Below, piece by piece: positions 1 to 64,000 of a DNA stretch of 64,000 bases. Under the pieces are notes generated by a model. That model did no database searches. It was given only the letters and a program-made list of their open reading frames with translations, and was not told the origin of the DNA. Every line of letters starts with the position of its first letter. Position 1 is the first letter of the stretch. Source of the stretch: Clostridia bacterium (lineage in GTDB: Bacteria > Bacillota > Clostridia > Oscillospirales > CAG-272); assembly GCA_017501225.1 (NCBI GenBank), contig JAFVXH010000007.1, positions 82,501 through 146,500 of the forward strand, in the 5' to 3' direction. The translations under genes and the position numbers were made by a program.

Positions 1-361
1 CGCTTTGCGGCACGCCGTATTTGAGTGCCAGCACGTTAAAGACCACCGCCTTGGGGGTTTCCTCTCTCAGCATCTCCTCAAGGAGATAGTAGGAATGCCA
101 GGTCAGCTGCTGCGCGCTTCCGCGGATGTAGGAGGTAATGCCGTATTCCTCCCAGAGCGTGGGAGGCGTAAAGCTTTCGTAGACCTCGCAATCCCCGACG
201 AACAGCACGTCGTGCGGCGTCGTTTCGGCATAATATTCTCCGATCAGATTCCCCTCGCGCGACGCGCTCGCGTATTTGGGAACCACTAACAGCTGCAAAA
301 AGGAAAGCAACAGAGCGCATGCCAGCACGATCCCAATACAGCAAAGTATTTTTTTCTTCAT
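1..361 (-). CDS. SGNH/GDSL-fold membrane-anchored protein, DltD/AlgX-like (first 120 codons; continues beyond window start)
   Basis: Absent from the ORF track because it has no stop in the window. ATG at 361..359 with GAAAGGA upstream, 19 nt after the MBOAT stop. Own translation: MKKKILCCIGIVLACALLLSFLQLLVVPKYASASREGNLIGEYYAETTPHDVLFVGDCEVYESFTPPTLWEEYGITSYIRGSAQQ. This gives an N-terminal TM anchor followed by a GD(S/C)-type block-I-like motif. Confidence 0.55.
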   Translation of the reverse strand, partial: MKKKILCCIGIVLACALLLSFLQLLVVPKYASASREGNLIGEYYAETTPHDVLFVGDCEVYESFTPPTLWEEYGITSYIRGSAQQLTWHSYYLLEEMLREETPKAVVFNVLALKYGVPQS

Positions 362-380
362 CGCTTTCCTTTCTCAGATT

Positions 381-1970
381 TCAGAACTGATTGTAGATAA
401 ACTGCGATGCGTCGTATCCGATGCCGTACGCTCCAAAGAGCAGGATCAGCAGGATCAATCCGCACGCGCAAAGCGTAAACGTCACGGGGCGCGTCGAGAG
501 CCACTCCCTGACGGGGCGTTTCTTGCCCGCAAGGCTGACCGCAAACACGAGCAGGATCGCAAGTCCCAGCATACACCACTCGGCACCCGTCAGTCCCAGC
601 GTCCTCCAGCCACCCGTCAACAGCTGCGGCAAATTCCAATCGGTCAGCATGCTAAACCAAAGGGAGAAGGTCTTGCCGACGTCGCGGTAGCAATCCAGGC
701 TTCGGATCAAACCCATGAGCAAGAAGGTTCTCGCCATCTGGAATACACCGTACGCGCCCGATGCGACAAGGCGCGGGAATTTTGCATGAAAGCGATCGTA
801 CAGCGGCGTCAGCTCCTGCGATACCAAGATCACAAGGCAGTTGAGCAAGCCCCAGACGATGAAATTCCAGCCCGCTCCGTGCCACAGTCCCGTCAAGAAC
901 CACGTGGCAACCGTCGCTACGTAAACGGGCAGACGCTTTCCGATCGCGTTGCCGAGCTTGGCGCGCGAGAATTTGGAGAAGCGCTGCATCGGGGAGCAAA
1001 CCGAGAGCGGATAAAACACGTAATCGGTAAACCACGTGCCCATGGTAATGTGCCAGCGACGCCAATACTCCTTGGTCGATTTGGAGGAAAACGGTCGGTT
1101 GAAGTTCTCCGCCACGCGGATGCCGAGAATTTCGGAAAGACCGATCGTCACGTCGATGCCTCCCGTGAAATCACCGTAGATCTGCGCGGAATAGAGCAGG
1201 ATCAAAAGAAAAACGTATGCTCCCGTGTAGGTGTCGCTCCCCGTCACAAGGGTCTTGACCGCGATCATGGCGGTATCCGCCACGACCAGCTTTTTAAAGA
1301 AGCCCCACAGAACGCGCGCAAGTCCCGAGCGCACGCGGGTAGCGTCCCACGCGTGAGTTGCAAACAGCTGCTCGGAGAGTGCCTCAAATCGGCTGATCGG
1401 TCCTTGAATGAGCTGCGGAAAATATGAAATAAAGAGCGCAAAGCGGAAGAAATTGCGCTCCGCTCTTGCGTTTTTCCGATACACGTCGATCAGATATCCC
1501 ATCGCCTGGAAGGTATAAAAGGAAATTCCGAGCGGCAGCAAAAGATCGGGGATCTCAAAGGGCTCGTTGCCCATTCCCGTCCATGCGGCGCACACGATCC
1601 CCGCGGCAAAGCCCGTATATTTGAGCACGGCAAGCATGCCAAAGCCCGCGACAAGACCGCCAACAAGGATAAAAAACCGCTTTTTCTTTTCCTTGGCGCG
1701 AAAAGCTTTGCGCTCGCTCTTTTCCAGGCGGTCGCGGTTTGCCTCCACAAAGGCGTCCTCCGCGTCGGCACGCGCCTGCATCAGACGCGCGACAACGTAG
1801 CTGACTACGGTGGCGTAAAGCAAAAACGCAAGATACTCCACGCCCGCGAACAGGTAAAAGACGTAGCTTGCGACAAGCAGCACCCACCACTGCCCACGCC
1901 GAGGCACGGTGAAATACAGCAGCACCGTAAGGGCGGCAAACAGCAAAAAAGAAGCTGATGTAAACGTCAT
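381..1970 (-). CDS. MBOAT family O-acyltransferase (DltB/AlgI-like)
   Basis: 529-aa multi-pass membrane ORF. MBOAT signatures WRRWHITMGTWFTDYVFYPL and FLTGLWHGAGWNFIVWG (conserved His region). Confidence 0.9.
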   Translation of the reverse strand: MTFTSASFLLFAALTVLLYFTVPRRGQWWVLLVASYVFYLFAGVEYLAFLLYATVVSYVVARLMQARADAEDAFVEANRDRLEKSERKAFRAKEKKKRFFILVGGLVAGFGMLAVLKYTGFAAGIVCAAWTGMGNEPFEIPDLLLPLGISFYTFQAMGYLIDVYRKNARAERNFFRFALFISYFPQLIQGPISRFEALSEQLFATHAWDATRVRSGLARVLWGFFKKLVVADTAMIAVKTLVTGSDTYTGAYVFLLILLYSAQIYGDFTGGIDVTIGLSEILGIRVAENFNRPFSSKSTKEYWRRWHITMGTWFTDYVFYPLSVCSPMQRFSKFSRAKLGNAIGKRLPVYVATVATWFLTGLWHGAGWNFIVWGLLNCLVILVSQELTPLYDRFHAKFPRLVASGAYGVFQMARTFLLMGLIRSLDCYRDVGKTFSLWFSMLTDWNLPQLLTGGWRTLGLTGAEWCMLGLAILLVFAVSLAGKKRPVREWLSTRPVTFTLCACGLILLILLFGAYGIGYDASQFIYNQF

Positions 1971-1979
1971 AAGAGCCGA

Positions 1980-2207
1980 TTATTCCTCATCCAGGCGAAG
2001 GATGAGCGCATAGATCGCCTCGGCGCTCGCAAAATTCTCGGGAATGATCTCCTCAGGGGGGATGCTGACGTCAAACGTGCTGTTGATCTCGGTGATCAGC
2101 GTGACGATATCCAAGGAATCCAGGATCCCGTCCCCAATCAGATCAGTCGCGGCGGAAAAGTCCACCTCGGGGTGCAGATCCTTTAAAATCTCGATCAGAC
2201 GTTCCAT
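1980..2207 (-). CDS. D-alanyl-carrier-protein-like small acyl carrier protein (DltC-like)
   Basis: 75 aa. GILDSLDIVTLITEINSTFDVSIPPEEI resembles the DltC core with the phosphopantetheinyl Ser in DSL. Its stop lies 9 nt upstream of the MBOAT start. Confidence 0.8.
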   Translation of the reverse strand: MERLIEILKDLHPEVDFSAATDLIGDGILDSLDIVTLITEINSTFDVSIPPEEIIPENFASAEAIYALILRLDEE

Positions 2208-2255
2208 GTTCTACCTCCGGCTCCGGGCGATGCCCGGATTCATTGTTCAGCTTTT

Positions 2256-2285
2256 ATTATAGCATTTTTTGCGATGCTCTGTCAA
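2256..2285 (-). promoter_or_regulatory. sigmaA-type promoter of the carrier-MBOAT-SGNH operon
   Basis: Minus strand reads TTGACA (2285..2280), an 18-nt spacer, then TGcTATAAT (-10 at 2261..2256), about 50 nt upstream of the carrier ATG. Confidence 0.6.
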
Positions 2286-2309
2286 TGCGTTTTTGCAAGA
2301 TTTCCCGTA

Positions 2310-2360
2310 AAAAGCAGAGAAAAGCCGCCTTTCGTCAAAAAGCTGTGACGAAAGGCGGCT
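2310..2360 (-). terminator. rho-independent terminator of thrS
   Basis: Minus strand: AGCCGCCTTTCGTCA-loop-TGACGAAAGGCGGCT (2360..2323), then TTTCTCTGCTTTTT, 19 nt after the thrS stop. Confidence 0.8.
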
Positions 2361-2378
2361 GTGGAATATCAAACGGAC

Positions 2379-4307
2379 TCAGCGGCGCTTCTCGGCGATC
2401 TCCAGAAGAGCGTCGGCAAGGAACTGATCCACGGTCTTGGTCACCGTTTCCGCTGCGCGGTTACGGACGGCAACACTGCCGCTCTCCATCTCCTTGGCAC
2501 CGATGACAAGCATATAGGGCACCTTCTGCATCTGCGTTGCGCGGATCTTGTAGCCGATGGTGTTGGAGGAATCATCCAGCTCTGCGCGCAGTCCTGCGGC
2601 GCAAAGACGCTCGCGCACCGATTTTGCATACTCAATGTGCTCGTCGCCGATGGGAAGGATGCGTACCTGCTCGGGGGCAAGCCAGAGCGGGAACGCGCCT
2701 GCGTACTTCTCGATCAGAAGCGCGAGCGTTCTCTCGTAGCAGCCCATGGAGGTACGGTGAATGATATAGGGCGTGACCATCTGGTTGTTGGAATCGACGT
2801 ACTCCATACCGAATTTCTTGGCAAGCAGCATGTCGATCTGAATGGTAATAAGGGTATCCTCCTTACCGAATACGTTCTTGATCTGGATATCCAGCTTCGG
2901 ACCGTAGAAGGCAGCCTCGTCAATACCGACGGTGTAGTTGATGTTGTTCTCATCCAGCAGCTGCTTCATGATGCTCTGCGCCTCCTCCCATTGCTCGGGA
3001 GTGCCCTCGTACTTGTCGGTACGGGCAGGATCCCACTGGGAGAAGCGGAAGGAGCAGTCGTCCTTCAGTCCCAGCGTATCCATCATGTAGACCGCAAGGT
3101 CCAGGCAGCCCTTGAACTCCTCGGCAAGCTGGTCGGGACGGAGAATGAGATGTCCCTCGGAAATGGTGAACTGGCGTACGCGGATCAGACCGTGCATCTC
3201 GCCCGATTCCTCGTTGCGGAAGAGCGTGGAGGTTTCGCCAAGACGCATGGGCAGGTCACGGTAGGAGCGCTTTTTGTTCAGGAATACCTGATATTGGAAG
3301 GGGCAGGTCATGGGACGGAGCGCAAAGCATTCCTTGGTTTCATCGTCGGGATCTCCCATGATGAACATACCGTCGCGGTAGTGATCCCAGTGTCCCGAGA
3401 TCTTGTAAAGATCTCTCTTTGCCATCAGAGGTGTTTTGGTGAGCAGATAGCCGCGCTTTTGCTCCTCGTCCTCTACCCATCTCTGCAGCGTCTGAATGAT
3501 GCGCGCACCCTTGGGAAGCAGAATGGGAAGTCCCTGACCGATCACGTCCACGGTGTTGAAAAGCTCCAGCTCGCGTCCGAGCTTATTGTGGTCGCGCTTG
3601 AGCGCCTCCTCCTGCTGAGCAAGGTATGCGTTCAGCTCGTCCTTGGAGGGGAATGCGATTCCGTAAATTCTTTGCAGCATCTTATTCTTCTGGTCGCCCT
3701 TCCAGTAAGCGCCCGTGCACTGCGTCAGCTTGAACGCCTTGATCGCACCCGTGGTGAACAGGTGAGGTCCTGCGCACAGATCCACGAACTCACCCTGGCG
3801 GTAGAAGCTGATGACGGCACCCTCGGGAAGCTCCTCGATGAGCTGAACCTTGTAGGGCTCCTCTCTCTCGGTCATCAGCGCGATCGCCTCTGCACGGGGA
3901 AGCTCGAATCTCTCGATCTTGAGGTTCTCCTTGACGATCTTCTTCATCTCTGCCTCGAGCGCCTTGAGTGCGTCGGCACCGAAGGGGATCTCGGAATCAA
4001 AGTCGTAATAATAGCCGTTGTCGATCGCGGGACCGATGGTCAGCTTGGTTGCGGGATACAGTCTTTTTACCGCCTGCGCCAACACGTGTGCCGCAGTGTG
4101 GCGGAAGAGCTTTTTGCCCGCCGCGTCCTCGAAGGTCAGGAGCTTGACCTGATCGCCCTCCTTCAGCTCCTCGGTCAGTGCCACGGTCTTGCCGTCGATC
4201 TCGGCACCGATCACGGCGCGGCTGATCAGCTCGGCTTCCTTTGCCGCTTCATACACGGTAATGGGCGCTTGCACGTCCAGCGTTTTGTCTTGCATTTGAA
4301 TTTTCAT
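2379..4307 (-). CDS. thrS: threonine--tRNA ligase
   Basis: ORF 2379..4439. I place the start at ATG 4307 (MKIQMQDKTLDV), with AGGAG 8 nt upstream. The residues upstream in the track ORF run through the T-box terminator. TGS, editing and class II core regions are recognisable (HRTSMGCYERTLALLIE, FKLTQCTGAYWKGD). Confidence 0.95.
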   Translation of the reverse strand: MKIQMQDKTLDVQAPITVYEAAKEAELISRAVIGAEIDGKTVALTEELKEGDQVKLLTFEDAAGKKLFRHTAAHVLAQAVKRLYPATKLTIGPAIDNGYYYDFDSEIPFGADALKALEAEMKKIVKENLKIERFELPRAEAIALMTEREEPYKVQLIEELPEGAVISFYRQGEFVDLCAGPHLFTTGAIKAFKLTQCTGAYWKGDQKNKMLQRIYGIAFPSKDELNAYLAQQEEALKRDHNKLGRELELFNTVDVIGQGLPILLPKGARIIQTLQRWVEDEEQKRGYLLTKTPLMAKRDLYKISGHWDHYRDGMFIMGDPDDETKECFALRPMTCPFQYQVFLNKKRSYRDLPMRLGETSTLFRNEESGEMHGLIRVRQFTISEGHLILRPDQLAEEFKGCLDLAVYMMDTLGLKDDCSFRFSQWDPARTDKYEGTPEQWEEAQSIMKQLLDENNINYTVGIDEAAFYGPKLDIQIKNVFGKEDTLITIQIDMLLAKKFGMEYVDSNNQMVTPYIIHRTSMGCYERTLALLIEKYAGAFPLWLAPEQVRILPIGDEHIEYAKSVRERLCAAGLRAELDDSSNTIGYKIRATQMQKVPYMLVIGAKEMESGSVAVRNRAAETVTKTVDQFLADALLEIAEKRR

Positions 4308-4324
4308 CGTCATATCTCCTCTTT

Positions 4325-4545
4325 CTTGGAAAATAATACTGTTTTTTTGGATGTAGAATATAAAAAACCACACCCCAAAGCAACTGCTTGCCTGTTCGGG
4401 GTGTGGATAATTCCGCACGGTTCCACCCGTTCGTTTCACTCATTTTTATTCAACTGACAAGCAAAGTGGTACCTCGAATCCCTCTTGCCGAGAACCTTTC
4501 AGCGCAGGATGCGGTTCTCTCTCTGTTGGGCAGAATGAATGGGAA
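4325..4545 (-). promoter_or_regulatory. T-box leader (Thr specifier) with terminator/antiterminator
   Basis: Minus strand shows an AGAGAGAACCGC...GCTGAAAGGTTCTC stem I. The candidate specifier is ACC (4470..4468) followed by A. The T-box sequence is AACGGGTGGAACCGTGCGG (core 4428..4413). The terminator is CCACACCCC-N21-GGGGTGTGG (4406..4368) plus TTTTTTAT. Confidence 0.85.
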
Positions 4546-4586
4546 GCGTGTCTTTGCCGACCGAAGCTTCGGATTTTTTCGGAACG

Positions 4587-5030
4587 TCAGAACGTCTGGT
4601 GCTCTGCTCTCTTTTTCTGGTTATAGGCAGAACGGGGATTGACTACCTCGCGCCATGCAAGGTCGCCGCGATCCAGCGCCGTGACAATGACCTCGGCGGT
4701 CGCGATGTTGGTGGCAACGGGGACGTTGTAGGCGTCGCAAAGGCGAAGCACCTCTGCCTCCTCCTCGTCCGCAAGGCTTTCGGGACGGGTATCTCTGAAA
4801 TAGAGCAGGACGTCGATTTCGTTGCAGGCGATGCGGGAAGCAATCTGCTGAATACCGCCCTGCGCACCCGAGAGCACTCTCTCGATCTCAAGGCCCGTCG
4901 CCTCGGAAATGTACTTTGCGGTGATGCTGGTGCCGTACAGATTGTGCTTACTTAAAATACCGCAGTATGCGATACAAAATTGTGTCATCAACTCTTTTTT
5001 TAAGTCATGCGCAATGATTGCAATTTCCAT
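4587..5030 (-). CDS. mgsA: methylglyoxal synthase
   Basis: MEIAIIAHDLKKELMTQFCIAYCGILSKHNLYGTSITAKYISEATGLEIERVLSGAQGGIQQIAS is MGS-like. Start taken at ATG 5030 (AAGAAAGGGAAC upstream) rather than the track start 5099. Confidence 0.9.
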   Translation of the reverse strand: MEIAIIAHDLKKELMTQFCIAYCGILSKHNLYGTSITAKYISEATGLEIERVLSGAQGGIQQIASRIACNEIDVLLYFRDTRPESLADEEEAEVLRLCDAYNVPVATNIATAEVIVTALDRGDLAWREVVNPRSAYNQKKRAEHQTF

Positions 5031-5118
5031 TGATCGTTCCCTTTCTTGTAATGGGGCGGCGGCACACGGACTCCGCCGACGGAGTAGATTTGGGGTCATC
5101 CCCTTACGAAATTAATTC

Positions 5119-5148
5119 ATTATAGCACATGCCCCATCAAATTGTCAA
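5119..5148 (-). promoter_or_regulatory. sigmaA-type promoter upstream of mgsA
   Basis: Minus strand reads TTGACA (5148..5143), an 18-nt spacer, then TGcTATAAT (-10 at 5124..5119). Confidence 0.6.
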
Positions 5149-5186
5149 GGGTGCTCCGCTATTTTTTCAAATTTCCGCAAACTTTT

Positions 5187-5723
5187 TTATTCGTACTTCG
5201 CGCGGCTGCCGCCGATGAATTTCGGTCTGGTTCTTGCCGCAAGCAGGGGCGCTTCACCGATCCTTTTGGTCGCAAGGCGCACGGGAACCGCGACGTCCCG
5301 CAGATTCATGCCGATCAGGGTGCCGCCGATATCAAGTCCCGCATGGGCTCTTACGTGCTCTACGGCAACGGGATCGTCGAACGCGCCCCACGCCGCCGTC
5401 GCAAAGGAGCCGCCCGCCTTGATCTGCGGGATCACGGCAACCTCCTCAAGTCCGTATTTCTCGGCGCATGCGCGCTCGATGATCAGCGCGCGGTTGAGAT
5501 GCTCACAGCACTGCGCCGCCAGAAAGATGCCTTTTTCCTTCAGCATCGGAAGGATCTCCTCCAGAACGGCTACCGCCGTTTCGGGGCTGGAGCCGTGTCC
5601 GATATGCTCGCCTAAGATTTCCGAGGAGGAGCAACCGATCAAAAGGATCTGTCCCGCCTTGATCTGCGATACCTCCAGCAATTCCTTCACGGCGCTCCTC
5701 GCCGCTGCTCTGATAGCTTCCAT
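5187..5723 (-). CDS. TIGR01440/UPF0340 (YwlG-like) family protein
   Basis: 178 aa. LLIGCSSSEILGEHIG, FLAAQCCEHLNRALIIER, AGGSFATAAW and DIGGTLIGMNL match the conserved YwlG-family blocks. GAGAGGAG RBS present. Confidence 0.85.
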   Translation of the reverse strand: MEAIRAAARSAVKELLEVSQIKAGQILLIGCSSSEILGEHIGHGSSPETAVAVLEEILPMLKEKGIFLAAQCCEHLNRALIIERACAEKYGLEEVAVIPQIKAGGSFATAAWGAFDDPVAVEHVRAHAGLDIGGTLIGMNLRDVAVPVRLATKRIGEAPLLAARTRPKFIGGSRAKYE

Positions 5724-5740
5724 GTTCAGATTCTCCTCTC

Positions 5741-6868
5741 TCAGATACGGTCGCTTCCGTCCTGCGGAATGACGCGGTTGACCGCCTCAATGGCACACTC
5801 GATCATATCGTCGGTGGGCTCAAATACGGTAATATGCTGCAGCCACATGCCGGGCAGCGAGATGATGCGGGTGACAACGTTATCGTGACGTCCCGCAAGA
5901 CGGATCAGCTCGTACCCGATTCCCATAACCAAGGGAAAGAGTGCTAAGCGCAGCACGGTGCGCAACACGGGAGGCAACACCAGCCCGTCAAAGAGCAGCA
6001 TGGTAACGGGGTCGATAAAGAACGAGATAAAAATGCTGACCAGCAGCATCAGGATCAAGAACGAGGTACCGCATCTGGGATGGAAGCGCCGCTGCGTCCG
6101 TACGTTCTCCACCGTAAGCGGAAGTCCCGCCTCGTAGCAGAAGATAGTCTTGTGCTCGGCGCCGTGGTACATAAAGGTGCGTCTGATGTCCTTCATCAGG
6201 GAGATCGCTCCCATATAAGCGACCAGCAACACGATCTTGAAGACGCCCTCAAAAACCGACTTCCAAAGGGACGCCAGCACGGGATTGGAGCCCTTGAGCG
6301 CGGGAATCCATCCCGCCAGAAGCTCGTACAGCTTTGTGGGCGCGTAGAAAAAGAGTCCCAACGAGATCGCCACGGCGATCACGACCGATACCGCCATCAG
6401 AAGCGTCATCACCCATGCGGGGAGCTTTTTCTCCTCCTCGCCCTCGGCTTTTGCATCCGCGTCCTGCGTTTCCTCGGTAGCGGCGGGTGCGTCCTCGGTT
6501 GCCTCCGCAGGATTCTCCTGCGCGTCGGCTTCCTTCTTTTTCTTCGGCTTTTCCTCGACCATATCCTCAAGGCCCGCGATCTCCGCGGAGCGCATCAGGG
6601 ATTTGTATCCAAGCGTCATCGAGTCGACGAACCCGAACACGCCGCGAATGACGGGAAGCGTCCAGATCTTGGCACGCTTTTTGCCTGAGGTCGCGACCTC
6701 CTCGATCACGATCTCCCCCTGCGGATTGCGCACCGCCATATAGGTCTTTTGCGGTCCGCGCATCATAATTCCTTCCATCAGTGCCTGCCCCCCGATGGAG
6801 GTCTTAATGGCACAGGAATTTCTCGGTTGCTTTTCTTTCAAAATATCTCTCATCCTTTCGGCATACAT
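5741..6868 (-). CDS. DUF1385 (YqhQ-like) membrane protein
   Basis: The SIGGQALMEGIMMRG hallmark lies near the N-terminus, and the C-terminal half is multi-pass TM. It contains an acidic low-complexity insert (KKKKEADAQENPAEATEDAPAATEETQDADAKAEGEEEKK). The start codon is uncertain because the RBS is weak. Confidence 0.75.
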   Translation of the reverse strand: MYAERMRDILKEKQPRNSCAIKTSIGGQALMEGIMMRGPQKTYMAVRNPQGEIVIEEVATSGKKRAKIWTLPVIRGVFGFVDSMTLGYKSLMRSAEIAGLEDMVEEKPKKKKEADAQENPAEATEDAPAATEETQDADAKAEGEEEKKLPAWVMTLLMAVSVVIAVAISLGLFFYAPTKLYELLAGWIPALKGSNPVLASLWKSVFEGVFKIVLLVAYMGAISLMKDIRRTFMYHGAEHKTIFCYEAGLPLTVENVRTQRRFHPRCGTSFLILMLLVSIFISFFIDPVTMLLFDGLVLPPVLRTVLRLALFPLVMGIGYELIRLAGRHDNVVTRIISLPGMWLQHITVFEPTDDMIECAIEAVNRVIPQDGSDRI

Positions 6869-6924
6869 TCTGACTCAAACAGTATAGCAGGCGTGTGTGA
6901 ACAGCGTATGAACCACACGAAAAA

Positions 6925-7821
6925 TCATGATGTTCTTACAAATTTCGGACGTGGCGTGCATACGAATGCCGCAGCACCCATTGCCCGAAGCGCATCAACG
7001 GCACGTATCGCGTCCTCCTGCGTGGAAAACACACCGAACACCGAGGGGCCGCTTCCGCTCATCATGGCTTTTTTTGCACCGCAACCGCACATCGTCCGCT
7101 TGATGGGATCGACGCAGGGCTGCTCCAAGGGAACGACCTCCTCAAAGCGGTTGTAGAAATCCTCCAATGCCTCGGAAATACTTCCCTGCCGCAATGCGGC
7201 ACACAAACGGTCGACGCGCGGATCCTTCGGCGTCGGTGTTGCAAAAAAACCGTGGAGCGCATCCAATTTTCCGTATGCCGCAGGCGTGGACACTCCCTCG
7301 CCCATGCAGGCTACGACCATAGGAACTGCCGGCATGGAGGGCATCTCCTCCAGGCACTCTCCAATTCCCGTGACCAACGCGCATCCACCGACGGTGCAGA
7401 ACGGCACGTCCGCCCCGAGGCGTTCTCCGATCGCGCAAAGCTCCCCGACCGAAAGCGGAGAGCCGCAAAGCGCATTCAAGCCGCGCAGCACCGCCGCCGC
7501 GTCCGCACTTCCGCCGGCAAGCCCCGCCGCCATGGGGATATGCTTTTCAATGGAGATAAAGACCTCTCCCCTGCGCCCCGATGCCTCCAGAAACCGCTCG
7601 GCGGCACGCCACGCAAGGTTGCGGCAATCGGTGGGCATATCGGCGTTTCCGGACGCCTCCAAGCGGATGGAGGTATGGCTTCCGGGATGGAAATCCAGCG
7701 TCACGAGATCGCATAGCGACACCGTTTGCATCAGGCTCACCAAATTGTGATAGCCGTTTTCCCGTCGCGAAACGACGTCCAGGTACAGATTGATCTTTGC
7801 GTTCGCGCGCTCACATCTCAT
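6925..7821 (-). CDS. ispE: 4-(cytidine 5'-diphospho)-2-C-methyl-D-erythritol kinase
   Basis: MRCERANAKINLYLDVVSRRENGYHNL, and the GHMP kinase motif PMAAGLAGGSADAAA. Start at ATG 7821 (GGAGGAG upstream), not the track start 7851. Confidence 0.9.
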   Translation of the reverse strand: MRCERANAKINLYLDVVSRRENGYHNLVSLMQTVSLCDLVTLDFHPGSHTSIRLEASGNADMPTDCRNLAWRAAERFLEASGRRGEVFISIEKHIPMAAGLAGGSADAAAVLRGLNALCGSPLSVGELCAIGERLGADVPFCTVGGCALVTGIGECLEEMPSMPAVPMVVACMGEGVSTPAAYGKLDALHGFFATPTPKDPRVDRLCAALRQGSISEALEDFYNRFEEVVPLEQPCVDPIKRTMCGCGAKKAMMSGSGPSVFGVFSTQEDAIRAVDALRAMGAAAFVCTPRPKFVRTS

Positions 7822-8061
7822 CGTTGCTCCTCCATTCCCGCGAGCTGACAAAAAACGTCAAGCCCACCTGCTTTCCCACATTATTTTAGCACACTTTCCT
7901 CCGCTTTGCAAGAAATATTCGCAAAGAAATGAAAAATACGCGGAAATCTATTGACGAACGCGAAAAAAAAGTATAAAATAATATAAAATAGCATGCTTTA
8001 ATATAATGGCGTAACTATGTCCGTTTTCGAAGCAGCCGAGAGAAACAGAGAGGACGAAACC

Positions 8062-9594
8062 ATGCAAGAGGAATACAACAATCAGAAAAAGCAGCTGACC
8101 CTTGTCGCAATTCTTTATGCTTTGGCTCTGCTTGCCATTTTGCTCATCGCAAGCATCGGAAGCCTTGCGGGTTGGTTTTTCAGCCTTGTGCGGATCTTCC
8201 GTCCCATTATCATCGGTCTGATCATTTCAAGCATGTGCAACCCGATCTTCCGACTGTTTGAGCGCAGACTCTTTATCCGCGTGCGTCCGCAGGGAGCAAG
8301 ACGCGCCCTCTCCCTGACTTGCGCGTATCTTACCCTGCTTGTCATCGCAGGACTTCTGGTGCTCCTGATCTTCCCTCAGCTGATCCAGAGCATTTCCTCC
8401 TTCGTACAAAACTATGAGAGCTACCTTTCCTCAACCGTTGCACAGGTCAACGATTTTCTGCGGATGCTCAACGATCTCACCGCCGCATACGTCAATGAGC
8501 CCCTTTTCTCCCCCATCAGCGGAGAGAGCCTGCGCCAGGTGCTGGACAACTTCTTCGGCACGGGCGACGGGGGCATCCTCGCACTTTTGAAGCGCATCGA
8601 CCTCACACAGATCTTCGGTGCCATTTCCCAGACCTTCTCGGTCATTACCGACGTCATTTTAGGTCTTTTCGTTTCTATCTATCTGCTCAGCTCCAAGGAA
8701 AAAAGAAGCGCGCAGATCATGAAATTCCGCCGCGCGATGTTCGGCGACAAGACAAACGCGTTCCTTTCCCGTCTGATCGATGCCTTCTCGCGTTCCTTTG
8801 AGGGATTCCTCAACGGAAAGCTTCTGGATGCCCTGCTTGTCGGGATCCTGACCTACATCGCCCTGAGCATCTTTGGAATTCCCTATGCGATCCTGGTATC
8901 CACCATCATCGGCATCGCCAATATCATCCCCGTCGTAGGTCCCTTTGTCGGCGCGATCCCCTCGGCAGTCATCATCTTTACCACCCGCCCCGACAAGGTG
9001 CTCGTATTCGTTCTGCTGATCGTCATCATCCAGCAGATCGACGGCAATATTATTTCTCCCAAAATTCTGGGCGATAATACCAAGGTAAGCCCCCTGTCGG
9101 TCATCATTGCCGTTTCGGTCATGGGAGGCCTTTGGGGCTTTGCGGGTATGATTCTCGGTGTTCCGATCTTTGCGACGGTGCTTGAAATTCTGGAGCTCTC
9201 CATCATTGACCGCCTGCAGCGAAAGGGACTTCCCTCCGGTCTTGGAAACTACTACGCCTCGGATTCGATGTTCAATCAGGCAAGCGAACCGACCAACAAG
9301 AAAACGAACCCGATCGAAGCCCGTCTGGAAAAGAAATACCTCCACGCCAAGAGCCTGCTGGAGCGGGATCCCGACGCGCACATCGGCTTTGGTCTGGAAT
9401 GCTCCTGCATGCTGTACCGATTGGGACTCCGCTTGCATCTGTTCACGGAGCCCAACGAGGACGCATTGGCTTTCAATGCGGTGCAAGAAGCATTGAGCCT
9501 TGCAAAGCAAGCCGGCGACGCGCGCATGGATTGGGAGCTCGACGGCACACAGGCAGACGCAAAGGACACTGCCGATGCCGACCCCAACGAATAA
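8062..9594 (+). CDS. AI-2E family transporter (PerM/YdiK-like), paralogue 1
   Basis: Family blocks IPVVGPFVGAIPS, IIQQIDGNIISPKILGDNTKVSPL and GGLWGFAGMILGVPIFA. Preferred start is ATG 8062 (AGAGGA upstream); the track start 8017 lacks an RBS. The soluble C-terminal tail is about 130 aa. Confidence 0.85.
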   Translation: MQEEYNNQKKQLTLVAILYALALLAILLIASIGSLAGWFFSLVRIFRPIIIGLIISSMCNPIFRLFERRLFIRVRPQGARRALSLTCAYLTLLVIAGLLVLLIFPQLIQSISSFVQNYESYLSSTVAQVNDFLRMLNDLTAAYVNEPLFSPISGESLRQVLDNFFGTGDGGILALLKRIDLTQIFGAISQTFSVITDVILGLFVSIYLLSSKEKRSAQIMKFRRAMFGDKTNAFLSRLIDAFSRSFEGFLNGKLLDALLVGILTYIALSIFGIPYAILVSTIIGIANIIPVVGPFVGAIPSAVIIFTTRPDKVLVFVLLIVIIQQIDGNIISPKILGDNTKVSPLSVIIAVSVMGGLWGFAGMILGVPIFATVLEILELSIIDRLQRKGLPSGLGNYYASDSMFNQASEPTNKKTNPIEARLEKKYLHAKSLLERDPDAHIGFGLECSCMLYRLGLRLHLFTEPNEDALAFNAVQEALSLAKQAGDARMDWELDGTQADAKDTADADPNE

Positions 9595-9610
9595 GAAAGG
9601 AGAGCACGGA

Positions 9611-11050
9611 ATGCAGTTTATCAAGCAACACAAAAAAGCCTTCCTCATCGGCACGCTCCTGTATGCGCTCGCCTTTTTTCTGATCGTCTGGTCCGCCAAT
9701 CTTGACAGGATCAATCTTTGGCTCGGCTCGGTGTTCGTGGTGTTCCGCCCGGTGATCATCGGCCTTGCCCTGGCCTATCTTTGCAATCCCTTCTTTCGCT
9801 TTTACGAGCGGAGGATGCTTGCCGGGATCAAGTCGCATCCGCTGCGCCGCACCGTCGCGCTGACACTGACGTATCTGACGCTGTTCTCGATCGTAGCAGT
9901 TCTTCTGCTTCTCATTTTGCCGCAATTGATCGACAGCGTACGCGGATTTTTGGAAAATCTGGACTCCTATCTTGCCAACGCGGTTGACGAGTGGAATCAG
10001 GCGGCACACTGGCTCAACGCCCGTCTTCCCAAGAACGACCTTGGCGAGGGGTTGATTCCCATGCTCCAGAGGGGCAATACGGAAAGCATCACGGAAAGCA
10101 TTCTCAAATTTTTCCGGCTGGAGGAGCTTCAGATTCTGGATCTGCTGTCCCCCGACATGATCGGCTCGATCTTCGACGTTGCAAGCAATCTCTTCCTGAT
10201 CGCGGCAGACGTGCTGTTCGGACTCTTTATTTCGCTCTACCTGCTTGCCAGCAAGGAAAAGCGCTACGCGCAGATCATGCGCGCGCGCCGCGCGTTTTTG
10301 AGTGACGGTGTCAACGCGGCACTCACCAAGATCTGCACGACGGCGGACCGCTCCTTCGGAAGCTTTTTCAAGGGCAAGCTGATCGACTCCGCCATCATCG
10401 GCGTCCTGACCTATATCATCATCTCGATCTTCAACGTTCCTTATGCGATCCTGATTGCCGCCATTGTGGCGATCACCGATATCATCCCCGTCGTAGGTCC
10501 CTTTATCGGCGTGCTCCCCGCATCGGTCATCATTGTGCTGACCGATCCGCCCAAGATCATTCCGTTCATTCTTGCGATCCTTGTCATTCAGCAGATCGAC
10601 GGCAATATCATCGCACCCAAGATCTTAGGAGAGCACACGGGCGTCAGCTCGCTTTGCGTCATCGTGGCGATCACCGTCATGGGCAGCCTTTGGGGCTTTG
10701 TCGGAATGCTTCTGGGCGTTCCGATCTTTGCGACCGTCCTTGAGCTTGGCAGCGCTTATCTCGATAACCGTCTGCGCAAGAAGGGGCTCCCCGTGGAAAC
10801 CAGATATTATTCGAGCGAGCATCCCGACGAGCTTGCCGGCAGTGACGCGCCTGCTCAGCAGGAAGCAACGCAGCCCGCTCCCCGCCGCCACGGAATGGCA
10901 AAGGAAAGTCTTTCTCCGGAGGAGAAGCAACAGCTCCGCGCCTACGCGCTGGCACACAGAAGCCAGCTCTTTTCAGAGGATGCGGAAACCGTGCTGGAGC
11001 AATACGCTCCAACCGAACATGAAAAGAATTCCACCGATGCCAACGCATAA
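9611..11050 (+). CDS. AI-2E family transporter, paralogue 2
   Basis: Same family blocks (IPVVGPFIGVLPAS, IQQIDGNIIAPKILGEHTGVSSL, GSLWGFVGMLLGVPIFA). Start at ATG 9611 with an AAGGAGAG RBS. The track start 9500 would overlap paralogue 1. Confidence 0.85.
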   Translation: MQFIKQHKKAFLIGTLLYALAFFLIVWSANLDRINLWLGSVFVVFRPVIIGLALAYLCNPFFRFYERRMLAGIKSHPLRRTVALTLTYLTLFSIVAVLLLLILPQLIDSVRGFLENLDSYLANAVDEWNQAAHWLNARLPKNDLGEGLIPMLQRGNTESITESILKFFRLEELQILDLLSPDMIGSIFDVASNLFLIAADVLFGLFISLYLLASKEKRYAQIMRARRAFLSDGVNAALTKICTTADRSFGSFFKGKLIDSAIIGVLTYIIISIFNVPYAILIAAIVAITDIIPVVGPFIGVLPASVIIVLTDPPKIIPFILAILVIQQIDGNIIAPKILGEHTGVSSLCVIVAITVMGSLWGFVGMLLGVPIFATVLELGSAYLDNRLRKKGLPVETRYYSSEHPDELAGSDAPAQQEATQPAPRRHGMAKESLSPEEKQQLRAYALAHRSQLFSEDAETVLEQYAPTEHEKNSTDANA

Positions 11051-11083
11051 CGGCATCATTTCACCAAAAGGAGTATACACTAT

Positions 11084-12913
11084 ATGAGTACCCAATTCCA
11101 ACAAGGGGAGATCTCGGTACAGACCCAACACATCTTCCCCGTGATCAAAAAATGGCTTTATTCCGAGAAGGATATCTTCCTTCGCGAGATCGTTTCCAAC
11201 GCGTCGGACGCCATCACGAAGCTCCGCCGTCTTGCATCTCTCGGACAGTACGAGGCGGACGATACGCCTTACCGCATCGACGTCATTCTGGACAAGGATG
11301 CAAAAACCCTGACCGTATCCGATAACGGCATCGGTATGACGCGAGAGGAGTTGGACAGATATCTTTGTCAGATCGCGCTCTCGGGTGCTTTGGAATTCGT
11401 GGAAAAATACGAAAACGACAACCAGAAAAACGGCATCATCGGTCACTTCGGACTGGGCTTTTATTCCTCCTTTATGGTCAGCGACCGCGTCGAGGTCATT
11501 ACAAAATCCTATACCGACGCCGACGCCGTCCATTGGGAGTGCAATGCGGACGGCACCTATACCACGGAGCTTTGCGACAGAAGCGCGCGCGGTACCACCG
11601 TCATCATGCATATCAGCGATGAGGAATCGGCTTATCTGGAAAAATCCAAGATCGAGGGCATCCTCGAGCAGTACTGTGCCTTTATGCCCGTGGAGATCTA
11701 CTTTGCATGCGAGGGGGACGCTCCCACCGAGGAGCCGCCCGCGCCCATCAACGATACAACGCCTCTCTGGCTCAAAAATCCGTCGGACTGCACGCCCGAG
11801 GAATACAAGGAATTTTACCGCAAGGTCTTTCACGACTTCCGCGAGCCGCTGTTCTGGATCCACGTCAACGCGGACTATCCCCTGAACTTCCGCGGCATTC
11901 TCTACTTCCCAAAGATCGGAAACGAGTACGAATCCATCGAGGGGCAGGTCAAGCTCTATTACAATCAGGTCTTTGTGGCGGACAACATCAAGGAGGTCAT
12001 TCCCGAGTACCTTTTGATGCTCAAGGGCATCCTTGACTGCCCTGAGCTGCCGCTCAACGTTTCGCGCAGCTATCTGCAGAACAACACCTACGTTTCCAAG
12101 GTTTCTGCCCACATCGTCAAAAAGGTTGCCGACAAGCTGACAAGCCTTTGCAATCTGGCACGCGAGGATTACGAGAAGGTCTGGGGGGATATCCGCACCT
12201 TCGTTGAATACGCCTGCATGCGCGACCGCAAGTTCTACGACCGCGTAAGGGATGCGCTCCTGCTCCCCCTGACCGACGGAAGCTTCCTGACCGTTCCCGA
12301 CTATCTGGAGGGCGCGAAGGATACCCACCCCGGCACGGTCTACTATGCTTCGGACAAGGCGGCACAGTCGCAGTATATCTCGATGTTCGAGGCGCAAGGT
12401 ATCCGTGTCGCCCTCTTTGACAGAGCACTTGACGTGCAGTTCCTTTCCATGCTGGAAAGCTACGACAGCACTGTCAAATATATCCGCATTGACGCCGACG
12501 TTGCCGACGTCCTCAAGCAGGACGGAGCGGCAAAAGAGGACGAAGCGCTGATCTCTCTCTTCCGAGCAGTATCCGGAAAGGATGACCTGAAGGTAGCGTT
12601 TTCTTCCCTCAAGGACACCTCCGTTCCCGCGCTCCTGACCGTTTCCGAGGACTCAAGACGCCTGGAGGAAATGATGCGTCTGTATGCCGCCGGCGGTATG
12701 CCCGTGGGCATGGAGATGCCGGAGGATCTGACGCTGACGCTCAATACCGCCTCGCCTCTGATCTCCAAGCTCTCCTCCCTGGAGGCTGACAGACAAAAAA
12801 CCGTTGCCTCCTATCTGTATCGCCTGGCACTCCTTTCGCAGAGAAAGCTGAGCGCGGAGGAGCTGAGCGAATTCCTCGGACAGGGCTACGCGCTTCTGGA
12901 ATTGCTGGTATAA
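11084..12913 (+). CDS. htpG: molecular chaperone HtpG (Hsp90)
   Basis: 609 aa. FLREIVSNASDAITKLR, VSDNGIGMTREEL and IGHFGLGFYSSFMV form the Hsp90 GHKL ATPase N-domain. Confidence 0.95.
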   Translation: MSTQFQQGEISVQTQHIFPVIKKWLYSEKDIFLREIVSNASDAITKLRRLASLGQYEADDTPYRIDVILDKDAKTLTVSDNGIGMTREELDRYLCQIALSGALEFVEKYENDNQKNGIIGHFGLGFYSSFMVSDRVEVITKSYTDADAVHWECNADGTYTTELCDRSARGTTVIMHISDEESAYLEKSKIEGILEQYCAFMPVEIYFACEGDAPTEEPPAPINDTTPLWLKNPSDCTPEEYKEFYRKVFHDFREPLFWIHVNADYPLNFRGILYFPKIGNEYESIEGQVKLYYNQVFVADNIKEVIPEYLLMLKGILDCPELPLNVSRSYLQNNTYVSKVSAHIVKKVADKLTSLCNLAREDYEKVWGDIRTFVEYACMRDRKFYDRVRDALLLPLTDGSFLTVPDYLEGAKDTHPGTVYYASDKAAQSQYISMFEAQGIRVALFDRALDVQFLSMLESYDSTVKYIRIDADVADVLKQDGAAKEDEALISLFRAVSGKDDLKVAFSSLKDTSVPALLTVSEDSRRLEEMMRLYAAGGMPVGMEMPEDLTLTLNTASPLISKLSSLEADRQKTVASYLYRLALLSQRKLSAEELSEFLGQGYALLELLV

Positions 12914-12919
12914 TCCCCC

Positions 12920-13879
12920 ATGACAGAGTTCGTTACCTATTCTCCAGAGGAGATCATCAACTCCAATCTGCTCTCAACCGCCTCGCGTTTTGACGCGGTT
13001 TGTGAGCAGGAGCTCTCGCACCTGAGCGAATTGGCGCACGAGATCGCGCAGACGCTGGAGGACGGCGCGCCTTTCTCGGAGATCCTCCCCGATCACACAC
13101 CGCTCGCCCTGACAAACGCGCCCTTGTCGGTGCTGGATCAAAACCTGCCCGCCGTCAGGAGCGCAAGGGAGCTGCACAGCACCTGGCAAAAGGCGTGGCT
13201 ATGTATGGATCTGTACCGCAGGCTTGCGAAAAAAAGGCCGTTTTCCGCCTCCCTGTTCTTTTCCGATACCGAAACGCCCTCCTCCAACGCATACAACCGC
13301 ATCGCCTATCAGCGAAGCAGCTATGCGGATTCCGCATACCTGAAATTCGCAAAGCTGTTGCCCCTCCCCCGTCTTTCCTACGCGCACAGCTTTGTGTCGG
13401 CTTGCGAGGACGTCTACAACGGTCTGTGCGAATTTTGCATCCTTCCCTTGGAAAACACGACCGAGGGGGTGCTCTCCACCTTTTTTAGGCTGATCGAGCA
13501 GTATGATCTGAAAATTGCCGCTACTTGCGACATTTCCAGCACGGACGCCGGCCGCACCTCACGCTTCGCGCTGCTGCGCCGCAGTCTGACACCCACGCTG
13601 GATCCACAGCAAAAATCGCTGTATTTCTCCTTTTGCATCCCGCAAAGGAGCGAGCCCGGGCTTTCAGAGCTGATGCTGGTCGCAAAGCTGTACGGCATTG
13701 AGGTCACCCGTGTCGACTCGTTTTTTGCGCACCGGGAGGAGATCGGTCCTTCGATCCGACTGACAGTCCTTACCGACAGCGTGCGTCTGTACGCCTTTTT
13801 GCTCTATCTTTCGATGGAGCTTCCGCACGCCTACCCCATCGGTCTGTATCTCCATCTGCCGCACGGCGATCGGGAATAA
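12920..13879 (+). CDS. hypothetical protein with compressed prephenate-dehydratase-like and ACT-like regions
   Basis: 319 aa, 6 nt after the htpG stop. RIAYQRSSYADSAYLKF...CEFCILPLENTTEGVLSTFFRLIEQYDLKIAA...TSRFALLRR resembles the PDT blocks (IAYLGP..., vvPiENS.eG.V, TRF). QKSLYFSFCIPQRSEPGLSELMLVAKLYGIEVTRVDSF resembles an ACT domain. See findings. Confidence 0.45.
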   Translation: MTEFVTYSPEEIINSNLLSTASRFDAVCEQELSHLSELAHEIAQTLEDGAPFSEILPDHTPLALTNAPLSVLDQNLPAVRSARELHSTWQKAWLCMDLYRRLAKKRPFSASLFFSDTETPSSNAYNRIAYQRSSYADSAYLKFAKLLPLPRLSYAHSFVSACEDVYNGLCEFCILPLENTTEGVLSTFFRLIEQYDLKIAATCDISSTDAGRTSRFALLRRSLTPTLDPQQKSLYFSFCIPQRSEPGLSELMLVAKLYGIEVTRVDSFFAHREEIGPSIRLTVLTDSVRLYAFLLYLSMELPHAYPIGLYLHLPHGDRE

Positions 13880-13921
13880 CGCCATCCAAAATCAGAATAT
13901 CAAAACGAAAGGATATAGAAT

Positions 13922-14173
13922 ATGTCTCGCTTTACTTACCAAACCAAGGGCGTATGCTCACGCTCCATTGACGTGGAAATTGAGGACGGCATCATCACGC
14001 GCGTCCAATACAACGGAGGATGCTCCGGAAACACCCAGGGTGTCGCGGCGCTTGTGCGCGGCATGACGCCCGAGGAAGCCATCAAGCGTCTTTCGGGCAT
14101 TCACTGCGGTCCCAAGCAGACCTCTTGCCCCGATCAGCTGGCAACGGCTCTGAAGGAATTCCTGGCACAGTAA
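13922..14173 (+). CDS. TIGR03905 family TSCPD-domain protein
   Basis: 83 aa. KGVCSRSIDVEIEDGIITRVQYNGGCSGNTQGVAALVRGMTPEEAIKRLSGIHCGPKQTSCPDQLA is the typical 4-Cys TSCPD mini-protein. Confidence 0.8.
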   Translation: MSRFTYQTKGVCSRSIDVEIEDGIITRVQYNGGCSGNTQGVAALVRGMTPEEAIKRLSGIHCGPKQTSCPDQLATALKEFLAQ

Positions 14174-14220
14174 CGCATCCCACATACATCCCAAACCTAC
14201 AAAACGGAGGATTTTTGACT

Positions 14221-15942
14221 ATGAGCAGCTATCTGCAAAACTATCAGAAGTGGTTAAATTCCAATGCTCTTTCCGAGGAGGAAAAGGCGGAGCTTCGCGC
14301 AATCGAGCAGGATGACAAGGAGATCGAATTCCGCTTTACCAAGGGACTTTCCTTTGGAACGGCAGGACTGCGCGGTACGATGAAGGTCGGCATGAACGCC
14401 ATGAACCGACACACCGTCGCACACGCCACGCAAGGCCTTGCATCCCTCATCGTCGCGGAGGGACGGCAGAAGGACGGCGTTGTCATCGCTTACGACTGCC
14501 GCAATCAGGGAGAGCTCTTTGCCAAGACTTCGGCACGCGTGCTTGCCGCAAACGGCATCAAGGTCTATCTCTTTGACGCCCTGCGTCCCACACCCGAGCT
14601 TTCCTTTGCCCTGCGCGAGCTGAAATGCGTTGCGGGCATCAACGTAACGGCTTCCCACAATCCCAAGGAGTACAACGGATATAAGGTCTACTGGGAGGAC
14701 GGCGCACAGCTTCCCCCCGAGCATGCCGACGCCGTTTGCGAGCAGATCGATCGCTCGGATATTTTCTCCGACGTTCGCCTGACCGATTTTGACGAAGCGC
14801 TCAAAGAGGGCTTGATCGAGATGGTAGGGGCTGAGTTGGATGAAAAATATCTGAACGCGGTGAGAGCGCAGGCGGTCAATCCGCAGGCGGTCGCCGCTGT
14901 GGCAGACGATCTTCGCATCGTCTACACCCCACTGCACGGAACGGGATACCGCTTAGTACCCGAGGTCATGCGCCGTATCGGTCTTAAGCATCTTTATACC
15001 GTAGAGGAGCAGATGCGCATTGACGGCAACTTCCCCACGGTCAAAAAGCCCAATCCCGAATATCCCGAGGCATTTACGCTCGGAATTGAGATCGCTGACC
15101 GTGTCGGCTCCGATCTGATCATCGCGACCGACCCCGACGCCGACCGCGTGGGCGTGATGGCAAGAACCAAGGACGGAACCTTTACCACCATCACGGGCAA
15201 CCAGATGGGAGCGCTCCTGCTCGATTATATCATCACGGCTTACAAGCAGACGAATACCATGCCCCCAAACCCTTACGCCGTCAAGAGCATCGTATCCAGC
15301 GAGCTTACCACCAAGATCTGTGAGAAAAACGGCGTCAAGATGCACAACGTGCTCACCGGCTTCAAGTTCATTGGTGAGGTCATCAAGAACTACGAAAAGA
15401 CCGGCGACGGCTCCTTCCTCTTTGGCTTTGAGGAGAGCTACGGCTATCTCAAGGGCACGCACGCGCGTGATAAGGACGCCGTGGTCACCTCCATGCTCAT
15501 CTGCGAGATGACCGCCTACTACCGCGCAAAGGGAATGACGCTCTGTGACGCGCTGTCCTCCATCTGGGAGAGATACGGCTACTGCTACGAGGAAAACGCG
15601 GAGATCTACATGGAGGGCCTTGAGGGAGGTGCGCGAATGGCTGCACTGATGACCTCCCTGCGCGAAAATCCTCCTGCCGAGTTTGGCGGTGTCAAGGTAG
15701 TCTGTGTCGCGGATTACCTGCTCCAGACTGTCACGGAGGGAGAAGCTGTCCGCAGCACGGGGCTTGTCAAATCCAACGTGCTTTCCTACCGCCTGGAAAA
15801 CGGTGACGTCATCGTCGCGCGTCCCTCCGGCACCGAGCCCAAGATCAAATTCTATTATCTGCTTGCGTCCGAGAACGAGGCATGCGCAAAGGCATCCATC
15901 GCCCGTTACAGCAAAACCCTGGATGCCCTGATCGCGGACTGA
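14221..15942 (+). CDS. pgcA: phospho-sugar mutase (alpha-phosphoglucomutase, PgcA-like)
   Basis: Start at ATG 14221 (ACGGAGGA RBS); the upstream part of track ORF 14020 overlaps the TSCPD gene. FGTAGLRG, active-site TASHNPKEYNGYKVY, DPDADR and GFEESYG motifs. Confidence 0.9.
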   Translation: MSSYLQNYQKWLNSNALSEEEKAELRAIEQDDKEIEFRFTKGLSFGTAGLRGTMKVGMNAMNRHTVAHATQGLASLIVAEGRQKDGVVIAYDCRNQGELFAKTSARVLAANGIKVYLFDALRPTPELSFALRELKCVAGINVTASHNPKEYNGYKVYWEDGAQLPPEHADAVCEQIDRSDIFSDVRLTDFDEALKEGLIEMVGAELDEKYLNAVRAQAVNPQAVAAVADDLRIVYTPLHGTGYRLVPEVMRRIGLKHLYTVEEQMRIDGNFPTVKKPNPEYPEAFTLGIEIADRVGSDLIIATDPDADRVGVMARTKDGTFTTITGNQMGALLLDYIITAYKQTNTMPPNPYAVKSIVSSELTTKICEKNGVKMHNVLTGFKFIGEVIKNYEKTGDGSFLFGFEESYGYLKGTHARDKDAVVTSMLICEMTAYYRAKGMTLCDALSSIWERYGYCYEENAEIYMEGLEGGARMAALMTSLRENPPAEFGGVKVVCVADYLLQTVTEGEAVRSTGLVKSNVLSYRLENGDVIVARPSGTEPKIKFYYLLASENEACAKASIARYSKTLDALIAD

Positions 15943-15950
15943 TCCGACGC

Positions 15951-17087
15951 TTATCTTCGATTTCGATACACCGATTCATACACCGCCGCCAGATGCTCGC
16001 TCATCTGTGCGGCGGTGTAGTGCGTTTGGTAGCGCTCCAACGCCGCGTGGCGCAGACGCATCTCCAATTCGGGATGCAAAATGATGCGGCAAATGTCATC
16101 CGCCAGCGCGTCTGCATCTCCCACGGGAAATAAAAATCCCACCCTTGTGACGCTCTCTCCCCGCACAGCCCCCAGCATTGCGGGATTTCCTCCGTAATTG
16201 CTTGCGATGCTTGGGAGCGACGCGCTCATCCCCTCCGAGATCGCAAGGCAAGAGGTCTCAGTGCCGCAGGAGCAATTGACGTTGATGCGCAGCAGTCGAT
16301 AGATCGGTGCCATATCCTCCACAAAGCCCGTAAACCGAACCGCGTCTGCGATTCCGAGTCTGTCGCACTCCTCCAACAGCTCCTCCATCAGCTCTCCCGT
16401 CCCCACGATCAAGAATTTGACGGTGGGAGATTTGACGCGCAGGAGCACCTTCCGTGCCGCCCGCAAAAAGGTACCGTGCCCCTTGCAGGGTGTCAGCCTC
16501 GCGCAGATGCCTACGACAAAATCCGTATCGGAAAGCCCGTAACGTGCCCTTGCCCTGTCAAGCTCCCATTCCTCCACCTGACGCACCGGGTCCGATCCGT
16601 TGATGATGCAGGTGATCCGATCCGCAGGGATCCCGAGCGCGCGCAAATTGTCCGCAGCCGCCTCGGCGGTCGCGATCGAGTGATCGGACAAAAGACGGTT
16701 GCAGGTCCTCCCCATCAAGGAAAGAATCGGCAGGCGCAACGCTCCCGTGACGGGATAGCAGCAGTGGCGTGTGTGAATAACGGGAACACCGCAAAGCCTT
16801 CCTGCGGCGCGTCCCGCAAGAGATGCATTGGTATGCACAAGATCAACGCTCTCCTCACGCACGACCTGCACAAGCTCACGCATGGAGGAGGGGGAAAGTC
16901 GGGAGCATGGGTGTGTCAGCGGACGCACGGGGATGCGCAGCGCTTCAATCCGCCCCCGCAAAAGGCTGTTTTTCGGGAGTGCCACCACGCTCTCGACGCG
17001 CGCACGGTCCAGATTGCGTAAAAGCGTTGTCAAAAGCACCCCCGCACCTCCGATATTTTCATCGCTGATGACGTGTAAAACCTTCAT
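15951..17087 (-). CDS. glycosyltransferase family 4 (GT-B fold)
   Basis: MKVLHVISDENIGGAGVLLTTLL at the N-terminus and a C-terminal EGMSASLPSIASNYGG (E-x7-E-like region). Start at ATG 17087 with a GGAGGG RBS. Confidence 0.8.
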   Translation of the reverse strand: MKVLHVISDENIGGAGVLLTTLLRNLDRARVESVVALPKNSLLRGRIEALRIPVRPLTHPCSRLSPSSMRELVQVVREESVDLVHTNASLAGRAAGRLCGVPVIHTRHCCYPVTGALRLPILSLMGRTCNRLLSDHSIATAEAAADNLRALGIPADRITCIINGSDPVRQVEEWELDRARARYGLSDTDFVVGICARLTPCKGHGTFLRAARKVLLRVKSPTVKFLIVGTGELMEELLEECDRLGIADAVRFTGFVEDMAPIYRLLRINVNCSCGTETSCLAISEGMSASLPSIASNYGGNPAMLGAVRGESVTRVGFLFPVGDADALADDICRIILHPELEMRLRHAALERYQTHYTAAQMSEHLAAVYESVYRNRR

Positions 17088-17127
17088 ACGTCCCTCCGTT
17101 TGGATTGAAATTTGATAGTAGTATATC

Positions 17128-17174
17128 CAAAAATGAAAAAAGCACACGGCAGCTTCAAAAAAGCCACCGTGTGC
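17128..17174 (-). terminator. rho-independent terminator after the DUF2752 gene
   Basis: Minus strand: GCACACGG-N17-CCGTGTGC (17174..17142), then TTTTTTCATTTTT. Confidence 0.6.
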
Positions 17175-17205
17175 CGTTTGTGTTCATTCTATTTCGTTAC
17201 GTTGC

Positions 17206-17646
17206 CTACGTCCTGCCCCAAAAGTCGGAAAAATCCCCGATGCCGTCATAGCCGAATCGGATCATCAGGTAATTGCGCAGGACAAAAAAGAGCACCAGAG
17301 CCACGCCCAGGGCAATCCAGATCCAGCGTGAGAAGCGATAGATATGCTCCTTTCCGCGCAACAAGCGAACCAGAGCGACCGCATCCATGCCAAGGAATAC
17401 CGCCGCCAAAAGCACCACGTACGCGTTCAGCTCGATCGCCCGTAGGATCTGCAGATGCAAGAGTGCCTCCAGTGCACGGGTACCGCCGCACATCGGGCAA
17501 TACAAAAACAGATAGCGGTGCAGAAAACAGCCGTCCACAGACGGAAAAAGCCGACGGATCAGGGGCGTACCGATCCAAAACAGAAGGAGTGCTGAAAGAA
17601 GGATCGCGTGAACGAGTAAAAACTGCTTTTTGGATGACGGCTTCAT
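17206..17646 (-). CDS. DUF2752 domain membrane protein
   Basis: LYCPMCGGTRALEALL motif followed by TM helices. Start chosen at ATG 17646 (MKPSSKKQ). Confidence 0.7.
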   Translation of the reverse strand: MKPSSKKQFLLVHAILLSALLLFWIGTPLIRRLFPSVDGCFLHRYLFLYCPMCGGTRALEALLHLQILRAIELNAYVVLLAAVFLGMDAVALVRLLRGKEHIYRFSRWIWIALGVALVLFFVLRNYLMIRFGYDGIGDFSDFWGRT

Positions 17647-17784
17647 GCTACTCCCCCTTTCCCTTGGTATCTTCCCTTTTATTGTAGCACAAAATGAAAA
17701 AAATTGCAAATTTTTTCAATCACATCTTCTATTGGAAGAAAAATATGATATAATGAAGGTACAGTCCCGGAAAGGAGTATTCTT

Positions 17785-18192
17785 ATGGATCAAAATCAGA
17801 ATTATCAATCCGAAGTACAAACGGAAAAGGTCAATGACCGCGCAAGGGTCTACGCCATCGTCGCGCTGGTGTCGGGCATTCTCGCGATCCTGACGGTTAC
17901 CGTTCTTTGTTGCTTTTATTACATCACCCCCGTCTTCGGCGCCGTTGCCATCGCATTCTCCATTCTGTCTGCCAAAAAGGGCTTTCGGATGCGCGGAATG
18001 GCACTTGCCGGTCTGATCCTTGCGATCGTCGCACTCCTTTTGTTCGCCTTGCTCCTTTTGGGCGAGATCATTCTGAACACCGCGTTTTCGGGACTGACCG
18101 ACGCGGAGATCGAGGCGATGATCTACGAATATTTTGGAATCAATCCCGAGGAGTTCGAAAGCGGCCTGCCCGCAGGAACGCTTCAGCCCTAA
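17785..18192 (+). CDS. small membrane protein, DUF4190-like
   Basis: 135 aa with an AAAGGAG RBS. Two or three TM helices (AIVALVSGILAILTV, GLILAIVALLLFALLLL). Confidence 0.5.
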   Translation: MDQNQNYQSEVQTEKVNDRARVYAIVALVSGILAILTVTVLCCFYYITPVFGAVAIAFSILSAKKGFRMRGMALAGLILAIVALLLFALLLLGEIILNTAFSGLTDAEIEAMIYEYFGINPEEFESGLPAGTLQP

Positions 18193-18211
18193 CAGTCGAA
18201 TACAAAAAGAT

Positions 18212-18250
18212 ACGGTGCGCTCTGTATGCAGAGCGCACCGTGTTTTTTTT
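18212..18250. terminator. bidirectional rho-independent terminator (DUF4190 gene / rluD)
   Basis: ACGGTGCGCTCTG-tatg-CAGAGCGCACCGT with a T-run on the plus strand (GTTTTTTTT) and ATCTTTTTGTATT on the minus strand. Confidence 0.85.
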
Positions 18251-19241
18251 ATTTCTGAAGGTTCTCAAACAAAAGCTCCGTCACGCGCGCCATGTCCTTT
18301 GGCATCGGGCTGTGGAATTCAACCGTTTCGCGGCTTGACGGATGCACGAAGGAAAGCGTTCCCGCATGCAGGCACTGCCCCGTGATCAAGGCTTTGTGCG
18401 TTGCCTCAAAGCGCGTACCGTTCCCTCCGTAAACGGGGTCCCCCAGAAGGGGATGACCGATGGATGCAAGATGCACGCGGATCTGGTGCGTGCGTCCCGT
18501 TTCCAGCCTGCACTCTATGAGCGTAAAGGACGAGCCGTTCGCCTCTCCCCTTGCCAGCACGCGCCAATGCGTCACCGCTTCCTTGGCACTATGCGACGCG
18601 TCGCGGATGACCGCCATGCGCTTGCGATCGGTCGGATGGCGTCCGATGGGCGCGTCAACCGTCCCGGAATCCTCGCGCAGATTTCCAATCGCTACGGCGT
18701 AGTAGATCCGCTGTATACGATGCCCCTTTAGCTGCTCGGAGAGGAACAGATGTGCCTCGTCGTGCTTTGCCACCACCAAAAGGCCTGAGGTATCCTTATC
18801 AATACGGTGCACGATTCCGGGGCGAATGACACCGCCTACTCCCGAAAGCGAGGAGCCGCAATGATAGAGCAATGCGTTGACCAGCGTGCCGTCGGGATTT
18901 CCCGCCGCGGGATGCACCACCATACCGACGGGCTTATTGACCACGATCAGATCGTCGTCCTCGTAAACGATATCCAACGGGATGTTCTGCGGGATCGCCT
19001 CACTCACCTCTGCCTCGGGAAGCGTTACCTCAACCGTATCCCCTGCGCGCAGACGGTAATTCTTGGCAGCGGGCTTTCCGCACACCGTCACAAAGCCGCC
19101 CTCGATCAGACGGGCGCAAGCGGAGCGTGTCAGCTCCGTCATATCGGACACGAACGCGTCAAGCCGTGTGCCTGCCTGCCCTTCGTCGGCAGAGAAGGAC
19201 AACACCTCGTTCTGTACGTTCTCCGGATAATCCCTACACAT
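18249..19241 (-). CDS. rluD: RluA-family 23S rRNA pseudouridine synthase (RluD-like)
   Basis: S4-like N-terminus (RLDAFVSDMTELTRSACARLIEGGFVTV). Catalytic HRIDKDTSGLLVVAK, plus GRTHQIRVHL. The ATG at 19241 overlaps the lspA stop by 8 nt. Confidence 0.9.
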   Translation of the reverse strand: MCRDYPENVQNEVLSFSADEGQAGTRLDAFVSDMTELTRSACARLIEGGFVTVCGKPAAKNYRLRAGDTVEVTLPEAEVSEAIPQNIPLDIVYEDDDLIVVNKPVGMVVHPAAGNPDGTLVNALLYHCGSSLSGVGGVIRPGIVHRIDKDTSGLLVVAKHDEAHLFLSEQLKGHRIQRIYYAVAIGNLREDSGTVDAPIGRHPTDRKRMAVIRDASHSAKEAVTHWRVLARGEANGSSFTLIECRLETGRTHQIRVHLASIGHPLLGDPVYGGNGTRFEATHKALITGQCLHAGTLSFVHPSSRETVEFHSPMPKDMARVTELLFENLQK

Positions 19242-19737
19242 CTCCCGACTCCCGATCCCGGACCGCCTTTTCGGCGCGCTCCTTTTTATACTCCCTGACA
19301 ATATCCAGCACAAGATACAGCATCATCATGCCCGCACCAACGCAAACGAAGGAATCGGCGATATTGAAGATCGGGAAATCGATCAGCGTAAAGTCGATAA
19401 AATCGATCACGTAGCCAAGGAAAATGCGGTCGATCATATTGCCGATGCCGCCGCCCGCGATCATGGAAAGAGATACGAGGAGCATGGGATTTTTCGGGCG
19501 GTAACGCAATACGTAGTACAGAATTCCCACGATCGCGACCGTGGAGAACACCATAAACACCCAGCGGTTATCGGCAAGAATGCCCCATGCCGCGCCCTTA
19601 TTGGTGTGGAAGGTCAGATGCAGGACCTCGCGCCACAGAGGGACAGAGGGCTGTGCCTGCAAAAAGACCACGGCAAGCCATTTGGAAAGCTGATCCAACA
19701 AGACAGAGCCTGCCAGAATGGAAAAAAACAGAATCAT
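19234..19737 (-). CDS. lspA: signal peptidase II (lipoprotein signal peptidase)
   Basis: FHTNKGAAWG, GGGIGNMIDR and FNIADSFVCVG motifs. Start at ATG 19737 (AAAGGAAC upstream). Confidence 0.9.
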   Translation of the reverse strand: MILFFSILAGSVLLDQLSKWLAVVFLQAQPSVPLWREVLHLTFHTNKGAAWGILADNRWVFMVFSTVAIVGILYYVLRYRPKNPMLLVSLSMIAGGGIGNMIDRIFLGYVIDFIDFTLIDFPIFNIADSFVCVGAGMMMLYLVLDIVREYKKERAEKAVRDRESGDV

Positions 19738-19793
19738 ATCGTTCCTTTCTTTCGATGGCAAGGGGGAGGGATACTTCCCTCCCCTGCCGATGA

Positions 19794-22589
19794 TCAAAGA
19801 CTGAGAATATTCTTACAGCGCTCGCAGAGGAAGCCGCCCTCGCCGTCGGATACGCCTTCGGTCGAGTAGCTCCAGCAGCGCTCGCACTTGCAGCCGTCGG
19901 CACCCTCTACCAGAACGCCGACCTCACCCTCGGTATACGCACCCTCGGGCGCGTCCTCCATGGAGAGGGTAACGCCCGACACGATGAATACCGTGTTGAG
20001 CTCCTTGCCGAAGTCCTGAAGGAAGGTATACAGAGAGCTGTCCTTGGTGTAGACCGTGATCTTTGCCTCAAGAGATTTTCCAACCTTCTTTTCGGCACGT
20101 GCGATCTCAAGCGCCTTCATCACGTCGTCGCGCATTGCGAACAGACGGTTCCACTTCTCCACAATTTCTTCAAACGCGAGCTTCTCGTCGCACTCGGGCA
20201 TGGGATTGAGGAATACGCTTTCGACGTTGTCGCCCTTAGCGTGCGGGATCGCCTGCCACATCTCCTCCGCGGTAAACGCGATCACGGGTGCGAGCAAGCG
20301 CACGAGCGAGGAGAGGACCAGATACATCGCGGTCTGCGCGCTTCTGCGTGCGGGACTGTCGGCACGCTCGGTGTAAACGCGGTCCTTGGTGATATCAATA
20401 TAGAGCTTGGAAAGCTCGGTGGTGCAGAAGTTGACCACGCCGTGGGAGATCAGGTGGAACTCGTAGCTGTTGTAAGCATCTCTGACCTGTTTTGTCAGCG
20501 CATTGGTCGAGCCGAGGATCCAGCGATCGATCTCGTAGAGCTCATCCAGGGGCACCATATCGGTGTCGGGGTTGAAATCGTTGAGGTTTGCGATCAGGAT
20601 ACGAACGGTGTTACGGATCTTACGGTAAGCGTCCGAGAGCTGCTTGAAGATGGGATCGGATACGCGTACGTCCACGCGGTAATCCGAGGACGCCACCCAC
20701 AGACGGACAAGGTCTGCTCCGTACTTGGGAACGACGTCGGAGGGAGAAATGACGTTGCCGATGGACTTGTGCATTGCCTTTCCTTCTCCGTCAACCACCC
20801 AGCCGTGCGTCAGGACGGTCTTGTAGGGCGCCTGTGCCTCACCCTTCGCACCGACCGCGGTCAGAAGCGAGGATTGGAACCAGCCGCGGTATTGATCCGC
20901 GCCCTCCAGATAGAGGTCTGCGGGCCACTGTCCGCTCTCCTCACCGTCCAGCACGTCAAAGTGCGTAGATCCCGAATCGAACCAACCGTCAAGCGTGTCG
21001 GTTTCCTTGGTAAAGTGCTTGCCGCCGCAGTGCGGGCAGACAAAGCCCTCGGGCAGAAGCTCGGAGGCCTCCTTGTCGTACCAGATGTTAGAGCCGTTCT
21101 CCGCAAAGAGCTCGGATACGCGGGCAATGGTCGCCTCGTTGCAAACGGGCTTCTTGCAATCCTCGCAGTAGAATACGGGAATGGGCAAGCCCCAATGACG
21201 CTGACGGGAGATACACCAGTCCGCGCGCTCACGCACCATGCTCTGAATGCGCTCGCCACCCCATTCGGGCAGCCAGGTCACGTTCTGGCAAGCCTTGACG
21301 GCATCGTCCTTGAAGGCATCCACCGAGCAGAACCACTGAGGGGTTGCGCGGAAGATGATGGGATTCTTACATCTCCAGCAGTGCGGATACTCGTGCTCCA
21401 TTTCCTCGGATGCAAAGAGCGCGCCGCTCTCCTTCATGTCCGTAAGGATCGCGTCGTTGGACTGATCGTAGCGAAGGCCCGCGAACTTGCCCGCCTCCTC
21501 GGTCTGATATCCTCTGTCGTCCACGGGAACGAGGGGAGGAAGTCCGTAGCGACGGCAGGTGATATTATCGTCCGCACCAAAGCCGCCCGCGGTGTGCACG
21601 CAGCCCGTACCGCTATCCATGGTAACGTAATCCGCAACCGTCAAAAGACTCGTGCGGTCCAGGAAGGGATGCTGCGCGGTCATATACTCAAAGTCCTTAC
21701 CCTGCATTCTGGCAAGCACCTCGTATTCGTCGATGCCGCCCGCGAGCATGGTCTTGCTTGCCAGCGCCTCGGCAACGATGTAGCACTCGCCGTTCGCAGC
21801 GCGCAGGATCACGTAGCTCTCCACGGGGTTGAGAGAGATCGCCTGGTTACCGGGAAGCGTCCAGGTCGTGGTCGTCCAGATGATGAAATAGGTGTTGCTG
21901 ATATCGCAGATACCCGCAAGCTTACCCTGATCGTCCGCGACACGGAATTTGACGTAGATGGAGGTGCACTTGTCGGTCTGATACTCGATCTCTGCCTCGG
22001 CAAGCGCGGTTTCATCCTGCGGACACCAATAAACGGGCTTGAGTCCCTTGTAGATATAGCCCTTCTTGTACATCTCGCCGAACACCTTGACCTCGCGTGC
22101 CTCAAAGGAGCGGTTCATGGTCAGATAAGGATGCTCCCAATCGGCAGTGACGCCAAGACGGATGAACTGATCCTTCTGAATGTCCACGAAATCCTGCGCG
22201 AACGCATGGCACGCCGTGCGGAACTCGGCGATGGACATATTCTTGCGGTCCAGCTTGTTCTTCTTGATGATCGCGGACTCGATGGGCATTCCGTGGTTAT
22301 CCCAGCCGGGAACAAACGGAACGCGATAGCCCTGCATGGACTTGCTCTTGTTGATAAAATCCTTGAGGATCTTATTCAGGGCGTGACCCATGTGGATGTT
22401 TCCGTTGGAGAAGGGGGGGCCGTCGTGCAGAACGTACAGAGGCTTGTCCTTTGCATTCTCCAGCATTTTGTCGTAAAGATTGATGGATGCCCAGTATTTC
22501 AGCGTTTCGGGCTCCTTCTGAGGAAGACCCGCACGCATGGGAAATTCGGTGCTGGGCAGATTGAGAGTAGAGGTGTAATCCTTTGCCAT
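19794..22589 (-). CDS. ileS: isoleucine--tRNA ligase
   Basis: Start at ATG 22589 (MAKDYTSTLNLPSTEFPMRAGL, AGGAGAAAAACT upstream). The HIGH-type motif reads PFSNGNIHMGH, and KMHKS is the KMSKS motif. The C-terminus has CxxC...CxxC. The track N-terminal extension runs through the T-box leader. Confidence 0.95.
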   Translation of the reverse strand: MAKDYTSTLNLPSTEFPMRAGLPQKEPETLKYWASINLYDKMLENAKDKPLYVLHDGPPFSNGNIHMGHALNKILKDFINKSKSMQGYRVPFVPGWDNHGMPIESAIIKKNKLDRKNMSIAEFRTACHAFAQDFVDIQKDQFIRLGVTADWEHPYLTMNRSFEAREVKVFGEMYKKGYIYKGLKPVYWCPQDETALAEAEIEYQTDKCTSIYVKFRVADDQGKLAGICDISNTYFIIWTTTTWTLPGNQAISLNPVESYVILRAANGECYIVAEALASKTMLAGGIDEYEVLARMQGKDFEYMTAQHPFLDRTSLLTVADYVTMDSGTGCVHTAGGFGADDNITCRRYGLPPLVPVDDRGYQTEEAGKFAGLRYDQSNDAILTDMKESGALFASEEMEHEYPHCWRCKNPIIFRATPQWFCSVDAFKDDAVKACQNVTWLPEWGGERIQSMVRERADWCISRQRHWGLPIPVFYCEDCKKPVCNEATIARVSELFAENGSNIWYDKEASELLPEGFVCPHCGGKHFTKETDTLDGWFDSGSTHFDVLDGEESGQWPADLYLEGADQYRGWFQSSLLTAVGAKGEAQAPYKTVLTHGWVVDGEGKAMHKSIGNVISPSDVVPKYGADLVRLWVASSDYRVDVRVSDPIFKQLSDAYRKIRNTVRILIANLNDFNPDTDMVPLDELYEIDRWILGSTNALTKQVRDAYNSYEFHLISHGVVNFCTTELSKLYIDITKDRVYTERADSPARRSAQTAMYLVLSSLVRLLAPVIAFTAEEMWQAIPHAKGDNVESVFLNPMPECDEKLAFEEIVEKWNRLFAMRDDVMKALEIARAEKKVGKSLEAKITVYTKDSSLYTFLQDFGKELNTVFIVSGVTLSMEDAPEGAYTEGEVGVLVEGADGCKCERCWSYSTEGVSDGEGGFLCERCKNILSL

Positions 22590-22599
22590 AGTTTTTCTC

Positions 22600-22907
22600 C
22601 TGCTGCTTAAAATCCTTGCGGATAAATTTACTGCTTCGGTGCGCAAAAACAAAAAACGCCCCATAGCCTGATGCCATGAGACGGAATGTTCCGCGGTACC
22701 ACTCATTTTCGCCTTGCGGCGCAACTCAAGGGCCTTGTAAAGGAAAGCCCGTAACCTTAACGCGGTCGCACGGATATGCTTACTGATTCGGTTCAGCATA
22801 TCGACTCGGAAGTGATGCTGTCGCAAGCTACTGACTGCGCGCTCGCACCGAATGCGCGCTCTCTGTAAGCCTTCCCTTGCACAGTGTCTTCGTCACCGTC
22901 TTTTTAC
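22600..22907 (-). promoter_or_regulatory. T-box leader (Ile specifier) with terminator
   Basis: Minus strand shows stem I AGAGAGCGCGC...GGTGCGAGCGCGCAGTCAGTAG. The candidate specifier is ATC (22816..22814) followed by A. The T-box is AATGAGTGGTACCGCGG (core 22704..22691). The terminator is CGTCTCAT-N11-ATGGGGCG (22683..22657) plus TTTTTTGTTTTT. Confidence 0.85.
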
Positions 22908-22913
22908 CAATAT

Positions 22914-22942
22914 AGTATATCACACTTTTTTTATATTGTCAA
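22914..22942 (-). promoter_or_regulatory. sigmaA-type promoter of the ileS T-box leader
   Basis: Minus strand reads TTGACA (22942..22937), a 17-nt spacer, then TATACT (22919..22914). Confidence 0.65.
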
Positions 22943-23049
22943 CAAGATTTTTTGCGAGCTTTATTTTCTCTGAAAACCTGCTTTTTCCTGCTTTTTAACC
23001 TTAATTTTAGAAAAAGAATAATTATTGTTCTAAATATTTACAGAAAAAG

Positions 23050-23075
23050 ACAATTTCCGACAGAATGCATATACT
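23050..23075 (+). promoter_or_regulatory. candidate mother-cell (sigmaK/sigmaE-type) promoter of cotJABC
   Basis: AC (23050..23051), 16 nt, then CATATACT (23068..23075). This resembles the AC-N16/17-CATAnnnT pattern and lies about 65 nt upstream of the cotJA ATG. Confidence 0.3.
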
Positions 23076-23138
23076 GAAAATAAGCCTGCGCAGATCAACT
23101 GCCGGGCACAAGTATCAATCGAAAGGAGTCTTTTTCCA

Positions 23139-23636
23139 ATGTATTCCGAAAAAAACAAACGCCCCTGCTCGCGGCGCGCCGGTGATGATTTTCTCCGTCG
23201 CATGCTGGGCGGTGACGTGACTTTTGGCAATCAGTGGCAAAACAGCTGCTCGCTCTGTGACCGTCCGCAGGAGCGCAGAGAGGATCGCCCGAGCTGCCAT
23301 CATTCGCAAGAACGACGTGAAGGCTGCGGTGGAGAGAACGCGTGGGGCGGCGGCTGCGCTTCCCCCAGAAACGACACTCCTGCCTGCAACGGTGGGGACG
23401 CAGGCTGCCGGCATTGCCCCGAAGAGATCCATGCTCCGTCCTTGGCGTCCGTCTACTGCCCCATGCAGTGCTTCCGTGGGCTCTATAGCCCTGCCGAGGC
23501 GCTTTCGCACGGCACACTGTTTGCCGAATTGAAGCTCCCCTTCTACGGCGCAAAATGTGAGGGAAAGGAGGCTTGCGATTGCGGCTGCGGCACATCCAAC
23601 CGTGGCTCCGATCGCACTCACGGCAAATTGCTGTGA
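23139..23636 (+). CDS. cotJA: spore coat-associated protein CotJA with Cys-rich N-terminal extension
   Basis: The C-terminal core LASVYCPMQCFRGLYSPAEALSHGTLFAELKLPFYG matches the CotJA family motif. AAAGGAG RBS. 15 Cys in 165 aa by my count. Confidence 0.8.
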   Translation: MYSEKNKRPCSRRAGDDFLRRMLGGDVTFGNQWQNSCSLCDRPQERREDRPSCHHSQERREGCGGENAWGGGCASPRNDTPACNGGDAGCRHCPEEIHAPSLASVYCPMQCFRGLYSPAEALSHGTLFAELKLPFYGAKCEGKEACDCGCGTSNRGSDRTHGKLL

Positions 23637-23647
23637 GAAAGAATGCC

Positions 23648-23923
23648 ATGATGAAACACAAACCCTGTAACGCCTGCCGTGACAGCCTTGCTCTGTTGCG
23701 CGCGCTGGATTTCTCCATTCAGGAAACCGTGCTCTATCTGGACGCTTATCCCGACTGTCAGGAAGCGCTTGCCTACTACCATAAGCTGGTCTGCGAGCGG
23801 GACGCGCTGATGTCCTCCTATCAAGAGCAGTGCGGTCCGCTTAGCATCTACGGCAACCGCAGCAAGACCTCTTGGGATTGGGTAAACGGACCTTGGCCTT
23901 GGGAAATTGAAGCCAATGAATAA
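23648..23923 (+). CDS. cotJB: spore coat protein CotJB
   Basis: LALLRALDFSIQETVLYLDAYPDCQEALAYYHKLVCERDALMSSYQEQCGPL...WVNGPWPWE is the CotJB signature. Start at ATG 23648, after the cotJA stop; the track start 23573 overlaps cotJA. Confidence 0.85.
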   Translation: MMKHKPCNACRDSLALLRALDFSIQETVLYLDAYPDCQEALAYYHKLVCERDALMSSYQEQCGPLSIYGNRSKTSWDWVNGPWPWEIEANE

Positions 23924-23940
23924 AAGGAGGACGATTCAGT

Positions 23941-24558
23941 ATGTGGACTTACGATAGAAAATTACAGTATCCCGTCAAGATCAAAAATCCCAACCCACAG
24001 CTTGCGACCATCATCATTTCCCAGCTGGGAGGACCCGACGGTGAGCTTGGCGCATCCATGCGCTATTTGCATCAGCGTTATTCCATGCCCTACGGAAAGG
24101 TAACGGGAATTCTCACCGACGTAGGAACCGAGGAGCTGGCGCACCTGGAGATGGTAGCCGCCATCATCCATCAGCTCACGCGCAATCTGAGTGAGGAGGA
24201 GATTCAGAAATCTCCGTTTGCAAACTACTTTGTGGATCACACGACGGGCGTTTATCCCGTTGCGGCATCCGCCGTGCCCTTTGACATGAAGTATATCGGT
24301 GTCAAGGGCGACGTCATCGCGGATCTGAACGAGGACCTGGCTGCCGAGCAAAAGGCACGCGTGACCTACGACAACATTCTGCGTCTGACCGACGATCCCG
24401 ACGTCAAGGACGTCATCCGCTATCTGCGCGAGCGTGAGATCGTGCACTACCAGCGCTTCGGCGACGCTTTGCGCATCACGCAGGAGCAGCTGGACAGCAA
24501 GAACTTTTACGCCTTCAACCCCGCGTTTGATAAGCATTGCAACAAAAAGCAACGCTGA
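23941..24558 (+). CDS. cotJC: spore coat protein CotJC (manganese-catalase family)
   Basis: MWTYDRKLQYPVKIKNPNPQLATIIISQLGGPDGELGASMRYLHQRYSMP...EELAHLEM is the ferritin-like Mn-catalase fold. AAGGAGG RBS. Confidence 0.92.
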   Translation: MWTYDRKLQYPVKIKNPNPQLATIIISQLGGPDGELGASMRYLHQRYSMPYGKVTGILTDVGTEELAHLEMVAAIIHQLTRNLSEEEIQKSPFANYFVDHTTGVYPVAASAVPFDMKYIGVKGDVIADLNEDLAAEQKARVTYDNILRLTDDPDVKDVIRYLREREIVHYQRFGDALRITQEQLDSKNFYAFNPAFDKHCNKKQR

Positions 24559-24597
24559 TCGCACGCACGCCCATCCCTTTTCCCCAAAAAAGGGATA

Positions 24598-24633
24598 CCC
24601 CCACGGCTTTGTTTGCCGTGGGGGCTTTGTTTT
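24598..24633 (+). terminator. rho-independent terminator of cotJABC
   Basis: CCCCCACGGC-tttgttt-GCCGTGGGGG, then CTTTGTTTT. Confidence 0.8.
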
Positions 24634-24674
24634 AATGCCTTTAGGTAGTTGGGCACGAAGTGCGAAACAGACAA

Positions 24675-24713
24675 CCACCCGCTATGCGGGTGGGCAATAA
24701 TGGGGTTATACCC
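24675..24713. repeat. 39-nt hairpin-containing repeat, copy A
   Basis: CCACCCGCTATGCGGGTGGGCAATAATGGGGTTATACCC. In an ungapped alignment 27 of 39 positions are identical to copy B. Both copies start with a CCACCCG...CGGGTGG hairpin and end in TATACCC. Confidence 0.6.
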
Positions 24714-24939
24714 ATATTAAACGAGCAAGAAGGTTAGCGTTATGGGGATCATGCCGCCGGATAAACGGATTGAGATCTTTGCAAACGGGACGCCCGGGAG
24801 GTCGTCCCCTACAAGGGATGTTCATGATTTTTACGTGGGACGTCCTTTTTTTGACCGTAGGGGTCGACGTCCTCGGCGACCCGTCGGAAATTTTATATAA
24901 GCCGTCCTTCCGAAGGGAGGCTGCGTTGGCAAAACGCTT

Positions 24940-24973
24940 TTGCAAAGCAAAAGCCAGCGGCTTGAGCCGCTGG
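24940..24973 (-). terminator. candidate terminator for the GH2 gene
   Basis: Minus strand: CCAGCGGC-tcaa-GCCGCTGG (24973..24954), then CTTTTGCTTTGC. It lies about 75 nt after the GH2 stop. Confidence 0.45.
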
Positions 24974-25006
24974 CCGGTAGTATTGGGCTTTTGCCCCTTG
25001 TGCATA

Positions 25007-25045
25007 CCACCCGTTTGACGGGTGGTTATGATTTCGGATATACCC
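25007..25045. repeat. 39-nt hairpin-containing repeat, copy B
   Basis: CCACCCGTTTGACGGGTGGTTATGATTTCGGATATACCC, 332 bp from copy A in the same orientation. It ends 3 nt before the GH2 stop codon. Confidence 0.6.
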
Positions 25046-25048
25046 TGA

Positions 25049-28000
25049 TTATCTTGGTTTGACCGCAAAGGGATCGACGTCGTTTGCAAAAATGGGAAGC
25101 AGACGGAAGGAGTAGTGATAATCTCCCGAATAGATGCAATATTCATCCGCAAGCTTCGGTCCGCAATAGTTCGATCCGACACCGCATTGCTTGAAGTCCA
25201 CGTTGACAACGGTTTCCGCCATGGGCTCAAGCTCGTAGTCGTGCCGGGTCTGTGTCAGCTGCATCGGCGTGTAGTGCGAGCAGTTGAAGCTGAAATCGGG
25301 CGTATTGTCTGCACCCGTGATGAGAAGTCCGTGACCTGCCACAGAGTAGATCTTTGCCCACTTGGTACCAAGATGCGCCATGTTCTCCTGCGGCTTGACG
25401 TAATGCTCGAAATGATCCGCAACGCGGCTCTCGAACAGTCCCATACGTGCCGCCAGACACTTATCCTGATAGGTTTCCATCGGTCCCATACCGAAGTAGC
25501 GGAGCTGCTCGGTGCCCTTGGGCATCTGGAACTGGATACCCAGACGCGGGAGTGTGACGGGATTATAATAGGTCTGATCGACGTTGACGTCGTAGCGCAG
25601 GGTAATTCCCTCGCCGCGGTTGACGGTGTAGAAGACGTCTGCGTGGATCAGCATATGTCTTGTCACCGCGCCGATATGGAGTCTTACCTTGACGGAGATG
25701 CAATTCTCGTTCTCCTCGACGACCTGGCATCCGTGGCACATGCTGATCAGGCGATCATAGCCCTGCTCGACCCATTCCAAAGCGGGGGTACGGTCGTTAT
25801 CGGTAGGAGCGCGCCAGAGATTGAATTCGATGGGAGTGGTCAGAAGCTCCTTGCCGTGATCGCGAATCGAGGTAACGGTGCCCTCGACCTCGCTCACGGT
25901 GTAAACCGTATGTCCGTCGCGGATCAGAAGATCGTGCCCACACTTGGTCAGCGAGAATTCCCCCTCGCGCTTGGGCGCAAGCGTCACGTTCTGTGCAGCC
26001 TGCAAGGGGAACTGCTCGATACCGACCTCATATCCCGCCTCTGCCCAAGGCAGGTCGTACTTGGTGCGGTAGGATACGTTGAGATAGCAATATCCTCGCA
26101 AGGAAGAAAGATCACCAAGGGAAAGACCGATCTCCTCCTCGGTCTGGGGCTGCGTATTGAGGGCTACCTTGCCTCTGCGCACGACCTTGCCGTTGCTTTC
26201 GATCGTCCAGCAGAGCTCAACGTCGGAAAGATCGGTAAAGTATTTGCGGTTGCGCAGCGTGATGACCTGACGCTTCTCGTCGAAGGCAGTCGCGATCACG
26301 GGACGGAGCAGCTGCTTGTGCTCCAGCATGCCCGTATGCACGCGGCGATCGGGATAAACCATACCGTCAATGCAGCAATTTGCACCGTGCAGGAAGGGAT
26401 CAAGGTCACCGCCATAGACAAATTTAGGATGCTCGGGCGTTCCGATATCCACGCTGTGGTCGGTCATTTCCCAGACGCATGCGCCAAAGAAATCGTCGTG
26501 CGTCCAGATCAGATCCCAATAGGGCTTCAGATCTCCGGGGCCGTTGCCCATCGCGTGGCAGTACTCGCAAAGGAAGAGCGGACGCTCTGCCTCGGGGTTT
26601 TCCAGATATTCGTCGATGCACTCCTGCGGCGAAATATACATGCGGCTGTCGACGTCGACGTAGTAATCGTCCAGAAGCTCCTTGAAGTCCTCGTACTTAA
26701 GAGTGCGTACCAGGGGATTCTGTGCCTTGAGCATGGACTTGAAGTAGTTATAGCGCTCGTTGTGGACGATGCTGCCGGGCATTCTCGTATGAATGTAGTC
26801 TGCCATGGGTCGGTGGTTTTCACCAATGGCGGTTTCGTTGCCAAGTGACCACATCAGCACGCAAGAGAAGTTCTTGTCGCGCTCAAACAGGCAGATCGCG
26901 CGATCCATGAACGCCTCGCGCCATTCGGGATAGGTCGCAAGCGTGGGATGATGCGAGCCGTTTGCCCAGTCCATACCGTGCGTTTCCAGGTCCGCCTCGT
27001 CGCAGACGTAGAAGCCCAAGCGATTGCAAAGCTCCATAAAGCGAGGCTCGTTGGGATAGTGGCTCGTGCGCACCATGTTGAAGTTATGCTGCTTGAGAAT
27101 ATAAAGATCGCGGATCATGTGCTCCAAGGGAGTTGCCGCACCAAGATTGGGGTGACTGTCGTGGCGGTTGATGCCCTTGCCCTTGACCAGCTTGTTATTG
27201 ACGTACAGATATTTTCCCTTGACCTCAAAGCGGCGCACACCGATCTCCTGACGGATGACCTCGTTTCCGCTAAAGAAATACAGCTCGTACAGATTCGGGG
27301 TTTCATCGCTCCAAAGCATGGGGCTTTGCAGTGTGATCGCGAGATCGCCACGTCCGTTTTCAACGTCGATACAGCCCGTTGCAACGGTCTGACCGTCGGG
27401 CGTCAGCAGCTTATACGGAACGCTTGCGTCACCGTTCATTTCCATCTCAACCGTAAGAGTCGCCACGCTCAGGTCGTCGTTCAATGCCGTGCGTACGTAG
27501 AAATCCTCAATGCGGACAGGGTCGCGCTTGAGCAGATAGACCTCACGGAAGATACCGGACAGACGGATCTTATCCTGATCCTCAAGGTAGGTTCCGTCAC
27601 ACCATTTGATCACCAGCACCTTGATCTCGTTCGTGCCCGCTACCAGATATCTGTCAATGGCAACCTCGGTCATGCTGTGGCTTCCCTGCGTGTATGCGGC
27701 AAACTGATTGTTGACAAACAGATAAAAGCAGGAATCCGCGCCCTCGAACACCAGATTGATCTGAAAATCCTTCAGATCCGGCTCGGTCACCTCAACCTCG
27801 CGTCTGTAAAGCGCGCAAGGATTGTAATAGGACACGTGGGGAGGATCGAGCGGAAAGGAATAGTTGATGGCGTGATAGTGCGGACGGTCATAGTCGCGAT
27901 CCAGCGCCAGCTGCCAGCTCATGGGAACGGTCATCTTCTCCCATTCGGTCACAGCACCCTCCTGCGTAAAAGCGTCGGTTTCGGGCACGTGGGTGTAGTA

Positions 28001-28159
28001 ATGAAAATCCCACTCACCGCACAGACTGACAAAGCGCTCGCTCTCCGCGCGGTTGCCGCGAGAGGCAAGGAATTCGCTCTGGTAAGGGATAAAATACGCA
28101 CGTTGCTTCTCACAGCCTTGATGTAAAATATCCAAGCTCTTGTGATAGTTCAGTTCCAT
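25049..28159 (-). CDS. beta-galactosidase, glycoside hydrolase family 2 (LacZ-type)
   Basis: Acid/base region MWSLGNETAIGEN and nucleophile region LCEYCHAMGNGPG, with a C-terminal small-chain domain. Start at ATG 28159 (AGGAGAAAC RBS) rather than the track start 28225. Confidence 0.9.
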   Translation of the reverse strand: MELNYHKSLDILHQGCEKQRAYFIPYQSEFLASRGNRAESERFVSLCGEWDFHYYTHVPETDAFTQEGAVTEWEKMTVPMSWQLALDRDYDRPHYHAINYSFPLDPPHVSYYNPCALYRREVEVTEPDLKDFQINLVFEGADSCFYLFVNNQFAAYTQGSHSMTEVAIDRYLVAGTNEIKVLVIKWCDGTYLEDQDKIRLSGIFREVYLLKRDPVRIEDFYVRTALNDDLSVATLTVEMEMNGDASVPYKLLTPDGQTVATGCIDVENGRGDLAITLQSPMLWSDETPNLYELYFFSGNEVIRQEIGVRRFEVKGKYLYVNNKLVKGKGINRHDSHPNLGAATPLEHMIRDLYILKQHNFNMVRTSHYPNEPRFMELCNRLGFYVCDEADLETHGMDWANGSHHPTLATYPEWREAFMDRAICLFERDKNFSCVLMWSLGNETAIGENHRPMADYIHTRMPGSIVHNERYNYFKSMLKAQNPLVRTLKYEDFKELLDDYYVDVDSRMYISPQECIDEYLENPEAERPLFLCEYCHAMGNGPGDLKPYWDLIWTHDDFFGACVWEMTDHSVDIGTPEHPKFVYGGDLDPFLHGANCCIDGMVYPDRRVHTGMLEHKQLLRPVIATAFDEKRQVITLRNRKYFTDLSDVELCWTIESNGKVVRRGKVALNTQPQTEEEIGLSLGDLSSLRGYCYLNVSYRTKYDLPWAEAGYEVGIEQFPLQAAQNVTLAPKREGEFSLTKCGHDLLIRDGHTVYTVSEVEGTVTSIRDHGKELLTTPIEFNLWRAPTDNDRTPALEWVEQGYDRLISMCHGCQVVEENENCISVKVRLHIGAVTRHMLIHADVFYTVNRGEGITLRYDVNVDQTYYNPVTLPRLGIQFQMPKGTEQLRYFGMGPMETYQDKCLAARMGLFESRVADHFEHYVKPQENMAHLGTKWAKIYSVAGHGLLITGADNTPDFSFNCSHYTPMQLTQTRHDYELEPMAETVVNVDFKQCGVGSNYCGPKLADEYCIYSGDYHYSFRLLPIFANDVDPFAVKPR

Positions 28160-28203
28160 TGATATGTTTCTCCTGTGTCGAGTATTGATTGCGCCGTTGC
28201 TCT

Positions 28204-29391
28204 TTACTGCTTTTTGGGATTCCACTTGGTATAGAGGAAGCTGGGACGTGCATCGTCAAAATATCTCTGATAGTACACGGTCACAAGCTCACCGCTCGGA
28301 AGCTGAGTGGTTGCGGGATAGCCGAGATCATCGCACTCGGGATTCCAGGAGGCGGAAAGGATGATCTCCTCACCCCAATTATATCCGCCGTCATAGCTGA
28401 GGATCGCGCGGTTACTCGTGGGTGCTACGCGACGGCTGTAGGACAGCACGATGGCACCGTCCGCCGTTTCAAAAAGGTGGGGGGGAGCACCGATGACGAC
28501 CTGACCGTCGCAATTGGTCAGAGGCTCCGCGGTCGACCAGGTCTTGCCACCGTTCTGAGAATGGCTCAGATACACGACCTCCTTCTCACTGCGGCGCAGG
28601 GTTTCGTTGTTGTCGCCCTTGCGGATGGCAACCAGCAGATGTCCGTTCTGACGCTCTACGACGTGCGCCTCGCACATATAGAAATGTCCTGCGGGATAGT
28701 TCCAGGTTTCCGGCGGCATCGAGATATCCGCAAGCTTTTTCCAGGTAGCGCCCTCGTCCTCGCTCACCATGGCGATGACGGAGTTGGTATACTCGGTGGT
28801 GTCGCCTGTTGCACGCTGATATGCCTCCACCTCGTGAGGCGTTCCGACGTAAAGCAATCTGCCGTCCTTGAGCCTGGTCGGTCCGTGCGGAGCCGAGATG
28901 GGAAGATGGACCTTTTCTCCCCAGGTTTTTCCGTAATCCTTGGAAACACGGATATAGCTTGCGCCGTATCTCTGATCCTCCGGCGTTGCGGCAATGGCAT
29001 CCAATGCGCGCTTCTTTGCCTCCTCGGTACCGTATTTGGGAATAAAGCGCATCCACCAGCTGTAAATGCCGCCCTCGGCATAGCGGTTAAGATCATGCGT
29101 AAAGTAGCTCATGATCATTTTCCCGTCACCCAGATAGCAAATACCCGCGTCACGGTCATCGAATGCATCGTCTACGACCACCTGAGGCTCGGACCAGGTT
29201 TTACCTCCGTCCGTGCTGCGATATAAGCAATATTGTCCAAAGGGACAAACGTGCACCATGCGTCTGGATACCACCGCATACAGCACGCCGTTCTCATCGC
29301 TGCAGACCGTGGGCCAACCGAAATAGCCCAAAAGATCCTCCTGCTGTCTTGCGATAATTCCCTGCTCGATAATCATTTTTTGTGTTTTCAT
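28204..29391 (-). CDS. BNR/Asp-box repeat protein (sialidase-fold glycosidase-like)
   Basis: Five Asp-box-like motifs: STDGGKTWS, SKDYGKTWG, SEDEGATWK, SQNGGKTWS and SYDGGYNWG. Start at ATG 29391 (AAGGAGAC RBS). No N-terminal signal peptide is visible. Confidence 0.75.
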   Translation of the reverse strand: MKTQKMIIEQGIIARQQEDLLGYFGWPTVCSDENGVLYAVVSRRMVHVCPFGQYCLYRSTDGGKTWSEPQVVVDDAFDDRDAGICYLGDGKMIMSYFTHDLNRYAEGGIYSWWMRFIPKYGTEEAKKRALDAIAATPEDQRYGASYIRVSKDYGKTWGEKVHLPISAPHGPTRLKDGRLLYVGTPHEVEAYQRATGDTTEYTNSVIAMVSEDEGATWKKLADISMPPETWNYPAGHFYMCEAHVVERQNGHLLVAIRKGDNNETLRRSEKEVVYLSHSQNGGKTWSTAEPLTNCDGQVVIGAPPHLFETADGAIVLSYSRRVAPTSNRAILSYDGGYNWGEEIILSASWNPECDDLGYPATTQLPSGELVTVYYQRYFDDARPSFLYTKWNPKKQ

Positions 29392-29575
29392 GGTATAGGT
29401 CTCCTTTTTTACTCCCAACAAAAGGCTGTTTGGCAGAGGATTTTCGGGAGGCGCATAGGGGCTCCCGTTGGTTTAATTGTACCATAGGAAATATGGAAAA
29501 ACAAGCCTTTTCTCAATAATATTTTCAGATTTTTCCTACTCAAATCAGCAAGAAAAAACATAACGTAGCAGGAAC

Positions 29576-29612
29576 AAAAAAAGGGAAGGTCAAATTGACC
29601 TTCCCTTTTTTA
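29576..29612. terminator. bidirectional terminator closing the ribosomal supercluster (after rplQ)
   Basis: AAAAAAA-GGGAAGGTCAA-a-TTGACCTTCCC-TTTTTTAT. The palindromic stem is flanked by an A-run and a T-run. Confidence 0.85.
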
Positions 29613-29620
29613 TGTGTAGA

Positions 29621-30058
29621 TTATTCCTCTACGGGAGCAGCCTCTGCTGCCTTCTTGGTGGTTTTGCGCGTCTTCTTTGCGGGCTTCTCCTCAACAACGG
29701 GTGCGGGAGCCTCATCCTTTACGAGAAGAACGATTGCCATCTCGGCAGCGTCACCTCTGCGAGGACCGGTCTTCAGGATACGGGTGTATCCGCCCTGACG
29801 GTTCTCATAGGTGGGAGCGATCTCCGAGAACAGCTTGGTTACAACGTCCTCTTTGGTGATATAAGCCAGCGCTGCGCGGCGGCTTGCAAGCGTATTCTTC
29901 TTGCCAAGCGTAATCATTTTTTCTGCCATGGAACGAACTTCCTTTGCTCTGGTGAGCGTGGTCTCGATCTGTCCGTTCTCAAGCAGTAAGGTAACCATGC
30001 CGCGGAGCATAGCGTTTCTATGCGCGGTAGGTCTGCCAAGTTTTCTATTTGCGGGCAT
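29621..30058 (-). CDS. rplQ: 50S ribosomal protein L17
   Basis: [40 protein letters not shown]. It carries a Lys/Ala/Glu-rich C-terminal tail. Confidence 0.97.
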
Positions 30059-30117
30059 TTGTATTCCCTCCTTCTGCTGTTACGAATAATATTTTATTCC
30101 GTAGGTAAAATCTTGGA

Positions 30118-31092
30118 TTATTCCTCTTCCTTCTTGAGCTCAAGACCCAAGGAATGAAGCTTTTGGATCACTTCTTCGAGCGACTTCTTACCGAGGTTAC
30201 GAACCTTGATCATATCATCCTCGGTGCGGTTGATCAGATCTTCAACCGTGTCAATGCCCGCACGCTTCAAGCAGTTGAAGCTACGTACAGACATATCAAG
30301 CTCCTCAATGGTCATCTCAAGGACCTTCTCCTTGATGGTCTCTTCACGTTCGACCATAATCTCTGCCTTCCTTGCTTCATCAGACAAATCCACAAACAAG
30401 TTGAGGTGCTCATTGAGAATCTTGGCGCCAAGAGAAATCGCTTCCTTCGCGGAAATGGTTCCGTTGGTCAGAATTTCAAGCGTAAGCTTATCGTAATCCG
30501 TGATGTTACCAACACGAGTGTTATCCACTGTATAATTGACGTTATATACAGGGGTGTAGATGGAATCGGTATAAATCGTTCCGATGGGAGCAGAGGTCGC
30601 ATTTCCCAGAAGCTGGGTATGCAGCTGCTTATTTTTCTCCTGAGAAACGTATCCGCGGCCGCTGGCAAAGGTCAATTCCATATAGAATCTCTCATTCTCG
30701 CCAACCGAAGCGATGTGATGCTCAGGGTTCAAAATTTCGATGTCGGAATCCTGCTTGATATCTCCTGCAGTTACGTTGCGCTCGCCTACGACGTCAATGA
30801 TGACGGTCTTGGGACCTGCGCAATGCAATTTTGCGGTAATGCCCTTTACGTTCAGTACGATCTCCGTCACGTCCTCGGTGACACCGGGAATCGCGGAAAA
30901 CTCATGAAGAACGCCATCAATTTTGATACTGGTGACTGCAACACCGGGCAAGGAGCTGAGCAGAACTCTGCGCAGGGAGTTACCGAGGGTAATTCCGTAT
31001 CCGCGCTCCAAGGGCTCTACGATAAAGGTACCGTGTACGCCATCTTCGCTCAAATCGACAGTTGTGATATTCGGCTTTTCAATCTCAATCAT
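30118..31092 (-). CDS. rpoA: DNA-directed RNA polymerase subunit alpha
   Basis: [50 protein letters not shown], with a C-terminal domain containing [17 protein letters not shown]. Confidence 0.97.
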
Positions 31093-31177
31093 TCCAAATA
31101 AAACCTCCTTCTGTAATAAATCAAAATTGGGTGAACCGATACGGTAACGCTACCGTATCTCAAAAAATCACGCGGGA

Positions 31178-31804
31178 TTACTTGGAATAGAACTCGACGA
31201 CCAGCTGCTCGTTGAAATCGAAGTCAACGTCCTCTCTTGCGGGAAGAGCCAAAACCTTAGCGGTCATTTCCTCTGCCTTAACCTCAAGCCACTTGGGAGC
31301 GGTCTGGTTTGCAGCAGCCTCTGCCAAAGTCTTGAACTTGACGGAATCGCGGCTTGCTTCCTTAACAGCAACAACGTCGCCTGCCTTGATCAGGAGAGAA
31401 GGAATGGTTACCTTTTTGCCGTTGAGGGTAAAGTGGCCGTGAAGAACCAGCTGACGAGCCTCCTTGTGAGAAGAACCGAAGCCCATTCTGTAAACAACGT
31501 TGTCAAGACGGCGCTCGAGCATGCAGATCAGGTTCTCACCGGTCATGCCTTCCTTGCGGGCAGCCTCCTCGTAGTAGTTTACAAACTGTCTCTCAAGGAT
31601 ACCGTAGTATCTTCTGGTCTTCTGCTTTTCACGCATCTGAAGGCCATACTCTCTCATTTTCTTGTTTGCTGCGCCATGCTGACCGGGAGCGGTGCTTCTG
31701 CGGGCCAGTGCGCATTTGCCGGAAGTGCAACGGTCGCCCTTCAGGAAGAGCTTGGTGCCTTCTCTACGGCAGAGTCTGCAAACAGGTCCAGTATATCTTG
31801 CCAT
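31178..31804 (-). CDS. rpsD: 30S ribosomal protein S4
   Basis: [26 protein letters not shown]. Start at ATG 31804 (GGAGGT RBS), not the track start 31858. Confidence 0.97.
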
Positions 31805-31827
31805 AATCTTTGTACCTCCACTAAGAA

Positions 31828-32226
31828 TTAAACGCGTCTGCGCTTGGGGGGTCTGCAACCGTTGTGAGGAACAGGCGTTACGTCTTTGATCATCGTGATG
31901 GAAAGACCGACTGTTTCCAGTGCGCGGATTGCGGACTCACGTCCTGCGCCGGGTCCCTTTACAAATACCTCAACCGTCTTCAGACCGTGCTCCATTGCTG
32001 CCTTTGCGGCAGTTTCAGAAGCGGACTGTGCTGCAAACGGAGTGGATTTTCTGGAGCCCTTAAAGCCGAGTTCACCGGCAGATGCCCAAGCAATGGTATT
32101 GCCCGAAGCATCGGAAATCGTTACGATCGTGTTGTTGAACGTTGCTTGAATGTGAACAGCGCCTTTTTCGATGTTCTTTCTCTCGCGGCGTTTCTTGACA
32201 ACTTTTTTTGCTGCAACTTTTGCCAT
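31828..32226 (-). CDS. rpsK: 30S ribosomal protein S11
   Basis: [46 protein letters not shown]. Confidence 0.97.
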
Positions 32227-32241
32227 TGTTAAGCCACTCCT

Positions 32242-32610
32242 TTACTTCTTCTTGTTCGCAATGGTCTTTGCGGGACCCTTACGAGTTCTTGCGTTGGTCT
32301 TGGTTCTCTGGCCTCTTACGGGCAGACCCTTTCTGTGTCTGATACCACGGTAGCAGTTGATCTCGACCATTCTCTTGATGTTCATTGCAACATCACGGCG
32401 GAGGTCACCCTCTACATGATAAAACTGCTCAATCACGTCACGAAGCTTTGCAACCTCTTCCTCGGTCAGATCCTTTGCACGAGTGTCGGGATTGATTCCG
32501 GTTTTCGCAAGAATGTCATTTGCGCTTTTGCGACCGATACCGTAAATGTAGGTAAGGGCGATTTCTACGCGCTTGTTGTTTGGAATATCAACACCAGCTA
32601 TACGAGCCAT
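32242..32610 (-). CDS. rpsM: 30S ribosomal protein S13
   Basis: [34 protein letters not shown]. Confidence 0.97.
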
Positions 32611-32651
32611 TCTGTTTATTCACCTCTCTACTAGTTTTTGTGGGGTTCTGC

Positions 32652-32765
32652 TTAACCCTGTCTTTGCTTATGCTTGGGGTTCTCGCAGATGACCATAACT
32701 TTGCCTTTTCTCTTGATGATTTTGCATTTCTCGCAAATCTTCTTTACGGATGGTTTCACCTTCAT
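32652..32765 (-). CDS. rpmJ: 50S ribosomal protein L36
   Basis: Below the track size cut-off, so translated by hand: ATG at 32765..32763, [40 protein letters not shown] at 32654..32652. It sits in the canonical infA-rpmJ-rpsM position. Confidence 0.95.
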
Positions 32766-32804
32766 GTCTCTACCATACCTTTCTTGCTTAAATTTTGGTT
32801 CTGC

Positions 32805-33026
32805 TTATTTTGCTCTCCAGGTGATGCGTCCCTTGGTCAGGTCATATACCGAAACCTCAATGGTTACGCGGTCACCGGGGAGAATGCGAATATAGTTCAT
32901 ACGAAGCTTACCCGAGATATGCGCGGTCACGATATGACCGTTGGGGAGCTTCACCTTGAAGCATGCGTTGGGCAGTGCCTCAACGACCACGCCTTCAAAT
33001 TCGATTACGTCATCCTTCTGTGCCAG
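32805..33026 (-). CDS. infA: translation initiation factor IF-1, non-AUG (CUG or AUU) start
   Basis: The track gives only the GTG-started 61 aa (32990). The frame stays open upstream to TAA at 33041..33039 and encodes (I)(I)(L)[24 protein letters not shown], which is the conserved IF-1 N-terminus. AAGGAGG lies at 33040..33034. CTG at 33026 is 7 nt downstream of it, and there are ATT codons at 33029 and 33032. No ATG, GTG or TTG is available. Confidence 0.85.
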
Positions 33027-33059
33027 AATAATCCCTCCTTACTCAGTGATGTTTGTGTC

Positions 33060-33821
33060 TTAAAAGCCTTTTTCCACTTCAGTCAGGATCAGTACGCCGT
33101 TATCGGTGAGTGCCACCGTGTTTTCATAATGCGCCGAAAGCTGACCGTCTGACGTTTTAACCGTCCATCCGTCCGACAGCTCCGTTACCTCAAAGGTACC
33201 CACGTTCACCATCGGCTCGATGGCAAGCGTCATGCCGGCACACAGGCGAATGCCTCTGCCGGGGGTTCCGTAGTTCGGAACGTCGGGGGACTCGTGCATA
33301 TCGGTCCCGATTCCGTGACCGACGTAGCGCCGCACCGTGGAGAATCCGTTCTCGCGGACCACCGCATCAATGGCGGCACCGACATCGCCTAAGCGATTTC
33401 CGATCTGCAAAGCGTTCACGCCTGCCCAAAAGCTGGAGCGCGTGACCTCGATCAGCTTCTCTGCCGTTGCACTCACCTTGCCGACGGGAAGGGTTCTTGC
33501 CGAATCCCCCACGTAGCCGTGATAAGTGGCACCGGTGTCGATCTTGACAACGTCACCCTCCTGCAAAATTCTCTCCTTGGAGGGAATTCCGTGGATGACC
33601 TCATCGTTTACGCTGATACAAGCGCTTGCGGGAAAACCGCCGTAGCCGAGGAAGGTCGGGGTAGCACCGCATTTCTCGATGTGGCGACGGATCGCCAGAT
33701 CGATCTCATAGGTGCTGACCCCGGGGCGAACCATATCACGGGCGACCAGAAGCGCCTCTCCCGTAATACGTCCCGCATCCCTCATGGCTGCGATTTGTTT
33801 CGCATTTTTTAAGTGAATCAT
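33060..33821 (-). CDS. map: type I methionyl aminopeptidase
   Basis: ACISVNDEVIHGIP, VKIDTGATYHGYVGDSART, VGHGIG and TLAIEPM are the metal-ligand blocks. Confidence 0.95.
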   Translation of the reverse strand: MIHLKNAKQIAAMRDAGRITGEALLVARDMVRPGVSTYEIDLAIRRHIEKCGATPTFLGYGGFPASACISVNDEVIHGIPSKERILQEGDVVKIDTGATYHGYVGDSARTLPVGKVSATAEKLIEVTRSSFWAGVNALQIGNRLGDVGAAIDAVVRENGFSTVRRYVGHGIGTDMHESPDVPNYGTPGRGIRLCAGMTLAIEPMVNVGTFEVTELSDGWTVKTSDGQLSAHYENTVALTDNGVLILTEVEKGF

Positions 33822-34462
33822 GCTTGTGCCTCGAAGGGCGCCAGTGCTTTGAACACCAGCGCGGTGGTGTCAGCAACCTCCTCCTGACCCTCTACGGTAA
33901 CCAGAATGCCTTTCTTGGAATAGTACTCCTTAAGAGGCTCGGTCTGCGCGTGGAAGGTATCCAGGCGGTTCTTAACCGTTTCCGCGGCATCATCGGCACG
34001 CACGTAAAGTGCTGCGCCGCATTTGTCACAAACATCCTCCTTCTTGGGTGGGATATACACCACGTGGTAGGATGCACCGCAGGAGCAAACTCTGCGTCCG
34101 CTCATGCGTTCAATAATCTTTTCATCTGCAACCTCGATGCTCAGCACGACGTCAATCTGAACACCCATCTCGTCCAGCGCCTCAGCCTGAGGAATGGAAC
34201 GGGGGAAGCCGTCCAGAATGAAGCCGTTCTTGCAGTTATCGGTTGCAAGATACTCCTTGATGATCCCAATCACAACAGAATCGGGAACCAACTGACCGGC
34301 ATCGACGTAGGACTTTGCAGCCTTGCCAAGCTCGGTCCCTGCCTTCATTGCCCCGCGAAGAATATCTCCGGTCGCAATGGCGGGAATCTGATACTTTTCA
34401 GAAATTCTCGCGGATTGGGTACCTTTACCCGCTCCGGGAGCGCCCATCAAAATAATGTTCAT
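33818..34462 (-). CDS. adk: adenylate kinase
   Basis: MNIILMGAPGAGKGTQ P-loop. Zn lid CSCGASYH...CDKCGAAL. The stop overlaps the map start (ATGA). Confidence 0.96.
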   Translation of the reverse strand: MNIILMGAPGAGKGTQSARISEKYQIPAIATGDILRGAMKAGTELGKAAKSYVDAGQLVPDSVVIGIIKEYLATDNCKNGFILDGFPRSIPQAEALDEMGVQIDVVLSIEVADEKIIERMSGRRVCSCGASYHVVYIPPKKEDVCDKCGAALYVRADDAAETVKNRLDTFHAQTEPLKEYYSKKGILVTVEGQEEVADTTALVFKALAPFEAQA

Positions 34463-34483
34463 CGTTTCCTCCGCTTTGGATGA

Positions 34484-35827
34484 TCAATCAAGGAAGCCTT
34501 TGTAATTACGCATTGCCAGCTGTGCTTCGATATCGCGGACAACCTCAAGGGCTACACCGACGATAATGAGCAAGGAGGTTCCGCTGAATGCCAGGCTGGA
34601 GAAGTTGATCGAGAACGTCGTGAAGATGGCGTTTGCGATCATCGGTACACCGGCAATGACAATCAGGAAGAGCGCTCCCATCAGGGTAACGCGGTTGAGA
34701 ATCTTTTTGATATAATCCGAGGTAGGCTTGCCGGGACGAATACCGGGCACGGAACCACCCTGATTACGAATGTTGTTCGCTACTTCGATCGGATTAAAGG
34801 AAATCATGATATAGAAGTAGGAGAACGCAAGGATCAGACCGATAAAGAGTACGATATAGAAGATCGAGTCAAAGCTGAACCACTCGGTTACCCACTTCGC
34901 AAAGCCACTGCTGGGGAAAAATCCTGCGATGGTTGCGGGAATGGATACGATGGAGCTTGCGAAGATGACGGGCATAACGCCTGCCATGTTCATCTTCAGA
35001 GGAAGATTGCTGCTCTGTCCTCCGTACATCTTGCGACCGACCACTCTCTTTGCATACTGGATCGGAATTCTTCTTTCGGAGTTTGTAAACCAAACGATAA
35101 AGCCGATGGCTGCAACAGCGAGTGCCAAGGAGGCAACGACCTCCACAACACCCAGTGCGTAGCCCCACCATTTACCGTCAAACTGAGCACCCATACCGGT
35201 TACCATGCTGATCAGCTGTTGCACCATTGCAGCTCCGCGGGAGATGATGTTTGCAAACAGGATGATGGAAATACCGTTTCCGATGCCGCGCTCGTTGATC
35301 TGCTCAGCCAGCCACATGATGATTGCGGCGCCTGCGCAGAAGCAAGCAACCATAACCGCCATGCCGAAGTAGTACTTCACGGGATCGGTGGTCTTGTCGA
35401 GAAGCAGCATGCCGTTGCTCTCGAGCAGCTTGACGTATCCGTATGCGGTAACAAGGGCAAGACCCACGGTTACCCAACGGGTGTACTTGGTGATCTTCTT
35501 CTTGCCCTCGTCACCCTGCTTGGAGAGCTTTTCCAGAGCGGGGATCGCGATGGTCAGAAGCTGCATCACGATGGATGCGGTGATATAGGGCGATACCGAA
35601 AGAGCAAACAGCGTTGCCTGTGCAAACGCATCACCGGACAGAAGACTTACGAAAGCAAAAATGCTGTCGCTACCGAGCATCTCGGTAAACTGGCTGATGG
35701 TGTTGACGTTTACGTAAGGAACGTACAGATTTGCACCGATGCGGTACAGCAGGATGATCATTACGGTAAAGAGCAATTTGGCTCTGAGTTCGGGGACTTT
35801 CCACGCGTTTTTAAACGTCTGAAACAT
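34484..35827 (-). CDS. secY: preprotein translocase subunit SecY
   Basis: 447 aa, 10-TM pattern. LFALSVSPYITASIVMQLL and ERGIGNGISIILF. Confidence 0.96.
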   Translation of the reverse strand: MFQTFKNAWKVPELRAKLLFTVMIILLYRIGANLYVPYVNVNTISQFTEMLGSDSIFAFVSLLSGDAFAQATLFALSVSPYITASIVMQLLTIAIPALEKLSKQGDEGKKKITKYTRWVTVGLALVTAYGYVKLLESNGMLLLDKTTDPVKYYFGMAVMVACFCAGAAIIMWLAEQINERGIGNGISIILFANIISRGAAMVQQLISMVTGMGAQFDGKWWGYALGVVEVVASLALAVAAIGFIVWFTNSERRIPIQYAKRVVGRKMYGGQSSNLPLKMNMAGVMPVIFASSIVSIPATIAGFFPSSGFAKWVTEWFSFDSIFYIVLFIGLILAFSYFYIMISFNPIEVANNIRNQGGSVPGIRPGKPTSDYIKKILNRVTLMGALFLIVIAGVPMIANAIFTTFSINFSSLAFSGTSLLIIVGVALEVVRDIEAQLAMRNYKGFLD

Positions 35828-35829
35828 CC

Positions 35830-36273
35830 TTATACCTCCTCTGCCTTACCGCCTGCCGCTTCAATCTTTTCCTTAGCAGTTGCCGTAAAGACGGATGCCT
35901 TGACGGTGAGCTTTTTGGTGAGTTCGCCGTTACCAAGAACCTTCAATCCATCCATGGGCTTGCGAATAATTTTTGCTGCGAGGAGCATCTCGAGATCCAC
36001 CTCGGTACCGTCAACAAAACGGTTGAGCGTCTCTACGTTTACGATCGCATAGTTGGTTGCAAAGCGATAGTTGGTAAAGCCTCTCTTGGGGTGCTGTCTG
36101 TAAATCGGGAACTGACCGCCCTCAAAGCCGGGTCTTACACCACCGCCGGAACGAGCGTTCTGACCCTTGTGACCCTTGCCGGCAGTCTTGCCGTTTCCGG
36201 ATCCGGGGCCTCTGCCCTTACGCCATGCGGACTTTGCAGAGCCTTCTGCAGGACTCAATTCATGGAGTTTCAT
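35830..36273 (-). CDS. rplO: 50S ribosomal protein L15
   Basis: [38 protein letters not shown]. Confidence 0.97.
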
Positions 36274-36286
36274 TGTGCTTACCTCC

Positions 36287-36469
36287 TTATGCGTTTTCTA
36301 CGGTTTCAACCGTAACCAGGTGAGAAAGAACCTTCACCTTGCCTGCGAGAGCGGCGCTGTCCTCATGAATGATGAAATCGCCGACCTTCTTCAGACCAAG
36401 GGACTGTGCGGTTGCCTTCTGGTTGGGCTTGCAACCGATCAGGCTTTTTGTAAGTGTAACCTTTTTCAT
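36287..36469 (-). CDS. rpmD: 50S ribosomal protein L30
   Basis: [31 protein letters not shown]. Confidence 0.95.
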
Positions 36470-36486
36470 ATTCCGTTACCTCCCAC

Positions 36487-36990
36487 TCAAGCCTTGACTT
36501 GCTCTACCGGGATGTCACGAATCTTCGCAACCTCCTCAGCAGTGCGCAGCGCCTTCAAGCCTTCCATGGTTGCCTTAACAACGTTGGTAGGATTGTTGGA
36601 GCGCAAGCACTTTGCGCGAATGTTCTTAATGCCGGCAGCCTCAAGGACCATACGGACCTTGCCGCCTGCGATAATACCGGTACCGGGTGCAGCGGGCTTC
36701 AGGAGCACCTTGCCTGCGCCAAATACGCCGATTACCTCGTGAGGGATAGACGTTCCCTTCAGGGAAACGGTTACCATGTTCTTCTTTGCGTCTTCAATTC
36801 CCTTGCGGATTGCTTCGGGAACCTCGGCTGCCTTACCAAGACCAACGCCGACGTGACCTGCACCGTCGCCTACAACCATCAGAGCTGCAAAGCGGGCAAC
36901 ACGACCACCCTTAACGGTCTTGGAAACACGGTTCAGAGCGATGAGAGATTCTTTCAAATCATGCTCAGCGGGATTAAATTTTTCTGCCAT
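36487..36990 (-). CDS. rpsE: 30S ribosomal protein S5
   Basis: [43 protein letters not shown]. Start at ATG 36990 (GGAGGAAAAT upstream). Confidence 0.97.
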
Positions 36991-37050
36991 ATTTTCCTCC
37001 AAAATGTTCAATGAACTTAAAGTTTGTTGAACAGTGTATAAACCGGAAAA

Positions 37051-37410
37051 TCAGAACTTCAGGCCGCCCTCGCGAGCGCCGTCAGCCAGTTCCGATACAC
37101 GTCCGTGATACAGATAGCCGCCACGGTCAAATACAACCTCGGTGATGCCCTCTGCAATTGCTTTCTCGGCAATCATCTTGCCGACTTCGCGTGCTGCTGC
37201 CTTGTTTCCGCCGTTCTCAGCAAAGCTTTTTCCGAAAGTGGAAGCGCTTACCAGAGTTACGCCCTTGACGTCATCAATGATCTGCGCGCTGATGTTCGCA
37301 TTCGAGCGATATACAGCAAGACGCGGACGCTCCGCAGTACCGGAAATCTTTGCTCTGACTCTCTTATGTCTCTTCAGACGAGCCTTGTTTGCATCTTTTC
37401 TTGATACCAT
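37051..37410 (-). CDS. rplR: 50S ribosomal protein L18
   Basis: [36 protein letters not shown]...[12 protein letters not shown]. Confidence 0.97.
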
Positions 37411-37429
37411 GTCACTTCACTCCTTTCAA

Positions 37430-37999
37430 TTATTTGCCCTTACCGGCCTTACCGGCCTTGCGGCGTACATACTCATCGGCATATTTAACACCCTTGCCGT
37501 GGTAGGGTTCGGGAGGTCTCTTACCGCGGATAACCGCAGCCATCTGACCAACCTTCTGCTTGTTGATACCCTTTACGATGATGGTATTGGGATCCGGAAC
37601 ATCAAAGGTGATGCCGTCTTCCTCGGTGATGCAGAACTTTGCCTGAGGAAGGCCGGTGGACACCAGGGAGTGACCAAGATACAGCTGAAGGGTCTTGCCC
37701 TGCTTTACAACCTTGTAGCCGACGCCAACAACCTCCAGCTTTTTGGAGTAGCCGTTGGTAACGCCCTCTACCATGTTGAACAGCAATGCACGAGTCAAGC
37801 CGTGCAAGCTTCTGTCCTCTTTTTCATCGGTAGGACGGGTAACGATGAGCTCGCTTCCCTCCTGCTTGATGTTCATGCGGGGATGCAATTGCTCGGTCAG
37901 GGTGCCGAGCTTACCGGTTACGGTAACGAGATTGTCACTTCCTACGGTGACAGTAACGCCTGCGGGAATCGCAATGGGCATTCTTCCAATTCTAGACAT
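37430..37999 (-). CDS. rplF: 50S ribosomal protein L6
   Basis: MSRIGRMPIAIPAGVTVTVGSDNLVTVTGKLGTL. Confidence 0.97.
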   Translation of the reverse strand: MSRIGRMPIAIPAGVTVTVGSDNLVTVTGKLGTLTEQLHPRMNIKQEGSELIVTRPTDEKEDRSLHGLTRALLFNMVEGVTNGYSKKLEVVGVGYKVVKQGKTLQLYLGHSLVSTGLPQAKFCITEEDGITFDVPDPNTIIVKGINKQKVGQMAAVIRGKRPPEPYHGKGVKYADEYVRRKAGKAGKGK

Positions 38000-38020
38000 T
38001 GTTAATACCTCCCGTTCCGA

Positions 38021-38419
38021 TTACCATACAAACGCGAGGACTTCGCCGCCAACGTTGAGCGACTTTGCCTTCTTGCCTGTCATGATACCCTTGGATGTGG
38101 AAACGATTGCAATGCCGAGGCCGTTCATTACGCTGGGCATATCCTCGCAGCCCGCGTAGATACGCAGACCGGGCTTGGATACGCGGCGGATGCCACGAAT
38201 GACCTTCTGCTTGCCCTGCAGGTACTTCAGGGTAACACGGATGATTCCCTGCTTACCGTCATCGATGACCTGATAGGACTTTACATAACCCTCCTCAACG
38301 AGGATATCGGCGATTGCCTTCTTCATGTTGGATGCCGGAATGTCAACAGTCTGATGCTTTGCATTGTTTGCATTGCGGATTCTGGTGAGCATATCGGCAA
38401 TTACGTCTGACATTTGCAT
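38021..38419 (-). CDS. rpsH: 30S ribosomal protein S8
   Basis: [25 protein letters not shown]. Start at ATG 38419 with an AAGGAGGAAAAAAAT RBS, not the track start 38446. Confidence 0.97.
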
Positions 38420-38547
38420 ATTTTTTTCCTCCTTATGCAAGTACATTTTCTTGCTGCCGTTTTCGCGGCGGCGTATCGGCGGTTAAATCGGACTGCCCGT
38501 GTTGCTTTGGGCCGGTTTGATTTCCTTCCGATAGTTGGGGATTTTGA

Positions 38548-38733
38548 TTACCAGGATGCTTTTCTTACGCCCGGGATCTCGCCCTTGTAGGCAAGGTTAC
38601 GGAAGCAGATACGGCAGATGCCGAACTTACGGAGATAAGCGTGGGGACGACCGCAGATCTTGCAACGGTTGTACTCTCTGGTAGAGAACTTCTGTTCCTT
38701 CTGCTGCTTGTTGATCATAGCTTTCTTAGCCAT
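38548..38733 (-). CDS. rpsN: 30S ribosomal protein S14, type Z (zinc-binding)
   Basis: 61 aa. [22 protein letters not shown] (CxxC...CxxC). Confidence 0.96.
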
Positions 38734-38750
38734 CGTTATTACCTCCCGAA

Positions 38751-39290
38751 TTATTTCGCAAAGGGAGCGCCGAACATCTTCAACAAAGCGCGCGCCTCTT
38801 CGTCGGTTTCTGCAGTGGTTACAAAGCAGATATCCATACCTCTGATCTTCTCTACCTTATCGTACTCGATTTCGGGGAAGATCAGCTGCTCTTTCAGACC
38901 GAGCGCGTAGTTGCCGCGGCCGTCAAAAGCGTTGGGGTTGATGCCCTTGAAGTCACGAACTCTGGGCAGAGAGAAGTTGAACAGTCTGTCCATGAACTCG
39001 TACATCTTTTCACCGCGCAGAGTGACCTTCGCACCGATCTTCATGCCCTGACGGAGCTTGAAGTTTGCAACGGACTTCTTTGCGTAGGTGGGAACTGCCT
39101 TCTGACCGGTGATGATACCGAGATCGCGAAGAACAGCGTCCAGAGCCTTTGCGTTATCCTTTGCATCACCGACACCGACGTTGACAACGATCTTGTCAAG
39201 CTTCGGGATCTGCATGACGCTCTTGTAGTTGAACTGCTTCATCAGTGCGGGAGCAATTTCAGCCTTATACAATTCCTTCATTCTAGCCAT
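38751..39290 (-). CDS. rplE: 50S ribosomal protein L5
   Basis: [43 protein letters not shown]. Confidence 0.97.
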
Positions 39291-39304
39291 GGTTGCGTCC
39301 CTCC

Positions 39305-39622
39305 TTAGTCAAATTTGTGTCCGCACTTTGCGCACACACGAACCTTTTTGCCGTCAACTACCTCGTGACGAACACGAACACCCTTCTTGCAGGTGGGGCA
39401 GTAGAGAGCGACGTTGGAAGCGTAAATTGCGCCCTCAGCGTCAACAATACCGCCGGTCTCGCCCTGCTTGCGAGCCTTTACGTGCTTGTGAATGATGTTT
39501 ACACCCTTCACAAGAACCTTGCCCTCTTCGGGAGAAACTGCGATAACCTCGCCCTGTACACCCTTATCATCTCCGGAGAGAACAACAACGGTATCATTTG
39601 TCTTAATGTGCATTTTAGCCAT
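39305..39622 (-). CDS. rplX: 50S ribosomal protein L24 (with C-terminal CxxC...CxxC)
   Basis: [29 protein letters not shown] is the KOW region. The C-terminus reads [33 protein letters not shown]. Confidence 0.96.
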
Positions 39623-39637
39623 TGTCCGTTACCTCCA

Positions 39638-40006
39638 TCAAAGTACTTCGGGAGCCAGAGAAAGGATCTTCAGATAATCCTTCTCACGGAGCTCTCTTGC
39701 GATCGGGCCAAAGATACGGGTTCCACGAGGAGTCTTGTCCTCACGGATGATCACCGCTGCGTTCTCATCGAACTTGATATAAGAGCCGTCTGCTCTCTTC
39801 ATGCCGTGCACAGTTCTTACAACGACTGCCTTGACAACGTCACCCTTCTTGACGACGCCGCCGGGAGCTGCCTTCTTGACTGCGCAGACAACCACGTCAC
39901 CGATATTGGCATATCTTCTGCCGGTGCCGCCCAGGACTCTGATGCACATCAGCTCCTTAGCACCCGTGTTATCGGCAACCTTCATTAATGTTTGCTGCTG
40001 AATCAC
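39638..40006 (-). CDS. rplN: 50S ribosomal protein L14
   Basis: GTG start. [27 protein letters not shown]. Confidence 0.97.
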
Positions 40007-40082
40007 TTTAATTTCCTCCTACTGATTCAATACGCTACGACGTATTTACTATTCGAATGAATTTCGTTTTGGGAAGGCGAAA

Positions 40083-40340
40083 TTATTTCGCCTTCTCAAT
40101 GATTTCGACAACGCGCCATCTCTTCGTCTTGGAGAGAGGTCTTGTCTCCATGATCTTAACCTTATCGCCCTCGCCGCAAGCGTTTGCGTCATCCTGTGCG
40201 TGAACCTTCAGGGTTCTCTTTACGATCTTGCCGTAAATGGGATGCTTGACGTTATCCTTGATGGCGACCACAACGGTCTTATCCATCTTGTTGCTAACGA
40301 CCAGACCGACTCTGGTTTTTCTCAGTGCTCTTTCTTCCAT
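40083..40340 (-). CDS. rpsQ: 30S ribosomal protein S17
   Basis: [44 protein letters not shown]. Confidence 0.97.
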
Positions 40341-40343
40341 GAC

Positions 40344-40541
40344 TTAAGCCTCCTCTTTCTTCATTTCCTGAAGAACCGTCATCACGCGAGCGATGTCGTG
40401 CTTTACTTCAGTCATCTTGTGAGGGTTGTCAAGTTGGTTGATCGCATGCTGGAAGCGGAGATTGAACAGCTCAGCCTTGAGTTCCTTCAGCTTTGCTTCA
40501 AGTGCCTCAACAGACATGCTTCTGAGTTCTGCTGCTTTCAT
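40344..40541 (-). CDS. rpmC: 50S ribosomal protein L29
   Basis: MKAAELRSMSVEALEAKLKELKAELFNLRFQHA. Confidence 0.96.
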   Translation of the reverse strand: MKAAELRSMSVEALEAKLKELKAELFNLRFQHAINQLDNPHKMTEVKHDIARVMTVLQEMKKEEA

Positions 40542-40544
40542 TGA

Positions 40545-40970
40545 TTAACCCTCCTTTGCTTCAGTTTCTCTGGTAATGAACTTGGTTTTGATGGGAAGCT
40601 TGTGGCCTGCAAGACGCATTGCCTCTTTTGCGACGTCCTCAGCAACACCGTCCATCTCGAACAAAATTCTACCCGGCTTTACAACAGCCACCCAGTACTC
40701 GGGAGATCCCTTACCGGAACCCATACGGGTCTCAGCAGGCTTCTCGGTGATGGGCTTATCGGGGAAAATCTTGATCCAAACCTGACCGCCACGGCGGATA
40801 TAACGCGTCATAGCGATACGGGCAGCCTCGATCTGATTGCTGGTGATCCAAGCGGGCTCAAGTGCAACAAGACCGTAGTTACCGTTGCTCAGCTTGATGC
40901 CGCGGGATGCCTTGCCCTTCAGTCTTCCGCGCTGTACACGGCGGAATTTTACTCTTTTTGGCATTAACAT
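40545..40970 (-). CDS. rplP: 50S ribosomal protein L16
   Basis: [24 protein letters not shown]...[25 protein letters not shown]. Confidence 0.97.
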
Positions 40971-40972
40971 AA

Positions 40973-41770
40973 TTACTTCGCGCCTCCTTCTCTAGGAGTT
41001 CTTTCTCTGCGAGGTGCGCCGGGACGTGCATCTCTGCGATCGCCACGGTTGTTGCCTCTGCGGTCACCGCGGTTATCTCTGCGCTCGCCGCGATTGTCTC
41101 TGCGGTCGTTGCGTCTTTGATTGCTGCCGGGTCTGTTGACCTCGTTGAGAATCTCACCCTTGTAGATCCATACCTTGATACCGATCTTACCGTAGGTGGT
41201 GTTTGCTTCTGCAAAGCCGTACTCGATGTCGGCTCTGATGGTCTGAAGCGGGATGGTGCCCTCGTGGTAGTGCTCGGAGCGAGCGATCTCTGCGCCACCC
41301 AGACGGCCGCTGCAGTTGATCTTGATACCCTTTGCACCAAGTCTCATGGTGTTGCGGATGGACATCTTCATTGCACGTCTGAACGCTACGCGGTTCTCGA
41401 GCTGCTTTGCGATGTTCTCTGCAACGAGCTGTGCGTCAAGGTCGGGCTGACGGATCTCAACAACGTTGAGAGCCACAGGCATGCCAACCATAGCTTCCAG
41501 CTTCTGTCTGTATTTCTCGATCTCAACGCCGCCGCGGCCAATCACCATGCCGGGCTTTGCGCAGTTAACGAACACTCTGACTCTGTGGCCGTCGCGCTCG
41601 ATCTCGATCTTGGAAACACCTGCGTCATACAGTTCCTTCTTCAAGTACTTTCTGACATTGTAGTCGGAAACAAGGGTATCTCCAAAGACTTCGTCCTTTG
41701 CGAACCATCTCGAATTCCAATTCTTAATAACGCCCACTCTCAAACCGTGGGGATTTACCTTTTGACCCAT
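40973..41770 (-). CDS. rpsC: 30S ribosomal protein S3 (with Arg/Asp-rich C-terminal repeat tail)
   Basis: [24 protein letters not shown] with KH and S3-C domains. The tail reads [49 protein letters not shown]. Confidence 0.97.
41056..41118 (-). repeat. three imperfect in-frame 21-bp tandem repeats inside the rpsC 3' end
   Basis: Plus strand: ctctgcggtcaccgcggttat / ctctgcgctcgccgcgattgt / ctctgcggtcgttgcgtcttt. Units 1 and 2 are identical at 17 of 21 positions. They encode the RRDNRG(E/D)-type heptads. Confidence 0.7.
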
Positions 41771-41789
41771 TCTGTTGTTTCCTCCTCTC

Positions 41790-42125
41790 TCAGTCTCTTT
41801 CCTTGACAGCCAGGGTGATGTGGCTGGTTCTCTTCAGGATGCGGTCTGCGCTTCCCTTTGCACGAGGCATGATTCTCTTCAGAGTCGGGCCGGGGCAAAC
41901 AAAGCACTCAGACACATACAGCTTGCTGGCATCCATGTGGAAGTTGTTTTCCGCATTTGCGATTGCGCTGTTGAGGAGCTTGATGAGAAGCTCGGATGCA
42001 GCGCGGGGCTTGTTCTTCAGAATTCCCATAGCGGTAGCAGCATCCTTGCCTCTGATGAGGTCAAGCACGTACTGCACTTTGCGAGGGGAAATTCTTGCAT
42101 ACTTCAAATAAGCTTTTGCTTCCAT
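41790..42125 (-). CDS. rplV: 50S ribosomal protein L22
   Basis: [37 protein letters not shown]. Confidence 0.97.
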
Positions 42126-42142
42126 TTCAATTCCCTCCTCTA

Positions 42143-42424
42143 TTATTTACCGTTATTGGATGTTTTGGAGCCTGCGTGGCCCTTGAACGTGCGGGTGGGC
42201 GCGAACTCACCCAGCTTGTGACCTACCATGTCCTCGGTTACATATACCGGAACGTGCTTCTTACCGTCATGAACAGCAATGGTATGACCGACAAATTCCG
42301 GGAATATGGTGGATGCGCGGGACCAGGTCTTAAGAACCTTCTTCTCGTTCTTTGCGTTCATTTCGCAAATACGATTAAAGAGCTTCTCTTCGACGAACGG
42401 TGCTTTTTTAAGACTTCTGCTCAT
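42143..42424 (-). CDS. rpsS: 30S ribosomal protein S19
   Basis: [15 protein letters not shown]...[35 protein letters not shown]. Confidence 0.97.
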
Positions 42425-42438
42425 TTTATATTCCCTCC

Positions 42439-43269
42439 TTACTTCGCATTTCTACGCTTTACGATGAACTTATCGGTGCGCGCTTTCTTGTTTCTGGTCT
42501 TGTAACCCAGAGCAGGCTTACCCCAAGGAGTAACAGGTCCGGGACGACCAACGGGGGACTTACCTTCACCACCACCGTGAGGGTGATCGCAGGGGTTCAT
42601 AACAGAACCGCGAACGGTGGGACGGATGCCCTTGTGTCTGGTCTTACCGGCCTTACCGACCTTAACGGTGTCGTGCTCAACGTTACCAACCTGACCGATG
42701 GTAGCCTTGCACTCCAGGCGGATATAACGAACCTCGCCGGAGGGCAGACGAACCTGTGCTACGCCGTTCTCCTTGGAGATCAGCTGTGCCATAGCACCTG
42801 CGGAGCGAACGAGCTGTGCGCCCTTGCCGGGATACAACTCGATGTTGTTGATAACGGTACCAACGGGAATGTTGGCAATGGGAAGGGTGTTACCGGGCTT
42901 AATGTCAGCCTCGGCACTGGAGTACACAACGTCACCTGCCTTCAAGCCCTCGGGAGCGATGATATAGCTCTTGGTTCCCTCGGTATCCTGCAGCAATGCA
43001 ATGTACGCGGTTCTGTTGGGGTCGTACTCGATACCAACAACGGTATTTGCATTTGCGTTCTGACGCTTGAAGTCGATGATTCTGTACTTAACCTTGTTTC
43101 CGCCGCCTCTGTGGCGAACGGTGATGCGACCGTAGCTGTTACGGCCTGCGTGCTTTTTCTTCGTAACGATCAGGCTCTTTTCGGGAGAGAACTTGGTGAT
43201 CTCCTCGAAAGAAGGAACGGACATGTTTCTTCTGGCCGGCGTTGTGGGTTTATACTTAACCGTAGGCAT
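42439..43269 (-). CDS. rplB: 50S ribosomal protein L2
   Basis: [27 protein letters not shown]...[19 protein letters not shown]. Confidence 0.97.
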
Positions 43270-43287
43270 TCTTCTTTCCTCCTACTC

Positions 43288-43590
43288 TTAGTTAAGGCCT
43301 GCGAAGAACTCGATCTCGCCGGAATCAGCAGTCAGAGTAACGATTGCTTTCTTCCATTCGGACGTGTAACCGAAGTGTACACCGAGTCTCTTGGGCTTCT
43401 TTTTCATGTTGACGATGCGAACGCACTCCACTTTTACCTTGTTGGACGCGAATACTTCCTCGACAGCCTTTGCAATCTCAGGCTTGGTAGCATTCTTGGC
43501 AACTTCGAAAACGTACTTTCTCTGTGCCATCATATCCATAGCGGATTCCGTGATAATGGGACGGATAATAATATCGTGTGCCAATTTCAT
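43288..43590 (-). CDS. rplW: 50S ribosomal protein L23
   Basis: IIRPIITESAMDMMAQRKYVFEVAKNATKPEIAKAVEEVF. Its start overlaps the rplD stop by 1 nt (TAATG). Confidence 0.96.
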   Translation of the reverse strand: MKLAHDIIIRPIITESAMDMMAQRKYVFEVAKNATKPEIAKAVEEVFASNKVKVECVRIVNMKKKPKRLGVHFGYTSEWKKAIVTLTADSGEIEFFAGLN

Positions 43591-44306
43591 TATGCGTACA
43601 CCTCCTCAAGCTTCTTCACTGCTTCAACGGTCAAGACGAGCTTCTCAGCATTCAGAACGTCGTAAACGCTCAGCGTGGTGCACTGGGTGGTCTTGACGGT
43701 GGGAATGTTTGCGCAGCTCTTAATGACAGCAGTGTCAACGCTATCCAGAACAACCAGGGTCTTCTGAGCCTTGACTGCTTCCTTGGTAGCGGTACCGTAA
43801 ACAGGAGCGCCGTCCTCTACGGTAACGGTCTTATAGGTCTTGGTGTAGGTCTTCTCAAAGCCGAATGCCTTGAACATGCCTACCAAGATCTTGGTGGAGG
43901 GCTTGTTGCCTTCCAGAGTGATGTTGTCAACTACAACGAGGTTACCGGACGCAACCTTGTCGGACAGTGCGCTGAACAGTGCAACTCTGCGAGTCTTCTT
44001 GTTCATTGCAAGGCGGTAATCTCTGGGCTTCGGGCCAAGAGCGATACCACCGTGAGTCCACTGAGGAGAGCGAGTGGAGCCCTGACGTGCTCTACCGGTT
44101 CCCTTCTGTCTCCAAGGCTTTCTACCGCCACCGGAAACCTCGGAACGGGTCAGGGTGGACTGGGTGCCTTGTCTTTGGTTCATCAGATATGCTCTGACTG
44201 CAGCATGGAGGACAGCGCCGTTTACCTCTGCTCCGAACAGCTTATCGTTCAGTGCGAGCTCGCCGACTTCGTTGCCGGACATATTCAAAATCTTTACAAC
44301 TGGCAT
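43590..44306 (-). CDS. rplD: 50S ribosomal protein L4 (238 aa, internal insertion)
   Basis: TLTRSEVSGGGRKPWRQKGTGRARQGSTRSPQWTHGG. An extra segment EKTYTKTYKTVTVEDGAPVYGTATKEAVKAQ lies in the C-terminal half. Confidence 0.96.
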   Translation of the reverse strand: MPVVKILNMSGNEVGELALNDKLFGAEVNGAVLHAAVRAYLMNQRQGTQSTLTRSEVSGGGRKPWRQKGTGRARQGSTRSPQWTHGGIALGPKPRDYRLAMNKKTRRVALFSALSDKVASGNLVVVDNITLEGNKPSTKILVGMFKAFGFEKTYTKTYKTVTVEDGAPVYGTATKEAVKAQKTLVVLDSVDTAVIKSCANIPTVKTTQCTTLSVYDVLNAEKLVLTVEAVKKLEEVYA

Positions 44307-44325
44307 TTTCTATTCCTCCTTCCGC

Positions 44326-44952
44326 TTATGCTTTCACAGAATCGCGAATGAACACGATACCGTTCTTGGCGCCGGGAATGGCACCCTTGATGGCAATCAG
44401 GTTCTTTTCGCTATCAATCTTGACAATCGTGAGGTTGAGAACAGTTACCTGCTCGTTACCGTACTGACCTGCCATCTTCTTGTTCTTGAAGATTCTTGCA
44501 GGGTCAATAACACCCATGGAACCGGACTGACGGTGAATCGGACCGATACCGTGAGTTGCACCCAACAGGTGGAGGTTCCATCTCTTGATCGCACCGGTGT
44601 ATCCGCGGCCCTTCGTCGTACCCGTTACATCGACCTTCTCGCCTGCGGCGAAGGTATCGACGGTGATGAAGTCACCTACGTTTGCGGAGCAATCTTCAAG
44701 GCGGAATTCCTTGAGGTGCTTTTTGCAGGGAACGTTTGCTGCTGCAAAGTGTCCCTTTTCTGCTTTGGTCAAATGCTTCTCCTTAACTTCCTGGAAGCCA
44801 AGCTGAAGTGCATTGTAGCCGTCCTTCTCGACGGTCTTCTTTTGTGCGACTACGCACGGGCCTGCTTCGATAACAGTTACGGGAATGACGTTGCCGATCT
44901 CGTCAAAGATCTGCGTCATACCGATTTTCTTACCGATAATACCCTTTTTCAT
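44326..44952 (-). CDS. rplC: 50S ribosomal protein L3
   Basis: [35 protein letters not shown]. Confidence 0.97.
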
Positions 44953-45086
44953 GTTGTTTTTTCCTCCTGTAAATTATTGGTTGACATCTTGCCAACGTGA
45001 CTTACAAAGTTACCGATCATTTCGACCTTTCGGTCAACAACTCGGCTGTTGTCTTTGTTTTGGCTTGAAATGAGATTTGCTTGATA

Positions 45087-45398
45087 TCAGATTTTAACCT
45101 CAATCTCAACACCGGCGGGAAGTTCGACACTCATCAGCGCGTCCACAACCTTCTGGGACGGCTTAAGGATGTCAATCAGTCTCTTGTGAGTACGGTACTC
45201 GAACTGCTCACGGCTATCCTTGTACTTGTGCACTGCGCGGAGAATGGTGATGATCTCCTTCTCAGTGGGAAGTGGGATAGGACCGGAAACCTCGGCGCCG
45301 TTTCTGGTTGCGACCTCAACAATCTTCTTTGCTGCGGTATCAATCAGAACGTGGTCGTAGCTCTTCAGTCTTACTCTGATTCTCTCTTTTACTGCCAT
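45087..45398 (-). CDS. rpsJ: 30S ribosomal protein S10
   Basis: [61 protein letters not shown]. Confidence 0.97.
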
Positions 45399-45720
45399 TG
45401 TTTTTGCCTCCTTATCAGATTTCGCTTGTCTGCGGCGCCTATATAATAAATGGTAGGGAAGGTCCGCAGGCCGCGTTTGTGCAAGGCAGGCTTTTTCTCC
45501 AACACTGTGCCGTGCGTTTCTTGATGCTCCTTAAAAATGTCGGACTTTGCCCTTGCCATCAGCATCTGGCAGGACAAATTCCGGGGGTGGATCAGTCAGA
45601 ATTGCATTGGCACAACGCCTTTGAAAAACACCTTTCGCCCGGTTCAACGGACATACTCCACGAAAATTCCCTGTCGGAGCGTCCCCCGACAGCAACCTTT
45701 CGCTTCATCGCATATCAAGC
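45399..45720 (-). promoter_or_regulatory. long (~320 nt) 5' leader of the S10 operon, candidate regulatory RNA
   Basis: This is the region between the consensus promoter (45755..45727) and the rpsJ ATG. It has no credible ORF. Hairpins on the minus strand include CTGTCGG-gggacgct-CCGACAG and TGCCA-gatgctga-TGGCA. The function is not established. Confidence 0.4.
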
Positions 45721-45726
45721 TTTTAT

Positions 45727-45755
45727 ATTATAACAGAAACGTTCCGATTTTGCAA
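45727..45755 (-). promoter_or_regulatory. sigmaA-type promoter of the S10-spc-alpha supercluster
   Basis: Minus strand reads TTGCAA (45755..45750), a 17-nt spacer, then TATAAT (45732..45727). Confidence 0.65.
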
Positions 45756-46106
45756 TAGTTATCTGTTGTGCAAAACATAGAACTTTATTTCAAAAAAGCG
45801 CCTTAAAATAGCAACTTGCACAATTTTTCACATTTTTGGAGCCAAAATAGAGGTCAACGGCGGCTTTGGCGCTTCCGGAAGCACCAATCGGCGCTTCCTT
45901 CCGACTCTTTTCCGCAACACGGCTCCGTGTGTTTTGTTCCCGGAGAAGCAAGGGAGGTCGCACGCCGTCGGAGCTCATATCAAGGTTTTTGATAATCTTT
46001 TTGATTTTTTTGCAATCCGTCGAAAACGGACATACTATGTTCACATTTTTGTTATATAATAAGTTGTTAGAAACGCTACTTTTTACTGATTGCGAGGAAT
46101 CGGTTC

Positions 46107-47006
46107 ATGAATACAACCCACAAAAAGGTCGAGCGCACCCTTTGGCTTTCCTTTGCCGTTCTGCTGATCGCGACGCTTGCCTTGCAGATGATCGCTCTGC
46201 TTTTTGAATATGACGCAAGGGAGAATTATTTTGCGATCGGAGCAAAGCTCCCGATCTTCTCTGCCCTCTGCGCGGTCCTGTGCGGCTTGTGCGGCATTGC
46301 GGCGGCATTCCTGACCAAGGGCCGTGAACAAGTGATCGCGCCTGTGGATGCTCCCATCTGCAATCCCGTTTGCTGCGGTCTTTCCGCCATGGGCTTTCTG
46401 TGCGCGACCGCTTTGATCCTAATCGCGGATCGCTCCGCGTTCTCGTTGCCCACCGCAATTTTCCTGTTGCTCGGCTTTGTGTATTCGATCCTGATGCTGG
46501 TGCGCTCAGTTCTCTCCCGCAGCTTTTCCGCTCTCCCCTGGCTTGGAATGATCACCGTCATCGCAACCATCGTGATGAACGCCTACTATTATTTCGACTC
46601 CACCGTAGAGATGAACGCGCCCGTCAAGGTCTGCATGCAGATCTCCCTGCTCTTTTTCATGCTTTCTCTGGTATCGGAGCTGCGCTATCTGTTTGACGCC
46701 GCACAACCGAGAATGTACCTCGCGCTTCACGCATGTCTGCTTGCAAGCATCGCGCTTGCCCTGCCGACCCTGCTGTTCGTTGTATTGACGGGACGTCTTG
46801 CACGTCTTGATTATCTCGCGGGCGGATTGCTTCTGCTCTTTTTGCTTCCGAGCGCGGTGCTGCGTATCCTTTGCATGCTGTTCGGAGCCAAAACAGAACC
46901 GATTCAGGCTTGTGAGGAGCCCGCCGCGCAGAATGACTTGACAGATTCCGATGCAGAAACCGAACCGACCGACGACACCATAGATATAGATAAGGAAGAG
47001 TATTGA
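46107..47006 (+). CDS. hypothetical polytopic membrane protein with acidic C-terminal tail
   Basis: 299 aa, GAGGA RBS, roughly 7-8 hydrophobic segments. The tail is EEPAAQNDLTDSDAETEPTDDTIDIDKEEY. I recognise no family. Confidence 0.6.
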   Translation: MNTTHKKVERTLWLSFAVLLIATLALQMIALLFEYDARENYFAIGAKLPIFSALCAVLCGLCGIAAAFLTKGREQVIAPVDAPICNPVCCGLSAMGFLCATALILIADRSAFSLPTAIFLLLGFVYSILMLVRSVLSRSFSALPWLGMITVIATIVMNAYYYFDSTVEMNAPVKVCMQISLLFFMLSLVSELRYLFDAAQPRMYLALHACLLASIALALPTLLFVVLTGRLARLDYLAGGLLLLFLLPSAVLRILCMLFGAKTEPIQACEEPAAQNDLTDSDAETEPTDDTIDIDKEEY

Positions 47007-47007
47007 T

Positions 47008-47559
47008 ATGAACGCCAACACACGGATTCAATGGCTTCACAAGAAGCTTGCCTTGAATAGCTATCCGAACGCCCGACGCCTTGCCGAGCGCTTTCAGATC
47101 TCACACCGTCAGGCACAAAGAGATCTGAACTACCTGCGCTGCGAGCTGGAGGCTCCCTTGGCGTATGACAATCACCGCAAGGGCTTCTACTATACCGAGC
47201 AGTTCACCCTGCCCCTGCTTCTCTCCTCGGATAACGACGATCTCTATATTCCCGAGATCTTTGACGTCAAGAACATTCAGGAGCTTGCCGCCGAGGATTC
47301 CATCATCCAGATGCAGATCCCGTATTCCGCCATCATTGAGATCAAGGACAAGCTGGTCGCACTGGAGATGAACCGCTACATCGTCGCGCGCGAGCCCCGC
47401 AACCGCTACGTGTGCGAATTTCACAGCATCGAAAAGTTTATCGGTCTTTTGCTTTCCACCGACGCCGATTTTCGCCTGATCGAGCCGGCGTGGCTCCGAG
47501 AACGGATCGTCAAATCCGCGCGTCGCGTGCTGGAAAACCACGAGGGCATGGATCAGTGA
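47008..47559 (+). CDS. short HTH transcriptional regulator, YafY/PafBC-like HTH plus WCX-like C-terminus, no WYL domain
   Basis: 183 aa. The ATG is 1 nt after the upstream stop (TGAtATG). N-terminus: RIQWLHKKLALNSYPNARRLAERFQISHRQAQRDLNYLRCELEAPLAYDNHRKGFYY (HTH_11-like). C-terminus: RYVCEFHSIEKFIGLLLSTDADFRLIEPAWLRERIV (WCX-like). Confidence 0.6.
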   Translation: MNANTRIQWLHKKLALNSYPNARRLAERFQISHRQAQRDLNYLRCELEAPLAYDNHRKGFYYTEQFTLPLLLSSDNDDLYIPEIFDVKNIQELAAEDSIIQMQIPYSAIIEIKDKLVALEMNRYIVAREPRNRYVCEFHSIEKFIGLLLSTDADFRLIEPAWLRERIVKSARRVLENHEGMDQ

Positions 47560-47567
47560 CGGCAGAT

Positions 47568-47608
47568 CATCCGCAATACGGACAGGTATTGCGGATGTCT
47601 TTTTATAT
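47568..47608 (+). terminator. rho-independent terminator after the HTH regulator gene
   Basis: CATCCGCAATAC-ggacag-GTATTGCGGATG, then TCTTTTTATAT. Confidence 0.85.
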
Positions 47609-47654
47609 AAAATGAGGACTTTTTCACTTTTTTGAATTTTTTTCAAAAAAAGGC

Positions 47655-47683
47655 TTGACAAAGGAAATGCGGTGTGGTATAAT
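47655..47683 (+). promoter_or_regulatory. sigmaA-type promoter of rplJL (consensus, extended -10, A/T-rich UP region)
   Basis: TTGACA (47655..47660), a 17-nt spacer ending in TGg, then TATAAT (47678..47683). It is preceded by the A/T palindrome TTTTTTGAA-N5-TTCAAAAAA (47628..47650). Confidence 0.75.
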
Positions 47684-47689
47684 ACCTCC

Positions 47690-47846
47690 GTTATCCGAAG
47701 ACAGCAGGTTCCGGTAAAAGCATTGCTTTCCTGCCGAGGAGATGAATTGAATTACAGAGATGTAGTTGCAATCTTTCCTTGGAGGCGCTGTGCCTGCCGG
47801 AGGAAAGATTTTTTATTTGCCAATTCACATTGGGAGGTGAAACGAA
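47690..47846 (+). promoter_or_regulatory. L10 (rplJ) leader with intrinsic attenuator
   Basis: Structured 5' UTR ahead of rplJ. The hairpin TCTTTCCT...AGGAAAGA (47772..47808) is followed by TTTTTTATTT, then the GGGAGGTG RBS. The position and architecture match the Firmicute L10-leader class. Confidence 0.6.
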
Positions 47847-48362
47847 ATGCCCAGCAATTCTATTTTGATTCAGAAGCAACAGGTTGTAGCAGACCTCGCA
47901 GAACAAATTAAGAATTCTACCGCAGGCGTCGTTGTAAACTACCAGGGTATCACCGTAGAGGCTGATACCGCAATGCGTAAGGCTCTTCGCGAGGCAGGTG
48001 TCAAGTACGTTGTTATGAAGAACACCATGACCGGCAGAGCATGCGATATGGTTGGTTACAGTGAGATGAAGCAGTACCTCAACGGTATGACCGCAATCGC
48101 AATCAGCGAGAAGGATCCCGTTGTTGCTGCAAAGATCCTCAAGACCTACGCCGACAAGGTTGAGTCCTTTAACATTGTTGCAGGTTATGTAGACGGAGCT
48201 GTTATTGACGCTAACACAGTCAACGCATTGGCAGAGATCCCCAACAAGGAAACTCTCATTGCAAAGCTGCTTGGCTCTATCCAGTCTCCCCTGTACAAGT
48301 TCGCATATGCCATCAAGGCAGTTTGCGACAAAAACGAAGAGGAGACTCCCGCAGAGGCGTAA
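47847..48362 (+). CDS. rplJ: 50S ribosomal protein L10
   Basis: KQQVVADLAEQIKNSTAGVVVNYQGITVEADTAMRKALREAGVKYVVMKNT. Confidence 0.96.
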   Translation: MPSNSILIQKQQVVADLAEQIKNSTAGVVVNYQGITVEADTAMRKALREAGVKYVVMKNTMTGRACDMVGYSEMKQYLNGMTAIAISEKDPVVAAKILKTYADKVESFNIVAGYVDGAVIDANTVNALAEIPNKETLIAKLLGSIQSPLYKFAYAIKAVCDKNEEETPAEA

Positions 48363-48474
48363 TAAAAACGCTCCCGCGCACTCCCTTCCCATCGGTTTTC
48401 ATCCGATCATTCAATTCTTACCGCCCCTGATCGCGCGGTAATATCAAAAAAACCATTATTGGAGGTATTTGAAA

Positions 48475-48852
48475 ATGGCATCCGAAAAGATTACTAACAT
48501 TCTTGAAGAGATTAAGTCCCTGACCATCCTCGAGCTCAATGACCTTGTTAAGGCAGTTGAGGAGGAGTTCGGCGTATCCGCAGCAGCTCCCGTTGGCGTT
48601 GTTGCAGCAGCAGGCGCAGCTGCTCCCGCAGCTGAGGAGAAGACCGAGTTCGACGTTATCCTTGCTAACTTCGGCGCTAAGAAGCTCGACGTTATTAAGG
48701 TTGTTCGTGAGCTCACCGGTCTTGGTCTGAAGGACGCTAAGGACCTTGTTGAGGGCGCTCCTAAGGCTATTAAGGAAGGCGTTTCCAAGGACGAGGCTGA
48801 GAAGATTAAGGCTGCTCTTACCGAAGCAGGCGCTACTGTTGAAGTAAAGTAA
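48475..48852 (+). CDS. rplL: 50S ribosomal protein L7/L12
   Basis: [34 protein letters not shown]...[23 protein letters not shown]. Start at ATG 48475 (GGAGGT 8 nt upstream); the track uses TTG at 48469. Confidence 0.97.
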
Positions 48853-48899
48853 TTTAACATCAGTCAAAGTTCTGATTCTTATCTGTCTTGGTAACAGAA

Positions 48900-48944
48900 G
48901 AACCGCTACACATCCGTGTAACGGTTCTTTTTTGTCTTTATTTT
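48900..48944 (+). terminator. rho-independent terminator of rplJL (overlaps the polA stop)
   Basis: GAACCGCTACAC-atcc-GTGTAACGGTTC (one mismatch), then TTTTTTGTCTTTATTTT. Confidence 0.85.
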
Positions 48945-51478
48945 GCGTCGTACCACGTCTTTCCCACGTGAATGTCCACGTCAAGAGGCACCGCATACGC
49001 CACGGCTCCCTCCATCGCATCCTGCAGGATCGAGAATGCCTGCTCGGCACAGGAGCTGTGCGCCTCGATCAGCAATTCGTCGTGCACCTGGAGAAGCAAT
49101 CTCGCATCGATCCCCGCCTCTGCAAGTGCCTTGTGCGCGCGGATCATGGCAAGCTTGATGACGTCCGCCGCCGTTCCCTGAATGGGGCTGTTCATGGCAA
49201 CGCGCTCACCGAATTTTTGCTGCATCTTGTTACTGCCCGAAAGCTCGGGGATATAGCGTCTTCTTCCAAAGAGCGTGGTAACGTATCCCGTGTCATAGGC
49301 ATCCGAGATGACCTGCTTGAGATACGCATCCACCTTGGGATATCCCGCCAGATATTGGTCAATATATTCCTGCGCCTCGGCACGGCTGACACCGATATCG
49401 TCCGAGAGAGAAAATGCGCCAATGCCGTACATGATGCCGAAATTGACTGCCTTTGCCTTCTTTCGCATCTCAGGAGTGACCTCCTCGGCAGAAACACCGA
49501 ACACCTTGGCAGCCGTCGCAGTATGAACGTCCACACCGCCAAGGAAGGCATCGATCAGGCTCTCGTCGCCCGAAATGTGAGCAAGGATCCGAAGCTCGAT
49601 CTGCGAATAGTCCGCATCGATCAGCACGTAATCCGCATTTTTTGGCAGGAAGAAGCGGCGCAGCTCCCGTCCCATCTCGGTACGCACGGGAATGTTTTGC
49701 AGGTTTGGCTCGGTGGAGGACAGTCTGCCCGTCGCCGTACCCGTCTGCTTGAAGGTGGTATGCACACGCCCCTCGTCATCCGCAACCTTGAGAAGTCCCT
49801 CCGTATAGGTGCTTTTGAGCTTGGTGACCTGACGGTAATCCAGAATGTCCTGAATGATGGGATGATACGGGCGGAGCTTTTCTAAGATCTCGGCATTGGT
49901 CGAATATCCCGTCTTGGTCTTCTTGGCGTGCGGAAGCTTCAAAATATCGAACAGCACCTCGCCAAGCTGCTTGGGAGAGTTGACGTTAAAGCTCTTGCCC
50001 GCGTGGAAGTAGATCTGTGCCTCCAGCGCCTCGGCAAGCGCGCCCAGCTGCTCTCCGTAGCAAGCAATCCCCGCACGGTCAATATAAAAGCCCGCTGTTT
50101 CCATATCTGCAAGCACCGCCGCCAAGGGGATCTCGATCTCCTCCAGTAAGGCAAGCTGGCCGCTTTGCTGCAGCTTTTCCCAAATTGCCGTGTAAAGGGG
50201 CAGCAAATACGCAACGCTCGGCGTGCTTTCGCTCGGCACAGTACCCAAATAGTCCGAAACAAGGGTGGAAAGGTCAAAATTGCTCTTGGAGGAGTTGACA
50301 AGATACGCCCCCAGCATCACGTCCTGCACCCGAAGCGAACGCAGATGCTCCAATCCCTTTGTTTTGTAGAGCGTTTTGCAATCATAGCACACCACGGGAT
50401 GGGCTTTCAGAAGCGGTGTGATCGCGCCGAGGCGCTCCTCAACGCGCAAAATTTCCTCTCCGACGCAAAGCTGTAACGCGCCGTCCTCGCCCATCGCAAA
50501 CGCAACGGGCGCATCGCCCTGCAGCTTTTCACGCAAAACGGCATACGAAACCGTCTGCACCGTGCTTGGTGCATGGACAGATGGATTTTCGATTCCATCC
50601 GTCGCTTCCTCGCTCTCGGTCAGATCGAATTTTTTCAAAAAAGCGGAAAACTCCAGGCGCAGGAACATCGCCCGTGCCTCTTTTTTCTGAATACCCGTAT
50701 ACGCGACGTCCGAAAGCGTCTTGGCAAGCGGCACCGTGCGGCAGATGGTAGCAAGCGTTTGGGACAGATACGCATTGTCCTTCCCCGCCTCCAGCTTGGT
50801 GCGCACCGAGGGGGAAAGGGGTGCCGTGGGCAGATTTTCATACACACCGTCAAGGCTTGCGTACTCCGAGATGAGCTTGAGCGCGGTTTTCTCTCCGATT
50901 CCCGCAACACCGGGAATGTTGTCCGAGGAATCCCCCATGAGCGCTTTAACGTCCACAAAGGAGGTGGCGGGCACTCCGTATTTTGCAAAAAACGCAGCCT
51001 CGTCCATATCCACCGTATCCTGATTGGTGGCAAGCAGTACGTGTACCGAAGGACCGATGAGCTGCAACGCGTCCTTATCTCCCGTCAGAAGATAGGCGTC
51101 TACGTCCGCTTCCTCACACATACGCGCAAGTGTGCCGAGGATATCGTCTGCCTCATACCCCTCCAATTCCAGCGTGGAAAATCCAAGTGCGCGCATCAGC
51201 TCCTTGGCAACGGGCATCTGCATCTTCAGCTCCTCGGGCATGGGGCGTCTTCCCGCCTTGTAAGCATCGTAAAGATGATGGCGGAAGGTGGGAGCCTTGA
51301 GATCGAACGCCACCGCGCAATAGTCGGGCGAAAGCGCCGTTACCTGCTTGGAAATAATGTTGACCATGCCATAGAGCGCATTGGTATAAAATCCGTCCTT
51401 TGTAGTCAGGGGGCGGATGCCGTAAAACGCGCGGTTGAGGATGCTGTTGCCATCCACGGCAAGCAATTTTTTCTTCAT
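48938..51478 (-). CDS. polA: DNA polymerase I
   Basis: 5'-nuclease N-terminus (KKLLAVDGNSILNRAFYG, GDSSDNIPGVAGIGEKTA). Pol motifs DYSQIELRILAH, RRKAKAVNFGIMYG and QVHDELLIE. Start at ATG 51478. Confidence 0.95.
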   Translation of the reverse strand: MKKKLLAVDGNSILNRAFYGIRPLTTKDGFYTNALYGMVNIISKQVTALSPDYCAVAFDLKAPTFRHHLYDAYKAGRRPMPEELKMQMPVAKELMRALGFSTLELEGYEADDILGTLARMCEEADVDAYLLTGDKDALQLIGPSVHVLLATNQDTVDMDEAAFFAKYGVPATSFVDVKALMGDSSDNIPGVAGIGEKTALKLISEYASLDGVYENLPTAPLSPSVRTKLEAGKDNAYLSQTLATICRTVPLAKTLSDVAYTGIQKKEARAMFLRLEFSAFLKKFDLTESEEATDGIENPSVHAPSTVQTVSYAVLREKLQGDAPVAFAMGEDGALQLCVGEEILRVEERLGAITPLLKAHPVVCYDCKTLYKTKGLEHLRSLRVQDVMLGAYLVNSSKSNFDLSTLVSDYLGTVPSESTPSVAYLLPLYTAIWEKLQQSGQLALLEEIEIPLAAVLADMETAGFYIDRAGIACYGEQLGALAEALEAQIYFHAGKSFNVNSPKQLGEVLFDILKLPHAKKTKTGYSTNAEILEKLRPYHPIIQDILDYRQVTKLKSTYTEGLLKVADDEGRVHTTFKQTGTATGRLSSTEPNLQNIPVRTEMGRELRRFFLPKNADYVLIDADYSQIELRILAHISGDESLIDAFLGGVDVHTATAAKVFGVSAEEVTPEMRKKAKAVNFGIMYGIGAFSLSDDIGVSRAEAQEYIDQYLAGYPKVDAYLKQVISDAYDTGYVTTLFGRRRYIPELSGSNKMQQKFGERVAMNSPIQGTAADVIKLAMIRAHKALAEAGIDARLLLQVHDELLIEAHSSCAEQAFSILQDAMEGAVAYAVPLDVDIHVGKTWYDAK

Positions 51479-51528
51479 GGCGATCGTCCTTTCCGATGCA
51501 TGTGCATTCAATACCGATTCTTGCCTTT

Positions 51529-51557
51529 ATTTTACCACGGATTGCAAAAAAAGTCAA
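51529..51557 (-). promoter_or_regulatory. candidate sigmaA promoter of polA
   Basis: Minus strand reads TTGACT (51557..51552), a 17-nt spacer ending in TGg, then TAAAAT (51534..51529). Confidence 0.5.
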
Positions 51558-51567
51558 TCAAAAGGAA

Positions 51568-51596
51568 CATAAAAAAGCGGAAGATCGCTCTTCCGC
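51568..51596 (-). terminator. rho-independent terminator after the rubredoxin gene
   Basis: Minus strand: GCGGAAG-agcgat-CTTCCGC, then TTTTTTATGTT. Confidence 0.7.
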
Positions 51597-51609
51597 AAAT
51601 ATAGCAGCT

Positions 51610-51795
51610 TCAGATGAGGTCATCCCGCTCCTCACACACCTCCACCTCAAAATCCTCCTTGGAGGCACCGCACAAAGGGCAAACCCAGGATGCGGGGAGA
51701 TCCTCAAAATCGGTTCCCGCGGGGACTCCGCTCTCATCGTCCCCAAGGCTTGCGTGATATTCATATCCGCAGAGCGCACATACGTAAATTGGCAT
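51610..51795 (-). CDS. rubredoxin
   Basis: [13 protein letters not shown]...[25 protein letters not shown] (two CxxCG knuckles). Start at ATG 51795 with an AAGGAG RBS. Confidence 0.9.
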
Positions 51796-51940
51796 ACACT
51801 CACGACTCCTTTTCATATAATGTCAAAGCAGTATTATCATATAGCAAACGAACGGATTTGTCAATACCTGTTTTTGATTTTTCGCCTGATTTTTTCAGTC
51901 CTGAAGCATCCGATCATTTTTTCACCCAAGGGGGATCTCC

Positions 51941-53503
51941 ATGAAGCCGCAAGCCAAACGAATTTTCTGGAACGCCATGCTGCTCAGTGTCGCTTCTCTG
52001 TTCATGCGCACGGTAGGCGTCAGCTTTCAGGTCTATCTTTCCAACCGCGTCGGCGAGGAGAGCATGGGGCTCTTTTCGCTTTTGTCCGGCGTATACGGCT
52101 TTGCCCTGACGCTTGCCACCTCCGGCATCCATTTGGGTGTGACGCGCCTTGTGGTGGAGGCAGTCGGAAAAGGGGAATCGGGACGCGTCCGAAGTGTGAT
52201 GCGAAAAGCCACCCTCTACGCCTTATGCTTTGGCTGTCTTTCTTCTTCATTGCTCGCCCTATTTGCAGCCCCGATCGGAACGCATTGGCTCAAGGACGCA
52301 AGAACGGTTTCTTCCCTGCGTCTGCTTGCCATCACGCTCCCATTGATCTCGCTGTCCTCCGCGTGGGGCGGCTATTTTACCGCCGTGCGCCGTGCCTATA
52401 AAAGCGCCGCCGTACAGGTCGCCGAGCAAGCCCTGAAGATCGGCTTTACCATGCAGCTTTTGGCACACGTGCTTCCGTTTGGTGCCGAAGGCACCTTGTG
52501 CGTCTTGGTCCTGGGAGGCGCACTCGCGGAAATCTGCTCCTTCTTCCTGGAATGGATACTCTATCTTTTCGATAAGCGCAAAAGCTTTGGAAGGATCACA
52601 CCGCTCCCTCCAAACGGCGAGGGGCGCGCCCTGATGGGAATCTCCCTCCCCATCGCGTTTACGACCTACATTCGCTCTGCGCTCGTCACCCTACAGCACA
52701 TCCTCATTCCCGAGGGCTTGCGCAGCAGCGGTGCCTCGCACACGCAAGCCCTGGTCGCCTATGCAAACATTCATAGCATGGCACTGCCCGTCATTCTCTA
52801 TCCCGCAGCCCTGATCTATTCCTTTTCGGGTCTGTTGGTTCCCGAGATCGCGGAAAGCACCGTGCAAAACGCCACACGGCGCATCCGCTATATCATTTCG
52901 CGCGTTTGGTCGTTGGCGCTTCTCTTTTCGATCGGCGTTTCGGGGATCCTGATCTGCTTTTCGCAGGAGCTTGGAGCGCTCCTCTACCCCGGCACAAGTG
53001 CAGGAACCTACATTCGGATCCTTGCCCCCTTGGTTCCCATCATGTATCTTGACACCGCGACCGACGCCATGCTGAAGGGACTCGGTCAGCAGGTCTATTC
53101 CATGAATATCAACATCCTGGACGCGCTTCTCTCGGTCATCCTGGTGTGGACCTTGGTACCGCGTTACGGGATCGACGGATATCTTGTTACGGTCTACGTG
53201 TCGGAGCTGTTCAATACCGTTCTGAGCATTACCCGTCTGCTTTGTATCAGCCGCGTGCAGGTACGGCTGATGAAATGGATCTACGGACCGCTCCTTTGCA
53301 TCGTCGGAGCAACGTATGCGACGCGCACGCTCCTGCGCCTGATCGGCCCGTATCCGTCGGCACCGACTGCACTCGGATTGACCCTGCACTGCGCGTTGAC
53401 GCTCCTTCTGTATCTGTTGCTTTTGGTTTTGACGAAAAGCATCGGGCGCGAGGAGCTTTCCTGGACCCGAACACTCTTTCAAAGGTCCGCCGATGCCTCC
53501 TGA
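51941..53503 (+). CDS. MOP-superfamily flippase, SpoVB/MurJ-like polysaccharide biosynthesis protein
   Basis: 520 aa, about 14 TM segments. The N-terminus FWNAMLLSVASLFMRTVGVSFQVYLSNRVGEESMGLFSLLSGVYGFALTLATSGIHLGVTRLV is typical of SpoVB-type proteins. Confidence 0.7.
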   Translation: MKPQAKRIFWNAMLLSVASLFMRTVGVSFQVYLSNRVGEESMGLFSLLSGVYGFALTLATSGIHLGVTRLVVEAVGKGESGRVRSVMRKATLYALCFGCLSSSLLALFAAPIGTHWLKDARTVSSLRLLAITLPLISLSSAWGGYFTAVRRAYKSAAVQVAEQALKIGFTMQLLAHVLPFGAEGTLCVLVLGGALAEICSFFLEWILYLFDKRKSFGRITPLPPNGEGRALMGISLPIAFTTYIRSALVTLQHILIPEGLRSSGASHTQALVAYANIHSMALPVILYPAALIYSFSGLLVPEIAESTVQNATRRIRYIISRVWSLALLFSIGVSGILICFSQELGALLYPGTSAGTYIRILAPLVPIMYLDTATDAMLKGLGQQVYSMNINILDALLSVILVWTLVPRYGIDGYLVTVYVSELFNTVLSITRLLCISRVQVRLMKWIYGPLLCIVGATYATRTLLRLIGPYPSAPTALGLTLHCALTLLLYLLLLVLTKSIGREELSWTRTLFQRSADAS

Positions 53504-54064
53504 TCAAAGGAATAGCCTCCGGAATTGCCGTCCGTCGAACGCCGCGTGAAGCGTGGGCTGTAAAAGAGAAAAATCCGCAACCAGCGAGTGCGGCTTTTTT
53601 TCGGGATCGTCCTGCTCCATCGGAACAAAATAAACGTGCTTGCGGGAAAGCAGCGTGGCGATATTTTTCAAATTTGCGGAAAGCGCGTCGTTGGATGCCA
53701 AGGAGATGATCAGGGGACGGTCCGAGCGCAGATGCGCCTTTGCCGCCATGGTCACCGAGGTGTCGGTGATCCCGTTGGCAATCTTGGCGAGCGTGTTTCC
53801 GGTACAAGGACAAAGGATCAGCGCATCCAGGCGAACCCCGGGACCTAACGGCTCGGCATCCACTACCGTATGAATGATCGGGTGACCGCAAAGCCGCTCG
53901 ACCTCCTCGCGCAAAGATGCGGCAGTCCCGAAGCGTGTGTCGGTATTCCAGACGGCATCGCTGAAAATCGGCTGTATCTCATATCCCTGCTCTATCAGCT
54001 TTCGCAGCTCCGTAAGGCCTTTGGAATGTGTGCAAAACGAGCCGCAAAATGCGTAACCTAACAT
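53504..54064 (-). CDS. dpaB: dipicolinate synthase subunit B
   Basis: MLGYAFCGSFCTH...LILCPCTGNTLAKIANGITDTSVTMAAKAHLR is the flavoprotein fold of SpoVFB. Confidence 0.9.
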   Translation of the reverse strand: MLGYAFCGSFCTHSKGLTELRKLIEQGYEIQPIFSDAVWNTDTRFGTAASLREEVERLCGHPIIHTVVDAEPLGPGVRLDALILCPCTGNTLAKIANGITDTSVTMAAKAHLRSDRPLIISLASNDALSANLKNIATLLSRKHVYFVPMEQDDPEKKPHSLVADFSLLQPTLHAAFDGRQFRRLFL

Positions 54065-54108
54065 GGTCGTTGTTCCTTTCTGTCACAATGTCAAAGCGCA
54101 AACAGCTC

Positions 54109-54999
54109 TTATGGGGTGTATTCCTCCAGAAGTGAGAGCACACCCAGCGCAAGAATGCTCCCCGCGCTCTCGGGCGTACATTTGCCCGGCAGTGCCGTGC
54201 CCCACACCGTTCTGATTCCAAGCTCGTTTGCCGCCCCGCGGTCAATGCCACCGGGAGCGGATGCAAGATCGATCAGAACACAGCTCCTCGGAAGATGCTC
54301 CAGGACCTCTCTGTCAAAGAGCCAGACGGGGACGGTATTGAAGACCGCGCGACAGTCCTTTGGAAGTTTTGCAAGCGTCGAGGTCTTCCCCTCCCCTGTC
54401 AGGAGCATCGGAATCTGGTGATGCAGCTCTGCGCATACCAAAGCCTCTTTTTTTCTTGCGTATACCAAAACCCTTGCGCCAAGCGCGGTCAGCTTTTCGG
54501 CAAGAAGCGCACCGATCCTTCCGTATCCCACCACCGCCACAAGACTGCCGTCCAGTGTGACGGGAAGCTCCTTCATGGCAATGGCGATCGCGCCCTCCGC
54601 GGTGGGAAGCGCATTTCGCAGCTGTGTGATCTCGGATTGAAAATAATCGATACACGTAACGCCGTATTTCGCGGCATTCTCAGTCAGAGGGGCTTCTAAG
54701 CGTCCGCCCAGCAAGGGCTTCCCCTCCATGGCAGGGAATAAGGCGGAAAGACGCAGGCTTTCGTCCTCGTGATGCAACGGACAATGCACGCGTACGCCGT
54801 CGACACTTGCCGGCAAAGGCAATATCACCGCGTGCGCCGCAGCGACAGCATCCTCCCACCTTCTGCATTTGCGCACACCGGGGATGGACACCTCGCCAAG
54901 TCCCCAAACGGATACCGTGTGCCCTTTTTTAGCAAGATCCCGTGCCAGATACAGCTGTCTTTCATCTCCGCCGATAACGGTCAAGCGCTCAAATTTCAT
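54109..54999 (-). CDS. dpaA: dipicolinate synthase subunit A
   Basis: MKFERLTVIGGDERQLYLARDLAKKGH...NALPTAEGAIAIAM...VVGYGRIGALLAEKLTALGARV...LIDLASAPGG is collinear with SpoVFA. Start at ATG 54999. Confidence 0.9.
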   Translation of the reverse strand: MKFERLTVIGGDERQLYLARDLAKKGHTVSVWGLGEVSIPGVRKCRRWEDAVAAAHAVILPLPASVDGVRVHCPLHHEDESLRLSALFPAMEGKPLLGGRLEAPLTENAAKYGVTCIDYFQSEITQLRNALPTAEGAIAIAMKELPVTLDGSLVAVVGYGRIGALLAEKLTALGARVLVYARKKEALVCAELHHQIPMLLTGEGKTSTLAKLPKDCRAVFNTVPVWLFDREVLEHLPRSCVLIDLASAPGGIDRGAANELGIRTVWGTALPGKCTPESAGSILALGVLSLLEEYTP

Positions 55000-55047
55000 A
55001 AGCCCCACCCCTTCAAAGTTCAAACTCAAGCTATGGCTTTGCCTTAA

Positions 55048-55075
55048 TATTCTATGAAAAAAAGCCCCTGCCCGT
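55048..55075 (-). promoter_or_regulatory. candidate sigmaK-type promoter of dpaAB
   Basis: Minus strand reads AC (55075..55074), 17 nt, then CATAGAATA (55056..55048), which fits AC-N17-CATAnnnTA. It lies about 50 nt upstream of the dpaA ATG. Confidence 0.4.
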
Positions 55076-57372
55076 CACTGGGACTTTGGGGCTTCCTTCA
55101 CAAAAAATCGAATTCGTCCAAGGCAGACGTGTACCCTGACATCGGAACGGACGGGGAAAACGCGTTCTCTCATGCGCGCCTCCTCCAGAATGACCTCCTG
55201 GCACCCGCTTCGCGAGGTCGGGATCATTTCCGTATTGGCTTTTACCATTCCAGCCCCTGCTACCATCAGGTAGCGACTGCTTGACGCAACGTTCTGCGCC
55301 TCCGAGGCAAGCGGCGTCATCAGGCAGGACATGTTCATGCAGGTCACACCGACACCGCGCAATCTCGCAAAGAACAGAACCCCCGCAACCGAGGTTTCCT
55401 CCGTCGGAGCGTGCGCGTAGCGAACGACCTCCATCGAAGGGATTCCCACCTCGTCGCAATCATACACCACTTTCATGCCAAGCTTCTCCGCATCGGCGTG
55501 CAGGCGTCTGGCAATCCCCGCCTCCTTCTCCGTCAGGGGCGGCGGCAAATGGAGCGTCCCGATTCGGATCTTCCCCGCAAGACGGTAAAGATACGCGCTG
55601 TATCCGTTGACGTAACGCGTCAGGATCAGATCGGATACCTCCGTGCATCTTGCGAGCTTCACATCGCCGACCAGTGTCGCCAGCGCCTTGGATTTTCCGT
55701 CCGAGCAGTCCACCGCGACGCTCTTTCCGCGCTCCGAGAACGTGCAGACCATTCCGTCCCCCGCAAGGGCAAAGCTGACCGATGCATCCCGACAGAGATA
55801 GGTCATGCAGAACGCCGACCCCAGGGACAGGCAAAACAGAAGGAGCGGCACGTAGAAATATATGCGCCGCTTGATCGGGAGGACCGCGATCGCGATCAGT
55901 GCCAGCGTCATCAGGATCAGAAGCACCACCGTCAAAAGATCACGGACCGAGAGCAATACACCCGGCAGGGACGAGCCGAGATCCGCCACCCAAAGCGTCA
56001 GCGTTCCCATCCATCTGCAAAGGATCGGAAGAAGTGGGATCATCGGCAAGGGGATCATCAAAAGTGAGAAAATGAGCACCAATGTCGTCGGAGTCGAAAG
56101 GATCAGCGTTGTGGGGATCGCAAGCAGAGAGAATTCTCCAACCGTCAGGGCAAGCAGAAGCATCAGGGCAAAATTCGAAGCAACGCCTACCAAGATCGAG
56201 CCTAAGAAATCCAACAACCACCGCCTGATACGCCCGGAAAGCCCGCTTGCTTTGTGTGCCTTCCGTTCCGCCCAAGCAAAATACGCAGGCATAAAGACGA
56301 CGATTCCCGCCGTTGACAAAAAGGACAGCCACAGGGAAAGATCCAAGATGGCGTATGGCGTCACCGTCAGCATTGCGGCAAGCGCAACGCACAGTGCGGT
56401 GAAGGAATCGTATTCCTCCTTTACGAGGAACCCAAGATACATGATGCAGGACATCAGCACCGCACGGCAGATGGAGGCGAGGAATCCCGTCAGTGCCATA
56501 TATCCGATGGAAAAGAGCGGGAGCAGGATCACACGTAGGATCTTTGGCACGTGCATGCGGCGGAGCAAGATCTCAAGCAAGCCCAAAAGCACCGTGATAT
56601 GTAAGCCGCTGAGCGCTAACAGGTGCGTCGTTCCCGTGCGGGAAAAGGCAAGCGTTGTGGTAGGCGACAGATAGGAACGGTCGCCAAGCAAGATCGCCAC
56701 GGCAAGTGCTCCCTCCTCTCCCTTGACCGTATTCAGAATCCTTGAGCCGAGCTTTAAGTTCCAATGATTGCAAATGCTGAGAAGGCTTTTCCCGCCACCG
56801 ACGGAGAAGCTGCAATCCTCCCGGTTCCGGCACACCATCAGTAACAGATATCCGTTGGAAAGGCGGTATTTCCGCTCATCAAAATCCTCGCCCTCCTCAA
56901 ATGCGCGGGGTGTGACCGTCGCGCAAAAGGCGTCACCTCCCTGCATGGCGGACGCATACTCGGTTTGCAAAAGCACGCGCATGGAGCAAGCCTTCCCGTC
57001 AATTTCCTCGATCGTGACGTCGAACAGCCCTGCATAGGAGGCAGACGCCGCTCGCGCGTTGATCCGTCCCTTGACGTACAGCTCTTTCCCTACCAGCTCC
57101 TGTGCGTTTTGGTAGCGAACGTCAAAGAATGCAAACGAGCTGCCAAGCCCTATGCAGACGCCGATCAGGCAAAGCAAGACGCAAAACAGCACGCGCTTGA
57201 CACGCGCCTTCTTCCGAAAGGCAAGATAGAAAACGACGCATAGGACAAGCAAAACGAGCGCAGCGATCAAAAATCCAAGCTTCAGCTTTGAGAAAAGCGG
57301 GAAGGCAAGAACTGACGCGAGCGACAAAAGACAAGCCGCAAGCCCTAAGGGACGGTTATGAAAAATATGCAT
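55075..57372 (-). CDS. comEC: ComEC/Rec2 family DNA internalisation channel protein
   Basis: 765 aa. It has an N-terminal OB/DUF4131-like region and the competence-domain motif HLLALSGLHITVLLGLL within about 10 TM segments. The C-terminal ~235 aa are collinear with the MBL domain but lack its HxHxDH motif. Confidence 0.85.
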   Translation of the reverse strand: MHIFHNRPLGLAACLLSLASVLAFPLFSKLKLGFLIAALVLLVLCVVFYLAFRKKARVKRVLFCVLLCLIGVCIGLGSSFAFFDVRYQNAQELVGKELYVKGRINARAASASYAGLFDVTIEEIDGKACSMRVLLQTEYASAMQGGDAFCATVTPRAFEEGEDFDERKYRLSNGYLLLMVCRNREDCSFSVGGGKSLLSICNHWNLKLGSRILNTVKGEEGALAVAILLGDRSYLSPTTTLAFSRTGTTHLLALSGLHITVLLGLLEILLRRMHVPKILRVILLPLFSIGYMALTGFLASICRAVLMSCIMYLGFLVKEEYDSFTALCVALAAMLTVTPYAILDLSLWLSFLSTAGIVVFMPAYFAWAERKAHKASGLSGRIRRWLLDFLGSILVGVASNFALMLLLALTVGEFSLLAIPTTLILSTPTTLVLIFSLLMIPLPMIPLLPILCRWMGTLTLWVADLGSSLPGVLLSVRDLLTVVLLILMTLALIAIAVLPIKRRIYFYVPLLLFCLSLGSAFCMTYLCRDASVSFALAGDGMVCTFSERGKSVAVDCSDGKSKALATLVGDVKLARCTEVSDLILTRYVNGYSAYLYRLAGKIRIGTLHLPPPLTEKEAGIARRLHADAEKLGMKVVYDCDEVGIPSMEVVRYAHAPTEETSVAGVLFFARLRGVGVTCMNMSCLMTPLASEAQNVASSSRYLMVAGAGMVKANTEMIPTSRSGCQEVILEEARMRERVFPVRSDVRVHVCLGRIRFFVKEAPKSQ

Positions 57373-57472
57373 CTGCTCTCTCCTTTCCTCTTTATTTTTT
57401 TGAAAAAATATAAAAAAATAGTTAAAAAATCGTAAAGAGATGTGAAAAAATCCCTTTATATCGAATTTTTTC

Positions 57473-57501
57473 TTGACAAACGCATAGAAATATTGTATAA
57501 T
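57473..57501 (+). promoter_or_regulatory. consensus sigmaA promoter of the orphan ACP gene
   Basis: TTGACA (57473..57478), a 17-nt spacer, then TATAAT (57496..57501). Confidence 0.7.
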
Positions 57502-57562
57502 GTATGGCGAGTGCTGAACCGTTCAGCGACACCACCATGACATTCATATTGGAGGAATCATT

Positions 57563-57790
57563 ATGTTTGAAACTTTGAAGAACATCCTGGTCGAGGAACT
57601 TCAGATTGATGCAAACGACATCACGCCCGAGGCTGAGCTCGCAAACGACCTTGGCATCAATTCCATTGAGCTTGCGGATCTCGTTCTGCTTTGCGAGGAA
57701 AAATTCAACATCGAAATTGAGGACAATGACATTCACAAGTTCGTAACCATTCAGGATGTTGTTGACTACATGGAAGCACATCAAGGCTGA
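57563..57790 (+). CDS. acyl carrier protein (stand-alone)
   Basis: 75 aa with a GGAGGAATCATT RBS. LANDLGINSIELADLVLLCEEKFNIEIED follows the ACP helix II pattern, with Ser in place of the canonical DSL Ser. Confidence 0.85.
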   Translation: MFETLKNILVEELQIDANDITPEAELANDLGINSIELADLVLLCEEKFNIEIEDNDIHKFVTIQDVVDYMEAHQG

Positions 57791-57806
57791 TTTCCAACAA
57801 AAAATA

Positions 57807-57842
57807 GTGCTCTGTTCTTCGTGGCAGGGCACCATTTTTTTA
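57807..57842 (+). terminator. rho-independent terminator of the ACP gene
   Basis: GTGCTCTG-N10-CAGGGCAC, then CATTTTTTTAT. Confidence 0.75.
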
Positions 57843-58027
57843 TCTTTTTCCCCTATATCGTATCGCATAATTCGACAAAAGTCAACAGGTAATTCTCAAA
57901 AGAACAAAAAAAGCCGAGGCGACAAGGCGTAAGCGGCTGAAAAAATATATTATTTTACAAAAAAGCCTTGAAAAGCACGTGATAATATGTTAGATTATAG
58001 GTAAGTATATTTTAGAAAGGTGTTTTC

Positions 58028-58441
58028 ATGAAAACGCTTCAAGGAATCAAAAAATGGCTGGCGGACGCATGTATATACTACACCGTGACGTCCCTTGCGA
58101 TCATTCTGTTGAATCTGCTTTTGCAAAACAAGATCGATATGAGCGTGACCGTTCGCGTGTCCTCGTTTTTGCTCTTGCTCCCCGCCTCTCTCTGCCTTTC
58201 CGCGGGAGGCTTGCTGCTGGCAAATCAAAAGCTTTCCTTTCCGTTGCGTGCGATCCTGCATTACGGGATCACACTGATCAGCTTCCTGCTCTTTTTGTGG
58301 CTTCCCGCAAGCGCGGGGGCACGCGGCTCTGCAACCTTGATCATTCTGGTCATCGTTACCGCCCTGTATTGGCTGATCTTCTTCTCCGTACATCTGATCC
58401 GAGGACGCGTCATGCGCCTTTGGGAGGAGACAAAGGATTAA
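58028..58441 (+). CDS. hypothetical small membrane protein (about 4 TM)
   Basis: 137 aa with an AAAGGTG RBS. Hydrophobic segments: IYYTVTSLAIILLNLLL, SSFLLLLPASLCLSAGGLLL, ITLISFLLFLWL, LIILVIVTALYWLIFF. Confidence 0.55.
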   Translation: MKTLQGIKKWLADACIYYTVTSLAIILLNLLLQNKIDMSVTVRVSSFLLLLPASLCLSAGGLLLANQKLSFPLRAILHYGITLISFLLFLWLPASAGARGSATLIILVIVTALYWLIFFSVHLIRGRVMRLWEETKD

Positions 58442-58453
58442 AAGGAGTTATCC

Positions 58454-59323
58454 ATGAACAAACAACAACGGGATGCGAGCATTTTTGCGATCCTGCTTTT
58501 ACTGATCGGAGGTCTTACCGTGTTCTGTCTTCTGGCAGGAGGTGCGTTAGGGATCGCGATGCTGATATCCCCAAAGAGCGATACGCCGACCGATTCCGCA
58601 CCCCCCGCAACGGATGCGCCGAGTGCACCGTCGGCAAGCCTGATTCCCAACGTCACGCTGGCAGAAGGGCCCGACGCGGGGATGGAATATATCGACCGCA
58701 TGATCTTCTTCGGAGAATCCACCACCGCGCACTTGGCTTCGCGCGGTGTACTTTCGGGCGGAACCGATACACAGCAGGTCTGGAAGGATTCCTCCGGAAC
58801 CAAGCGGCTGTCCTCTGCCCTGCTTTCCGAAACCGTGATCTATCCCCCCACAGGGGAGCATCTGACCATCTCCGAGGCACTTGCCAAGGAGCAGCCTGAA
58901 TATATCGTGCTTTCCTTTGGTCTGAACGGCATTACCGATTTTGTGGCAAACAAGGACAGCTACGTCAGAAATTACAATTCTCTGATCAACGCCATTCAAG
59001 CCGCATCTCCAAATACCAGAATCATTCTGCAATCGATCTATCCCGTGACCGCCTCCTGTAACACCTGGAACGAGGACGGTACCACGATTTCCGATTACAC
59101 CAGAATTCTCAATCAGCTGCTTCCCGAGATTGCCGCCGCACACGAAAACGTGCGCTACGTCAACACCGCCGAGGTGTTGACCGACGGAACGGGCTGCCTT
59201 GATATCGGCTTTGACGCAAGCGGTGACGGAATCCATCTTTCCAAATCCGCTTACGAGCAAATCATATACTACCTGCGCACGCACCCGTGGCAGGAAACAT
59301 CTGAAAGGAATGAAACAACATGA
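58454..59323 (+). CDS. SGNH/GDSL hydrolase-family protein, N-terminally membrane-anchored
   Basis: TM anchor IFAILLLLIGGLTVFCLLAGGALGIAML and a Pro/Ala/Ser linker. Block I is MIFFGESTT, block III is LSFGLNG and block V is GDGIHL. Confidence 0.8.
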   Translation: MNKQQRDASIFAILLLLIGGLTVFCLLAGGALGIAMLISPKSDTPTDSAPPATDAPSAPSASLIPNVTLAEGPDAGMEYIDRMIFFGESTTAHLASRGVLSGGTDTQQVWKDSSGTKRLSSALLSETVIYPPTGEHLTISEALAKEQPEYIVLSFGLNGITDFVANKDSYVRNYNSLINAIQAASPNTRIILQSIYPVTASCNTWNEDGTTISDYTRILNQLLPEIAAAHENVRYVNTAEVLTDGTGCLDIGFDASGDGIHLSKSAYEQIIYYLRTHPWQETSERNETT

Positions 59324-59805
59324 AAAAGCTTCTCTCTTGTCTTCTCGCAGCAGTTCTTCTCCTCTCCATGGTGTCCTGCGTAGGCACCTCCTACAAAACC
59401 GACGTTGCCGTGGACGAGCTGGCGCTCAACGCCGCTCCGAAGCTGATTGGCGGTGTCGTGTACCGTGCGGCTGCCACCAACTACTTTGACGATTACTTCG
59501 CTATGCCCGACGGCATTGAGGACTTCACCGTCCGCATCACGGGTGACACCGGAAACCTGGACGAGTTCGGCATCTTCCACGTTCCCGCAGGCCGCGAGAA
59601 GGAAATGACGGGGCTTTTGCAGGGCTATCTCGCCGCACGTCTTGAGAGAAACGAGGAATTCTACAACTCCTACATTCCCGAGGAGGTCGTAAAGCTCCGC
59701 TCCGCCGAGGTCAAGGTGTTCGGCAGCTATATCGTTTACGCCATCCTCTCCGATGACAACAGCACCATTCTCTTCTCCGCAATTGAGGAAGAGCTGACGG
59801 CATAA
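59320..59805 (+). CDS. lipoprotein, DUF4358-like
   Basis: Lipobox LLLSMVSC after MKKLLSCLLAAV. The ATGA start overlaps the SGNH gene stop. The family assignment comes from memory of DUF4358-type sequences and is tentative. Confidence 0.5.
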   Translation: MKKLLSCLLAAVLLLSMVSCVGTSYKTDVAVDELALNAAPKLIGGVVYRAAATNYFDDYFAMPDGIEDFTVRITGDTGNLDEFGIFHVPAGREKEMTGLLQGYLAARLERNEEFYNSYIPEEVVKLRSAEVKVFGSYIVYAILSDDNSTILFSAIEEELTA

Positions 59806-59825
59806 ATCTCAATCAAGTCAAAATC

Positions 59826-59866
59826 AAAAGCACCCCACACCGATCGGTGTTAGGGGTGCTTTTTTC
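59826..59866. terminator. bidirectional terminator (lipoprotein gene / radical SAM gene)
   Basis: AAAA-GCACCCCACACCG-at-CGGTGTTAGGGGTGC-TTTTTT. Confidence 0.8.
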
Positions 59867-59879
59867 AAGCGTCAGCGCA

Positions 59880-60839
59880 TCAGGAGTGATAGCGTTTTCC
59901 CTGCCAGGAATTCCTTGCATAGAGCAGCTTATCGATATCGTTGAGCACGGTGGTCTTTTTTTGACTCCACAGAGGTGCTAAGAGCTCATCCTTCATCCCA
60001 TCTCCCGTCAGGCGGCCGATCACCGTCTGCGGCGGCAACAGCTCCAGGGCATCGACTACGGTGGAGATGTAGTCCTCTCTTTCCATAGGGAGATATTCTC
60101 CGTCCCGATACATGCGCCCAAGCTCGGTTCCGCGCAGGACATACATCAGATGAATTTTGAGCTGATCGGGCACGGTAAGCGCTACGTCCCTGACCGTTCT
60201 GAGCATATCCTCCCGCGTTTCCGACGGAAGCCCGAAGATCAGATGCGTGCAGATCTGAATGCGGCTGCTTGCTCGCCGCAGCTTCTCCACTCCCTGCAAA
60301 AACACCTCGAAGGTATGTCCGCGGTTGATGAGCGCTGCCGTGCGGTCGGACGAGCTCTGCAGGCCCAGCTCCACGGTCAGGACCGTGCGCTCGGAAAGCT
60401 CTGCAAGATACTCAACGACGTCCTCCTCCAGGCAGTCGGCGCGCGTGGCAACGTTGATGCCCACGATGCCCTCCTCGGCAAGTGCCGCCTCATAATACTG
60501 CCTGAGCACCTCTACGGGCGCGTAGGTATTGGTGTGCGCCTGAAAATACGCAAGATAGCGCGGCGTATCCCACTTTTTCGAGAGTGCCGCCTTTTGCATC
60601 GCGATCTGCTCAGCGATCGAATACGTCGCGACCGGCGCGAACTCGCCGCTGCCCCGTGAGGAGCAGTAGATACATCCGCCAACCGAGCACTTGCCGTCAA
60701 TATTGGGGCAGGTAAAGCCTGCGTCAATGGGAAGCTTTGCGCACTTCCCGCCAAAGGTCGAGCGCAAATAGTAATCATAGGTGTAGTACCGCTTGTTGCT
60801 GTCGCTAAAGGGATACGGATTGCTCTCTGCCTGTGTCAT
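59880..60839 (-). CDS. TIGR01212-family radical SAM protein
   Basis: YYTYDYYLRSTFGGKCAKLPIDAGFTCPNIDGKCSVGGCIYCSSRGSGEF is the family hallmark. Start at ATG 60839 (AAGGAG RBS). Confidence 0.85.
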   Translation of the reverse strand: MTQAESNPYPFSDSNKRYYTYDYYLRSTFGGKCAKLPIDAGFTCPNIDGKCSVGGCIYCSSRGSGEFAPVATYSIAEQIAMQKAALSKKWDTPRYLAYFQAHTNTYAPVEVLRQYYEAALAEEGIVGINVATRADCLEEDVVEYLAELSERTVLTVELGLQSSSDRTAALINRGHTFEVFLQGVEKLRRASSRIQICTHLIFGLPSETREDMLRTVRDVALTVPDQLKIHLMYVLRGTELGRMYRDGEYLPMEREDYISTVVDALELLPPQTVIGRLTGDGMKDELLAPLWSQKKTTVLNDIDKLLYARNSWQGKRYHS

Positions 60840-60869
60840 GACGGCTCCTTTCGAAACGTTGTATTTGGA

Positions 60870-60901
60870 TAGCAAAGGGAAGAATCCGTTGAATTCTTCC
60901 C
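60870..60901 (-). terminator. hairpin/terminator after the aminotransferase gene
   Basis: Minus strand: GGGAAGAAT-tcaacgg-ATTCTTCCC, then TTTGCTAT (short U-tract). On the plus strand the same stem is followed by TTTTATTT. Confidence 0.45.
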
Positions 60902-60911
60902 TTTTATTTCG

Positions 60912-62198
60912 TTATGCGTTTGCCAGATATTTTTCCAGAACAGCCAAACGGACGCAAAGCGTGAGCACATTCATTGCCTCCTGCAGATCCTGCTCGTTCG
61001 GATAGGTGGGAGCGATGCGGATGTTGCTGTCCGCCTCGTCCTTGCCGTAAGGATAGGTCGCGCCGACGTTCGTCAGCTTGACTCCCGCTGCCGCGCAAAG
61101 GGCGTAAGCGCGCTTCGCACATCCCTCCTCCACAAACAGACTGACAAAATAGCCGCCGAGAGGATTGGTCCAACGTGCCACGCCAAGATCGCCAAGATCC
61201 TTCTCCAGCGTATTCAGCACGATCTCAAACTTGGGGCGGATCAGATCGGCAAGACGCATCATGTGACGGCGGATGTTCTCTGCCGAGCCGAAATAGCGCA
61301 CGTGGCGAAGCTGGTTGATCTTGTCAAAGCCGATGGTCTGCGCCGAGATGATGGGCATAATCTGCGCAAGATTTTCCTTGGATGCCGCCATGATGGCAAC
61401 GCCCGAGCCCGGGAAGGAGATCTTGGAGGTCGATGCGAAATAAAAGACACGGTTGCGGTTTCCGTACGCATCGCACGCCTCGAAGATATCCGCCAACGTA
61501 TCGCGGCGGTCGGGATACAGATCGTGAACCGCATACGCGTTATCCCAAAAGATGCGGAAATCCTTTGCCGCGGTCTTCATGGCACCGAAGCGACGAACGG
61601 TTTCGTCGGAATAGGTAATGCCGTCGGGATTGGAATACTTGGGGCAGCACCAGATGCCCTTGATGGCGGGATCGGATGCGACAAGCTTCTCTACTACATC
61701 CATATCCGGACCGCTTGCGGTCATGGGAACGGGGATCATTTCAATGCGCAGCGATTCGCAAATGGAAAAATGACGGTCATATCCCGGCACGGGGCAAAGG
61801 AATTTGATCTTCTCCTCACGGCACCAGGGACGCTCGCTGTCGCAAACGCCGTACAGCATCGCGCGCGCGACCGAATCGTACATCAATTCCAGCGAGGAAT
61901 TTCCTCCGATAAAGAGCTCCTCCTCACGAATTCCCAGAAGCTCGGCAAACAGACGCTTTGCCTCCTTGATCCCGTCCAGAACCCCGTAGTTCCGGCAATC
62001 AAAGCCACTCTCGGTGCGGCAATCGGCAGAGGAATTGATGCAATCCAGCATCCCCTGTAAAAGATCCAACTGCTCCGCTCCGGGCTTGCCGCGGGAAAGA
62101 TCCAAAGAGAGCCCCTTTTGACAGTAGCCCTCGTATTCAATCTGTAACTGTGCAAGAGCCTGTTTCAGCTGCTCCTGACTCATCTGTGAAAACTGCAT
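60912..62198 (-). CDS. PLP-dependent aminotransferase, class I/II fold
   Basis: 428 aa. [23 protein letters not shown], and the [15 protein letters not shown] Lys-containing motif. The substrate is unknown. Confidence 0.75.
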
Positions 62199-62245
62199 GA
62201 TGCGCGATCTCCTATGCTATTCTGTTTCTGATTTCAACACCAAAC

Positions 62246-62274
62246 AGTATATCATAGACAGGTGCATTTTGCAA
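62246..62274 (-). promoter_or_regulatory. candidate sigmaA promoter of the aminotransferase/radical-SAM genes
   Basis: Minus strand reads TTGCAA (62274..62269), a 17-nt spacer ending in TGa, then TATACT (62251..62246). Confidence 0.55.
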
Positions 62275-62308
62275 CCCTTTTTGCAATATTTTTTACAAAA
62301 ATTGCATT

Positions 62309-64000
62309 TTAGTCTTTTTTGTTAAAATTATGCCAAAATTCAGAGGTGATTTCTGCAAGTTCATGTGGATTTCTTGCATATTGGAGGTGCGACCAGTGAG
62401 AAGGCAGAAGCATGCGGTACTGCTCGCTTGCGTACCGCTCGTCCACAAGGACCACGATTCCCGCATCCTCGTCACGGCGAATGACGCGCCCCGCCGCCTG
62501 CAGAACGCGGTTCATACCCGGGAACAGGTACGCATAGTCGTATCCGCGCTCACGCGTCAGGTCGTAGTATTCCTTCAGAATGTTGCGCTCGTTGGAGATC
62601 CCGGGAATGCCCGTTCCCACGACGATACAGCCGATCAGCCGCTCCCCCGGAAGGTCGACCCCCTCCGAAAAGGAGCCACCCAGCACGCAAAAGCCTACGC
62701 GTAAGGTGTGATCCTCGCGGAACTGATCCAGAAACGCCTCCTTATCCCTCTGTCGCATCTGCCGCGTTTGCAGCACGGTGGGGACCTGCGGATATTTGCG
62801 TGCAAACTCCGTAGCGACCGCGTCCATATAATCGTAGGACGGGAAATATGCAATATAGTTTCCCCTTTTCGCCGAAACGGTTGCGGCGATCAGTGAGGCG
62901 ATCTTGGAATAGGATTGGTCACGCGCCTCGTATCGGGTATCCACGCTTGTGACCGCGATCGGGCAAAAGCGCTCGGTCGGAAAAGGCGACGGAAGCTCCA
63001 TGCGCACGGCATTCTTGCCGCCACCCAGCACGTCGGAAAAATATTCGGTCGGCGTCAGCGTTGCGGAAAACAGCACCGCCGCTTGTGCGCGCGAAAGGCA
63101 CGCGTCCAAAATACCCGATGGATCCAGACACACAAGGCGAACCGTGATCCGCTCGCCGCAAAGCTCAATAAAGGTCAGAAAATGCCCGTCGTAGTATTCC
63201 GAAATGACCTCAAAGCGCTTGCAGAGTCCGCTCAGCGCAAGCACGTCCTGCTCGTAAAGATTGCCTCGGTTGGATTTGAGCCAGGACTCCATGCGCCGGC
63301 GCAAAGCACTGACCTGATTGTGAAAATCCACCATTCCTTGACGCGTCAGGTAGTATCCGTGCTCCACTCCCGCCTCGTCCTTTTGCAGAGTATCGCGGCA
63401 CAGCCTGCGGAAGCTCCGCATGGTCAGAACCAACTTTTCCACCGCCCCAAGGAAGGGAATCTCCTCCTTTGATGCGGCAAGCAACCCGCCAAAGCTCTCA
63501 TTGCAGAGCTGTGCGGAATACATATCCGTGGCGCGATCCAACAGATTGTGTGCCTCGTCGACCAGAAATACGTATCGCCCGGACGCAAGAGCTTCTCCGT
63601 CAAAATAACGGCGCAGATACGCCTGCGGATCAAAAACGTAGTTGTAATCGCAGATGACGGCATCGCAGTATTCGGAGAGCGCAAGCTCAAATTCATAGGG
63701 GCAGACGCAATATTTCTCGGAGATCTCCGCGATGCTGCCTCTTGGGAAGCCGTGGCTTTGCGACAGCGCGTCCTCCAATGCCGCGGGAAGACGGTCGAAA
63801 AAGCCCTTTGCATAGGGGCAATCAATGGGGTTACAGTGATGTGTAATACCCGCACGATCCGCTCTTGCCAAGGAGTTGGCGCAGATCTGCTCCCGCGCGG
63901 TCAGGACGACCGTGTTGATCTGCGCACCCGACAGAAAAATCTGATGCGCGGCGCGGTATGCCTCGCGTCTTGTCGACGCCTTGGCAGTCAGATAAAAGAT
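62309..64000 (-). CDS. DinG/XPD-like (Rad3-related) ATP-dependent DNA helicase, C-terminal ~563 aa (5' end outside window)
   Basis: The frame is open from 64000 (IFYLTAKASTRREAYRAAHQIF...) through the track ORF. DEAH box is FLVDEAHNL. Cys cluster: ICANS...HHCNPIDCPY...CVCPY. C-terminal helicase motifs are GGSFSEGVDLPG and QAAGRVIRR. Confidence 0.8.
   Translation of the reverse strand: MFYLTAKASTRREAYRAAHQIFLSGAQINTVVLTAREQICANSLARADRAGITHHCNPIDCPYAKGFFDRLPAALEDALSQSHGFPRGSIAEISEKYCVCPYEFELALSEYCDAVICDYNYVFDPQAYLRRYFDGEALASGRYVFLVDEAHNLLDRATDMYSAQLCNESFGGLLAASKEEIPFLGAVEKLVLTMRSFRRLCRDTLQKDEAGVEHGYYLTRQGMVDFHNQVSALRRRMESWLKSNRGNLYEQDVLALSGLCKRFEVISEYYDGHFLTFIELCGERITVRLVCLDPSGILDACLSRAQAAVLFSATLTPTEYFSDVLGGGKNAVRMELPSPFPTERFCPIAVTSVDTRYEARDQSYSKIASLIAATVSAKRGNYIAYFPSYDYMDAVATEFARKYPQVPTVLQTRQMRQRDKEAFLDQFREDHTLRVGFCVLGGSFSEGVDLPGERLIGCIVVGTGIPGISNERNILKEYYDLTRERGYDYAYLFPGMNRVLQAAGRVIRRDEDAGIVVLVDERYASEQYRMLLPSHWSHLQYARNPHELAEITSEFWHNFNKKD

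Follow-up and report, generated by a model that had tools for sequence, protein, structure and literature searches.

Genes and hairpins between cotJC and the GH2 gene

In the window, by which we mean the whole 64-kb stretch of DNA that was analysed, the cotJC gene (23941-24558, plus strand), which carries the Pfam Mn_catalase domain, converges with a GH2 beta-galactosidase gene (25049-28225, minus strand). The cotJA and cotJB genes lie upstream of cotJC, and ileS with its T-box leader is located on the opposite strand upstream of the cotJ genes. Beyond the GH2 gene there are a BNR-repeat gene, rplQ and rpoA. The organism, an uncultured Clostridia bacterium, is near to MAGs of Oscillospiraceae/Acutalibacteraceae, and the best match of cotJC among GTDB species is at 88%. 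The cotJABC operon has its intrinsic terminator at 24598-24624 (plus strand; a 10-bp GC stem with an A-run before it and a T-run after it). This terminator also scores on the minus strand, and it is outside the repeat family described below.

The gap between the two genes had been put at 415 bp. This value is right if the gap is counted from the cotJC terminator; from stop codon to stop codon it extends over 24559-25048 and measures 490 bp. The absence of a credible long ORF, proposed in the sequence-only reading, is confirmed: gene callers place no gene there in any public contig, and the gap ORFs of 52 aa and 59 aa are on record nowhere as called genes.

GH2 beta-galactosidase and one to four BNR-repeat (sialidase-like) genes stand between rplQ and the cotJ operon in the window (25049-29421) and in L207 and L208. 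The GH2/BNR arrangement is common to the window and to its 66%-identical relative L207; the neighbours are different at most cotJC loci of related species. Elsewhere in the window Rfam recognizes a T-box leader at 22674-22905 (minus strand; RF00230, 97 bits) upstream of the isoleucyl-tRNA synthetase gene, an L10_leader at 47677-47824 (plus strand; RF00557, 51.7 bits) and an S10-Clostridia ribosomal protein leader at 45635-45717 (minus strand; RF03136, 42.6 bits).

The hairpins listed for the gap in the sequence-only reading are all present, at 24675-24693, 24787-24808, 24838-24844 paired with 24866-24872, 24861-24882, 24936-24954, 24954-24973 and 25007-25025. So are four copies of CGTCCY, at 24803, 24841, 24868 and 24903, with 0.44 expected at the density of the window. 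The plus strand of 24634-25048 folds with an MFE of -185 kcal/mol (z = -7.5 versus shuffles) and the minus strand with -158 kcal/mol (z = -6.7), and the terminator scan gives 7 terminator-like hairpins in the gap versus 1.4 expected. Both the z-scores of the fold and the excess of hairpins are above chance. On the plus strand, z is -2.0 and not significant for the left part (24634-24784), -6.3 for the central 100 nt (24785-24884) and -5.1 for the right part (24885-25048). Hence, the left third is unremarkable and the folding signal comes from the centre and the right.

An inverted pair of GTAG-tagged repeats

REPs are small DNA palindromes, which are spread by RAYT tyrosine (HUH/Y1) transposases and classically occur in more than 100 copies per genome. 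Two hairpins of the gap, GGGACG...CGTCCC and GGGTCG...CGACCC, are inverted copies of one 28-nt unit starting with GTAG, which the sequence-only reading had overlooked. In the unit, the GTAG head precedes a hairpin with a GC stem of 6 bp and a loop of 10 nt, and GT comes after it. Copy A occupies 24785-24812 on the minus strand (GTAG GGGACG ACCTCCCGGG CGTCCC GT) with 0 mismatches to the family pattern, and copy B occupies 24857-24884 on the plus strand (GTAG GGGTCG ACGTCCTCGG CGACCC GT). The repeat finder reports them as inverted repeats (I1), the arms of which are 82% complementary. As DNA hairpins copies A and B fold with -9.2 and -9.9 kcal/mol, respectively.

The GTAG ends of the two copies face inwards, so that the dimer is of the type named TT by Di Nocera et al. 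2013, and they are separated by a 44-bp spacer (24813-24856). Inside the spacer, at about 24833-24846, there is a REP-like piece, ACGTGGGACGTCCT, which by its sequence could be a third, truncated REP. The alternative pairing of GGACGTC with GACGTCC, pointed out in the sequence-only reading, exists because of this piece.

A degenerate pattern derived from the family copies matches copies A and B alone in the window, with 0.02 matches expected by chance. The covariance model R1 scores copy A with 37.5 bits (E = 1e-9) and copy B with 44 bits (E = 1e-11), values that are not independent, as both copies are in the seed alignment A4. Neither BLAST, nor the pattern, nor the covariance model detects a REP copy beyond A and B in the 64-kb window. 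In comparison with Rho-independent terminators, the REP units are devoid of a T-run, have a 10-nt loop and possess a sequence common to unrelated loci.

In published work GTAG-tagged REPs are palindromes of 20-40 nt, which frequently form inverted dimers 20-100 bp apart and are found preferentially where neighbouring genes converge or run in the same direction (PMC3733652). The substrate of TnpA-REP is REP DNA in single-stranded form, and neither the GTAG nor the hairpin is dispensable (PMC8266576). The dimer of the window is extragenic, as it is located between the stop codons of cotJC and the GH2 gene. Thus, the element fits the published tag, size, dimer spacing and location, in agreement with the REP literature.

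The repeat family in gut Clostridia

Compared by BLAST with 80 cotJC loci from related species, the gap has as its sole match the 28-nt unit, which is found in L016, L027, L048, L068, L070 and L079; the regions downstream of the 80 cotJC loci from GTDB species are unrelated to the gap. In L068 and L070 the copies are directly downstream of cotJC, near the contig ends, and copy B of the window is 96% identical to L068:5671-5698, itself just downstream of cotJC. Relatives of the parts of the gap were sought in 1.5 Mb of related sequence, where, apart from one hairpin copy in L039 described below, the two 28-nt units alone have relatives. No second copy of the whole element is found in this sequence.

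At least 120 metagenome contigs match the REP pattern, their sources being human, ruminant, termite and further gut samples. If up to 3 mismatches are allowed, the family counts 189 copies in 127 loci, which are organized as singles, as HH, TT and HT dimers and as clusters. Among the 50 neighbouring pairs within 400 bp there are 21 HH pairs (GTAG outside), 7 TT pairs (GTAG inside) and 22 HT pairs (tandem). The locus L116 has 9 copies in 10.4 kb, every one of them in an inter-ORF gap, and the extragenic copies of L209 are also located in inter-ORF gaps. We note that across all loci overlap with stop-to-stop ORFs is uninformative as to intergenic location, because spurious frames in GC-rich sequence give long ORFs.

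Each of the GTAG columns is at least 90% conserved in an alignment of 92 sequences, for which the search pattern itself required GTAG and allowed up to 2 mismatches. The stem pair left free by the pattern is GC in 28, AU in 27, CG in 20 and UA in 12 of the 92 distinct copies, unpaired in 5 and never G-U, and two further stem pairs switch between Watson-Crick types. The observed covariation score is reached by 0 of 500 shuffles, and no slid register comes near it. Since G-U intermediates are almost lacking, the hairpin seems to be selected as DNA rather than as RNA. The nearest GH2 homologue outside the species of the window is 66% identical and belongs to L207, the sole syntenic relative found. 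The gap of L207 is 202 bp long, does not align with that of the window, and is unrelated and free of REPs.

Relation to RAYT-like transposases

Mini-elements composed of a REP, a 45-codon HUH fragment and an inverted REP are observed on several unrelated contigs (L079; proteins P0001-P0005). At L079:1087-1372 a REP precedes and an inverted REP follows the 45-codon fragment IELTQYGEIADKY...YVIMPKPHP. By itself this fragment has no match in Pfam or NCBIfam. With the HUH motif restored it matches Y1_Tnp (E = 0.03), and the HUH motif MPNHIH is present in less decayed copies of the fragment. The inner part of a RAYT-like gene, between the REPs, thus itself seems to be dispersed.

An exhaustive search from one of the less decayed copies yields 555 relatives. 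Some of these proteins are full-length, measure 160-185 aa and possess both the HUH motif and a tyrosine motif, Y-x3-NP. The best family match of the full-length proteins is NCBIfam NF047646, 'REP-associated tyrosine transposase' (E about 1e-17, 60-65 bits). As this model is an equivalog with a curated cut-off of 80 bits, the proteins are relatives of NF047646 and are not members by the model's own threshold. The best solved relative is TnpA-REP of E. coli (PDB 4ER8, E 3e-11), and IS200-type TnpA is matched at 0.005. A further search retrieves 6522 homologues, some of which JGI names 'REP element-mobilizing transposase RayT'. Group 1 RAYTs have been reported in Clostridia by Bertels et al. 2017.

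In L186, L209 and L212 REPs are located in and near the RAYT-like genes. The REP family is thus linked to RAYT-like genes, and the link is shown at the level of the family. The six-frame translation of the window contains no RAYT-like gene by the family profile, and among the viral contigs searched for more RAYT-like genes none was confirmed.

REPs in the reading frame of the transposase gene

In translation the REP gives VGxGVLDxP, and its reverse complement gives GxSRTPxPT. The full-length RAYT-like proteins contain both peptides, with the HUH motif between them. At the DNA level the in-frame inverted REP pair is present in three independent genes, namely at 2828-3024 in L186, at 10121-10326 in L209 (gene 10001-10516) and at 10118-10302 in L212 (gene 10001-10489). 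The two peptides are on the expected sides of the HUH motif in 98 of the 129 full-length proteins. The variable residues form combinations compatible with Watson-Crick pairing in 102 of 108 cases for the first REP and in 98 of 108 for the second (T..S 31, P..A 28, A..P 26, S..T 11). Hence, the residues co-vary as stem partners, which points to a hairpin in DNA or RNA; a constraint at the protein level does not predict such pairing.

We tentatively propose that the dimer of the window may be part of a REP-RAYT system of gut Clostridia, in which two substrate hairpins of the enzyme stand in frame within the transposase gene itself, on either side of HUH. If so, the RAYT-like gene, its mRNA or its single-stranded DNA would be a target of its own enzyme, in self-regulation, self-excision or the seeding of new REPs. 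In the REP/RAYT literature searched, a limited set that leaves novelty unproven, REPs flank RAYT genes, overlap their ends or lie within other genes, and an in-frame REP pair inside the RAYT gene was not found described. The arrangement, if general and functional, would bear on the origin of REPs and on what keeps domesticated RAYTs matched to their repeats.

At L209:221-10799 and L212:411-11482 the RAYT-like gene comes right after dnaA-dnaN-recF-gyrB-gyrA and has an RNase H gene and small ORFs of 93 aa next to it. L209 and L212 are from different organisms, and the place of the gene at gyrA looks like a fixed, vertically inherited position. The dnaA-gyrA cluster of L209 also has extragenic REP dimers in two of its gaps. 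L209 was considered as a piece of the genome of the window, as it is from the same sample as L001, but its composition is that of a different organism.

Hairpins on both sides of the dimer

The 39-mers starting at 24675 and 25007 are identical at 27 of 39 positions, as had been noted, and in the 20 nt after their hairpins at 12 of 20; about 0.2% of the 20-mer pairs of the gap match that well. The first begins with the hairpin W1 (CCACCCGC-TAT-GCGGGTGG, 24675-24693), which on the minus strand is followed by TTGTCTGTTTCG, is terminator-like and faces left (DNA fold -9.9 kcal/mol, z = -4.5). The second begins with the hairpin W2 (CCACCCG-TTTGA-CGGGTGG, 25007-25025, plus strand), which is followed by TTATGATTTCGG, is also terminator-like and faces right (-10.7 kcal/mol, z = -5.4). 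W1 and W2 are at the same time inverted repeats of each other (I2; 21 nt, 81%). The CCACCCG...CGGGTGG hairpin occurs twice in the window, both times in the gap, with 0 expected, and the related copy in L039 (5643-5662) has a similar tail and is located 80 nt after cotJC. W1 and W2 look like outward-facing terminator-type hairpins of a second small family.

Between the dimer and W2 there is a run of four short perfect hairpins (24900-24975, z about -3.6), for which no relatives are found elsewhere in the 1.5 Mb of related sequence. The last of these, GCCAGCGGC-TCAA-GCCGCTGGC followed by TTTTGCTTTGC on the minus strand (24952-24975), is most likely the terminator of the GH2 operon.

The public short contigs L003, L004 and L206, which are from low-coverage assemblies, end at 24687, 24697 and 24998, i.e., at the inner edges of W1 and W2. 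Low coverage, polymorphism or inversion may be the cause of these ends. Four longer assemblies cross the gap in one orientation and with identical sequence, and neither an insertion polymorphism nor an empty-site allele is seen among the four. There is no target-site duplication flanking W1 and W2.

Proposed origin of the gap

Taken together, the core of the gap (24785-24884) is very probably an inverted dimer of a GTAG-type REP, REPIN-like in its organization and flanked by ordinary terminator-like hairpins. Each REP unit is a short DNA hairpin with a single-stranded GTAG tag, a substrate which in characterised systems is bound and cut as single-stranded DNA by the RAYT (TnpA-REP). We infer that the dimer was placed or copied to this site by the trans action of a RAYT-like enzyme, in the space tolerated between two convergent operons and between their terminators. 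The dimer would then persist as a passenger, which can fold into a hairpin of about 100 nt in DNA or in read-through RNA, and might affect transcript ends.

Against this stand the number of copies, two per 64-kb window and far below the classic more than 100 per genome, the lack of a RAYT-like gene in the window and of an insertion polymorphism among the four assemblies, and the score of the proteins in the RAYT model, which at 60-65 bits is under the cut-off of 80. The dimer also accounts for 100 of the 415 bp only, and the right-hand hairpin run and the W hairpins are without demonstrated origin. The sequence-only reading had offered a small REP-like insertion as one of its options. It was correct as to the kind of element, but the repeated units are the central hairpins at 24785-24812 and 24857-24884 and not the 39-nt ends. 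Nor are the 415 bp one mobile element; the 39-nt repeats look like terminator-type hairpins, and there is no target-site duplication.

The segment between the CCACCCG/CGGGTGG hairpins (about 24675-25025) could instead be one inserted, polymorphic or invertible module, MITE- or inverton-like, with the REP dimer as its cargo. We regard this as improbable, even though the hairpin occurs in the window twice and both times here, W1 and W2 are mutually inverted, the single related copy again follows cotJC at 80 nt and three independent short contigs end at the inner edges. Each W hairpin with its T-rich tail resembles an ordinary intrinsic terminator, the contig ends stem from low-coverage assemblies, and the four other assemblies have a single orientation and identical sequence. 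Moreover, the module has no target-site duplication, no second whole copy in 1.5 Mb of related sequence and no recombinase nearby. A MITE in the strict sense was rejected, as the W1/W2 inverted repeat is present but there are neither a target-site duplication nor further whole copies. A CRISPR array was rejected as well, because the units are inverted and the spacing in the family is irregular.

It is very unlikely that the gap functions at the level of RNA, be it as a structured small RNA of its own or as a long structured 3' UTR belonging to cotJC or the GH2 gene, two options that had been put forward earlier. At the gathering threshold, applied to the whole window, Rfam has no match in the gap, for which the search was extended to E<=10. 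The four matches at E<=10 (0.56-5.6) are far below their thresholds, and these weak matches, which include RsaE (18 bits), STnc310 and Transposase-2, are at chance level. The fold is very stable and more so on the plus than on the minus strand, and for REPs elsewhere transcription is frequent and a stabilising effect on the mRNA upstream is possible (PMC3733652). However, the gap has no sigma-70-like promoter and is preceded by the strong cotJC terminator at 24598-24624, the gap of L207 is unrelated, outside the REP units nothing is conserved except for the W copy in L039, and the stem covaries without G-U pairs. The feature is in all likelihood a REP dimer with terminators and not a new structured RNA. 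The REP units might also be seen as the decayed remains of a RAYT-like gene that once stood at this site, given that genes of the family hold REP(+), about 150 nt and REP(-), and that decayed REP-bounded fragments exist (L079, P0001-P0005). Since the orientation here is opposite, with the GTAG ends inwards, the spacer is 44 nt and not about 150, and the family profile finds nothing in the six-frame translation of the window, we find this explanation scarcely credible.

Comparison with known systems

The REP dimer of the window is close to the GTAG-type REP, BIME and REPIN elements with their RAYTs (E. coli TnpA-REP, 4ER8; Pseudomonas REPINs). The likeness extends to the 5' GTAG, the GC-rich hairpin, the dimers and clusters, the location in gaps, the compensatory variants of the stem and TnpA-REP as the best protein match. 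However, the stem and loop of the published REP families consulted are unrelated to those found here, where the stem has 6 bp and the conserved loop, GCGTCCYCGA, has 10 nt. Uncultured gut Clostridia (Oscillospiraceae-like) are the hosts, the density in the window is low, and REPs are found inside the RAYT reading frame, whereas in the known systems they flank the RAYT gene. With TnpA of IS200/IS605 the system shares the HUH/Y1 fold and chemistry, the recognition of hairpins in single-stranded DNA and a guide tetranucleotide. Unlike in IS200/IS605, there is no insertion sequence with left and right ends, and the match to IS200-type TnpA is much weaker than that to TnpA-REP (E 0.005 vs 3e-11). 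The hairpins at 24598-24624 and 24952-24975 and, by their T-rich tails, W1 and W2 resemble Rho-independent terminators in form.

The finding of REPs in the RAYT reading frame, and this finding alone, is also similar to Rickettsia palindromic elements and in-frame intragenic REPs, where palindromes are in frame inside coding genes. The difference from the Rickettsia elements is that here the host gene is the family's own transposase, and that the positions are fixed and kept across homologues of about 50% identity. REPs of Firmicutes were not found described in the REP literature searched, where Clostridia are mentioned in one paper in passing and, in Bertels et al. 2017, for their Group 1 RAYTs. 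A GTAG-REP family of many uncultured gut Clostridia is of use for studying the plasticity of their genomes, for breaks in assemblies and for the typing of strains.

Two further loci show other settings of the repeat. At L184:4333-4549 three tandem REP units about 90-100 nt apart share one frame of a 637-aa stop-to-stop ORF, with the repeated peptide ...PNPSVGDGVLDVPS..., possibly a gene with a cluster of REPs in its reading frame. At L070:5612-5750 the REP just after cotJC is seemingly split by an insert of about 110 nt (ACGGACCGTCGAGG ... ACCGTCGGCCCCTAC), and the split copy is followed by an intact one at L070:5803-5830.
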